NCBI GenBank assembly: GCA_964016885.1 | Contig: OZ024753.1 | Location: forward strand, 28,830,001 to 28,894,000 | DNA: 64,000 nt | Direction: 5' to 3' | Source: Eledone cirrhosa | Taxonomy: Eukaryota | Shown: one piece after another, positions 1 through 64,000 of the stretch | Numbering within the stretch: the first letter of the stretch is position 1 | Layout of the letters: every line of letters starts with the position of its first letter | Position numbers and translations under genes: made by a program | Notes under the pieces: generated by a model | What the model saw: the letters and a program-made list of their open reading frames with translations, nothing else | Told to the model about the DNA's origin: nothing | Databases searched by the model: none

Positions 1-90
1 TGGCCCACAATGTGCTAAATATAGCTGCTCTATCTTTCTCTCCAATCACACTGTACTAGCCTTTAACAAAAATTGAGGGCACAATAGTTA

Positions 91-508
91 CCCTTTAGCA
101 TTTCCATTACTCTATATTTACTGTTATATTTTCATGGTGAAGGCTTTACCTCACATAATTATCTCACATACCTCGCATAACATTTCCATTACTCTATATT
201 TACTGTTATATTTTCATGGTGAAGGCTTTACCTCACATAATTATCTCACATACCTCACATAACATTTCCATTACTCTATATTTACTATTGTATTTTCACT
301 GTAAAGGCTTTACCTCACATAATTATCTCACATACCTCGCATAACATTTCCATTACTCTATATTTACTATTGTATTTTCACTGTAAAGGCTTTATTTCAC
401 ATAATTATCTCACATACCTCGCATAACATTTCCATTACTCTATATTTACTATTGTATTTTCACTGTAAAGGCTTTATTTCACATAATTATCTTGCATAAT
501 ATTGAATC
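91..508 (+). repeat. 82-bp tandem repeat (~5 copies) amplified from the 5' part of a piggyBac-like MITE
   Basis: CATTTCCATTACTCTAT recurs at 99, 181, 263, 345 and 427. The array begins with CCCTTTAGCATTT, the terminus of the MITE copies at 42088 and 43248. Confidence 0.85.
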
Positions 509-509
509 T

Positions 510-1085
510 AAGTTACAACTCTTTACGATCTGAGTTTAAATCCTGCCATGGTTAGCTTTGCCTTTCATCTTTACGGGGTCAATAAAATAAAGTACCAGTA
601 ATGCACTGGGGTCAATTTAGTCGACTTTCCCCTTGCCCAAAATTGTTGGTCTTGTGGCTAAATCAGAAACCATTAATATCAACTAAGTACTGAGGTTGAT
701 TTAACCAGCTAAACCAACGTTTGCGGCCTTCTGGTCGATAAATTATAGTACCAGTAATTCACTGGAGTCGATCTAGTCGACTTTCCCTTTCCCTTTGGAG
801 TGCTGGCCTTGTGCCTATAGTAGAAACCAATATTAATATCAACTAAGTATTGAGGTTGATTTAATCAGCTAAACCCAGCCCTAATATTTGCAGCCTTGTG
901 GCCGATAAATTATAGTACCAGTAATTCACCGGGGTTGATTTAGCCAACTTTCCCTTTCCATTTGGTGTGCTGGCCTTGTGCCTATAGTAGAAACCAATAT
1001 TAATATCAACTAAGTATTGAGGTTGATCTAATCAGCTCGATCCAACCCTAACATTTCAGGCCTTATAGCTATGTTAAAAATCAAT
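510..1085 (+). mobile_element. SINE (Nin/Deu-like core), 3' part tandemly triplicated
   Basis: B-box-like GAGTTTAAATCC and core GCCTTTCATCTTTACGGGGTCAATAAAATAAAGTACCAG. The block AGTACCAGTAAT...TAGAAACC...AATATCAACTAAGTA repeats at ~591, ~747 and ~914. Confidence 0.75.
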
Positions 1086-1509
1086 ATTTATATGAATTTA
1101 TTTATGAGTGTAGTTGGCATCCTAAATAGAGTTAGTTGATAAATCAGTTGGGAGGTCAGTCATTAGTAGTCTATTATCCACACTGTTTTGTGCCAATGAA
1201 CAAAATACTTAATTCTTATAATAAAACCAGTTAGGATATAAATTTTATGACCACGAGGAAGAAGAAAAATCTCTCATAGCTCCTTTGTTGAGAGAGGGGG
1301 GGGGGGCGGATTATAGAGTTGTTCTTTAGACCCAAATTGCTAATAAGGGAATATTGTTGTAATGAAATAATATGGTGCAGTGAAGAGAGAGAAAGTGTGG
1401 GAGGAGAGGAGAGAGTGGGAGGAAAGCAAATGAAAGAGTTGTACTAGAGGAGAATGTGAGATGGAAGAAGTGAAAAGGCAAAGCAAGTTGGGCACAAGCA
1501 CTATACAAA

Positions 1510-1675
1510 CTCTCTTTCTCTCTCGTTTTCTCACTCTCGTTTTCTCACTCTCCTCCTCTCTCTCTCTCATTTTCTCACTCTCCTCCTCTCTCTCTCATTT
1601 TCTCACTCTCCTCCTCTCTCTCTCATTTTCTTTCTCTCGTTTTCTCTTTCATTCTCTCTCCCTCTCTCCATATAT

Positions 1676-1774
<99 letters not shown>

Positions 1775-1835
1775 AATATATAAATATATATATAAATATA
1801 TATATATATAAATATATAAATATATATATATATAA

Positions 1836-1920
<85 letters not shown>

Positions 1921-1929
1921 TATATATAA

Positions 1930-1997
<68 letters not shown>
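1510..1997. repeat. TC-rich tract followed by (TA)n microsatellite with TAAA interruptions
   Basis: Directly visible. Confidence 0.95.
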
Positions 1998-1999
<2 letters not shown>

Positions 2000-2745
2000 A
2001 GAGAGGGAGAGAGAATGAAAGAGAAAACGAGATTAATCATTTTCAAAGGTATCTATATTTGAAGTTCTAGTTAAACTTTAATTGGTAACCTACCTAGCTG
2101 TGTGTGCTTACACACTTTACAAATTATCTTCTGTGATTGTTTCATATGTTTATTTTAGATATATATATATATGTCAATCAATTTCTAGTTGATATAAAAT
2201 GCTCGGATCTATTCATTGGAATCTTTGAGCATATTCTACAGTGGATATGGTGCATGTCTCTCGGACATGACACCCTTAATTTAATTTTGGATATATATAT
2301 ATATATATAAATATAATTCAGAGAGAATCGTATTTCGGCTGGTAGAAAAAGTGAAACGAAAGGCAAAATCGTAGAAATGCTGGCAAGCGCTCAATAGTTA
2401 AAAAACTAGAACTAAACAATAAGTTAAAATGCCATACAAACTGAAAAAGTGGTTAAGAAGGCATTAACCACATAAGCCAAAAAACAAATCAAGCTAAACA
2501 GGTCAAATAAAATAAATGATAAAAACCGACCTGGACCCAAATGGAATTGGTGGTAAAATCCAAATGTAGGGTTTCTATGACACCTAAATCAATAATACTG
2601 TCTGCTTAAAACTATAAGCTTTCAGCATAAAGATCGAACAAGGAATATCACGTTATCAACAGGTAATTTTGCTCTGTAACCAATTTTGCGGGTGACGCAG
2701 AAGTTAGTAAACGCACATGCGTAAGTCACAAATATCGTCCGCACC

Positions 2746-2783
<38 letters not shown>

Positions 2784-2784
<1 letters not shown>

Positions 2785-3450
2785 TGGGTGCGGACGATAT
2801 TTGTTCGCAAGATTACTGTCTAGGAAAAAATAACACAGTAGTTTTATTTTTGAAGATTTATTTATCAAACTTGGGTCAGTTTGTCTGCATGACTTGTTCT
2901 TTCAATCTCACTCAATAAACCTGCCATTGGCTTTGATGACGGCCTCAAGGCGGCCTCGGAACCGGCTACAGGCCTTCGTCACTGTCCCCCGACTTAGGCC
3001 CTAAAGGCACTTGTGATCCTGGCCTTCAGATCGTCTTTCGTATTGCAGCTAGATCTGTTGGTGTCTCGTTCCACTGCGCCCCACACAAAGAAGTCGAGGG
3101 GGTTGCAGTCAGGCGAGCTGGGAGGCCAGATGTCAGGTGAAATGTGGTCGACGAAGTTTTCTGACAGCCAGGCTTGGGTCTTTCGGCTGGTATGGCAGGG
3201 CGCTGAGTCTTGCTGCCACATGTACGACCTACCTGCAACTACCTGGTCGATCCAGGGCTTTACTACCTCGCTCAGAACGCAGATGTAGCCATCGGTGTTC
3301 AGCTTGAGGCCTTCAGGGAAGAAGTGAGATGGCATGACATCACCTTGACTGCTGACAACACCTAAGACCAATGTTGTCGCATGACTCTGGGCACGTCTTT
3401 GGATGAGACAGCGAGCCACCTGTTGTTCTGGGAGTTGATCTTCTGGCCTT
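2784..3450 (-). mobile_element. 5'-truncated Tc1/mariner transposon of the DD37D (maT-type) family, frameshifted transposase
   Basis: WQQDSAPCH...WPPSSPDCNPLDFFVW has 37 residues between the 2nd and 3rd catalytic D. Other frames give KINSQNNRWLA and the C-terminus KACSRFRGRLEAVIKANGRFIE* (stop ~2908). TIR CTGGGTGCGGACGATATTTG at 2784 follows TA. Confidence 0.9.
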
Positions 3451-3642
3451 ATTTGTCCTCCCGGCGCGGATTCCAAGAAGAACTCCGTGTCTCTTCCACA
3501 AATTTGGAGGTTCAAAATTATTCATAATCAATTATTCTGAAAATAAATAATGGAAATATAGTCACTGTTTTTATGAAGACAAGAGTGACAGCGGAAGTAA
3601 AATAAATTTGCATAAAATTAGCAGTTGAAAATTGCAAACAAA

Positions 3643-3980
3643 TGGAGGCACATAGTTTAGTGGTTAGAGCATATGCCTTGCAATCGAAAGGTTGTGAGTT
3701 CAATTCTCAGACCAGGTGATGTGTTGAGCAAGATATTTTATTTCACATTACTCCAGCTTACTCAGCTATAAAAATGAGATGATAGGGACTGGGGTCCATA
3801 TCATTCCACTGCAAAGTGGTCGTGGAGGTACCACGGCAAAAAAGCACCCAGCACTCACTGTAAATGAGGTTTGTGTTAGGAAGGGCATCCAGCTGTAGAA
3901 ATCAAGCCAGAATCAGTTTCCATCCCACCCTTGCAGGCTGGGAAAAAGCGGACGTAAAATGAAATGATGATGATGATGAT
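3643..3980 (+). mobile_element. tRNA-derived SINE (family A) with RTE-like tail ending (GAT)n
   Basis: A-box TAGTTTAGTGGTTAGAGC, B-box GAGTTCAATTC, core TTGAGCAAGATATTTTATTTCAC, tail GTTAGGAAGGGCATCCAGC...CGGACGTAAAATGAAATGATGATG. Confidence 0.9.
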
Positions 3981-4436
3981 ACATCACACAAACACACACA
4001 CTCTCTGTGGAAGAAGAAGGTGATGATGAAAACTATCAGAGAAATGAGATTTGTAAGATCTCAGTATTAGAATTAACTCTTAACATCTTGTTATGATTTA
4101 GCATGTGTATACATATGCATCTATGTATCTGTTTGTGTTTATGTATGTGAGAAAGTGTGTCTTTTGGCTCAAGATCGCAAGGTTTTGAGTTTGAATTCAA
4201 ATTGCTCCAGTCCACTCAGCTGGCAAAAATGAGTGTACCAAGGGCCAGAATTGTCACATTCTATGACATGATGAATCTCTCTAAGAACTATGTTGACGGT
4301 ACATGTTTCTGTGGAATGCTCAGCCACTTGCACGTTAATTTCTTGAGAAGATTCTGTTAATCAAACAGCTGGAACTATCGTTGCCATGACCTGGAGTGCC
4401 AGTTTATGTATGTATGTATGTATTTATATATGCTAT

Positions 4437-5048
4437 TTGGTGCTACTGGTAACATGTATCCTTGGTGCTACTGGTAACATGTATCCCAGTACAACCTGTC
4501 TCATGGTCGGGTCGTTGGCGACTAAACTGGCAACCTCACCAAGGTTTCTTGGTGAGGAGGGTGACTTTGGACATCCTGCAGGACTAAAAACAAAACCTGT
4601 CAAAAGGCAAAGGAGCTCTTAAGAATCAATGGCCATCCAAAATCACCGGGAGAGATGACTCCTTAGCCTTTGTCAAGGCAGAATTCTAGGAGAAGGAAAA
4701 CTCTGATATAACACCTGATGGTATCCAATGATGTTGACTTGTTCTTCTTTTTGGTAAATATCATCTTGGTTAAGAGAGTGGGACTGGCTTTGTGCAGTAC
4801 CTTTGCTCACTATAAAAGCTTCACGGCACAGACATTGCTTTATGTCTGGAGATCTCTCTGCACTTGTCGTGACATGGTACCATGGGCCCAGCACTGTGTC
4901 AATAATTGTCACACGTGTAGTGTTTGTACCAGAGTTTTCAAGTTGCTGGCTGGGCTAAAAAGTTACACTTGTTCAGCGCATCGGTAGGGTTTCTCCAACA
5001 TGGATATAAAGTAGTGGCCGTACTCGAAAACGAGTTGGCAGCCACCAT
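4437..5048 (+). mobile_element. Bipartite non-autonomous RTE-derived retroelement, copy 1
   Basis: Highly similar to 30895-31478. Shares CTAGGAGAAGG..AACTC(T/C)GATATAA and AGAGAGTGGGA(C/T)TGGCT with the RTE 5' UTR at 20.1-20.3 kb, and the terminal TGGCC.TACTCGA.AACGAG..GGCAGCCA with the RTE 3' end at ~24260-24292. Confidence 0.85.
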
Positions 5049-5301
5049 TTATATATGCATGTTTATATGTGCGTGTATATGCATGTATGACCATTGTTTT
5101 AACACCCACTTTTCTTTGTGTTTGTATATGTATGTGTGTGTGTGTATATGTATGTGTGTATTTATATATGTATATATGTATGTGTATTTATATATGTATA
5201 TATGTATGACCATTGTTTTTAACATCCACTTTCCCTTGTATGTATGTATAATGTGTGTGTGTGTGTGTGTGTATATCTATGTGTGTATGTGTGTGTGTAT
5301 G

Positions 5302-5340
<39 letters not shown>

Positions 5341-5884
5341 ATGTATTCAAGTTATGTGTGTATGTATGTAACCAAGTATTTATTCTGCTCAACGTGGTCA
5401 CTCCCTTGTCAGTGAGACCATCAGAAATGTTATGAACCAGTGATTATCCCATTGGACATCGATAAACAATTCTGTTTTTCATAAATACATGATATAAAAT
5501 AACTACAAAAATTTAAGAAACAAAAACCAATTTACACATCGTGAAATCTAATAGTTCAGAAATTCTCCTGAGACTCTTTGTGCTGTTGTATGAATTAATG
5601 TGCTATATTTTATATAATTTGTTACATAATATGTTTGTTATATTAACTATCAACAATAAAATGTATGCATCCAGTTTAGATGCATACATGTCTTGGCTAC
5701 CTCTACACTGTATGTATACGGGTATAACGTTACTGTACACTTAGTGTACAGCTTAATGTGTATGTGTGTGTGTCTGTCTGCCATACTTAAAGAAAAGTAC
5801 TAGTTGTAGAAAAGCAGCTGTAAAAAAGAATAGGATGATGATGGTTATGAATGACAGTTATAGGGTAAAGGATAAAGAACTCCC

Positions 5885-6197
5885 CCCCCCCCCTTCGGTC
5901 ATGAATGACCATGGGATTTGCGCCTAGAAAGTTCTCCCTTTGAGGCACAAGTCTGGGCATGGTTGTTTTATAGAAAACCAGCCATTACCCATGCATGTCT
6001 CCTCTCTCCACATCAACAATGTTGTCCAAGGGAAAAGTAATGGCCAATACATCTTGGCACCAGTGATGTCACAAATCATTTCTGCAGCTGAGAGAACAGG
6101 AGCAACATGAAATAAAGTGTCTTGCTCTGGGAATGGAACTCACAACCTTATGATTGCAAGCTCAATGCTCTAACCCCTAAGTCATATGCCTTCACAT
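5885..6197 (-). mobile_element. tRNA-derived SINE, family A head with a different tail (same tail as 52045-52265)
   Basis: Reverse-complement head GAAGGCATATGACTTAGGGGTTAGAGCATTGAGCTTGCAATC. Tail CTTTCTAGGCGCAAATCCCATGGTCATTCATGACCGAAGG matches ~52220-52260. Confidence 0.8.
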
Positions 6198-6348
6198 GAC
6201 AGTTATGCAATTTATATGTTTAAAGGTCTTTAGAATAGGCCTCAAAGTGTTAAAAGCTTTTGAAAGCTATCTTCTAGGATGGCTTGTTTCAAATTAAAAT
6301 GTAAACAAAACAATATTGTTGTTATATATATAAATATATACATACATG

Positions 6349-6380
<32 letters not shown>

Positions 6381-6457
6381 TATATAAAAGGGTGAAAGCA
6401 GTGATTCTTTGCTTAAACTTTAATCTGTTATTTTAATAAATATATATATATATATAT

Positions 6458-6894
6458 CATCATCATCACCATTTTATGTCCGTTCTTCCACTCTAGCATG
6501 AGTGAGATGGGCTGTCCTGCTGTGGGCAGTGTCCAGTCGGCTGACCTTGTCTTGCTCATATGGGAACTGATTCTGGCTTGATTTCTACAGCTGGATGCCC
6601 TTCCTAACACCAACTTCATTTACAGTGAGTGCTGGGGCTTTTTTTCCGTGGCGCCTACACGTCCACTTTACAGTGTGGGCTGGGTGCTTTTTTGCCATGG
6701 CACCTCCATGACCACTTTGTAGTGGAATGATATGGACTCCAGTCCCTATCATCTCATTTCTACAGCTGTGTAAACTGGAGCAATGTGAAATAAAATGTCT
6801 TGCTCAAGGAAACAACACATCACCTGGTCCGAGAATTGAACTCACAACCTTTTGATTGCAAGCCCAATGCTCTAACCATGAAGCCATGTGCCTT

Positions 6895-6897
<3 letters not shown>
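6458..6897 (-). mobile_element. tRNA-derived SINE (family A), full length
   Basis: Reverse-complement match to the 3643 and 58613 copies, with (CAT)n tail on the left. Confidence 0.9.
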
Positions 6898-6931
<34 letters not shown>

Positions 6932-7476
6932 GCTAGCATGGAAGATGGACGTTAAACGATGATATATATATATATACATACACACACTTTGTCATTATAC
7001 AATCTTGTGACAACGAACCACAATGCTTTAAACACTTGACAATTGTTTGTTCTAAAGCTTCAAACATCCTTGTCATCTCGATAATCGATATTGACCATTA
7101 GTGTGATTAACTATCTGTCTGTTTAATAATTATTGTCATTATCATTGCTAAAGAATTCTATCAGCTGCTTTCCTCTGTATCCGGCTTTCTGGAACTATTG
7201 ACACCACTCGCCACATCCTCAGCCACCCAATCCAGTAGTAACCTGATACTGATGGAGCTAATTTTACGATTTGGATATAGTTGTGTAATGGTAAAGGTGG
7301 TGGTGGTGGTAGCGACAGTGGTAGAAGCCACTGCAATTCAACTAGTAACATTAATAGCAATAACATAGTGTAAGTTTCTTTCAACAGCTTGTACCGAGTT
7401 AGTTATAAAGGAACATCTAGTTAGTTGTTTGTAAGAAGGTAGAGAGTTAGAGAAGGAAGTGTGTGAATGTAGAAAT

Positions 7477-7813
7477 CATCATCATCATCATCATTTTATG
7501 TCCGCTTTTCCCTGCTTGCAAGGGTTGGACGGGAACTGATTCTGGCGTGATTTCTACAGCTGGATGCCCTTCCTAACACAAACCTCATTTACAGTGAGTG
7601 CTGGGTGCTTTTTTTCCATGGCACCTCCACGACCACTTTGCAGTGGAATGATATGGACCCCAGTCCTATCATCTCATTTCTACAGCTGAGTAAACTGGAG
7701 CAATGTGAAATGAAGTGTCTTGCTCAAGGAAACAACACATCACCCGGTCTGAGAATTGAATTCACAACCTTTCGATTGCAAGGCCAATGCTCTAACCACT
7801 AAGCCATGTGCCT
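7477..7813 (-). mobile_element. tRNA-derived SINE (family A), full length
   Basis: Close reverse complement of 3643-3980 and 58613-58951. Confidence 0.9.
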
Positions 7814-8021
7814 CTAAATAAGGAGTCAAATCAAATGTTGTATTGTGTGGACTTGGGAATCTTCATAGACCTGACTGCCTATTGTTACTCTATATATACA
7901 CTCTGTAAGCTACAGCTACCTTAAACATGGAGCACAGCCCAACTAGAGATGGACCCCGTAACAGCATTGAATGCTTCGAGCAGCATCGCCACTAGTAACC
8001 ACAAGTTACTCACTTAAATAA

Positions 8022-8057
<36 letters not shown>

Positions 8058-8425
8058 CATATGTGGTTGTGCTTTTGTTCTGTGTATGAACATAAAAAGA
8101 TAATGTGTGTGTGTATGTATTTTTTATATAAATATATATATACATTTGTTTTACTTTAAATAATGACAGGTTTTGTAAAGTTCCTTTTATGTACATACAT
8201 ACATGTGTAGAAATCTATATTTAAAATATATATCCAAATAATCATTGTACCATAGATTTAATATTGAAAGTCTTTTTGTTTAAGTAATCACAGATCAATA
8301 TATTGTCTTAAAATCTATTTCTTTGTTTTGGCTTCTGTTATTCAAATTCAATTTAGTGATTTTTGTTTTTAATGATTTCAAAAGTAGTTTAAAATTTTGA
8401 AATACTAAAAGGGAAAAAATATATA

Positions 8426-8525
8426 CAGGGTGTCCCAAAAATGTATACACACTTCAACAGCATTCTAATAAATATTGCCTGTACAGATAATCTAAGTGTG
8501 TATATATTTTGGGGGGGACACTCTG
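8426..8525. mobile_element. Tc1/mariner-type MITE (~100 bp)
   Basis: TA-CAGGGTGTCCCAAAAATGTATACACACTT ... AAGTGTGTATATATTTTGGGGGGACACTCTG-TA inverted termini; several relatives in the window. Confidence 0.85.
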
Positions 8526-8964
8526 TATATTACTAATTGTTTCTACTTTAAGTACAGAAATTACCTCAGTTCATTGATGGTGCTTGATTTTATCGACCCC
8601 ATAAGGATGAAAGGCTAAGAAGTTTGATTTGCAAACATATAGGTTTGGGTTCAGTCCCACTGCATGGCACCTTGAGTGTCTTCTGCCATTCCCTTGGGTT
8701 TGACCAATTCCTTGTGAATTGAATTTGGTACATAGTAATTGTATGAGGGTCCATTGTATGTGTAGGTATATATTTGTATAACGTTTGCTAATATACAGGG
8801 TGAGGCAAAAGTCACACATTATAGGGGTTAATTAATTAATCATGTTTTAAAGTTTCAGGTGTAATTATCATATGGAGGAGGGGTATATTTTCCTACATAT
8901 TGTTTATGTAATTGATAAATATAGTGCACCTGAGCACTGTACACAATAATTTCATTATTATTAT

Positions 8965-9165
8965 TGGTGGTGGATTGGCAGTATCAGTAGAGGGTCTGAC
9001 GCCATGCTTTGCAGCAGAGTTACGGTCCTTTATGGTCTGAGTTCAAATCCCGCCGAGGTTAACTTTGCCTGTCATCCTTACGGGGTCGATAAAATAAAGT
9101 ACCAGTAATGCACTGGGGTTATTGCTGGCCTTGTGCCAAAAGTAGAAACAATTATTATTATTATT
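8965..9165 (+). mobile_element. tRNA-derived SINE (family B, Nin/Deu-like core), (ATT)n tail
   Basis: TGGCAGTATCAGTAGA A-box-like, GAGTTCAAATCCC B-box, core CATCCTTACGGGGTCGATAAAATAAAGTACCAG. Confidence 0.85.
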
Positions 9166-9454
9166 ATAGTATTATTTCTTTCTTTATTAACTGCACAGGG
9201 CTCACATTAAGGAGACATTAAAGACAGTACAGGACGATATTATAGTATTAATAATAATTATAATAGCATTGTGATTTATAATAATAATGATAACAACAAT
9301 AACAATGATTTATTCATAGACAATCAATATGTTTATTAATATTTGAGTGTATAAATAACATCAATACCAACTAACCGTCGAATCATTTTAGTTTTTTGTT
9401 GAGAAGCTTTAAAAAATAACATCACTGTTTAGAAATATTTTTCATCATATATTT

Positions 9455-9478
9455 TTTTTATATATCTATATATCTACT

Positions 9479-9510
<32 letters not shown>

Positions 9511-10010
9511 TATAAATATATATTAATTTATCCACTTAGATATATATATAGTTAGTTATTTATCTACATATTTATATATATTTATTTACTAACACACATA
9601 CACCCATATTTTCTATTTTGCCCCATCATACTACCTCCACCATCACTACACATTTATATTTATTCACTTATATATAGAAATTTATATTTATATACATATA
9701 TATATATATATTTATATTATATACATAAATATATATATATTTATTTATATACATATATATATTTATTTATATACATATATATATTTATTTATATATATAT
9801 ATATATAGTTATATATATATTTTTTATATATATATTTATATATATTTATTCATATATTTAGATTTATATACATATATTTTTTTAATTTATATATATATAT
9901 TTATTTATTTATATATATATATTTATATATATATTTATTCATTTATTTATACATATTTTTATCTTTGTATACATTTATATATATATTTATTTATATATTT
10001 ATATATTTTT
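9455..10010. repeat. AT-rich low-complexity / (TA)n-(TTTA)n tract
   Basis: Directly visible. Confidence 0.9.
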
Positions 10011-10348
10011 CTTTTACATGGTGCCATGACTTAGACTGGGATACAAAACAAGTCCCTTGCATGTGTGAGGCTTTTGTAGTTTAGTTACATTAAAGTAGAT
10101 GACTTGAGTGGAGGAATGAGGCTTTGTACTAGACTCACTAGTTTTTCTCTTTCATTTTTCCTGGTCTTTCCATTGTTTCCACACTTCCCCCATCATCACC
10201 ACCGCCAACAATATATTTATATTCCTTTTATCTTATTTTCTCTCTCTCTACTTCTCTCTCTCTGTATATTTATAATATATATATATAATATATATTATAT
10301 GTATGTATAAAATATATATAATATATATATGTATGTATATATTATATA

Positions 10349-11349
10349 CTAGCATTAAAGCCCGGCGTTGCTCGGGGTCTTTAAGTTACCAAAGTTAGGT
10401 TGCACCACCCATTTTATGGCAGCACTTTTTTGTCTGCCAGGCACTGGGTGAATGAATTGCAGACCTGGAAGCAGGAGCTGCGCCAGCAGTGACAATTGTA
10501 GTTTCGCCTATAGATATTATCTCTGTGCAAAAAAGTGTTGAAATTTATTGTTTCACAGTACTTGCGCAACACGCGCGTAGACGATGCCAGCCGAACAACA
10601 GAGCTGCGATGGAGTTGTTCTGCATGGTTGTCTGTGTGTTTTCTAAATTTAAGACAGTAGGGAGGGTTGTGATATGAGGGAGAGTTAGCTGTTGTTTCTA
10701 GCAGGTTTAGTGACCTCATAGAGGATATGTGTTTTCTAAATTTAAGACAGTAGGGAGTGGTGTGATATGGGGGAGAGTTAGCTGCTGTTTCTAGCAGGTT
10801 TAGTGACCTCATCGAAGATATGTTTTCTAAATTTAAGACAGTAGGGAGGGGTGTGAATGGGGGAGAGTTAGCTGCTGTTTCTAGCAGGTTTAGTAACCTC
10901 ATAGAGGATATGTGTTTTCTAAATTTAAGACAGTAGGGAGTGGTGTGGGGAGGGGTGTGATATGGGGGAGAGTTAGCTGCTGTTTCTAGCAGGTTTAGTA
11001 ACTTCATAGAGGATAATGTGTTTTCTAAATTTAAGACACTAGGGAGTGGTGTGAACGGACAGTATCACCATCAAGCTTGGAAAGAGAAAGTAGCAGAAAG
11101 TATGAAGTTGTATAGATTTTGAATGGTAGTAGAAAGAGTTCAGCAGTTTAAATGAGAGAAAAAAAATCGTAAAATATTGAGTTTTATCTATTTTTTGCGT
11201 AATTGTGGGTGAAATTGAAAAAATTATCTGCGTCAAGACGCAATCGAAACTATTTCGAATACTGAATTGTAAATTTCAATTGAAGAAATTCTATATCGTA
11301 GATTTCTATAACGAAGGAGCATGACCACACTGAGCTTTATAGATTATGA
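10349..11349 (-). mobile_element. Non-autonomous Helitron (~1 kb) with internal ~93-bp minisatellite
   Basis: The minus strand starts A|TC at 11349 and ends with hairpin CCCGAGCAACGCCGGG followed by ...TGCTAG|T at 10349, i.e. canonical TC...CTAG ends in an AT target. Internal tandem unit TTTTCTAAATTTAAGACAGTAGGGAG... x~4.5 at ~10638-11054. Confidence 0.88.
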
Positions 11350-11699
11350 TATATATATATAATATATATTATATATATGTATATATATAATATATATATG
11401 TATATATATAATATATATAAATTATATATATATATATATCATCATCATCGTTTAACGTCCATCTTCCACGCTAGCATGGGTCTGGAAGATATATATATAT
11501 ATGTATATATATATATATGTATATATATAATATATATATATTATATATATATATATGTGTATATATATAATATATATATATTATATATATATATATGTGT
11601 ATATATATAATATATATATATATATTATATATATATATATATGTGTATATATATATATCATCGTCATCATCATTTTACGTCCGCTTTTCCCTGCTTGCA

Positions 11700-11765
<66 letters not shown>
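11350..11765. repeat. (TA)n tract containing two tiny SINE 3'-tail fragments
   Basis: CATCATCATCGTTTAACGTCCATCTTCCACGCTAGCATGGG at ~11440 and CATCATTTTACGTCCGCTTTTCCCTGC at ~11666. Confidence 0.85.
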
Positions 11766-11768
<3 letters not shown>

Positions 11769-14597
11769 AATTAATAAAAACAATGAAATAAAAACAAGTT
11801 CCTTATATTAAAAAATTCATCATTTTACGATCGTTTCTAGGATGTATATGTGTGTTGGTATGTATATCATATAGATCTAAGTAAAGATATTACAAATTAT
11901 CAGAGGAAATATACATACCTTCACATATACATGCTGTCTTCAGAAATGATGAGATTTGTTTATTGAAAAAAAACAACAAAAATTTAATATAAAAGGTCTG
12001 TTTGGGAACAGGTTTTGGATTGACCAATAGAAAAGTAGTTAGGTCAAGTTGATAGAATAGTGGTAGTAGAAATTTAATTTAGGGGTAGAGGAGTGCAGAC
12101 TTATGTTTTGAATGAAAAGAATACTTTGGGGATGAAAAGAGGTCAAGCCAGTGAAGGGTACACGAAAATTTGATGTTTTTAAAGAATAATGTTAAAAACG
12201 AAGGAAAATAAAATTGTATGGTAAGGGTATTAGTGAGAAATACCAATCTTATTTAAACCACAAGGAATCTAGATCTATAACAAGGAATTAAATTAATTGA
12301 TAGGTATACTTATAAGGATAAATTTATATTAATTCATATGAATGTGATAAATAAGAATTAGATGTTATTAAAGAGTGTTGTTAAAAAACGAAGGAAAGTA
12401 AAATTTTGGGATAAGGGTAGTAGTGAGAAATACCAATCTTATATAAACTACAAGGAATTTAGATTCATAACAGGACATTAAATTAATTTATAGGTATACT
12501 TTTAGGTATTAATTTTAGGAAAAGAGAGCTGTAAGAGGGAAATAAAATTATGAAGTTTTCTGTAGTAAAGTACTAATTATAGGTTAACTAAATAAAAAAA
12601 AAACTAATTATAATAATATGTAAAATATAAGTGTAAGATGTATATTGTATATTAATTAGATTTATAATATTTGAAGGTACTTCTAATTCTATGATTGCAA
12701 GATATAATTAATTCTTGTCGCTTATTTAATAGGATATCCTTAGATTTCATGATTTCAAAAAGTTCCTGGGAGCATAACCTACACTCGTATCTGCTATCTT
12801 GATAAGGGGTGGCCCTTTTGAACACACTCCAGGTCAGGTTGTAATCGATATTCTTCTTTCTATAATTATTGTTTCAGCCAAGGATGTTGTATTAGCTAAT
12901 GCGACATTTTAAAAACTATGTTTGTTGGTATTAAATCTTACTTTAAATTGGTTAGACGTAGCTCCTATATATGAATAAGTGGAGTCCTTAGTGCTAATTT
13001 TACATTTATAGACTGTTATTAATAAGACAATTTCCCTTTAATGGGCAATTTCTTTTGATTCTACAGTTACAATCATTCGTGAATATTATATCAGGGGAGT
13101 TAGTCAAATTTGGTGTGGAATTTACTCGACTTGTTATAGGTGAAGGAGATGGTGGATTGTTGCGGTTTATTTTAGTATTATGGTTGGTTTGATGTGTTGG
13201 TGGTATATTTGTGGGTTTTTTTTACATTTGTGGTTGTACGCACTTATATTTTGTTGTATATTTTTGGTAGTGGAGTAGGAAAATTTGAAAGTTGATCTAT
13301 TTAAAATTTGATGGTATTTATGGTTTGGCGGGAAGTTTTTCTCTAGGATAGTAAAAATTTTTTTAGGGATATTATCTTTAATTTGTAGATTAAATTGAGC
13401 ATTATACCAAGTAACCCATCTATTACGGTTTCGATATTGTTTTTTATATTTATACGATCTATCAGGATGTTTACTAAGAGAGTTACTATTAGTGAATTTA
13501 TTATATATAGGTTTAGTTAGATTAACTGATTTAGGTGTTTTAGTCTGATTACTAGGAATTTTGTTAGTAATATTGTTAACATATATTGGAGTATTAGGAT
13601 GAATGGTTTTTTTGAAAGTCATTATATTTTATGTGAGAAGAGGTGGAGAAATTAAGTTTTAGGTTGGTATTTTTGGGTGTAGTATGAGTGGCATTTAGGT
13701 GTGGCTTTTTCATTTGGTGTTTGTTGGTAATATTGGGTTGTATGTTTGAAGTATTAATGGTGCAAGGTATATAGACTAATTTGTTTTTGTGGCCGCTTCT
13801 ATCTAAAGCTTCGTTATAAAAGGGCGCGTTTTTATCGAATACATCCTAGTTAGATGAAAGGTTAGAGATTCTGAGAGAGATATTATATGCTAGGTTTTTA
13901 AGGATAGATCTAGGGTGATTGGATTGTGAGTGTATGTAATGTAAGTTTTTGTTAGGTTTATGATAAGGTTGGTAGATACCCGTAGATAGGTCTAAAGTTA
14001 TATCTAGGAAATTGACTATTTTACTGGTGTTTTCAAATGTAATAGTGAGATTGTAATAGTCTTTGAGGAAAGTTCTAATAAGTTTTTTATTTTTTTCAAT
14101 TTCTGATAGGCTAAGATTAGTCGAAAGAAGAAGACAGTCATCACGATATAAACCACCTTTAAGGTGGGGAAAAGATGAATTAATGTTAAATAGAAGAAAG
14201 AGGCCCACAAGATCAGTAAATTGGGTGGAATCACTAGAGCCCATAGTAATGTTGAAGAGATTACTATATGTATTTCTGGTCCAGTATTCCTTCTGAAATT
14301 CCAGTAGTGTTTGTCTAGCGTGCGTGATAATATTAATGTCATCGATAGTTAAGTTTGATCTATTTTTGGCAAATATCAAGGCTTTGTTCAGGAGTATGGG
14401 TGATATAGAGGAATAATAAGCATCTATAACAAATTGTAGAAATGAAGCAGATGATTTAATTCTAATATTAGTAAACCAGTTAATTACTTGGGATGTGTTT
14501 TCCCAGAGTGGTAAATTAACGTGTTTTCTTAATTATGGGATGATTCTATCTAAAAAAAAATGTTACTAATGATGCCAATATCGGACTTGGAAGTGCA
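11766..14597 (-). mobile_element. Decayed, 5'-truncated Penelope-like element (RT + GIY-YIG; Cys-rich linker as in the Neptune group)
   Basis: RT motifs ITMGS..S, GLYRDDCL, VNFLDITLDL, YIHSQSNHP (13846-14379). Linker CNCRIKRNCPLKGNCL (~13025-13075). Endonuclease VYKC...YIGATSNQFKVRF (~12910-13015). Multiple stops and frameshifts; ~190-bp-period duplication in the 3' UTR. Confidence 0.9.
11817..11952 (-). ncRNA. Type I hammerhead ribozyme motif in the Penelope 3' pLTR
   Basis: Minus strand: TCATCATTT-CTGAAGA-CAGCATGTATATGTG...CACATATACATCCTA-GAAA-CGATCG-TA-AAATGATGA; 9-bp stem I, palindromic stem III. Confidence 0.8.
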
Positions 14598-14729
14598 TAT
14601 ATATACATATATATATAATGTATGAATATATAAATATATATAAAATTGAGATAAGCGGAACAAGTAAAATTCAATCAATCTTTCAAAATATATTCAAAAA
14701 ATATAATTTAAATATTTACCTATCCATAT

Positions 14730-14810
14730 TGCTTTTACCAACAGTTTCGCCTCACAAAAGATTGGAAATCCCAGGAATTTCCAATGGAAAGTTCGGCTCT
14801 TCAGAAAGCA
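14730..14810 (-). ncRNA. Type I hammerhead ribozyme motif with canonical core, in a probable pLTR fragment (~14645-14975)
   Basis: Minus strand: TGCTTT-CTGAAGA-GCC...TTGGAAATTCC-T-GGGATTTCCAA...GGC-GAAA-C-TGTTG-G-TA-AAAGCA; predicted GUA cleavage between 14736 and 14735. Confidence 0.85.
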
Positions 14811-14977
14811 TTTTCCCTTACATAGGACATAAAGTCCCATAGCCGGCAAATATATTGCCTTCAGCCAGCTAGTGGAGGATCGAATGGGGCCGTAAACGTG
14901 ACGTACACGTGAACTGGTCGTTAGTAGAAGCGGGAGTAGCATCAACGTGTTGTCTGCCACACCACTAAAAATAGCAG

Positions 14978-15220
14978 ATCATCATCATCATCATCGTTTA
15001 ACGTCCATCTTCCACGCTTGCATGGGTTTGGACGGGAATTTTCCCACTTGAGGCAAGATTGGTTGACTTGCTCGTATAGGACTGTCTGGCGGGTTTTCTA
15101 CGGCTGGATGCCCTTCCTAACACCAACCACGTTTACAGTGTGGACTGGGAGGTTTTTACCGTGTTACCTACACGGCCACATTACAGCATGGACTGTGTGT
15201 TTTTTTGTCGTGACACCTAC
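14978..15220 (-). mobile_element. SINE 3' tail fragment (family A type)
   Basis: CATCATCATCGTTTAACGTCC...GGCTGGATGCCCTTCCTAACACCAACC. Confidence 0.75.
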
Positions 15221-15223
15221 ATG

Positions 15224-15253
<30 letters not shown>

Positions 15254-15254
<1 letters not shown>

Positions 15255-17900
15255 TTTCTCTTTCTCTTAATTTCGAGTATATTTTTTTGACCGGCCACCT
15301 TCCTGGTGGCAAGGTTGTAAAAGAAAAGAAATTGTCATCCCTTGAATCGCAAGAATGTTTTGCAAATTTTGAAGGTGCCAGTTAGCGCAGCCATTTGTAG
15401 ACTATGAATTAGGGAGCTGCGCTTTTTGTCCGCAAATCCAAGTTCAGTCATACTTTGGTCCAAGCGGGTTGGTATATAACCCGTAGCACCAATAATGATG
15501 GGTATGAAGCTAAAGGTGTATCTTGGATACTGGATCTGTAAACTCCTCATCAATGGTCCGTAGATGTCCTCCTTCTCCTGTATTTTTCTGACAACGTTTA
15601 CATCAAGTGGGCAGCTGATCTCCACAACAGAACACGTTTTCAATGTGTGTTCCCAAACTACAATATCAGGCCGGTTGTGCTTTAATTTGGTGGCAGTTTT
15701 TATTTTCAGGTTCCACCAGTATTCCTTAGTGCCATCTGTCTCAATATATTCTTCCTCGTTTGTTGTTAATTTTGTTTTCCGAAGTGCGTTCCAGATGGTT
15801 CTAGCTATCCCATCGTGTCTCATGGGGAGGTAGTAGCGAGATGACATTCTTTCGCAGCTGGCAACAATGTGGCTTACATCATCGATCTTTGTTTTACATA
15901 GCCTACATTTATTGTCAGCTGCTGGCCCTCCTCTTTTGTGCAGCAGATATTTGGTAGGGAGTTCTTGTTCCTGTATTGCATAGAGATATCCCTCAAGGTG
16001 TGATGTCATAAACTTGTCGGAACTCCATGCCAGGCTTTTTGAGTGGTTTATCCCCTCTATGGTCTGTGTTTTACGCCTCAAGTATCCATGCACAACTTTT
16101 TCTGTAAATTGGTCAATTTTTTTTATCTTGTTTGAACATTGAATAGGATCTTCCGATTTCTCTGGGTGAGAGATTTATATCAGGCTTTATTCCATATCTC
16201 TCCTCCAGATCAGTCGCTATTCTAATGATATTTCTTTTTTCATGGTCATAAACCTGGGCAAGATGGTTGCCAACCTTTTTCCTCTGTTGAAGGTGTTGCT
16301 TCAGTGTTACTATCCGGGTCTCATATGTTGTTAATATTGATTTTAGACCCCGGCCACCTTCCTTGCGTGAGAAGTATAGCCTATCCACATCACCATTGAT
16401 GTTAAAGTTCCCAGTAACACTGAGAAGTTTTCGAGTTCTAACATCCATCTCACTTAGTTCTTGCAATGACCAGTTGAGTAGGCCAAATGTTGGCGTTAGA
16501 ATTGGCACAGCATAAGTATTGTGGGCAATGTATTTGCTGTATGCTGACAGTTCTGATGACCATATTTTCTTTACTCTTCTGAGGTATTCAGTTCTGGTTC
16601 TCTCCTTATTTATGGGTCCATCATATCTGACATTCTCATCCTGTCCAAGATATCTGTAGTTGTCACCTGACTGCAGAGGTTGTATTGTCAGGCCGTTCAT
16701 CTCTAGATTTCTAGAGGAGGGCACAGCTCTTCCACGTTTTACTGCCAAATATGCACACTTGGACTCACCAAATTTCATTTTGATGTCGGTTGAAAATTGT
16801 GTAATGAGGTCCAATTGTTTCTTGATGTCATTGATATTTGGCCCATACAACTTCAGGTCATCAACAAAGAAAAGATGGGAGATACTTCTGGGCCCACTTC
16901 TTTGTCCACCTTGTTTCCTGAGTAGGTAAGATAGGGGATTCAGGGAGAGAACGAAGAGTAGCACTGACAAGCTATCACCCTGAAAGATGCCCTTCTGGTA
17001 ATGTATCTTATCAGTCTTAACCTGCTCCTTCTCACCTCTAAGGATCAAACTGGTGTACCAGTTCTTGGTCAGGCGTTCAACAGCAGCTACCAATGGTTGT
17101 GGGACTTTAGCTAACTGTAAAGCCTTAACAATCCACCCATGAGGTACACTATCAAATGCTTTTTGATAGTCCAGCCACACGACAGTCATGTTTCTGCGAT
17201 TCTTTGTTGTTTTTTCCTGAATCATTTTGTTAGTTAGTAGGTGATCTATGCAACCCCACACCTCCCTCTTTCCACCAGCTTGCTCAGGTGTTATGATGTT
17301 GTTGGTAGCACAGTGATCCTGTAAGAACAGGTTAAGGCACCCAGTATATAATTTATACATGATGTTTTGGCAGGCTATTGGGCGGTAATTTTTAGCAAGA
17401 GTGGTTTGGCTATTTTGGGGAATGAGGAGAGTAGAGGCAGTTGATAACCATCTGTATGAGATCTTGCCGATAGAAAGTGAAATTCTTCAACCAGTATCCT
17501 GTAATGAGGTCTGGGCCTGGCGATTTCCTATTCGACATTTTCTGTAGAGCTGTTTCCAGTATTGACCCATCTATGTCATATTGTTTTGTCTGGACATGTT
17601 GGCAGTAGTCCTGTTCCAGTTCTTTTAGCCAATTAGCTTGTCTGTTGAATCCGTCATCCGTTTCCCATACAGATCTCCAGTAGCTCTCAACCTGTTCTTT
17701 TGAAGGGGTGTCATTTACAGAGATTGAGCTTTTGCCACCGAAGCTGCGATAAACTGATTTAGGATCTCTGGCAAACAATCTATTTAGCACTTGTCGTCTA
17801 TGTGCTGTTGACTTATATTTTAGTCTTTCTGTTGTAGCTGTGAGTTGTTGTTTCAACTGGTGTAATTTGGAGTTCAAAGTTTTAAATTTTGTATCTCCAA
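15254..17900 (-). mobile_element. 5'-truncated R4/Dong-clade non-LTR retrotransposon (RT + restriction-like endonuclease), frameshifted
   Basis: KSPGPDLITGYWLK; WLDYQKAFDSVPH; GIFQGDSLS; HLFFVDDLKLYG; LYFSRKEGGRGL; CCHC CRLC..DDVSHIVASC; RHD; RPDIVV..VEISCP..KEDIY. Flanked by (TATG)n on both sides. Confidence 0.92.
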
Positions 17901-18004
17901 ATGTATGTATGTATGTATGTATGTATGTATGTATGTATGTATGTATGTATGTATGTATGTATGTATGTATGTATGTATGTATGTATGTATGTATGTATGT
18001 ATGT
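17901..18004. repeat. (ATGT)n microsatellite between two RLE LINEs
   Basis: Directly visible. Confidence 0.97.
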
Positions 18005-18687
18005 TCTTCTGGTTTTATAATTTCACAAAGTTTTACCAATAGAGAGAGTCGGTTTCTAACATAGACACAAGACTCTCTCATTGGAATTTACACGTCAACT
18101 AGGTAGATATGTATGCATGCATGTGTAGATATGGATGTTATTGTATGTGTGGTTGTGTATGTTTTGAGTTGTATGTGTGCATGTGTATATGCTTTGTATC
18201 TGTACATGTGTATATGCAGTTATTAGATGCAAAACTTTTGGAATGTTTTACATATTTTTACTGTTCCATTAATGGATTGTACTTGTAATTTCCTAACTAG
18301 TTGTGTTCTTTCTATTCCTGTGAAGCCTAGCTTCTCAAGATTTGTATTGAGGCAGTTACTAACCTACCCCAGTGCCCCAATAATCACAGGCATAAATCTG
18401 AAGGTGTAATCAGGGTGGAGTATCTGCAGATTTCTCATTAATTCTGCATAAATATTCTCCTTTTCACTAATCTTTGATATTATATTGGCATCTGCTGGGC
18501 AGCTAATTTCCACTACTGTGCATGTTTTCTTCTCCCTGTCCCATATCATAATATCTGGTCTGTTATGCCTGCATTTTATTAGGGTTTTTACTGGAACATT
18601 CCACCAGTACTCTTTCATATTATGTACATGGATGCCTTCCACATTGTTGTAGCTTTTAATGTGTTTATTATCGGCGCTATCTTTTTT
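18005..18687 (-). mobile_element. Second, divergent R4/Dong-type 3' fragment (RLE domain + 3' UTR)
   Basis: EYWWNVPVKT..HNRPDIMIWD..CTVVEISCPAD..KENIY..PVIIGALG, homologous to but clearly diverged from 15335-16093; (ATGT)n at both ends. Confidence 0.88.
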
Positions 18688-19407
18688 ATGTATGTATGTA
18701 TGTATTTATGTATGTATGTATGTATTAATTAATTTTTGTATTCTGAAACATCAAAATACAACAATTTTTTGGTCACTGGACTCGGGAATGTCACGACAGA
18801 AGTTTGTGGAAGTTACACAAATATTTTAGTATATTTTAGCAGAGCAATCCTTATTTATATTTTACATTTTACAATTACTTACATCTCAATATAACATGGC
18901 TAAAATTCAAATTTTGCAAAGAGAAGAAAACGGTCAAATGAACTAGATACATCTCACCACCACCACAATAACGTCTACACCCTCTCCCCACCATCACATG
19001 TCATTACCATACCATACCCTATCTAGACTAAAGTCATCGACCTGTTGTCAAACTCTCTACTCTCTGTTGAATGTGTATATATATATGTGTGTGTATGTAT
19101 ATGTGTGTATATACATCACTCAGTCAAACGACCAGATTTCAACCCCAACATCTACAACAACAACAACACCGGCACTAATGTTTACAGCAACAACAGCTTC
19201 AGAATGAACTGAAATGAACATTTACAACAACAACAGCGGCATCAAAACATAAAAAAAGGAAGGGAAAAAAAAACTCAAAATAACAAAACACACACACACA
19301 CACACGCACACAACACAACAACAACATCAACTGCCACCACCACCACCACCGCCACCGCCGCCGCCATCACCATCACCAGCGACCGGGCCTTAAGAAAACA
19401 ACTTTAA

Positions 19408-19762
19408 TAATAATTTTTCTGCTTTTGGCACGGATCCAGCGACTGGCCCAGCCCATCACTGGTGCTCTCTTTTGTTGACTCCGTGGGGATGAAGGGCAAG
19501 GTTGATCTCGGCGGGATTTGAGCTCAGAGCGTGGGGAGCCATAACTCTATGCTGTAAAGCAATTATAATAATTGTTTCTACTTTTGGCACCAGGCCAGCA
19601 ATTATCCCAGTGCATTACTGGTACTTTATTTTATCGACCCCGTAAGGATGAAAGGCAAAGTTAACCTCGGCGGGATTTGAACTCAGATCATAAAGGGAGG
19701 TAACTCTATGCTTCAAAGCATGGCGCCCGACACTCTACCAATACTGCCAATCCACCGCCCAA
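19408..19762 (-). mobile_element. Two adjacent family B SINE copies
   Basis: CTGGTACTTTATTTTATCGACCCCGTAAGGATGAAAGGCAAAGTTAACCTCGGCGGGATTTGAACTC and a more diverged copy at ~19410-19560. Confidence 0.85.
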
Positions 19763-20032
19763 AGCAATTATAATAATACTGGACTGTAATACGATTGGCT
19801 TCAACTATACAAACTCTTGAAAGTCAACAGTTGACATAATCTTGTAATCTTGTATCAGTAATGACGGTAATATATATATATATATATATGTGTGTGCGTG
19901 TAAGTGAGTAGAGTAGCGTGTGTGTGTGTTTGTTTGTATGTATGTGTTGCTGTGTGCGCGCATATGTATGCGTGTGTGTGTATGTCGTACGTATAAGTGT
20001 CAATAAGTGATTTTTTTTTTTTTTTTTTTTTT

Positions 20033-23000
20033 AGCGCGGGGACATAGAAATAATCGGGCTGGATGCCCGATCGCGCAGTTAAACCACTGGGAGTGAAGAA
20101 CCCCTAGCCCTTGTCAGGGCATTCTTCTAGGAGAAGGCATCTCAGGAAGCTGGGATAACTCCGATATAAAACCTGCGGCTCAGTAGTTACCGATGATGAT
20201 CTTTTCTTCTTTTCGGGTTATAGCTACTGTCGCTCAGAGAGTGGGATTGGCTCAGTGCACAGTCTTTCCTCACTTTAAAAATATTCGTCACGCACAGGCA
20301 TTGCACGAGTGCATTAATAATTATTAATAGTGTATTATTATTATTATTATTATTATTACTATTATTATTACTTTTTTTTTTTTTTTTTTTTTCCAATTCA
20401 ATGATGTTCCAGAACAATGTAAAAGAGATAATTGGCAATTTAGGCTCTGGAACAAAAAAGATCATTGGCAATAAGGGCAGGGGCCCCAAGTTATCACAGC
20501 CTGGGCCCGCTCGTCATCGTGCCATTGTAATAGAGCCAAACAGGGCATTTAGTCTTGGCTGCTGGAACGTACGGACGCTGCTTGACAGGGATTCCTTGGA
20601 GCGTCCTGAACGAAGGACCGCTCTAGTTGCAAAGGAGCTTCGACGTTACGATCTTGACATCGTGGCTTTATCTGAGACGAGGTTAGCTGGAGATGGTCAT
20701 CTTACGGAATTTTGTGGAGAATATACATTCTTCTGGAAAGGAAGAGATGAAGGAACCAGAAGAGAGGCTGGGGTAGGATTTGCTGTTAAGACTGTACTTG
20801 TGAATAAATTAGAAGAATTCCCAGTAGGGATTAGTGAGCGTCTTATGTCCATGAGAGTTCCGCTGGACAAGGGAAGATATGCTACCCTGGTGAGTGTGTA
20901 TGCTTCAACTATGAATTCTGTCGATGAAGAAAAACTGTCCTTTTACCATGCCTTGACAGGTGTTCTAAGAAATATCCCTCAGGCAGACAAAGTCATCGTG
21001 CTTGGTGACTTTAATGCTAGAGTGGGTAGGGATTTTAACACATGGAATGTAATCGGAAGGCATGGGGTGGGAAAGTGTAACAGCAATGGTATGCTCCTGC
21101 TGCAGATGTGTGAGGAGCTGGATCTGTGTGTTACCAACACCATGTTCCAACAAAAGAACAAATTCAAGACCACATGGATGCATCCTGCATCTAAGGAATG
21201 GCATCTTTTGGACTACGTCCTAGTCAGGATGCGTGACAGACAGGATGTGCAGTGTGTTCGTGTTCTTCGTGGAGCTGAGTGCTGGACGGACCACCGCCTG
21301 GTACGCGCAAAAGTGAAACTAATCACCAAACGTAAAATCCGGGCTCCTGGTGTTGCCCTGCCCAAAAGATTGAATGCTGCTCGTCTTAAGGATAAAAATG
21401 TGAAGAGGACATTGGAAGAAGAGATGCAGGCTGCAGATCTTGGTGAGGATTGGCCGACCCTTAAAAAGTCGGTTTATGATGTAGGCAGGCGTGTTCTGGG
21501 ATTGGTGCAGAGAAAACATCAGGACTGGTTTAATGAGAATGATGTACATATAGAAGACTTGTTGGCTGATAAGAGGCGTGCTCTGTCACGTTACTTGACG
21601 GCAAAACCACAGGAGAGGAATACGTTGCATGAGGAGCTCAGGGATGTAAAATCACGTGTTAGGCGGAGTCTTTCTCAGATGAAGGATCAGTGGTGGAGTG
21701 AGAAGGCTGGTGAGATACAAACTGCGTCTGATTCCAATAACGCAAAGCTGTTGTACAGTCTCTTGCGTGAGGTTTATGGACCGTCTTCTTCTCTGGTGAC
21801 ACCGCTTCGCAGCAAGGATGGCAAAGAACTTCTTCGTGACTCACAGGGAATTCTACGAAGGTGGCGAGAGCACTTTGATGATCTTTTGAATCAGCCGTCT
21901 GTCGTCAGTGAAGATTTCCTCAATCTCATTCCGGAAAGTCCTGTGAAAGTAGCTCTCGCAGAACCTCCGACGCTTGTGGAGGTTGCAGTGGCTATTTCGA
22001 AGCTGAACAGTGGAAGATCTCGAGGTATGGATGGCATACATGCTGAGCTCCTACAATATGGTGGTGAGAGACTCCTGCAACATCTTCACTCTTTGTTTGG
22101 AAGGATATGGGCTAATGAATCCGTACCTGAGGACTGGAGAGATGCAGTAATGGTGGTCTTGTACAAGGGAAAGGGTAACAGGAATGATTGTGGGAACTAC
22201 AGAGGTATATCATTGCTTTCTGTCGTAGGGAAGGTTTTATGTAGGGTGCTTCTGGACCGTCTGCTGACACACATTGCAGATTGTGTTCTTCCTGAAAGTC
22301 AATCTGGTTTTCGTGCTGGACGCGGCACTACTGATATGATCTTCTCAGCTAGACAGCTCCAGGAGAAGTGCACTGAACAAGGCTTGGATCTGTATCAGGT
22401 TTTTGTCGATCTGACAAAGGCTTTCGATACTGTCAACAGATGCATTATGGAAGGTTCTCCAGAAACTTGGTTGCCCTGATAAGTTCCTTGCTTTAGTTAG
22501 GTCTTTCCATGACGACATGAAGGCTTGGGTTAATGTCGGAGGTAACATGTCGGAGCCTATCTCAGTAAAAAATGGAGTGAAACAGGGGAATATTCCAGCA
22601 CCGACCCTGTTTGCCATATACTTTGCAATGGTTTTCTGTATTGCATTCAGGAATTGCGAGCATGGTGTTTACATCCGATATCGAACCTCAGGCAGCATAT
22701 TTAACATCAGGCGCTTTGCTGCGAAGACAAAAGTATTTACATCAATCATAAGAGACCTCTTGTATGCAGATGATTGCGATCTTGTAGCGCACACAGAGAG
22801 TGATATGCAGCACATTTTGAATGCATTTTCTGACGCTTGCACTGCCCTGGGTTTGATTGTCAGTCTCAAGAAAACCGTCGTCATGTACCAACCTGCCCCT
22901 GGTAAGCAGTACACTGAACCAAACATCTATGTGTATGGCAAACGACTTGGAGTGGTTGATCAGTTTGTCTACCTGGGAAGCACTGTCAATCGATACGGCA

Positions 23001-24139
23001 ACCTTGACGGTGAAATCTCACTTAGGATTAGGAAAGCAAGTGATGCTTTCGGAAAGCTAGAAAGGCGACTCTGGGGTCGGCGAGACATATGCAGGAGGAC
23101 AAAGGTAAAGGTGTACAGGGCATGTGTACTCTCTTGTCTTCTTTATGCCTGCGAGACCTGGGTCACATATCGACACCACCTTAAGCAATTGGAGCGTTTC
23201 CATCAGATGTGTCTCAGACGGATCCATGGCGTTCACTGGAAGGACCACATCAGTGATGTCGAGATTTTGGAAAGCTCTATGTGTGACAGTATAGAAGCTC
23301 TTGTGCTTAAGCAACGACTCCGTTGGAGTGCTCACCTTGCCAGGATGAAGGATTCTAGAATACCAAAAACAACTCTTCTATGGAGAGTTGGTTAAAGGAA
23401 AACGATCGCCACATAAACCAAAAAAGAGGTATAAGGATTCCTTGAAAGCCTCTCTGAAAGACGCTAACATCTCTGCTGATACATGGGAAAATATTGCTGC
23501 TGATCGTAATAAATGGAGAAAGACTGTATATGAGGGAAAAGTTGCCTTTGAGGCATCTCGAATCGCACACGAGAAAGTAAAGCGGGATGTGAGGAAGGGC
23601 ATTGCTGTTGCACTTCCAGACGGCGAGGGTCCTCCTATGGTGCTGACATGCAGCGTCTGTGCGAGACTCTGCCTAAGCAAAGCTGGACTCGAAAGTCATC
23701 TTCGCAGTCATAAAGTAAGACCAGTGGTTGACTACCAGGCTGCTGTTGGAGATGCTACTCATCATGCTTGCCAAACATGTGGTAGAGAATGTAAATCAGC
23801 AGGAGGGCTCAAGCGACATGCAAAAGTACACGAACTCCAACCGACTATTCCCAGTGAATGTTTTGGTTGCCGACTCTGTGCAAGACATTTTAGATCATTG
23901 GCTGGGCTAAAAAGCCACATTCGATCGCAGCACTGTTAGTTGCTATCGTGTGTGTGTGTGTGTGTAGATATGCTTATGTGCGTGCGTGTGTGTGTATATA
24001 TATATGAATATGTATATCATTATTGTTGTTGTCGTTATTATTATTATTGCTTATTATTATTATTATTATTATTATTATTGTTATTAATGTATGTATATGT
24101 GTATGTATGTGTGTATGTATGTATGTATGTATGTATGTG

Positions 24140-24202
<63 letters not shown>

Positions 24203-24312
24203 TTATTTTATTTATTTATTTATTTATTTATTTTTATTTATTTATTTTTTCTTCTCGTGCAATGGCCATACTCGATAACGAGGGGGCAGCCATTATGTAT
24301 GTATGTATGTAT
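20033..24312 (+). mobile_element. Near full-length RTE-clade LINE
   Basis: 5' UTR with CTAGGAGAAGG...AACTCCGATATAAAACC; single APE-RT reading frame; 3' stem-loop ATGGC..CTCG-ATAA-CGAG..GCCAT then (TATG)n tail. Confidence 0.93.
20401..23939 (+). pseudogene. RTE ORF: AP endonuclease + reverse transcriptase + three C-terminal C2H2 fingers; two frameshifts (~22440, ~23368)
   Basis: WNVRTL, LSETR, GDFNARVG, LDY, WTDHRLV; NYRGISLL, FVDLTKAFDTVNR, GVKQG, LYADD, YLGS; CSVC..HLRSH, CQTC..HAKVH, CRLC..HIRSQH. Repairing the two indels gives one frame of ~1179 aa. Confidence 0.93.
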
Positions 24313-24409
24313 GTGTGTCTCAGAGTCGACACTGACAAATTTTCATATCCTATATTGATTTGATTGATGTCTTTTTGATATTTGGAAAAAAACTAAACAA
24401 TTGAAATGA

Positions 24410-24680
24410 TAATAATAATAATGATTTCTTTATTGGCCACAAGGGCTGACATCAAGAAAAACATTACAGACGGCACAGGACGGTACTATGTGGGTTTAGT
24501 GCGTGTAAATATTTTTATTTATATAAGAAAAGAAAAAAAAGGACATAGAACATATATATATATAAACAATAAAAATGAAAATTGAAACAATGAAAAATTC
24601 CCCAATAGGGGGGAAACCTCCGAGGGTTACTCGTGGCGAAAACTACACAAAAGACCACGGCCACCCTGACCAGCAGGGTA
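24410..24680 (-). mobile_element. Probable L1/Tx1-like LINE 3' UTR fragment
   Basis: Minus strand ends CCCTTGTGGCCAATAAAGAAATCATTATTATT (AATAAA plus ATT tail); related ends at ~9170-9240 and 24700-24765. Family assignment is inference. Confidence 0.5.
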
Positions 24681-24767
24681 TATTATTATTATCATCAATA
24701 AAGAAATCATTATTATCATTATTAATGTCTCACTTTGTGTAAACCCTTGTGGTTAATAAAGAAAGCA

Positions 24768-25072
24768 TTGAGTTACGGCCTTTTATGGTCTGAGTTCAAA
24801 TCTGGCCGAGGTTAACTTTGCCTTTCATCCTTACGGGGTCGATAAAATAAAGTACCAGTAATACACTGCGATAATTGCTGGCCTTGTGCCAAAAGTAGAA
24901 ACAATTATTATTATCATTATTATACAGTTACGGCCCTTGCCATTCTGAGTTCAAATCCCGCCGAGGTTAACTTTGCTTTTCATCCTTACGGGGTCGATAA
25001 AATAAAGTACCAGTAATGTACTGGTTAATTGCTGGCCTTGTGCCAAAAGTAGAAACAATTATTATTATATTA
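24768..25072 (+). mobile_element. Two tandem 5'-truncated family B SINEs
   Basis: Core CATCCTTACGGGGTCGATAAAATAAAGTACCAG occurs twice. Confidence 0.88.
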
Positions 25073-25215
25073 ATAAGCAGATAAATAAATTTTAAAAAAA
25101 TCAATCAAAAATAAACAATGCAATATAAAAAAAAAACATAGAACACAACACAAAATTCTGTCTGATTAATCTTTATGGACAGAAATGTCTATATTACTGA
25201 CAAGGTTAGTGTGTC

Positions 25216-26925
25216 AGTGGTGGTGGTGGTGAGGAATTGAGGGGCTGTTTGTGTGGTGGTGGTGAGGAATTGAGGGGCTGTTTGTGTGGTGGTGGTGAGG
25301 AATTGAGGGGCTGTTTGTGTGGTGGTGGTAGTGGTGGTGGTGAGGAATTGAGGGGCTGTTTGTGTGGTGGTGGTAGTGGTGGTGGTGAGGAATTGAGGGG
25401 CTGTTTGTGTGGTGGTGGTAGTGGTGGTGGTGAGGAATTGAGGGGCTGTTTGTGTGGTGGTGGTAGTGGTGGTGGTGAGGAATTGAGGGGCTGTTTGTGT
25501 GGTGGTGGTAGTGGTGGTGGTGAGGAATTGAGGGGCTGTTTGTGTGGTGGTGGTAATGGTGGTGGTGAGGAATTGAGGGGCTGTTTGTGTGGTGGTGGTA
25601 GTGGTGGTGGTGAGGAATTGAGGGGCTGTTTGTGTGGTGGTGGTAGTGGTGGTGGTGAGGAATTAGGGGCTGTTTGTGTGGTGGTGGTAGTGGTGGTGGT
25701 GAGGAATTGAGGGGCTGTTTGTGTGGTGGTGGTAGTGGTGGTGGTGAGGAATTGAGGGGCTGTTTGTGTGGTGGTGGTAGTGGTAGTGGTGAAGAATTGA
25801 GGGGCTGTTTGTGTAGTGGTGGTAGTGGTGGTGTGGAGGAATTGAGGGGCTGTTTGTGTGGTGGTGGTAATGGTGGTGGTGAGGAATTGAGGGCTGTTTG
25901 TGTGGTGGTGGTAGTGGTGGTGGTGAAGAATTGAGGGGCTGTTTGTGTGGTGGTGGTGGTAGTGGTGGTGGTGAGGAATTGAGCGGCTGTTTGTGTGGTG
26001 TGGTAGTGGTGGTGGTTAGGAATTGAGGGGCTGTTTGTGTAGTGGTGGTAGTGGTGGTGGTGAGGAATTGAGGGGCTGTTTGTGTAGTGGTGGTAGTGGT
26101 GGTGGTGAGGAATTGAGGGGCTGTTTGTGTGGTGGTGGTAGTGGTGGTGGTGAGGAATTGAGGGGCTGTTTGTGTGGTGTGGTAGTGGTGGTGGTGAAGA
26201 ATTGAGGGGTTGTTTGTGTGGTGGTGGTAGTGGTGGTGGTGAGGAATTGAGGGGCTGTTTGTGTGGTGGTGGTGGTGAGGAATTGAGGGGCTGTTTGTGT
26301 AGTGGTGGTAGTGGTGGTGGTGAGGAATTGGGGGGCTGTTTGTGTGGTGGTGGTGGTGAGGAATTGAGGGGCTGTTTGTGTAGTGGTGGTAGTGGTGGTG
26401 GTGAGGAATTGAGGGGCTGTTTGTGTAGTGGTGGTAGTGGTGGTGGTGAGGAATTGGGGGGCTGTTTGTGTAGTGGTGGTAGTGGTGGTGGTGAGGAATT
26501 GAGGGGCTGTTTGTGTGGTGGTGGTAGTGGTGGTGGTGAGGAATTGAGGGGCTGTTTGTGTGGTGGTGGTAGTGGTGGTGGTGAGGAATTGAGGGGCTGT
26601 TTGTGTAGTGGTGGTAGTGGTGGTGGTGAGGAATTGAGGGGCTGTTTGTGTGGTGGTGGTAGTGGTGGTGGTGAGGAATTGAGGGGCTGTTTGTGTAGTG
26701 GTGGTGGTGAGGAATTGAGGGGATGTTTGTGTGGTGGTGGTAGTGGTGGTGGTGAGGAATTGAGGGGCTGTTTGTGTAGTAGTAGTTATAGTGGTTGTGG
26801 TGGTGGTGAGGAATTGAGGTGGTGTTTGTGTAGTAGTAGTTATAGTGGTTGTGGTGGTGGTGAGGAATTGTGGTGGTGTTTGTGTAGTAGTAGTTATAGT
26901 GGTTGTGGTGGTGGTGAGGAATTGA
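25216..26925. repeat. G-rich 45-bp minisatellite (~38 copies), last units a 48-bp variant
   Basis: Unit GAGGAATTGAGGGGCTGTTTGTGTGGTGGTGGTAGTGGTGGTGGT. Confidence 0.97.
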
Positions 26926-28575
26926 GGTGGTGTTGGTGGCTATGGTGGTGTTGGTGGTGTTGGTGGTGTTGGTGGTGTTGGTGGTGTTGGTGGTGTTGGT
27001 GGTGTTGGTGGCTATGGTGGTGTTGGTGGTGTTGGTGGTGTTGGTGGTGTTGGTGGCTATGGTGGTGTTGGTGGTGTTGGTGGCTATGGTGGTGTTGGTG
27101 GTGTTGGTGGCTATGATGGTGTTGGTGGTGTTGGTGGTGTTGGTGGTGTTGGTGGTGTTGGTGGCTATGGTGGTGTTGGTGGTGTTGGTGGTGTTGGTGG
27201 TGTTGGTGGTGTTGGTGGCTATGGTGGTGTTGGTGGTGTTGGTGGTGTTGGTGGCGTTGGTGGTGTTGGTGGTGTTGGTGGTGTTGGTGGCTATGGTGGT
27301 GTTGGTGGTGTTGGTGGCTATGGTGGTGTTGGTGGTGTTGGTGGTTATGGTGGTGTTGGTGGCTATGGTGGTGTTGGTGGTGTTGGTGGTGTTGGTGGCT
27401 ATGGTGGTGTTGGTGGCTATGGTGGTGTTGGTGGCTATGGTGATGTTGGTGGTGTTGGTGGTGTTGGTGGCTATGGTGGTGTTGGTGGCTATGGTGGTGT
27501 TGGTGGCTATGGTGGTGTTGGTGGCTATGGTGGTGTTGGTGGTGTTGGTGGTGTTGGTGGCTATGGTGGTGTTGGTGGCTATGGTGATGTTGGTGGTGTT
27601 GGTGGTGTTGGTGGTGTTGGTGGCTATGGTGGTGTTGGTGGTGTTGGTGGTGGTGTTGGTGGTGTTGGTGTTGTTGGTGGCTATGGTGGTGTTGGTGGTG
27701 TTGGTGGCTATGGTGGTGTTGGTGGTGTTGGTGGTGTTGGTGGCTATGGTGGTGTTGGTGGTGTTGGTGGTGTTGGTGGTGTTGGTGATGTTGGTGGCTA
27801 TGGTGGTGTTGGTGGTGTTGGTGGTGTTGTTGGTGGCTATGGTGGTGTTGGTGGCTATGGTGGTGTTGGTGGTGTTGGTGGTGTTGGTGGTGTTGGTGTT
27901 GTTGGTGGCTATGGTGGTGTTGGTGGTGTTGGTGGCTATGGTGGTGTTGGTGGTGTTGGTGGCTATGGTGGTGTTGGTGGCTATGGTGGTGTTGGTGGTG
28001 TTGGTGGTGTTGGTGGCTATGGTGGTGTTGGTGGCTATGGTGGCTATGGTGGTGTTGGTGGTGTTGGTGGCTATGGTGGTGTTGGTGGCTATGGTGGTGT
28101 TGGTGGTGTTGGTGGTGTTGGTGGTGTTGGTGGTGTTGGTGGCTATGGTGGTGTTGGTGGTGTTGGTGGTGTTGGTGGTGTTGGTGGTGTTGGTGGTGTT
28201 GGTGGCTATGGTGGTGTTGGTGGTGTTGGTGGCTATGGTGGTGTTGGTGGCTATGGTGGCTATGGTGGTGTTGGTGTTGTTGGTGGCTATGGTGGTGTTG
28301 GTGGTGTTGGTGGCTATGGTGGCTATGGTGGTGTTGGTGGTGTTGGTGGTTATGGTGGTGTTGGTGGTGTTGGTGGCTATGGTGGTGTTGGTGGTTATGG
28401 TGGTGTTGGTGGTGTTGGTGGCTATGGTGGTGTTGGTGGCTATGGTGGTGTTGGTGGCTATGGTGGCTATGGTGGTTATGGTGGCTATGGTGGTTATGGT
28501 GGTGATGGTGGCTATGGTGGCTATGGTGGTGTTGGTGGCTATGGTGGTGTTGGTGGTGTTGGTGGCTATGGCTAT
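26926..28575. repeat. 9-bp two-word minisatellite (GGTGGTGTT / GGTGGCTAT), ~180 units
   Basis: Directly visible. Confidence 0.97.
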
Positions 28576-28922
28576 GACATTTGTAGTTGTAGTAGTGGTG
28601 ATAGAAGTTGTTGTAGAGGAAAGAACAAAATGCCAAGAGGAGATGAGAACCATGTAGACAGTGGTGTCTATTTTTGATGGCCAAGGTTGATGTATTAGGG
28701 CGTAGGGTTAGATATGAGGGAGGTGGTTAGCTATAGAGTAGAGCTACTTACTAGGTCAGGCTATTTGGTCTGCAACTAAGACAAAATCAACATAATATAA
28801 CAACAAAAGGAACAAAGCTGCTAATCTGTTCAAAGATAATGTTGTCTTTACATCAAAGAAAACCTTTAAGATGGTTCAAGAGCTTCTGTAAGATGGTGCT
28901 AAACAATGATAATGGTGGTGGT

Positions 28923-28956
<34 letters not shown>

Positions 28957-29202
28957 TGTAGGGGTAGTAGTAGTAGTGTAGTGTGTGTAGTGGTGGTAGA
29001 GAAAGAATGATGGTGGTAGTTGTGGCTGTGGCAGCATTGTGAGTAGATATGTATTGTGATGGTGTATATGTGGGTGGGTGGGAAGAGAGAGAGATGCTGG
29101 TTGTAGTGCAATGTACTGAGATGAAATGTTAGTGATAATTGGATATATATATATATATCATCATCATCATTTTACGTCCGCTTTTCCCTGTTTGCAAGGG
29201 TG

Positions 29203-29259
<57 letters not shown>

Positions 29260-29263
<4 letters not shown>

Positions 29264-29360
29264 GTGTCCCAAAAAAACATATACTCACTTTGATTACCTG
29301 TACACGCAATATTTATTTGAATGCTGTTGAAGTGTGTATACATTTTTTGGGGGCATCCTG
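29260..29360. mobile_element. Tc1/mariner-type MITE
   Basis: Reverse-orientation relative of 8426-8525, TA-flanked. Confidence 0.8.
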
Positions 29361-29452
29361 TATATATGAATTGCAGTAGGAAGGGTCTAATGAGAAGAGA
29401 TATAATGAGGAAGAACCAGTGGCCATTAGTGGTGGTAACATGGTTGATTTAA

Positions 29453-29672
29453 CCTTTTAACATCTCCATTATTCTATATTTGCTCTTATATTTTCACAGT
29501 AAAGGCTTTACCTCACATAATATCTCACATAATATCGAATCTATGAGATTTTGATAGTATTTATTTTGAGAACAATATCTTAACATAAGTATGGGTGGCC
29601 AGTTACAACCAGTTTAAACAGAAAGAGGTGAGAGAATTCTGGCCAGATATGGCCAGTTTAAATACTAAAGAG
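29453..29672 (+). mobile_element. piggyBac-like MITE (diverged copy)
   Basis: TTAA-CCTTTTAACATCT ... AAATACTAAAGAG-TTA; internal sequence as at 42088 and 43248. Confidence 0.8.
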
Positions 29673-29848
29673 TTATTATAGTGGTAGAGGAATGTTTATG
29701 TATGATGTTGGTATTAGTTGTGGTACCGTAGAAGTCATGTAGTGAGTATAACTATTAACGGTGGCAGCATAGATAGATTGTGGCTGTGCAAGTAATGGTA
29801 GTTACAAACGACAATGATTGTTCATATGTAAGATGCTGGTAATATATA

Positions 29849-29973
29849 GCAAGAAACCCTGTATTATAGACTTGCAAGAAACCCTGTATTATAGACTTGC
29901 AAGAAACCCTGTATTATAGACTTGCAAGAAACCCTGTATTATAGACTTGCAAGAAATCCTGTATTATAGATTT
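29849..29973. repeat. 25-bp tandem repeat x5
   Basis: GCAAGAAACCCTGTATTATAGACTT at 29849, 29874, 29899, 29924, 29949. Confidence 0.95.
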
Positions 29974-30411
29974 GTGTATAATTTGCACCTTATATTTTAA
30001 AAAAACCTAGCATCTCCAAGTTTGAACAGAGTTGATTTCTTCAAGAGAATGAGATATAGAGGAAGAATTGATCCCAGTTACTACCTACTCATTGAACTAT
30101 AGTGTGAGTGATTATTCTATACACATTCCCCCATGCACACACACATACAAACACACACATACAAATACACACATACACATGCATACACATATACAAACAC
30201 ACACACACACACTTCTAATCTTAATGTAGGTTTTCAAGCAATTGGTGATAAGGATATTCCTTAGAAATAATATATGTGGGTGCATATATAGATTTGGACT
30301 GGTAATCATTGGGATACTTGGATATGTTACTAACTGCCTCAGTACAAATGTTGATAAACTGGGCTTCCCAGAACCAGAACATGCACAGCTAATTGGGGTA
30401 ATTAGATGAGT

Positions 30412-30710
30412 CTGTTAGAATTTGCAGAAGACATGGTATTACTTAACTCATCAGAAGGTGATCTCCAACTTGCACTTGATACATTTTATGCTGAGTGCAG
30501 CATGGCTGGAATGTAAATCAGTGCTGTGAGCAATGAAGCACTTGTTCTCTCAAGGAAGCCTGCACAGTGCACTCTACCTGCGAATGGACTTCCACTGAAG
30601 CAGGTGGAGAAGTTCAAGTGTCTCAGGGCTGAGTTTACAAGTTATGGAAGGCAGAAGGCTGAATTAAGGGCAATAATTGCAGGAGCTGGTGCAGTTATGC
30701 ACTAGCTTCA
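30412..30710 (+). pseudogene. Old RTE (Expander/Rex3-like) reverse-transcriptase fragment
   Basis: Reads LLEFAEDMVLLNSSEGDLQLALDTFYAECSMAGM*IS...LKQVEKFKCL, matching the FADD..L..S..DLQ.AL..F..EC..AGM.IS pattern. Confidence 0.75.
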
Positions 30711-30894
30711 GTAATCAGAAGGGTGGTAGCTTCTCATGAATGATAAAACAAACATCAAACAAGGCTTGAAAGAGTTTTATAAAATTTAAATCTAAATCTA
30801 ATTCTAGAGAGAAGAAACTGGAACAGTTTTCTCTGAGAATTCCTTATTCTCTGAAGAAGACAATGTACGTGTGTGTGTATGTATGTATATACTT

Positions 30895-31478
30895 GTAACA
30901 TGTATCCCAGTACAACCTGTCCCATGGTCGGGTCGTTGGCGACTAAACTGGCAACCCCACCAAGGTTTCTTGGTGAGGAGGGTGACTTTGGGCATCCTGC
31001 AGGACTAAAAACAAAACCTGTCAAAGGGCAAAGGAGCTCTTAAGAGTCAATGGCCATCCAAAATCACCGGGAGAGATGACCCCTTAGCCTTTGTCAAGGC
31101 AGAATTCTAGGAGCAGGAAAACTCTGATATAACACCTGCAACCCTCATGGTATCCAATGATGTTGACTTGTTCTTCTTTTTGGTAAATATCATCTTGGTT
31201 AAGAGAGTGGGACTGGCTTTGTGCAGTGCCTTTGCTCACTATAAAAGCTTCACAGCACAGGCATTGCTTTATATCTGGAGATCTCTCTGCACTTGTCGTC
31301 ACATGGTACCATGGGCCTAGCACTATGTGTCAATAATTGTCACAAGTGTAGTGTTTGTACCAGAGTTTTCAAGTCACTGGCAGGACTAAAAAGTCACACT
31401 CGTTCAGCGCATCAGTAGGGGTTCTCCTACATGGATATAAAGTAGTGGCCATACTCGAAAACGAGTTGGCAGCCACCA
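30895..31478 (+). mobile_element. Bipartite non-autonomous RTE-derived retroelement, copy 2
   Basis: Match to 4437-5048. 31341-31418 encodes HKCSVCTRVFKSLAGLKSHTRSAHQ*. Ends GTGGCCATACTCGAAAACGAGTTGGCAGCCACC followed by (AT)n. Confidence 0.85.
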
Positions 31479-31515
31479 TATATATATATATATTATTTAC
31501 ATAAGAAACACAATA

Positions 31516-31680
31516 TAATTATTCTATTACCAAAGGTTTCAAGAAACTAGATGATTCTGGCAGAAACATCTAGCTCGTTTATCAGACAAAACAATTATAA
31601 TAATTGTTTTGTTTGACAAACGAGCTAGATGTTTCTTTAAGAATTATCTAGTTTCTTGAAACCTTCGGTAATGGAATTAT
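31516..31680. ncRNA. Palindrome containing two divergently oriented hammerhead-like motifs
   Basis: Plus arm TTTTGT-TTGACAA-ACGAGCTAGAT...ATCTAGTTTCTT-GAAA-CCTTCGG-TA-ATGGAA (31607-31676); minus arm has core CTGATAA (31522-31591). Confidence 0.6.
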
Positions 31681-31689
31681 GAAAATAAA

Positions 31690-32168
<479 letters not shown>

Positions 32169-32562
32169 CACACACACACACACACCCACATGTATGAAAT
32201 AGAAGAATGGTGGTTGTAAGGGATGCAATTGAGAGAGGATGAAAACAGTAGTAAAGTTGATGGTAGTTTTGTAATGTTAGGTGGTCGTCTGCCATCATGA
32301 AAATCTTTACATGTGGCCTAATCTGTATCTAAAATTAGCTGCTTCAGTTGCCACAAGTTCTTGCTGCCCTATATTAGTTATGGTTCAGTCTCTTCAAGTA
32401 TGGGAATGACATTTAAAGTTAATAATAAAAGGACTGGTTATTTCTTTCATCTTTTATTTTATTGAAAATAGTCTTTCATGGCAGCTCAACAGCCCTATAT
32501 TTTACTTGATATTACTTGTTTGTGTATGTATGTGTGTAAATGTATGTGTGTGTGTGTGTATA

Positions 32563-32662
32563 CAAGGTGTCCCCAAAAATATGTATACACACTTTGTTTA
32601 CCTGTACAAGCAATATTTATTAGAATTGTTGAAGTGTGTATACATTTTTTTTGGATGCCCTA
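32563..32662. mobile_element. Tc1/mariner-type MITE (a further degenerate copy at ~32838-32914)
   Basis: CAAGGTGTCCCCAAAAATATGTATACACACTT...AAGTGTGTATACATTTTTTTTGGATGCCC. Confidence 0.8.
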
Positions 32663-32677
32663 TATATATATATATAT

Positions 32678-32815
32678 CCAGAAATAGCCGTCAAAACGGC
32701 TGGAGCTCTGCCGTCGAGGTTAAACTTTTTCCTATTACCCACTCTACTACCCTAAGTATTGAGTACTCTAGTGCGTTATGGTCCATCTGGTTCCTTACCA
32801 CACCTCCTTCGTTAT
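32678..32815 (+). mobile_element. Short repeat carrying the 3' half of a hammerhead plus tail (same family as 59555-59749)
   Basis: AGCCGTC-AAAA-CGGCTGGAGCTCTGCCG-TC then TATTACCCACTCTACTACCCTAAGTATTGAGTAC, the reverse complement of ~59555-59700. Confidence 0.7.
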
Positions 32816-33121
32816 ATATATATATGAGAGAGAGAGAATGGGGTTCTCCCCAAAATGTATACACACTTCAACGCCATTGTAATAGATGTTCATACATTTT
32901 TGGGGGACACCTTGTGAGTGTATATTTAAATATATATATATACAGAGATATCCACGGTAAGTTGTGGGGTCTATTCTGCATGAAGAACTCAATGTAATCC
33001 ATATGTTGAAAATGTTGTAGGTTAAAATAAATCCCGGAAAACAATAAAACATTAAAAGGAAAACAGTCATGATATAAGTTAAAACAATGAAATAAAAAAT
33101 TAAGTCATTAAAGATATACTT

Positions 33122-33260
33122 CACTGCTTTACGATCGTTTCTAGGTGATAATAATACATAGCTGTACTTTGTTATTGATCTATGTAAGGTTAGTTACAAA
33201 ATATCAGATAAAGAGAATATTTACTTACATGCATATCACCAGCTGTTTTCAAAAGCAATA
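33122..33260 (-). ncRNA. Type I hammerhead motif with U3-A8 core, homologous to 11817-11952
   Basis: Minus strand: TATTGCTT-TTGAAAA-CAGCTGGTGATA...TATCACCTA-GAAA-CGATCG-TA-AAGCAGTG; flanking AAAACAATGAAATAAAAA shared with the 11.8 kb Penelope end. Confidence 0.7.
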
Positions 33261-33764
33261 TTTTATATTATATATATATATATATATATATATGGGGGGG
33301 AACAGTGCCCCAGCATGGCCTCAGCCAGATGGCTGGAACAGGTAAAATAATATATATGTGTGTGTGTGTGGTCACCTTAAATCGTATGTTGTCATGTTAA
33401 AATAATTGAGATGTTGGCTTTCAGCAGTGAAGTTTCATATTGTTCTTTACCTAAGATAGCCCAGTTCCTCCAACAATTGAGTTGAGATTTTGTTGACTAA
33501 AAATGCTACTTGGTTTATTGATATTGGGTCAGTGACAAAGTTTGAAATATTGATTAATCTTTGGTAAATTTCAAACACAGCATTGTTAACTACTGAAGCT
33601 TGGAGATCAATGAGCCATCACTATGTCATTTTTAGGCTAATGTTTTTAGTTTAATTAACCCTTTCATTGCTATATTTCTAATAAGTAGACTTCCTAAGTT
33701 CTTCAATTATTTTTCAATAAAAAAAAAAGAAGATTTTTGAACATTTTAACAAAAGATGAATTTG

Positions 33765-33960
33765 TTAGTGGTTAAAGAGTTGGACTCAATCGGGAGGTTG
33801 TGACTTCAATTCCTGGACTGGGTGATGTCCTCAGTGTTGTCCTCGAGCAAGACATTTTAATTCCCGTTCCTCCTTCTGCCAGGAGTTGCGACAGGTATAT
33901 AGTATCGTATCAGCAATTGGAAAGACCAATGGAAACATTGTTTCCTTTGTCTAATCTGAT
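33765..33960 (+). mobile_element. Diverged tRNA-derived SINE (tail shared with 44459-44650)
   Basis: TTAGTGGTTAAAGAG...CTCGAGCAAGACATTT...TGGAAAGACCAATGGAAACATTG. Confidence 0.7.
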
Positions 33961-34264
33961 TGAGTTCCACTTCCCCCTTTCCCAGTTCCACCACCCTTGC
34001 TCTTACTTACAATATCACTCCAACCACATCCCTTCTTCAGCTTGAATTCCTTCTTCATTTACTTACATTTTGGAAACCTGTAACGAATGATACCAAGAAA
34101 TGAAGAAAATATAAAATACGAAATGTTTCATTCATGTGGGTGGGTTTTTTTTTGGGGGGGGGGGGGGAGCTAGAATCTGACTTTAGATCATCAAATAAGT
34201 ATTCTGACAGGAACATTCAAATTTTTCTGCTTTGTTTGTTTACCTCTGACTTAATGTCCAATAT

Positions 34265-37200
34265 AGGCAACGAATTGGCAGAGTAGTTAGAACGTCAGAT
34301 AGAATGGCAGAGTAGTTAGAACGTCAGATAGAATGGCAGAGTAGTTAGAACGTCAGATAGAATGGCAGAGTAGTTAGAACGTCAGATAGAATGGCAGAGT
34401 AGTTAGAACGTCAGATAGAATGGCAGAGTAGTTAGAACGTCAGATAGAATGGCAGAGTAGTTAGAACGTCAGATAGAATGGCAGAGTAGTTAGAACGTCA
34501 GATAGAATGGCAGAGTAGTTAGAACGTCAGATAGAATGGCAGAGTAGTTAGAACGTCAGATAGAATGGCAGAGTAGTTAGAACGTCAGATAGAATGGTAG
34601 AGTAGTTAGAACGTCAGATAGAATGGCAGAGTAGTTAGAACGTCAGATAGAATGGTAGAGTAGTTAGAACGTCAGATAGAATGGCAGAGTAGTTAGAACG
34701 TCAGATAGAATGGCAGAGTAGTTAGAACGTCAGATAGAATGGTAGAGTAGTTAGAACGTCAGATAGAATGGTAGAGTAGTTAGAACGTCAGATAGAATGG
34801 TAGAGTAGTTAGAACGTCAGATAGAATGGCAGAGTAGTTAGAACGTCAGATAGAATGGTAGAGTAGTTAGAACGTCAGATAGAATGGTAGAGTAGTTAGA
34901 ACATCAGATAGAATGGTAGAGTAGTTAGAACGTCAGATAGAATGGTAGAGTAGTTAGAACGTCAGATAGAATGGTAGAGTAGTTAGAACGTCAGATAGAA
35001 TGGCAGAGTAGTTAGAACGTCAGATAGAATGGTAGAGTAGTTAGAACGTCAGATAGAATGGTAGAGTAGTTAGAACGTCAGATAGAATGGTAGAGTAGTT
35101 AGAACATCAGATAGAATGGTAGAGTAGTTAGAACGTCAGATAGAATGGCAGAGTAGTTAGAACGTCAGATAGAATGGCAGAGTAGTTAGAACGTCAGATA
35201 GAATGGTAGAGTAGTTAGAACGTCAGATAGAATGGCAGAGTAGTTAGAACGTCAGATAGAATGGTAGAGTAGTTAGAACGTCAGATAGAATGGCAGAGTA
35301 GTTAGAACGTCAGATAGAATGGTAGAGTAGTTAGAACGTCAGATAGAATGGTAGAGTAGTTAGAACGTCAGATAGAATGGCAGAGTAGTTAGAACGTCAG
35401 ATAGAATGGTAGAGTAGTTAGAACGTCAGATAGAATGGTAGAGTAGTTAGAACGTCAGATAGAATGGCAGAGTAGTTAGAACGTCAGATAGAATGGTAGA
35501 GTAGTTAGAACGTCAGATAGAATGGTAGAGTAGTTAGAACGTCAGATAGAATGGTAGAGTAGTTAGAACGTCAGATAGAATGGCAGAGTAGTTAGAACGT
35601 CAGATAGAATGGCAGAGTAGTTAGAACGTCAGATAGAATGGCAGAGTAGTTAGAACGTCAGATAGAATGGCAGAGTAGTTAGAACGTCAGATAGAATGGC
35701 AGAGTAGTTAGAACGTCAGATAGAATGGCAGAGTAGTTAGAACGTCAGATAGAATGGCAGAGTAGTTAGAACGTCAGATAGAATGGTAGAGTAGTTAGAA
35801 CGTCAGATAGAATGGCAGAGTAGTTAGAACGTCAGATAGAATGGCAGAGTAGTTAGAACGTCAGATAGAATGGCAGAGTAGTTAGAACGTCAGATAGAAT
35901 GGCAGAGTAGTTAGAACGTCAGATAGAATGGCAGAGTAGTTAGAACGTCAGATAGAATGGTAGAGTAGTTAGAACGTCAGATAGAATGGCAGAGTAGTTA
36001 GAACGTCAGATAGAATGGCAGAGTAGTTAGAACGTCAGATAGAATGGCAGAGTAGTTAGAACGTCAGATAGAATGGTAGAGTAGTTAGAACGTCAGATAG
36101 AATGGCAGAGTAGTTAGAACGTCAGATAGAATGGCAGAGTAGTTAGAACGTCAGATAGAATGGCAGAGTAGTTAGAACGTCAGATAGAATGGCAGAGTAG
36201 TTAGAACGTCAGATAGAATGGCAGAGTAGTTAGAACGTCAGATAGAATGGTAGAGTAGTTAGAACGTCAGATAGAATGGCAGAGTAGTTAGAACGTCAGA
36301 TAGAATGGTAGAGTAGTTAGAACGTCAGATAGAATGGCAGAGTAGTTAGAACGTCAGATAGAATGGCAGAGTAGTTAGAACGTCAGATAGAATGGCAGAG
36401 TAGTTAGAACGTCAGATAGAATGGCAGAGTAGTTAGAACGTCAGATAGAATGGCAGAGTAGTTAGAACGTCAGATAGAATGGTAGAGTAGTTAGAACGTC
36501 AGATAGAATGGCAGAGTAGTTAGAACGTCAGATAGAATGGTAGAGTAGTTAGAACGTCAGATAGAATGGCAGAGTAGTTAGAACGTCAGATAGAATGGCA
36601 GAGTAGTTAGAACGTCAGATAGAATGGTAGAGTAGTTAGAACGTCAGATAGAATGGTAGAGTAGTTAGAACGTCAGATAGAATGGTAGAGTAGTTAGAAC
36701 GTCAGATAGAATGGCAGAGTAGTTAGAACGTCAGATAGAATGGTAGAGTAGTTAGAACGTCAGATAGAATGGTAGAGTAGTTAGAACATCAGATAGAATG
36801 GTAGAGTAGTTAGAACGTCAGATAGAATGGTAGAGTAGTTAGAACGTCAGATAGAATGGTAGAGTAGTTAGAACGTCAGATAGAATGGCAGAGTAGTTAG
36901 AACGTCAGATAGAATGGTAGAGTAGTTAGAACGTCAGATAGAATGGTAGAGTAGTTAGAACGTCAGATAGAATGGTAGAGTAGTTAGAACATCAGATAGA
37001 ATGGTAGAGTAGTTAGAACATCAGATAGAATGGCAGAGTAGTTAGAACGTCAGATAGAATGGCAGAGTAGTTAGAACGTCAGATAGAATGGTAGAGTAGT
37101 TAGAACGTCAGATAGAATGGCAGAGTAGTTAGAACGTCAGATAGAATGGTAGAGTAGTTAGAACGTCAGATAGAATGGCAGAGTAGTTAGAACGTCAGAT

Positions 37201-39770
37201 AGAATGGTAGAGTAGTTAGAACGTCAGATAGAATGGTAGAGTAGTTAGAACGTCAGATAGAATGGCAGAGTAGTTAGAACGTCAGATAGAATGGTAGAGT
37301 AGTTAGAACGTCAGATAGAATGGTAGAGTAGTTAGAACGTCAGATAGAATGGCAGAGTAGTTAGAACGTCAGATAGAATGGTAGAGTAGTTAGAACGTCA
37401 GATAGAATGGTAGAGTAGTTAGAACGTCAGATAGAATGGTAGAGTAGTTAGAACGTCAGATAGAATGGCAGAGTAGTTAGAACGTCAGATAGAATGGCAG
37501 AGTAGTTAGAACGTCAGATAGAATGGCAGAGTAGTTAGAACGTCAGATAGAATGGCAGAGTAGTTAGAACGTCAGATAGAATGGCAGAGTAGTTAGAACG
37601 TCAGATAGAATGGCAGAGTAGTTAGAACGTCAGATAGAATGGCAGAGTAGTTAGAACGTCAGATAGAATGGTAGAGTAGTTAGAACGTCAGATAGAATGG
37701 CAGAGTAGTTAGAACGTCAGATAGAATGGCAGAGTAGTTAGAACGTCAGATAGAATGGCAGAGTAGTTAGAACGTCAGATAGAATGGCAGAGTAGTTAGA
37801 ACGTCAGATAGAATGGCAGAGTAGTTAGAACGTCAGATAGAATGGTAGAGTAGTTAGAACGTCAGATAGAATGGCAGAGTAGTTAGAACGTCAGATAGAA
37901 TGGCAGAGTAGTTAGAACGTCAGATAGAATGGCAGAGTAGTTAGAACGTCAGATAGAATGGTAGAGTAGTTAGAACGTCAGATAGAATGGCAGAGTAGTT
38001 AGAACGTCAGATAGAATGGCAGAGTAGTTAGAACGTCAGATAGAATGGCAGAGTAGTTAGAACGTCAGATAGAATGGCAGAGTAGTTAGAACGTCAGATA
38101 GAATGGCAGAGTAGTTAGAACGTCAGATAGAATGGTAGAGTAGTTAGAACGTCAGATAGAATGGCAGAGTAGTTAGAACGTCAGATAGAATGGTAGAGTA
38201 GTTAGAACGTCAGATAGAATGGCAGAGTAGTTAGAACGTCAGATAGAATGGCAGAGTAGTTAGAACGTCAGATAGAATGGCAGAGTAGTTAGAACGTCAG
38301 ATAGAATGGTAGAGTAGTTAGAACGTCAGATAGAATGGCAGAGTAGTTAGAACGTCAGATAGAATGGCAGAGTAGTTAGAACGTCAGATAGAATGGCAGA
38401 GTAGTTAGAACGTCAGATAGAATGGCAGAGTAGTTAGAACGTCAGATAGAATGGTAGAGTAGTTAGAACGTCAGATAGAATGGCAGAGTAGTTAGAACGT
38501 CAGATAGAATGGCAGAGTAGTTAGAACGTCAGATAGAATGGCAGAGTAGTTAGAACGTCAGATAGAATGGCAGAGTAGTTAGAACGTCAGATAGAATGGT
38601 AGAGTAGTTAGAACATCAGATAGAATGGCAGAGTAGTTAGAACGTCAGATATAATGGCAGAGTAGTTAGAACGTCAGATAGAATGGCAGAGTAGTTAGAA
38701 CGTCAGATAGAATGGCAGAGTAGTTAGAACGTCAGATATAATGGTAGAGTAGTTAGAACGTCAGATAGAATGGCAGAGTAGTTAGAACGTCAGATAGAAT
38801 GGCAGAGTAGTTAGAACGTCAGATAGAATGGCAGAGTAGTTAGAACGTCAGATAGAATGGTAGAGTAGTTAGAACGTCAGATAGAATGGCAGAGTAGTTA
38901 GAACGTCAGATAGAATGGCAGAGTAGTTAGAACGTCAGATAGAATGGCAGAGTAGTTAGAACGTCAGATAGAATGGCAGAGTAGTTAGAACGTCAGATAG
39001 AATGGCAGAGTAGTTAGAACGTCAGATAGAATGGTAGAGTAGTTAGAACGTCAGATAGAATGGCAGAGTAGTTAGAACGTCAGATAGAATGGCAGAGTAG
39101 TTAGAACGTCAGATAGAATGGCAGAGTAGTTAGAACGTCAGATAGAATGGCAGAGTAGTTAGAACGTCAGATAGAATGGCAGAGTAGTTAGAACATCAGA
39201 TAGAATGGCAGAGTAGTTAGAACATCAGATATAATGGCAGAGTAGTTAGAACGTCAGATAGAATGGCAGAGTAGTTAGAACATCAGATAGAATGGCAGAG
39301 TAGTTAGAACGTCAGATATAATGGTAGAGTAGTTAGAACGTCAGATAGAATGGCAGAGTAGTTAGAACGTCAGATAGAATGGCAGAGTAGTTAGAACGTC
39401 AGATAGAATGGCAGAGTAGTTAGAACGTCAGATAGAATGGTAGAGTAGTTAGAACGTCAGATAGAATGCTTTATGGTATTCCTTTTGACTCTCTGTTCTC
39501 TGAGTTCAAATCCTGCTGAGGTCAACTCTGCCTTTCATCCAATCATGGTTGACAAAGAAAAGTACCAGTCAAGTACTGGGGTCGATTCTTCCTCTATATC
39601 TCTTTCTCACTTCCTTTCTCTCACTCTCTCTATCCTTCTCTGGAAGAAATCTACTGTATTCAGGCCTGGAGAGGAGATGGGCTCTGGCAGGTTTAAAAAG
39701 AAGAAAAATGTCCTTGAAATGTTATGTCAATATGGCACCCCTATGACTCCCTCAGGAGTTATGGGTCCAC
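34265..39770 (+). mobile_element. Family B SINE whose head has expanded into a 5.2-kb minisatellite; 3' extension shared with 62160-62490
   Basis: AGGCAACGAAT-[array]-TGCTTTATGGTATT...GAGTTCAAATCCTGC...GCCTTTCATCC...AAGTACCAGTC. Confidence 0.88.
34276..39466. repeat. 29-bp minisatellite, 179 copies, no indels
   Basis: Unit TGG(C/T)AGAGTAGTTAGAACGTCAGATAGAA; 5191 bp = 179 x 29. Confidence 0.98.
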
Positions 39771-40000
39771 ACCACACCACACCATACCATACCATGCCAT
39801 ACCATACCTGCCATACCATACCATATCATACCATGCCATACTATACCATACCATATGTGTCCATGTCATACCATACCACACCACACCATACCACACCATA
39901 CCACACCATACCACACCATACCACACCATACCATGCCATACCATGCCATACCATACCACACCATACCATACCACACCATACCATATACCATACCATACCA
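39768..40000. repeat. (CCATA/CCACA/CCATG)n pentanucleotide repeat
   Basis: Directly visible. Confidence 0.95.
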
Positions 40001-40892
40001 ATAGTCCAATATGTCCTTGTAAAAACCTGGCTACTGTTTCTGCCTAGACATAATTTCATTAGCTTCTTCAACTAACATAGTTTTTAATCACTGATGTAAT
40101 CTGTATTATTTTTTTTTAACCTGGACAACACCAAGTAATTACTTGTTTCTTGTGTATAATATATGAAAAGAGATGGTGCTAGGGTTGAAAGAGGTCATCC
40201 ATCTTTTGATGTACTAATTCTTTGACAAATGATTAATGATATGCAATGGAGATGTCTGAATTATTAGTTGATAATGATGCACTTGTTTTAGCTATCCTTA
40301 ACATTCTCTACCAAAAATCAATATTTCCTTCTGTTCTCTGTTTTTTGAAAGACTTGACAAGTTGTATTAATAATTTCAGTTTATGCTTGACTTAACTGTT
40401 ATAATGCAATAACTTTCTGAAATCAATGAACAAAACTGAAGTCTTTCTAATTAAAGTTTTTGTCCAAGTGTTGTTTCTTTATTCAGATAGTTATGGAGAA
40501 AGCAGTGTAATGAATTGTCTTAATAATACAATATTTAGATGTGTCATATTCTCTCTTATGTTCATCATTGCTGCTTTAGTTTTGTTTCTCGTATTTGGCA
40601 GTTATTACCGTTTCAGTCATGTTCTTTCAAATGCCTTACATTTCGGTCTAATTTTATTTCCGTTTTGGCTTTCAACTAACAAAAGTGTACAAAATGAAAT
40701 CATATGAGGATATAAACATGAACATTTCAAAATTATTTTGGCATTACAACCTATTTCATCGGGGTTATAAACCTATATTGAATTTTTAATCTTCAAAATA
40801 CACTAAATTTAGTGAAGTTATCTTCATAAAACAATGAATCAAGAGCCACTTTTTAAGAAATCTTATGTAAAGTTTTATTTCTCTTATGTGTG

Positions 40893-41320
40893 TACGCACA
40901 CACTTTCTCACTCTCACACACTTTCTCACGCACACCCTTTCTTACTCTGACACACATACACATACACACACTTTCTCACTCTCACACACTTTCTCATACA
41001 CACACTTTCTCACACACTTTCTCATACACACACTTTCTTACTCTCACACACTTTCTCACACATCCTTTCTTACTCTCACACAGATACACACACTTTCTCA
41101 CTCTCTCTCTCTCTCTTTCACACACCCCCTTCCACAGACACACTCTCTCTCACATACACACTCACACTCTCTCTCACAGACAGACACTTTCTCACTCTCA
41201 TACTCTTTCTCTCTCACAAACACACACACACACACTCTTTCTCACACACTTTCTCATACACTCTATTTCTCACACACACACACACACACATATGCTCTCT
41301 CTCACACACACAGACACTCA
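40893..41320. repeat. CA/CT compound low-complexity tract (ACACACTTTCTC-like units)
   Basis: Directly visible. Confidence 0.92.
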
Positions 41321-42087
41321 ATATAAAAGAAACCTTCATCCACCAGTTTTGCCAATATCTTCAACTACTTCTGTAGAAAAGAAAGGCTATTCAAATAACT
41401 GGCAGCTATTCAACACCATTGATTTATATTTCCTCCTTTTCCATTTCCTTATTTATTATCAGTGCAATGGTGCTTTTCACTTTCTCAGTTGTTTTTTATT
41501 CTATTTTTTAATTCCTAGAATACTTTCAGATCGATGCTCAATGAGAGAATTTGGCAGGATTACAAATTTCGCTTATATTTGTACTTCCTGTTTCTAGTAG
41601 GTTAATAATTTAAGTTTGACAATAAGAAATTATTCAAGTAAGCATTCTAACTTTATAGTAAAAACAGAATGTTGTACTAGAAGTGATGGTAACAGTATTT
41701 TTTTTTATAATAGTCAACCAAAGAGTCAGGAGGATTCTTCAGCTGTGTTAACCCTTTAACATTTACATTTCTCTATATGGATCTCATGATCATTAAAAGT
41801 CTGTCATGGGACTCACAAGGGTAGCTCTTGATTTAACCCTTTAGTATTTACATTACTCTATATTTACTGTTGTATTGTCATGGTAAAGGCTTTATCTCAC
41901 ATAATCATCTCACATAATCATCTCACATAATATCAAATCTATGAGATTTTGATACTATTTATTTTGAAAACAATATCTCAGTACCAGTATGAGCAGCCAG
42001 TTATAGCCATATTTAAGATCAACTATAGAATCGAAATCTTCACCCACTTTACTTACTATGACCAAACCAAGCCAACCTGGGACTTAA

Positions 42088-42297
42088 CCCTTTAGCATTT
42101 ACATTACTTTATATTTACGATTATCTTTTCATGGTAAAGGCTTTATCTCACCTAATATCAAATCTCTGAGATTTTGATATTATTTATTTTGAGCACCATA
42201 CCTTAACATCAGTATGAGTGGCCAGTTACGACCAGTTTGAACACAGAAAGAGGTGAAAGAATTCTGGCCGGATATGGCCGGTTTAAATACTAAAGGG
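42088..42297 (+). mobile_element. piggyBac-like MITE (partial copies just upstream at ~41751 and ~41837)
   Basis: TTAA-CCCTTTAGCATTTA ... TAAATACTAAAGGG-TGAA inverted termini. Confidence 0.85.
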
Positions 42298-42554
42298 TGA
42301 AGGTAAATGACAGGTTATGAGAGAAATTTTGCAACTGAATTTAGTAACCATCAAGAGAACAAAATTTGTATTAAGTAAATGAAAGAGCATTTCATCTAAA
42401 AAACGCATACTGAGATACAATAGAAGTGTTATAGGAGATAATAATCACTGTTGTTATGGTGAATATTCAACCATATCAAACTGAAAGTACTTTGTTTAAT
42501 TGCTTACATGTGACTGATGTATGAAAAATATATTCATAGCAACAACAGTAATTA

Positions 42555-42770
42555 TAATAATATTGGTTTCTGATTTAGGCACAAGGCCAACAATTTGGGG
42601 GTGAGGGGCAAGTCGATTAAATCGACCCCAGTGTATTACTGGTGGTTTTTATCGGCCCTGTAAGGATGAAAGGCAAAGCTAACCGTGGCGAGATTTGAAC
42701 TCAGAATGTAAAGGGCTGTAATTCTATGCTGCAAAGTATGTTGTCCAACGCTCTACCGATTCTGCTAATC
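42555..42770 (-). mobile_element. Family B SINE
   Basis: GTAAGGATGAAAGGCAAAGCTAACCGTGGCGAGATTTGAACTCAG. Confidence 0.82.
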
Positions 42771-43247
42771 TAGGATGACAGATGAAGGGACAAAACAGGG
42801 ACAAATTATGATAACGAAAGTATAAATATAACTCTAGTATCATCTAACTATACAAAAATCTAGTATTACTTAGTGTTGTGTGGTGCAAACCAGACAATAT
42901 GCTGATGTAGTTATTAATTTTACATGCATGAGAGGAGATATATCAATCACCTAATGATAAGGTCATACACACAGATACGCACACACATACGCACACTCAC
43001 TCACAGACAACATACACACACCACACCACACACATCACACCACACACACACTCTGATATGCCAATACATGCATGCATACACAAATATGTACATAGTTCTA
43101 ATTTCATATAAAATACATGAAGTTATAACACACACACGAACATAGTTTTAATCAACCATTGAGTGTTAGCTGCTAGATTACTAAAGCAGAGACCCTGGTT
43201 CAATCCTAACTAGTGGCAAAGCTCACAATGTGTCCCAGTCAGTTTAA

Positions 43248-43477
43248 CTCTTTATCATTTACATTACTCTATATTTACTATTATATTTTCACAGTAAAGG
43301 CTTTATCTCACATAACTATCTCACATAATATCAAATCTATGAGATTTTGATATTATTTATTTTGAGAACAATACCTTCACATCAGTATGAAAGGCTGGTT
43401 ACAGCTTGATAATGCTAGTTGGACAGAAAGAGGTGAGAGAATTCTGGCCGGATATGGCCAGCTTAAATGCTAAAGGG
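43248..43477 (+). mobile_element. piggyBac-like MITE with TTAA on both sides
   Basis: TTAA-CTCTTTATCATTTA ... TAAATGCTAAAGGG-TTAA. Confidence 0.88.
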
Positions 43478-43928
43478 TTAAATCAACAAATAACCCATCT
43501 CTATAGCTACTACTTTCTTCTAGTAAAAATAAAAAAATCCATGAGTTGTTTTATGGTTTACAGCTGTGCAGGTTTAGCCAGCCTCCTGTGAAGTTCCATC
43601 TTACAGAAAGTTTCATAATAATAATGAAAATGATTGTGTACAGTGCTCAGGTGTTCTACAACTCATCAAAGCTGCATGTATAGTACATAAAATAATGTAC
43701 AAATGTTAGAAAAGTGAACAGTGTATGAGTCATGATATACACACAGATATATGCATGCATGTGTATGGAGGAGGAATATCAGGTGTGTGAGTGTGTGTTT
43801 GTTTGGGTAAATAAACAGGAGAAAAAGTACACAATATATATAGCAGATTAGTTATTCAAAGTTGGTGAATAAATAAACTCACTCTGCTGCTATCCAAACT
43901 TCCTTCCCATATGTAATCCCCACCTTTT

Positions 43929-43974
43929 TTGTTACCTGAAGAATCACAAGGTGAGAAACTCTAAGTAGCAATGA
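43929..43974 (+). ncRNA. Minimal type I hammerhead motif, slightly degenerate
   Basis: TTGTTAC-CTGAAGA-A-TCAC-AAG-GTGA-GAAA-C-TCTAA-G-TA-GCAATGA. Confidence 0.6.
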
Positions 43975-44458
43975 AGTAGTTGTGTTGTTGGTAAAATATG
44001 AGTAATGTCTCAATGTTTCTGTCTGATTAAGTCAATAATAACTCTTTAATGGATTTCTCTCATTGTCTAAGGAATAGAATTAATAAAGGAAATCAAACAA
44101 TTAACTTCTATTTCTCACACTTGTAAAAAGGAAATGAAATAATGATTTCATTTATTGATCATTTCATTGATTTCTTTGATTTGGAAAAAACAAGTTTAAA
44201 ATTATTCATAAATCTTGTAGTGAATGATTAAACCATTTTTTAAATGGAGAAGAAAAAATAAAAAATAATAGACAAACAAAAGACAAAAAGAGAAGACTTT
44301 AGAAGTCAACACGGAAACTATTTTTATCCATTAAACTGTCATTGTAACATTGATCCACAGAACCAATGGATTAGTGTTAACAACTCTGATAATTTACCTG
44401 TCGGTCATTCAATCATACATTCTACTCAAGGACATATTAGATAAGGTAGTTCTAGATA

Positions 44459-44650
44459 GTGAAGGTGCGCGGTTTAGTGGGTTAGATTCGCAATCGTGAA
44501 GGTGCGAGTTCAATCCTCGGACCTGGTGATGTGTTGTGTGTTTGAGAAAGACACTTTATTTCATGTTACTCTTTCTGCCAGGAATTGTGACTCATAGATA
44601 GTATCAGCAATGGAAAGACCAATGGAAACATTGTTACCTTGGTCTGATTT
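44459..44650 (+). mobile_element. tRNA-derived SINE (family A head)
   Basis: GAAGGTGCGCGGTTTAGTGG...GAGTTCAATCCTC...TTGAGAAAGACACTTTATTTC. Confidence 0.75.
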
Positions 44651-44769
44651 GACGAGGTCCTCTCCACTCTGCAAGCGAATGAGGTCTGGGATCTTGTCAA
44701 ACGATCAGAGCAAGACACTCCTCATTTTAAGCCCTTTTTCATGCTTGCATCTGTTGAACAGGTCTTTTC

Positions 44770-44990
44770 TAGCACAAATTCTCACCTCTTGTTCCATTCG
44801 TCATTTTCTCTGACTTCCTCTACTGCAGATTCATTCTACTGGGATCTCTTGGCACTTCTTCATCCAACAATGATCATCCATACACATCACATGTTCATAC
44901 CATTGTAGTCTTCTCTCAGCTCAACCATGCTTCATTGTTCATGTGCACATCCATCAATGCATGCTCGGTTCATTCCTCTACTGTCTTGTG
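44770..44990 (-). pseudogene. Old RTE-type LINE C-terminal fragment
   Basis: Minus strand reads ERRLQWYEHVMCMDDHCWMKKCQEIPVE*ICSRG, resembling RRLRWFGHVMRM..VEG.R.RGRP. Confidence 0.6.
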
Positions 44991-45279
44991 ACTTGTTAGA
45001 GCTGTGCAAGATCTATCAGTAAAGTGAGAGTAGGTAATGAGTTTAGTGAGGAATTTCAATATGAAGTTAGGTGTTCAACTGGGATCAATTATGACTCATG
45101 ACTGTAAGGTGTAGTTTAAGGGATATTTAGCTTCTATTTTAGCAATTTGACTGACTACTCAGAAGCTCCCTTATTTCCAGAACTCGGTGCCAGACTTTAT
45201 TCCTGCATTAATTATGATGGTTGACGAAAGGCAAACAAAGAAAAGTAAAAAGACAAGCCCTTATCAATCTTCATTTTTG

Positions 45280-45450
45280 ATGAATTGGCAGTATCGGTAG
45301 AGGGTCGGACGCCATGCTATCCAGCATAGTTACGTCCCTTTACGGTTTGAGTTAAGTTTGCCTTTCATCCTTACGGGATCGATAAAATAAAGTACCAGTA
45401 ATGCACTGGAATAATTGCTGGCCTTGTGCCAAAAGTAGAAACAATTATTG
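45280..45450 (+). mobile_element. Family B SINE (other copies ~46700-46915, 48875-49000)
   Basis: TGGCAGTATCGGTAGAGGGTCGGACGCC...CCTTTCATCCTTACGGGATCGATAAAATAAAGTACCAG. Confidence 0.82.
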
Positions 45451-45897
45451 ATAAAGTACCAGTCGAAGTAGTAGAGTCAATTTATTTGACTTCCTCTCCC
45501 AAAATATGTGACCATATAGTACCTAAAATAAGACTTAAACATTTTAATGAGGAATTTTTGGAAAATTCAATTTGAGACTAGGAAGTTAATTTCTTTGAAT
45601 GTTACAAAAAAAAAAAATGTTTTTTTTTAAATTCTTTTTAAATTATATATATTTTTTTTGCCTGTGCATTTCAAATGTTGGTTTTGGTTCTAAGTGTTGC
45701 CTTTAATTCTTTTTCTTCCTTTTTTGTGTATATGTTTTTCTTTGTTTTAATATTAAACATAATTACATTTGAAATATGTCTATTATCAGGATGTATAAAA
45801 TGGAAAAAAAAATGTGACATAACATAGATATTTAAACCACAGAAAAAAACAAAAGAATGAAAAAACAACGAAAACTATGATTTGAACTTTATTTCAG

Positions 45898-46066
45898 GCA
45901 GAGAGCTGAGGGCAGCCATTGGATTCTTCTCTCATACATGAGCTCATAGTGGTCTCACTTCAACGAACAAAATGACATCAGGTGCACAACCAACAGCTGC
46001 AGGTCGACGGAATTGCTTACTAATATTTCACTTCCTCACCTATATATTAGTGACAGTAGTAACACA
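45898..46066 (+). CDS. Candidate host exon with start codon and signal-peptide-like N-terminus (unverified)
   Basis: Acceptor TTTATTTCAG at 45897, AAAATGA at 45972 giving MTSGAQPTAAGRRNCLLIFHFLTYILVTVVT, donor GTAAAT at 46067; non-repetitive sequence. Confidence 0.3.
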
Positions 46067-46182
46067 GTAAATGCTCTCTCTTGCATAACATATATCCATA
46101 TCTATATATATAGATATATATTCTACGTTTATGTATTTGTTTTGCAAAAATTCTTATCTGAAAACGTGTGTTGAAACAGATT

Positions 46183-46475
46183 TTGTTATACTTTGGGAGG
46201 GTCATGCTGCCAATAAAAAAAAACTCGCGCACCTGTTGGATTTCACTTCAATTTATTATTATAATTTCCTAGTTGTTTAGTTTAATAACAGGATAGTTGT
46301 TTGTCATCAAAGCTCTTTCAAATATATGACAAAAGAGCTTTGGTGACAATCAACAACTAAACAACCATCGGTTATTAAACTAAACAACTGGGAAGTTAAA
46401 ACAATAAATTGAAATGAAATCCAAAAGGTACATAAGTTTTGTTATTGACAACATCATTTTCCCAAAGTATAACAA
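46183..46475. repeat. ~290-bp imperfect palindrome
   Basis: TTGTTATACTTTGGGA / TCCCAAAGTATAACAA ends; AGTTGTTTAGTTTAATAAC / GTTATTAAACTAAACAACT; TTGTCATCAAAGCTCTTT / AAAGAGCTTTGGTGACAA near the centre. Confidence 0.85.
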
Positions 46476-47351
46476 TATATATATAGTAGTTTATAAATTG
46501 CTTCCAAAAGAAAAGAGTAAAAGAGTATGTGTGTGTTTATTTAATGCCAGTAGAATATTGCGTATAGTTTCATGCTAATGTCAAGAAATTTGGACATAAC
46601 AATCTTCAGCCGTCTTGATCGTCGCTCTTGAAACAAAAGACAAGATAGTCAAATGCTTGTAATGTCACTAGTGCTTTATTTGTTGCACTGAGATAGTACA
46701 AATCATTATAAAATCAGACAAAATACTTTGTGGTTTTAGTTACCACTCTTTACATTCTGAGTTCAAATCCTGCAGTTGTCAAGTTTGCCTTTCATCTTTT
46801 CGAGGTTGATAAAATAAAGCAATAAAGTACCAGTAATACACTGGGATTGATATAATCAACATTCTCCTCCTCCTAACAAATTACTGACTTTGTGCCTAAA
46901 TTAGAAATCAATATTTATTCAGTAAGAGTTAATAGATAAGGTGGCAAGGATCCACTGAAGTTTATTCTATTTGCAAAGGGTTTAATTTCAGAATGGTAAT
47001 CACTGCTTTGGTATCTTGAATATCAGAGTGATTATTAGCGGCAATAAGTCTTTTCTTGGGAACTAATTTATTGTGCCATTCTCAGGCAATTAGCTGCTTT
47101 TTAATGAGTGCCATTAACAGAACATAAGGTGTGAAAAATCTACAGAATCTTTTCCCAGTAGTATTAAGGTATTTTCTAATTACTGAATTTCATTAGGATT
47201 ATAGGAAGTAGATTCTATACTATATAAGACAGTACATGATTGCTTCTGTCAGAATGAATACCAGATTCGAGGTGTTATACTGTGGGATCTCTTCTGGCAG
47301 ATAAATTAAATTAAATTTTTAGCAGCAATTTTTGGCATGCATACATTTATA

Positions 47352-47572
47352 CAGGGTGTCCCCCAAAAATGTGTACACACTTCAATGGCAAAAAAATGCA
47401 TTAAAATAAATTGTTTTATATGCATTATTTAAATTATGTAAACATTTTTGGGTGTTTACATACAATTGAATTATGTCTGTAGATTATTTTATTTTTGGAA
47501 AAGGCTGTGCATTCTAATAAATATTGCCTGTACAGGTAATGTGTGTATATATTTTTTTGGGGGGACACCTTG
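47352..47572. mobile_element. Tc1/mariner-type MITE with ~120-bp longer interior
   Basis: CAGGGTGTCCCCCAAAAATGTGTACACACTTCAA ... GTGTGTATATATTTTTTTGGGGGACACCTTG. Confidence 0.8.
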
Positions 47573-49247
47573 TTTATATATATATATACAATTATCATTA
47601 GCATTTAACATCTATTTTCCATGCTTACATGGGTTAGATGAGGTGTCACATTGAGGCTATCCAGGTCAGGTGACCACATCTTGCTCATACTGTCTGTATG
47701 TTGGCTTGGTTATCTAAGGTTGGATACCCTTTCTAATGCCAACCACATTACAGCATGTACTGGGAGCTTTTTCATATGGCACCACCATATGTATGTATGT
47801 ATATATATATGATGATTTCTTTTGAATGAAACGGTTCTAGTTCTGCAGAAGCCATTTCTATTTTAAACATGATATATTTATATATATATATAACATCATC
47901 GTCTCTGTTTAACATCCATTTTTCCATGCTGGCATGGGTTAGATGAATTATCCTGTTGTGAGCAATTCCAAGTCAGGTGACCATGTCTTGCTTGTACAGA
48001 ACCAATTTTGGCCTGATTTCTGTGTGTAGGTATATATATGTAAGAAATAGCATAAAGACAGTGTAAAAATGTGCAGGGATGGTGAAAATTAAGAGAAAAT
48101 AAATTAACAAAACTACAAACAACAGAAGAGTTAAGTTTGTTGTTCCATGCAGACGGGGTTTGGAAAAAATCTTAACTTCTTTGACAAGATCTCTTTCTGA
48201 CGGTAACCCATGCTGTAATTTTTAAGTATGGTGTTTACCACTTATATATCTTGAGTCGGGTCGTGAGATTGAACACAAAACCATGAGGCTGTAGAGTGAA
48301 CAACTTAACCACTTAGTCATGTCTACATACAGATATATGAATCTAGTTTGTTTGTGCATGTATTCACGTATGTTTGTGTGCATGTGCGTGTGTGTGAGTG
48401 AGTGGTATACATGCAACACACATAGGTACATATATAGTTTTCAAGGGAGCAAAATACATTACATTAATTATAGAAAACATTTGTTTCTCATTTCTATGAA
48501 TAATTGAATAACACATCCGATTAAATATTTATTTTGGTAAACAAAGCATTGAGAGAGCATTTACTAGGTTACATTGCATGAACATTAATCAAGAACCTAT
48601 TAAAGTGTTTTTAAAAATGGATTTTTAGGAACAGAAACTAACGAAGAAGATTTCTTCTTGCTATTTTTGGAATTTATGCTTTCATTTGTTAAATAATCAA
48701 AATTTCTTTTTTTTTTTTTTTCATTTTCATATTCAAATCTTTGGGTTTTAAATACTGTTCATAATATATACCATTTTTTGTGTTTTATTCGAACAAAATT
48801 CTCAATTAGAAAGAGAAAAAAATAAAACGAAAAAATACAAAAACAAATATCTTTAAATTGAACAATCTAGCACTATTTATGGTCTGAGTTCAAATCCCGT
48901 CGAGGTTAACTTTTCATCCTTACGGGGTTGATAAAATAAAGTACCAGTAATGTACTGGGTAATTGCTGGCCTTGTGCCAAATGTAGAAACAATTATTTAT
49001 GATTAGAAAAAAATAATTTTTTATGTGAAATAAAAAAAAAAAAAATTTACAATTTATCTTCTTAAATGTATACACTTCATTGTCCATTTATTTATTTTTT
49101 GAAACTCTTTAATTACGTTCTTGGTTTTATCCATTGTTTCACCAAATACATTTCTCAATATATTTAGCTTGATTTTTGTTTAAGCTGAATTTTCTAATTT
49201 TCTTAAATTTTTTTTCTTTCCATTTACAAAAGAAGCCATTCTCTGAG

Positions 49248-50968
<1,721 letters not shown>

Positions 50969-51605
50969 TTTATTTTCTTTGAAGAAAACATTTATAGAAA
51001 ATTTTCTTTTTTGAAATATTATATTATTCCTTTCAATATTACTTTTCTTTAGATTTTTTCTCCTTATTTCCCTGTTCCTTCCTAATGTTCCTGAAATATT
51101 CTATTTAGTTCCGTTTTCCATTTGCTTCTATCTAGCTGGAATAGTGGGTATGGCAGGCATGTGGTAAGGACTGGTAGAATTAATGGAAAATTATTTGGTT
51201 TTTAAATATATTTTCAAAATAAATTTCAGTTTCGAGTGTTGGTGTTTGCCATAACTGGTTACATTGAGATTCTAGAGCAGTGTCTTTACTATTGCTATTA
51301 TTACTATTATTGCTATTATTACTATTATTATTATTATTATTATTTTCCATTAATACCATATTTGATAAGCTTCAGACATTGCTGTTAATGGTTTTAATGG
51401 CATTGTAAATAGGAAATGTGAAACTATGTATTAGTTGACTCCATAGGAGATAACTTGCAACATTTACATGCTAGGGGGAAAGAGAGAGAGAACAACATAA
51501 TAAAAGGCTTTATTTTATTTGTTTTGTATGCTGTTCAATCAGTTATCCATGTTAACATGCATGATAGTTTTTTATATTACATTTGGATATTTTTAGAAAA
51601 TAACT

Positions 51606-51828
51606 GTTTTATTATTATTATTGTTCTTTGAGTCTCAGTCATTGATGTTATTTAACTGGAGAGTTTGTTGAAATGAATATCAAGCCACTACCTGCAGCCT
51701 CAGATATTCCGGACGTATCGGAGGGTTCTTGCTGTTCCCAGCAAGCATGCCTTTTGAAGTGTTCCAAAAAGCGGGGCGGGACCAATTTTCTTTAACCATC
51801 CTTGGAAACTCTTTGAGATAGTACTTAG

Positions 51829-51829
<1 letters not shown>
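51606..51829 (-). mobile_element. 3' end of a Dong-like RLE LINE in a (TAA)n tract
   Basis: Minus strand 51828-51700 reads LSTISKSFQGWLKKIGPAPLFGTLQKACLLGTARTLRYVRNI*; (TTA)n on both sides. Confidence 0.8.
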
Positions 51830-51861
<32 letters not shown>

Positions 51862-52044
51862 GTTATTATTATTATTGCTGGATATCCTACTAGCTTCTAT
51901 CTCACTTTGATGTAAAAGGTGGAACGTGTTTCTTTCTCAACCAAGGAAAAATGAAATGAGCAAACCTTTGCCTGAGACTTGATTTGAAATTCTAATAATT
52001 TGTGGCCTGTACTTCTTCCTCTTTTCACTTATTCCTGAGAGGGT

Positions 52045-52560
52045 CCAGTTCACTCAGCTGTAGAAATGAGTTGTGACGTCACTGGTGCCAAGCTGTATTG
52101 GCCATAGCCTTTCCCTTGGACATCATCAGTAGCGTGGAGAGGGGGGAGACTGGTATCCTTGGGTGCCTGCTGGTCTTCCTAAAAAAAACCTTGCCCGGAC
52201 TTGTGCCTCGGAGGGAAACTTTCTAGGTGCAAATCACATGGTCATTCATAACCGAAGAGGGTCTTTGAGATTAAAAACGAGGCTTAAAGGACATAGGTAG
52301 ATATTTCTTGACTGATCAACTCATATTATAAAAAAAAATCATATGTTCAAATGGATATTTGCCATAACTTGTTTTAAGTGACACATTGTGTCCTTAAGCA
52401 AGACGCTATTTCAAGTTGTTCCAGTTCACTTGGCTAGAAAGTTGAGTAGCAACTTTGCTAGTGCCAAGCAGTATCAGCATTTGCCATTGACAACATCGGT
52501 TGCATGGAGAGGGAAAACTGGTATGCATGGGCAACTGCAAAAACACCTTTCGTGGGCTTG
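52045..52560 (+). mobile_element. Two truncated SINE copies
   Basis: CACTCAGCTGTAGAAATGAG...GGTCATTCATAACCGAAG, then GTGTCCTTAAGCAAGACGCTATTTC...GGTATGCATGGGC. Confidence 0.7.
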
Positions 52561-52579
52561 ATATTATTTATCAATATTA

Positions 52580-52716
52580 TTTATCTATGAGATCTTGGTA
52601 TTATTTATTTTGAGAACAATACTTTAACATCAGTATGAGTGGCCAGTTACAGTCAGTTTGAACAGAAAGAGGTGAGAGAATTCTGGCTGGATACAGCTGG
52701 TTTAAATGCTAAAGGG
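52580..52716 (+). mobile_element. 3' half of piggyBac-like MITE
   Basis: ...GAAAGAGGTGAGAGAATTCTGGC...AAATGCTAAAGGG-TTAA. Confidence 0.82.
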
Positions 52717-53250
52717 TTAATCTAGGAATTGCACTCAGACTCTTACAATTATCGGTCTAACAACTAAGCAACATGCCATCACAGTTTAATGATATGACAG
52801 TTTACTTTATTAATTATTAATTACCTTATTAATTGTAGTAAAATCTATGGTTTGGTGGGGTTTTTGCTACTAATATGGAATGAATAATGTTCATAATTTA
52901 GAAGAAATATATATTGTACATGGTTAAACAGAGATTTGAACTTAGGATATTTGTGTCCAGTAGTAGTCCAACACCTCAAACCTTATTTGGTCTTGCCTCA
53001 TGTCACTGTAGTAACGAAAACAAAAATATAAAAGGATTTTTTTAAATATACTTTAGTCACTTTTTCCATAATCCCATTGATAATCCCACAACCCCTCCCC
53101 ACTGTCATTAAACAAGGTTACTTCAGTCATTTTCCTTCTCTGTTGCAACAGAAACAACTAAGTTTTAGTAAATGTGACACAGGATGTTGTAGTATATACA
53201 GTATTAGCTATACTGACAGATTATTGTTAGCTACATCCATGGGAACCCTG

Positions 53251-53323
<73 letters not shown>

Positions 53324-53446
53324 TGGTTGGCTGTGACCAAGAAATGGTAGAAAGTGAAATCCTATTTGTCATTGATAGTTATTGGTTTCAAGAATGCTTA
53401 AGATTATTGTTTGAACAGATAACTATTGATATGAAGATTATTGTTA

Positions 53447-53495
<49 letters not shown>

Positions 53496-53674
53496 ACCAA
53501 AGCTGTAGCTGCAATAAGGCAACACTAGTAGAATTAGTTAAGGTTGTCCCTTTACACTCAATGATGTGAGAAATGAATTAACTCCTCAAACAATGAATAG
53601 ATTAATATTCCAGGGAAACACCATGAATAAGATATAGACCAGGTGTATGTCACCTATAGTAGATAACGATGAAC

Positions 53675-53705
<31 letters not shown>

Positions 53706-54101
53706 CTTAAGGGGGTTACAGACAGGTTAATGGAAAAGATAGACTTTGTAAGTGACAGAAGTAAATACTAAGAACACACATGAAACACTTTACCTCAGTT
53801 GCCCAGGTTAGAGAGGGTTATTAGCCAAGTCTAGGACCAACAATCTAAGTAGTGTTAGTGTTACAATAAAGTGCACCTAGTACACTCTGTAAAGTGGTTG
53901 GTGTTAGAAAGGGATTCCAGCCATAGAAACTATGCCCCCAAACAGTTGGGAGGACTCTCCAATCAGAACACAACAACCTCATTTGTGCTGGTGCTACAAA
54001 AAATACACCCAGTACATCCTGTACAGTTGTGATATGAAGGGCATCCAGTTGTAAATACCATTGCATAAATGTGTCTAGAGGGCTCATCAGTTGTCAAGAA
54101 C

Positions 54102-54220
54102 ATGACAACTACTCTATTGTTGGTGACAACCTCTCTAGTGTTGGAGATCTACATGACAACCTTTTTAGTGTTGGAGGTTTACATGACAACCTCTCTAGTT
54201 TTGGAGGTCTACATGATACA
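54102..54220. repeat. ~30-bp tandem repeat x~4
   Basis: ATGACAACCTCTCTAGTGTTGGAG(A/G)TCTAC. Confidence 0.85.
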
Positions 54221-55073
54221 ACAGTAATGGGAACACACAAAGACACACTTGCACACACTCACACAGGCACACACAAACACAGAGTTGTACTGAAAGAAAA
54301 GTTCACAGCCAGATTAAATATGTACCACCATTACTACATTCTTTGATGACAGTTTCTAAGATATCAAAGCTGATTATTTCTAGGACTTACATTATATTAT
54401 CATTGTCATTACTTTACAGATATATCTCATTTATTCTTCCCTCCCCACTCCTCCATTTCTTAGATATTCAGAGGTGTGTTTTTGTCTTTTTTATTATTGT
54501 CATATAAGGATTTATTATTGAACTAATATCCTATTTATCACGATAAGAATTCTTCAAGAGGATTATCTGATAGTGTAAAAGGAGTTATTACTTTTAATTG
54601 AAACTACTTTCCTTCACACTTCCATCTTCTTGCTGCTCCACCCTCATTCTATTCTCTTCTTTTATCTCTTTAATTATCTCACCCCCACCCATACCTCCTT
54701 CCTACTAAAGTGTTTATTATTTTTTTAATCAATTCATTTATTTATTTATTATAATTGTTCTTGAGAAAAATATATTGTTATTTAGCCTCGAGTGATCTCT
54801 GATGGAGCAGAAAGAACGATCAGAGCTGTCCCAACCATGATCATTCTGTCTTTGAATCACACTGTGTATATCTAAGACTACATCATTCAATGTATCACCA
54901 CTTTCTTAAGTAATTAAGGGCGAAAATATTGTTGTTATTTCTAGCAATGTGTGTGCTCACATACAGGCATCCTCAGTGACTGACAGTGGATTAGGATAGA
55001 TTTTATAAAATGGCCTTCTCCTCTTCTTTTATTTGAGTTTTTTTCCCCTGATCATTAATTCTTCCTTCATTAA

Positions 55074-55306
55074 CCCTTTAGGTACAAACTTGCCCCTAAC
55101 ATGCTCTGGTTCTATGAAATAAAAACACCCATTTTTTGGTACAGACTTACCCCTCACCAGCTCTGGTTCTATGAAACAAAACACCCTCTTTTGGTACAAA
55201 CTGCCCCTAACCTTGTCTGATTCTATGAAACAAAACACCCCCTTTTGGTAGACTTGCCCCTAACCTGGTCTGGTTGTACGAAACAAAAACACCCATTTTA
55301 AATGGG
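55074..55306 (+). mobile_element. piggyBac-like non-autonomous element with internal ~55-bp repeats x4
   Basis: TTAA-CCCTTTAGG start; unit TTGGTACAAACTTGCCCCTAAC..TCTGGTTCTATGAAACAAAACACCC. Confidence 0.65.
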
Positions 55307-56622
55307 TTACTGTTTAAATTAAAAACTCCCAACATAATTTATAAGAATCTTTCGGTAAGTTATGCTACATACTATTTTAATTATATCTAACAGTCTTCGT
55401 GTAAAGACTTTAATACTCAATTTTTTTTTTCAAAATTATATGCTTTCATTTATAGTAGTAGTAGTAGTAGTAATAATAATAAAAAAAAGGAAACAAAAGA
55501 AAAAAGAATAGAGAGAAAAAGAAATAAAAAAGAACGGGGAGGGGATGGCAAGAACTCTAGTATCGCAGAAGAGAGGTGAGGGTGATTGGGCTTTGGGCCT
55601 AGGGCATGGGGGAAGAAGGGCTGTGCCCTGTGGACAAGACCATAAAAGCATTCCCACAGACAATGACCAGTAAAACCCACTGCAACAGCCACCCAACATC
55701 ACGAGATGCCCTCGTCAGACGGGCCTCCGACATTCCAATTTTGCAGAGGAGCTTGACTGTACAGAGTCCGAGTACACCTGAGGTCTCGATGTGATGCAAA
55801 GTATTGGTTTGTACTTTCCAAAAATATCTTACTATGTAGATTTATATATTACAGGACATTAAGGGAACATTTTATTTATTTTCTGTATGTTCAAAATTTT
55901 TTACACTTTGGAAAATGGCTTCTTGTTATATATAAATATTTCATTTATATATCGATATTGTAATAACTAAAACTTTTCTCTATTTTCTTCTCTTTCTCTC
56001 TCTCCTTTATATATTTATTTGTTGTATTTTTTTGTTTATTTATTAATTTTTAATTTTTCTTTTTGATAGATTACAAGCATGTCCTGTCCATGTGAAATTC
56101 TTGCACTCTCTCTTGCTTTGTCTCATGGGTCAGAGGTTTAGAAAATATCTGGTTTTATAAGATTAAACTGTTATTACATTAGTGAATGTGTCCTGCCTTC
56201 TTTGTGTAAATCGAGGGAAATGTTCTTGCAGGCAGAGTAACCACATAGAGCAGTCATGGGAAAACTACAATCCACAAGCAGTATGCAGCTCGTTTGGCTT
56301 TCTGAATGACACACCTACTTTCAAAATCCTGGCAAATTGCAATCTACAAGCCACCCGTTTGGGTTTCTGAAGGGCACACCTAATTTCAGAATTGCCTCGA
56401 ATTATTTAGTAGTGTGACCTGTCTTATGATGAACCACATCTTATGCAACCCACTGCTCAAGAAAGGTTGCTCATGACTAACATAGAGGCTCTTTGTGAGC
56501 TTACATTGTCAGAGTTGGATTGATTTCATACTCTATAGAGATATAAACTAACACTGGTGGTGTTGCTGTTGCATGGCCATCGTGAATGGAAAAAGATATA
56601 TGATCATAAGCACAGAAATACT

Positions 56623-56785
56623 ATGTATGGATGAGCCAATGAGAGGGCCACTATGCCATTGGTCTACCAGCTAGAAGTAACAGCCAAATCTCCATCATAA
56701 CACCATGTATGGATGAGGCAATGAGAGGCCCACTATGTCATTGATCTGTCTGCTAGAAGTAGCAGCCAAATCTCCTTCATAACAC
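56623..56785. repeat. ~82-bp tandem duplication inside a dispersed repeat (CTAGAAGTAGCAGCCAAATCTCC family)
   Basis: ATGTATGGATGAG.CAATGAGAGG.CCACTATG.CATTG occurs twice; the family also appears reversed at 63960-64000. Confidence 0.8.
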
Positions 56786-57417
56786 AGCCATGTGTGTTAT
56801 AAAAGGAAGGACATATTGCATAATGATATAGTCATACATGTACTAGACTGGGGAAATGGAGTGGGGTGGATGGTCAGATTTTAAATGTCTTTGGTAATGG
56901 CAGACATGGAACTATACAGCCATCTATGGAATAACCGTATCCAAATTTTAGACAATACTTAACCATATATTTTAATACCTCTGATTCTGACTGTTTATTA
57001 TAATATCAATTTTTGAAATAAAACACCTGCACGCACACACATACACACAATCAAACATACACACACATGCACACATAGTCTTGCATTTATTAAGAGATGG
57101 TGACATATAAACAAAACAAAGTCAATAGGTATTATATTTTATAACTAAGTTATCTCTTTTACTCTTTTACCTGTTCCAGCTGAGGCCACGCTGGGGCACC
57201 ACAAGTTATTGCTACATTTTGATAATATAATCATAATTTGACAAGAAAAAAGATATTTCTATCTAAATGGGCTTCTCAATTTAAAAAAATACTGTGGCAC
57301 TATTTTCAGTCTGTTTATCCTTCTTTTCCACTCCTCTCTCTCTCTCCCTCTCTCACTTGCCCCCTTTCTCTCTCTCTCCCACCTCTCTCCTCCACATCTT
57401 CTTCCCTCAAATATAAT

Positions 57418-57537
57418 ATAGAAATGGCTTCTACAGGACTAGAAATGTTTCATTCAAAGGAGATCATCATTTCCTTTAAATGAGATCATCATTTCCTTCA
57501 AATGAAACAGTTCTAGTCCTGTAGAAGCCATTTCTAT
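57418..57537. repeat. Fold-back palindrome of a half-hammerhead repeat
   Basis: ATAGAAATGGCTTCTACAGGACTAGAA.TGTTTCATT / AATGAAACAGTTCTAGTCCTGTAGAAGCCATTTCTAT; single-arm copy at ~47810-47868. Confidence 0.8.
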
Positions 57538-58612
57538 CTTAAATCTTCTATATACTCTACTATGTATTTAGTACCTTATTTACTGTAGTTACCCCTCTGA
57601 TTGAACCTGGGACTCGCAAACACACATATATATATATATATATATATATCATATACACAAATGCACATCTATATATAAAGAAAGAGAAGGGAGAATGATA
57701 TTGTTAGATGTGAAAATTGAAATCATAATATTCTCTTGCTAACAATGAAGATGTTTTATAGAAAATTTGATTTTCTTCTCCTCCTCCCTCTCCCCACTCA
57801 CATCCGCTACCCTTTTCTTTTTTATCCCTTTCACTCTCTCTAGCCCTCCCTTTAACAAATTCACCTACCACCAACCACCTACTCTCCACCCTTGGTCACT
57901 CTCAAAATGTCTTTCAGTAATACATGTTTTTTAAGTAACATATTTCAACAGACATTTATTAGCTGGGGGTGGTTTAGATGGTGTTAGTGGTTAGAAGATA
58001 GATAATATAATAAGTAAATATGTAAACTTATATTATGCTATGATTACATTATTTTTTGGCCAGTATTATATGAAAACCCATGTTTTAAATCTGCAAGACA
58101 AACTACTCTATTCCACACATATTGCTGTTCAATATAAATAGTAGTAATTCAGTTTCGCACACTTAGTCAAATCTATCATTATTTTTTATTATTTTTTATG
58201 TTGTTGTTGTTGTTGTTGTTAATCACTTTATTTATTTATTTATTTGCCTTATCATATATTCACAACTCTTTTCTTATGCTTTTTCTTACAGATTTCTGCT
58301 TAATAAACACTTTATTTTTTCCATATTTGTTAGTATTTTTGTACACAAATGTGTGTGTGAGTGTATGTATATATGCATATGTATCTCCTTATATATATAT
58401 ATATGTAAACATGTATAAATGTGTGTATCTGTATACATGTATGTATATATGTGCATACATATATCTATGTTTATATGTAAATATATATATATATGTATGT
58501 ATATAAGTACATATGTATATATATATACATATATACATATATATGTATAATCATGTTTGTAAATACCTTTCTTTAATTTATTATATATATTAATTTATTA
58601 TATATATATATA

Positions 58613-58951
58613 TGGAGACACATGACTTAGTGGTTAGAGCATTGGCCTTGCAATCAAAAGGTTGTGAGTTCAATTCTCGGACCGGGTGATGTGTTGTTTC
58701 CTTGAGCAAGACACTTTATTTCACATTGCTCCAGTTTACTCAGCTGTAGAAATGAGATGATAGGGACTGGGGTCCCTATAATTCCACTGCAAAATGGACG
58801 TGTAGGTGCCACGGCAAAAAAGCACCCAGCACTCACTGTAAATGAGGTTGGTGTTAGGAAAGGCATCCAGCTGTAGAAATCAAGCCAGAATCAGTTCCCG
58901 TCCCACCCTTGCAAGCAGGGAAAAGCGGACGTAAAATGAAATGATGATGAT
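58613..58951 (+). mobile_element. tRNA-derived SINE (family A), full length
   Basis: A/B boxes, CCTTGAGCAAGACACTTTATTTCAC core, (GAT)n tail. Confidence 0.92.
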
Positions 58952-59169
58952 TGTATATACATGAATGTGTATTTTTTTTATATATATGCTTATGTGTATG
59001 TATATCTGTACACATATATATATATATATATATATATTTATTAAAATAACAGATTAAAGTTTAAGCAAAGAATCGTTGCTTTCACTCTTAACGGTTCTTA
59101 TATATTTGATATATATGTATCCTTATTGAGCCCTCTTTGGATTTTAGTCTTCAAATTTATTATTATTAC

Positions 59170-59199
<30 letters not shown>

Positions 59200-59202
<3 letters not shown>

Positions 59203-59540
59203 GAAATAACAGTGTAGGAGATGTAAAACTTGCTGACATTCTTTTTAATCTGGAATGCTTCATTATTCGAAGACTAAAAGGTCAGGATGGTTGTCCAGCA
59301 TTCCTGGAGCATGTTATTCATGGTGGCTGGTGTGTGTGTCAGGATATTTGGTGACCAAAAAAGGGAGTATATATTTTGTGCTATGTGGGCATGACATACA
59401 TATCTCTTTCCTCGAGTTGAGGCATAAGTTCAGATCCTGTGAATTGTTCCACATAAGCCATCTCTTGGTGTTGTAGAACTTGCCTCTCTTAAAGCCATTG
59501 GCAGAGGGTTTATATCTTTCTGCTATCTTCCAGTTAATGT
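59200..59540 (-). mobile_element. Penelope-like 3' fragment (C-terminus downstream of GIY-YIG)
   Basis: INWKIAERYKP...LCLNSRKEICMSCPH resembles the W.I...P...LN.R.E...C.H end of Penelope ORFs; compare ~12700-12850. Confidence 0.6.
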
Positions 59541-59554
59541 ATATATATATATAT

Positions 59555-59745
59555 ATAACGAAGGAAATGTGGTAAGGAACCAGGTGGACCATAACGCACC
59601 AAAGTACTCAATACTTAGGGTAGTAGAGTGGGTAATAGGAACGAGTAGGACCCCGATGGCTGAGCTCAAGCCGTTTCGACGGCTAATTCAGTCCAGAATT
59701 AGCTGTCGAAACGGCTTGAGCTCAGCCGTCAGGCTCCTACACGTT

Positions 59746-59749
<4 letters not shown>
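59555..59749. repeat. Half-hammerhead element with fold-back inverted duplication (59636-59749)
   Basis: TTTC-GACGGCTAATTC-AGTCCA-GAATTAGCTGTC-GAAA-CGGCT..AGCCG-TC. Confidence 0.82.
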
Positions 59750-59781
<32 letters not shown>

Positions 59782-60859
59782 CACATATACATAAACACAC
59801 AAGTGAATTTATATTGATCTACAAAATATTGATTTGCTATACAATAACTGCTCAATGTATATTTGACATGAAAATACCAAAAACAAAGTGCACTTAACAG
59901 ATATTGTTATGGATACAACATTTTAATATCTTCGAAATAAATGACATTGAACCAAGCAGAACATTAAAAATATTACTTACATTACATTAGCAATATATAG
60001 TTCCTATACAGTCTTAGGCAATGTTGTTTTGATCAATTATCATAATTAAATGGATAATTTGTAATGTAAAGAAGCCACACTTCATCAGTAGGTCATTTCA
60101 TTAATTAGAGAAAATATTAACTGTTCATAATGAAGTCTGAGCTGAGACAAAAACTCATGTGTGTTATGACAGCAGTGACAATAACTGTAATAGTCATAAG
60201 TAGTAGTGGAGGGATGTTAAAAATAGTTCACCGAGAAGCTGTAAATCAACTCAACTGTTATATTGAAAAATTGGGAGTAGAAATATACAAATGAATCATA
60301 TTGATACACAGAATATCTACTTGCTCCACCATGACCGCTGAATGTAAATTTGGTGTGAAAATACTGAAAACTGAGCCCACTTATAACAGATAATGTAATG
60401 GATACAAGTTTTAATATCTTGCAAATAGATAACAGAATCAAGCAGAACATTAAAATATATGTGTATATGTGTGTATATGTATGCATATATATATTCACAT
60501 ATATGTATATATGTATGTCTATATATGTGTATATCTATGCATATATATGTATGTATATATGTGTGTGTATATATATATATCTAACATATATATGTGTATG
60601 TATGTATATATATGTGTATGTGCGTATGTGTATGCATACGCCACCCTCCACTAGCTAAGTGCCCCACCCTAAATCTACCTCTCCAATCCCCACCCCCAGA
60701 ACCTGGCCCACACTGTAAATGCTAGGAAGGGCATCCAGCTGAAGAAACCAAGCCAGAAACAGGTCTTTATGAGCAATACACTGTCATTTGATCTGACTTG
60801 TCTCACAAAGGGACAGCTCTTCTTAACCATGCTAGTGTGGAAAAAATTGATGTTAAACT

Positions 60860-61365
<506 letters not shown>

Positions 61366-62159
61366 CATGAGCGTGTGTGTGTGTACATTTACACACACAT
61401 TATATTTATAATGTATGTGTGTATATATGTATACACATACATTTTCAGTCACTCATACTCTTGTATGAATGTAACATAATATTTGTTTATTTATCCAGTG
61501 TACAAAATTGAATTGATTCTATTTCCCTTAATATTTTATATATTACAGACCAGTTAAAGCCATTTGCTTTTTTCCTGAATAGGAGAGAGAATTTTTAAAT
61601 TAAAATTGTTCAAAAACTGCTTAGTAAAGAAAACAATATTTGTAATTCTATTCAGATTATTCTACATAGAATTTATCTATGATTTATTTTTCAGTTTAGT
61701 TTCCTCACAATCATTATTGTTGCTGTTATTATATTTATAAATATTTATCAATTTTTGAAATGAAATCTTTCATATTCTGAAATTACAGTAATTTTCCTGA
61801 ACACATTTTTTCTTACTTTCTGCTTTTCAACTCCTCAAATGGTTTTATTGGCAATTTTAAAATCTCTTCTACTTCAGTTAGAAGAGAATTGCATTGGAAT
61901 TATTTTTCCATCTGCCTTTTAACTATATGTTCTAAGTAAAGGAGGTGTTTGAATACATGATAATGTAGTACCAGATGCATTATACTTTAAATAAAGCTCA
62001 TGGCTTGCTTAAATGGTTTTAATGCTAGATCCATTCAGTCGGGATTGGCTTGGGACTAATCAATGACTTGATCCTCTATTGGTTTCAATGACAAGTATTT
62101 CAGTTGTTCAATCAACTGATTATATGTCCAGGAAATTATATTTTAAATATGTACCTATT

Positions 62160-62490
62160 CCAGGTGGTGTAATGCCAGTCATTAGAACGTTGCATAGAAT
62201 GCTTTATGGTATTCGTTCCACCTCTCTACTCTCTGAGTTCAAATCCTGCCAAGCTCAACATTGCCCTTCATCCTTTCGAGCTCGATAAAGAAAAGTACCA
62301 GTCTAGTACTGGGGTCGATTCTTCCTCTATATCTCTTTCTCATTTCCTCTCTCTCACTTTCTATCTTTCTCTGGAAGAAATTTGCTGCACTCAGGCTTGG
62401 AGAGATGGGCTCTGCCAGGCTTAAAATACCCAAGAAACCCGTATATCAATACGATGCCCCTACGACGCTATTAGGAGTTATGGGACCATA
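62160..62490 (+). mobile_element. Family B SINE plus ~180-bp 3' extension; unexpanded paralogue of 34265-39770
   Basis: TTAGAACGTTGCATAGAATGCTTTATGGTATT...GGGGTCGATTCTTCCTCTATATCTCTTTCTCA...GGAGTTATGGG shared with 39450-39765. Confidence 0.85.
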
Positions 62491-63799
62491 CATGCCTCTT
62501 TCATAGACACTTATACACTTACTCAATTTGAAATTCAAGGCATTCCATTCTACGATTATCCATACATTTTCTCTCTGCATAATTTTTCTCACAACCCAAG
62601 TTTATAGTAGGTTCTTGTCCTAGGCTTACCATGTGATAAAAACTGGAGTACTACATTATACCTTATTCCTTCTCACTGGGTTGTCCCATCCCAACTTGCC
62701 TCAAATTGGCAACCCATGCTAGCGTGAGATGTGGACAGTAAGCGATGATGATGATGACAATGATGATCTCATTCCTTCTCACCATAATATATTTATGGTT
62801 GTTGCCTAGTTGCCTAAATCAGAAATAACATAGTCTAACACTCTTGACTTTAGCCATTGCAGTTAAATAGTGATTGCTGAAGAGAGAGTGAGGGGCTGAG
62901 AGAGAGAGTGTGTATGTGAGGGGTTGAGAGAGAGAGTGTGTATGTGAGGGGTTGAGAGAGAGAGTGTGTGTGTGTGAGGAGTTGAGAGAGAGAGAGTGTG
63001 TGTGTGTGTGAGGGGCTGAGAGAGAGAGTGTGTGTGTGGGGTGGGTGGGGTGAGGGAGAGAAATAGAGAGTCTGAAGGTGTGTTTATTGCAGATGTTCAA
63101 TACATCACTGAACTTCAATGTCTTGCTGCTGAAATAATTGAAAATAATTTTGGTCACTGTCACCATCAGCAGCATCACCATCACCAGCATCATCAACATC
63201 ATCATAAACAGTTGCTGCATAATCCTCATTTAAATCTCTGAGTGGAGTAATTCAGCCATATAATTCCTCCCTCCCCCACACATACACCATACACACACAC
63301 ATACCACACACACACACCACACATACACCACATACATACCACACATACCACACACACACCACACACACACACACACACACATGCATATACCATACACGCA
63401 CAATATTGCAATTTGGTTGAGCTATTTATATCTTATATCTACCTTGCTCAGAATAACTCTTTCTACAATAAGGAAATTGGTTATTTTTATGTAGGAAATC
63501 TTCATCAATGTAAATGTACATTTTGGATATTGCAACAAAATTTTGTGCAAGTACATTTTTACCGTATAAATATTCATAGACTCTTTTCCGGTTCTAAAAC
63601 TAGTTGATGTCTATGTAGACAGTGTTGTAAGTGAAGAAATAAGCTTTTCAGAATCCAATTTTGTAAACAACCTAATTTTAATTATTAGTCACAGCGAAGT
63701 CATTTTACTCAGGTCTTACAAAAATCAAACTAAATCAAATCAGGGACTACAAATGGCCGAGCCAATAGATTACTAAACAACCAGTTAAATCTAATGCCT

Positions 63800-63801
63800 T
63801 G

Positions 63802-63838
<37 letters not shown>

Positions 63839-64000
63839 TGTTTAATATCCATTTTCCATGCTAGCATGGGTAGGATGGGCTGTCTCTATATGAGAGATCA
63901 GCTGTGATTTCTGATTCGCTCAAGCAGAACTGGTTTTGGCTTGGTTTCTATGGCTGGATGGTAGGGTGTAACTTTGGGGGAGATTTGGCTGCTATTTCTG
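63800..64000 (-). mobile_element. SINE 3' tail with (CAT)n, followed by a fragment of the AGCAGCCAAATCTCC family
   Basis: CATCATTGTTTAATATCCATTTTCCATGCTAGCATGGG...GGCTGGATG; GGAGATTTGGCTGCTATTTC. Confidence 0.75.

What the first reader, a model, noticed from the sequence alone, without database searches (positions are those of the whole stretch)
33122..33260. Compensatory C3-G8 to U3-A8 switch between two homologous hammerheads
Seen: relative to 11817-11952 the core changes CUGAAGA to UUGAAAA, exactly the two tertiary-paired positions. Stem I (TCATCATTT/AAATGATGA vs TATTGCTT/AAGCAGTG) and stem II (ATGTATATGTG/CACATATACAT vs GGTGATA/TATCACC) change sequence but keep pairing, while CCTAGAAACGATCGTA is identical. 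Inference: selection for a functional non-canonical ribozyme that CUGANGA-based searches would miss. Two independent transitions in one dead copy remain possible.
Basis: partly seen in the sequence, partly recalled or inferred. Interest (0 to 1): 0.72.

Follow-up and report, generated by a model that had tools for sequence, protein, structure and literature searches.

The report
Long-armed Penelope hammerhead, U3-A8 core
This is a hammerhead RNA motif, predicted to cut itself slowly and only as a pair, at the front of a jumping gene with over a thousand copies in this animal genome; the two-letter core swap is real and family-wide but already in print, and the less ordinary part is a roughly 100-base arm that may hide a splice signal.

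Summary
UUGAAAA is the state of a whole family: U3 in 68 of 68 and A8 in 72 of 73 copies picked by sequence outside the ribozyme. Genome-wide, this context shows 623 U3 copies, 3 C3 copies and no C3-G8. A sister subfamily keeps U3-A8 but changes the free position N7; four related families keep C3-G8. The motif is a type I hammerhead with a palindromic helix III in the pseudo-LTR of Hydra-clade Penelope-like elements. U3-A8 is published for natural hammerheads (2011) and for Penelope hammerheads (2014, same seven letters), so the headline is not new. Not found in what I read: a 94-107-nt stem-loop II with kept C.A and C.C mismatches; U3 facing A17, predicted to trap the cut site; 5' ends of copies piling up at the start of stem I; and a splice-donor-like hexamer inside stem II in 5 of 6 families. 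Cutting and splicing are untested; no RNA run was listed. The scan noted U3-A8 Penelope hammerheads before, in this genome and in others.

The parts
32943..33260 (-). 5'-truncated orphan copy of the family-B pseudo-LTR (hammerhead plus long tail) between (TA)n tracts; no ORF
   Evidence: sister copies end at the same two 3' points
33253..33260 (-). Stem I, 5' strand; the copy begins here, at the 5'-junction hot spot of the family
33246..33252 (-). Core strand 3-9 with U3 (33252) and A8 (33247)
33142..33245 (-). Stem-loop II, 104 nt here (107 in most B copies); opens with C.A, A-U, G-C, C.C, then a long helix
33223..33228 (-). Splice-donor-like hexamer GTAAGT inside the 5' arm of stem II (use as a donor is untested)
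33131..33141 (-). G12-A13-A14 and the 8-nt palindrome that can form helix III between two molecules
   Evidence: self-duplex -10.0 kcal/mol, no stable hairpin
33129..33130 (-). Predicted cut site, after A17 (33130)
   Evidence: hammerhead numbering; cleavage untested
33122..33129 (-). Stem I, 3' strand
11817..11952 (-). Family-A hammerhead with C3-G8 and the same architecture (99-nt stem-loop II in most copies, donor-like GTATGT at 11918-11913)
12690..14532 (-). Broken RT and C-terminal GIY-YIG coding region of the family-A Hydra-clade element upstream of hammerhead A (YRDD near 14148, CxCx5C near 13071, YIG near 12971, CxxC near 12783, CxH near 12700)

Best explanation
The stretch is a type I hammerhead motif with a family-wide U3-A8 core in the terminal repeat of a Hydra-clade Penelope-like retrotransposon, and it likely works as a slow self-cleaving ribozyme that would cut after GUA only when two copies pair through their palindrome. 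Shown: the fold is conserved by compensatory changes across six related families, U3-A8 is fixed in subfamilies B1 and B2, and the host is a Hydra-clade element. Inferred: transcription starts at the first bases of stem I; two RNAs form an 8-bp helix III; U3-A8 stands in for C3-G8 to place residue 8 in the active site; cutting would free a 5' leader of about 133 nt. Because U3 can also pair with A17 at the cut site, the B form is predicted to be slower than its C3-G8 sisters. Uncut RNA appears to be a common template for new insertions in both forms. The copy in this window is a truncated, non-coding leftover.
For: U3 68 of 68 and A8 72 of 73 in copies picked by the downstream tail (104 anchored copies, 36 too short to reach position 3). 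623 U3 against 3 non-U3 copies, all three C3/A8 (98 of the 100 listed U3 copies have A8). B2 differs from B1 at 20 of 147 non-core positions and at N7, yet 33 of 33 complete cores are U3-A8. In coded runs X1 and X3, N7 is the only core position with a listed variant at the 2% threshold. Stem II pair 10.5-11.5 reads A-U, G-C, U-A, U-A, G-C, C-G in families A, E, B1, B2, F, C; stem I pairs 3 and 4 swap between A/E and B. Rough chance that two core changes hit 3 and 8 and keep a Watson-Crick pair: 0.007. Palindrome duplex -10.0 kcal/mol. Hydra motifs in proteins of families A and B. Natural U3-A8 and prior in vitro activity are reported in PMC3088659. An unrelated repeat with all 44 matches 100% identical also has U3-A8. 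4 of 66 mapped 5' junctions fall at the cut site against 0.54 expected.
Against: No cleavage data. One switch event only in this lineage, and the endonuclease tree did not resolve the family order. U3-A17 pairing probability is 0.85-0.90 in monomer folds, and the cleavage-ready state lies 4.3-5.4 kcal/mol above the ensemble in three B representatives and 8.3 in the window's copy, against 3.0-4.7 in three A sequences. The analogous C3-G17 pair is the proposed trap in minimal hammerheads (PMC3884650). In a full double-mutant scan of a type III hammerhead only the C3G/G8C swap rescued activity (PMC9901934). G10.1-C11.1, highly conserved in published PLE hammerheads, is replaced by C.A, and no loop-loop contact is evident. 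19 of 66 B and 14 of 31 A junctions start at stem I with the cut site intact. The cut-site excess is small, uncorrected and confounded by TA microhomology. Families C, E and F were found through core-like motifs, so the core-invariance p values are inflated. RNAalifold on a MAFFT alignment recovered stem I only.
Confidence: 0.62

Rival explanations
1. The fold is kept, but family B no longer cuts. U3-A8 with A17 locks the cut site into stem I, and the long hairpin is selected as a promoter, splicing or protein-binding structure.
For: Predicted U3-A17 trap, -1.6 kcal/mol even in the constrained state. Uncut 5' ends are common. Hammerhead mutants did not affect insertion in vitro for the anole element (PMC11167929). 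Naiads thrive without a canonical hammerhead.
Against: Both 3 and 8 changed in the pair-keeping way, which a merely structural hairpin does not need. The other nine core positions are unchanged between B1 and B2 while N7 changed, though at 14% divergence that alone is not significant. A second, very young U3-A8 family exists.
Confidence: 0.25
2. The working core in family B is not UUGAAAA but the second CUGAUGA-like heptamer ten bases downstream, so the U3-A8 switch is an alignment illusion.
For: B2 has a perfect CUGAUGA there (24 of 37 rows) and CUGACGA in 6, varying at the N7-equivalent base. MAFFT aligned it with the family-C core.
Against: In that register neither stem I (G.A, A.A or G.A) nor stem II (U.C then G-C or A.C) forms. 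B1 has G at the A6-equivalent position, a change that keeps a stem II pair (A-U, G-U, G-C series). The four bases after UUGAAAA match those after CUGAAGA in families A and E.
Confidence: 0.05
3. Two chance transitions in one dead copy.
For: The window's copy is a truncated orphan with a few private changes.
Against: 623 against 3 copies, none C3-G8; 68 of 68 and 72 of 73 in an unbiased sample.
Confidence: 0.01

Closest known systems
U3-A8 minimal hammerheads of Cercyon Penelope-like elements, Schistosoma mansoni (Cervera and de la Pena 2014, PMC4209133; read main text parts 1-2 of 4, and searched supplementary file 2; file 1 could not be searched)
   Same: Type I hammerhead in a pseudo-LTR, U3-A8 in place of C3-G8 (about 1,300 hits there), dimer-type helix III. 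Their listed S. mansoni(4) motif has the same UUGAAAA letters.
   Different: Their helix II is 7-8 bp with a short loop and G10.1-C11.1 after an extra base; here stem-loop II spans 94-107 nt and opens with C.A. As I parse the PDF text, S. mansoni(4) has U17; here it is A17, which can pair with U3.
Hammerheads of Hydra-clade PLEs (Craig et al. 2021, PMC8557442; read passages, sections 3 and 11, supplement parts 1-2 of 59)
   Same: Same host clade; hammerhead near the 3' end; mismatch at 10.1/11.1 is common (15 of 26 Hydra rows by my reading of File S2); C.A occurs in PLE-X1_cBra.
   Different: All 26 Hydra rows have C3-G8 and loop II of at most 10 nt; none has a stem-loop II near 100 nt. Their descriptor may not have allowed U3-A8.
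Natural core-variant hammerheads (Perreault et al. 2011, PMC3088659; read passages and section 8)
   Same: Reports C3-G8 covarying to U3-A8 in several natural examples, and a mismatch at 10.1-11.1 (U.U).
   Different: Not described there, in the parts read, as a PLE family or with a long stem II.
Poseidon hammerhead of Anolis (Frangieh et al. 2024, PMC11167929; read parts 1-2 of 4)
   Same: PLE hammerhead in which the 3-8 pair was tested; cutting needed the element's protein and was not needed for insertion; two RT start sites give a tail.
   Different: C3-G8 core, compact, overlaps the start codon; here the start codon lies about 400 nt downstream of the core.
Penelope of Drosophila virilis (Schostak et al. 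2008, PMC2377424, passages; Cervera 2014)
   Same: Internal promoter in the pseudo-LTR with a conserved splice donor 46 nt after the start; here a donor-like hexamer lies 31 nt after the inferred start.
   Different: There the intron ends at the 5' side of helix I; here it would begin inside stem II and contain the cut site. Splicing is not shown here.

Membership tests
Hammerhead ribozyme, type I | Core U4 G5 A6 N7 R8 A9, G12 A13 A14, A15.1-U16.1, H17 | tested here: met
   position 3 is U and position 8 is A
Hammerhead ribozyme, type I | Watson-Crick pair between positions 3 and 8 | tested here: met
   U-A in B1 (69 of 73 rows; 3 of the others were fetched as exceptions) and B2 (28 of 28); C-G in A (62 of 63) and E (26 of 27). 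Sequence only, one switch event.
Hammerhead ribozyme, type I | Stems I and II flank the core, open ends at stem I | tested here: met
   compensatory pairs across families in a hand-anchored table; stem I also found by RNAalifold
Hammerhead ribozyme, type I | Paired 10.1-11.1, usually G-C | tested here: not met
   C.A in A, E, B1, B2; U-A in C; C or U facing A in F. Mismatches here have precedent.
Hammerhead ribozyme, type I | Tertiary contact between loop II and stem I | tested here: inconclusive
   loop II is too far out for the usual contact; a conserved C.C (or C.U) mismatch sits at pair 4 of stem II in A, E, B1, B2, role unknown
Hammerhead ribozyme, type I | Site-specific self-cleavage after H17 | not testable with these tools
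   indirect only: 4 of 66 5' junctions at the cut site against 0.54 expected
Hammerhead ribozyme, type I | Match to an Rfam hammerhead model | tested here: inconclusive
   none among 150 listed of 244 matches at E<=1; 94 not shown
Dimer-type PLE hammerhead (min-HHR) | Short palindromic helix III, stable only between two copies | tested here: met
   self-duplex -10.0 kcal/mol, hairpin 0.0; some family-C copies swap the central AT to TA
Dimer-type PLE hammerhead (min-HHR) | Located in the pseudo-LTR of a PLE | tested here: met
   tandem units of about 4.5-4.9 kb with RT and endonuclease between two hammerheads (L094, L153)
Dimer-type PLE hammerhead (min-HHR) | Extra base after A9, then G10.1-C11.1 and a short helix II | tested here: not met
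Hydra clade of PLEs | C-terminal GIY-YIG endonuclease, no CCHH | tested here: met
   weak Pfam PF01541 hit, E 8.6e-4, below the curated cut-off, in 1 of 3 proteins scanned; sequence read by eye
Hydra clade of PLEs | DKT, RWK-like motif, CxCX5C linker, CxxC and CxH around the conserved E and N | tested here: met
   DKT, CxCx5C, CxxC and CxH in families A and B; RWR rather than RWK in B, N-terminus of A not seen
Hydra clade of PLEs | Insertion into (TA)n | tested here: met
Hydra clade of PLEs | Placement in the RT phylogeny | not tested
   no tree with reference PLEs was built; elements here are longer than the <3 kb given for Hydra

The most novel reading that the evidence does not exclude
The hammerhead is the first thing transcribed and acts as a three-way switch. 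The RNA starts at stem I; the long stem II buries the 5' splice donor of a leader intron that contains the cut site and the RT start points; so each transcript is either spliced into messenger RNA, kept whole as the copying template, or cut. U3-A8 opposite A17 is a tuned-down setting of that switch.
Probability: 0.2. Interest if true: 0.72.

Novelty: new variant of a known kind. Interest (0 to 1): 0.36.

Why it matters
The core swap alone adds one more example to a published variant. What the locus offers is a natural test set: six related families in one genome with C3-G8 or U3-A8, A17 in all, and thousands of copies. It lets one ask directly whether U3-A8 opposite A17 slows cleavage, and what Penelope hammerheads are for, which is still open. 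If the buried donor is used, a ribozyme competing with splicing would help explain why these elements keep their introns. Searches for genomic hammerheads should allow U3-A8, a 10.1/11.1 mismatch and a stem-loop II of over 100 nt.

Tried and rejected
Rfam scan swamped by (AT)n matches to microRNA models. RNA search: no RNA holder listed, so expression, start site, splicing and cutting could not be examined. The three runs listed are contigs of one sample of unrecorded kind and may not be independent of the assembly; no joint matching an intron was seen in them. No spliced genomic copy among 99 B, 65 A and 26 E donor contexts read (low power, full tandem copies are rare). No acceptor conserved between families was found; the CAG before the start codon in L094 is CAC in four other copies. 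Copies ending 3' at the cut site: no excess, 150 matches against 325 for the control, and the 30 read were point mutants, family C or unrelated. Endonuclease tree unresolved, with B represented by one unlabeled row. The family-E fold was cut wrongly and is dropped; the family-C and F tallies include misparsed rows. Naiad identity rejected: the endonuclease is C-terminal. Not held, so not read: Przybilski and Hammann 2007, Nelson and Uhlenbeck 2008, Lunse et al. 2017; these bear directly on U3-A8 rates and on PLE variants. Literature searches behind 'not found in print': (terms: hammerhead with Penelope-like, core variant, U3-A8, C3U/G8A/G17, dimer, long stem II, intron/splice site/pLTR, C3-G8/compensatory, octopus; the last was a guess, the organism was not determined).

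Full report
Observation. Both motifs lie on the minus strand as described. Copy B at 33260-33122 reads stem I, core UUGAAAA, a 104-nt stem-loop II, GAAA, an 8-nt palindrome, the triplet GUA and the second stem I strand. Copy A at 11952-11817 has the same layout with CUGAAGA. The shared 15-mer occurs 7,619 times in the 3.0-Gb genome G000 against 3 for the reversed control. Rfam listed no hammerhead among the 150 matches shown of 244.

Not decay. In the family-B context with N7 fixed as A, 623 copies have U3 (98 of the 100 listed have A8, one G, one T) and 3 have another base, all C3 with A8. No C3-G8 copy exists in that context. To avoid selecting on the core I took copies by a downstream tail motif (1,105 matches; the first 100 places fetched). 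Of 104 anchored copies, 68 reach position 3 and all have U; 72 of 73 have A8. A sister subfamily, B2, differs at 20 of 147 non-core positions and has C at N7, yet 33 of 33 complete cores among its best hits are U3-A8 (the query held the core). In contigs of coded runs X1 and X3, N7 was the only core position with a listed variant at the 2% threshold (one sample, kind unrecorded, possibly not independent).

Relatives. Four related families share the long stem II and keep C3-G8: A (62 of 63 rows), E (26 of 27), and the older F and C. By parsimony U3-A8 arose once, in B; the endonuclease tree did not resolve the order. A rough chance that two core changes hit positions 3 and 8 and keep the pair is 0.007. 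Nine other core positions are invariant across the six families against 13 of 118 non-core columns, but C, E and F were found through core-like motifs, so that contrast is inflated. A table anchored by hand on the core shows compensatory change in both stems, a C.A mismatch at 10.1/11.1 and a C.C or C.U mismatch at the fourth pair in A, E, B1 and B2.

Host. [quoted passage not shown] DKT, RWR, CxCx5C, CxxC/CxH, lack of CCHH and (TA)n targets match the Hydra clade as defined in PMC8557442 section 11; no reference tree was built. The window holds a broken family-A element upstream of copy A. Copy B is a 318-nt orphan.

Mechanism. The palindrome forms no hairpin but an 8-bp duplex of -10.0 kcal/mol between two molecules, the dimer mode described for PLE hammerheads, which cut slowly in vitro. 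That residue 8 contributes through its 2'-OH, so that the base need only pair with position 3, is recalled knowledge and comes from no call. Against fast cutting: in B, U3 pairs with A17 with probability 0.85-0.90 in monomer folds, and the cleavage-ready state costs 4.3-5.4 kcal/mol in three representatives and 8.3 in the window's copy, against 3.0-4.7 in A. This mirrors the proposed C3-G17 trap (PMC3884650, passages). A double-mutant scan of a type III hammerhead saw rescue only for the C3G/G8C swap (PMC9901934, passages), whereas PMC3088659 cites prior in vitro activity for covarying pairs. Activity is therefore likely but context-dependent and untested here.

Where the RNA starts. Of 104 B copies, 66 have a 5' junction within reach; 19 fall in the 23 nt around the start of stem I against 2.4-4.1 expected, with the mode at position -7. 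In family A, 14 of 31 fall there, 6 exactly at -7, and 5 contigs of X3 leave the reference at -7. Position -7 is the A of TCATT in B2, E and part of A, which resembles an initiator (consensus recalled). RT stalling at the hairpin base or microhomology with AT-rich targets could also explain the peak. Either way, RNA with an intact cut site was often copied, as found in vitro for the anole element (PMC11167929). Four junctions sit at the cut site against 0.54 expected (p 0.002, uncorrected, confounded by TA microhomology).

Donor-like hexamer. One GTRNGT hexamer lies at offsets 21-25 in stem II of A, B1, B2, E and F, with four different middles, and none in C. A, B and E are close kin, so F is the only fairly independent case (chance about 0.012 for a 7-nt window, noticed after the fact). 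D. virilis Penelope has a conserved donor 46 nt after its start (PMC2377424, passages); here it would be 31 nt. No conserved acceptor, no spliced copy and no RNA run were found, so this stays a hypothesis.

Novelty. U3-A8 is in print for natural hammerheads and for Schistosoma PLEs, about 1,300 hits, including the same seven letters. The 26 Hydra rows of Craig et al. File S2 all have C3-G8 and loops of at most 10 nt; 15 have a 10.1/11.1 mismatch by my reading. I did not find the long stem-loop II, the U3/A17 combination or the buried donor in the papers read (searches), but three key papers were not held and one supplementary file of PMC4209133 could not be searched. Other papers opened: bioRxiv 10.64898/2026.07.22.740005 part 1 of 5, PMC7151607, PMC6765202 and PMC6155905 as passages. 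Earlier notes of this scan describe U3-A8 Penelope hammerheads in this and other genomes; I saw them after reaching my reading.

Verdict. Real, family-wide, probably functional but slow; a new variant of a known kind; interest 0.36.

Noticed in passing
L263:851-1441 and L259-L288 (G000 C1); diverged copy at L066 near 2850: An unrelated repeat with a unit of about 591 nt carries a second U3-A8 hammerhead (core UUGAUAA, G10.1-C11.1, 10-nt palindromic helix III, C17). 875 candidates; all 44 matches listed are 100% identical, so it is very young and retrozyme-like.
   Followed up: partly
window 33242-33236 (-); B2 loci L349-L378: A second core-like heptamer sits inside the 5' arm of stem II: CUGGUGA in B1, CUGAUGA or CUGACGA in B2. 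No stems fit it.
   Followed up: yes
window 11964-11959 (-); B and E loci: AATAAA lies 14-21 nt upstream of the core in families A, B and E, too close to position -7 for a normal poly(A) cut.
   Followed up: no
window 33084-33072 and 32953-32943 (-): Copies end 3' at two points about 130 nt apart, a longer version of the PLE tail that marks two RT start sites in the anole element.
   Followed up: partly
L067, L072, L073, L074, L078, L086: Family-A copies repeatedly join at position -7 to the AT-rich end of a common short repeat; a related repeat lies at window 577-1037.
   Followed up: no
L108:5100-5250, L095 near 6560, L153 near 830, L263 unit: A short motif of the form CTCCC..GGT(T/C)GAGC, or its second half, precedes the start codon in several Hydra-like families and also occurs in the 591-nt repeat.
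   Followed up: no
L108:5251-7735 and upstream: A near-intact 844-aa Hydra-like ORF of another family with a compact C3-G8 hammerhead upstream, a GTATGT hexamer about 20 nt before that core and CAG just before the start codon.
   Followed up: no
flanks of many loci, e.g. L008, L011, L033, L062, L096, L106, L136: Many other compact CUGANGA hammerheads with different palindromic helix III sequences turn up in random flanks.
   Followed up: no
window 34276-39468: Array of 179 copies of a 29-nt unit, 98% matches, 1 kb from the finding.
   Followed up: no
window 15335-18705 (-), 20224-23939 (+), 2994-3521 (-): Other mobile-element remains read by eye from the ORF list: an RT with a restriction-like endonuclease, an AP-endonuclease RT element, and a DDE transposase fragment; names recalled, not searched.
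   Followed up: no
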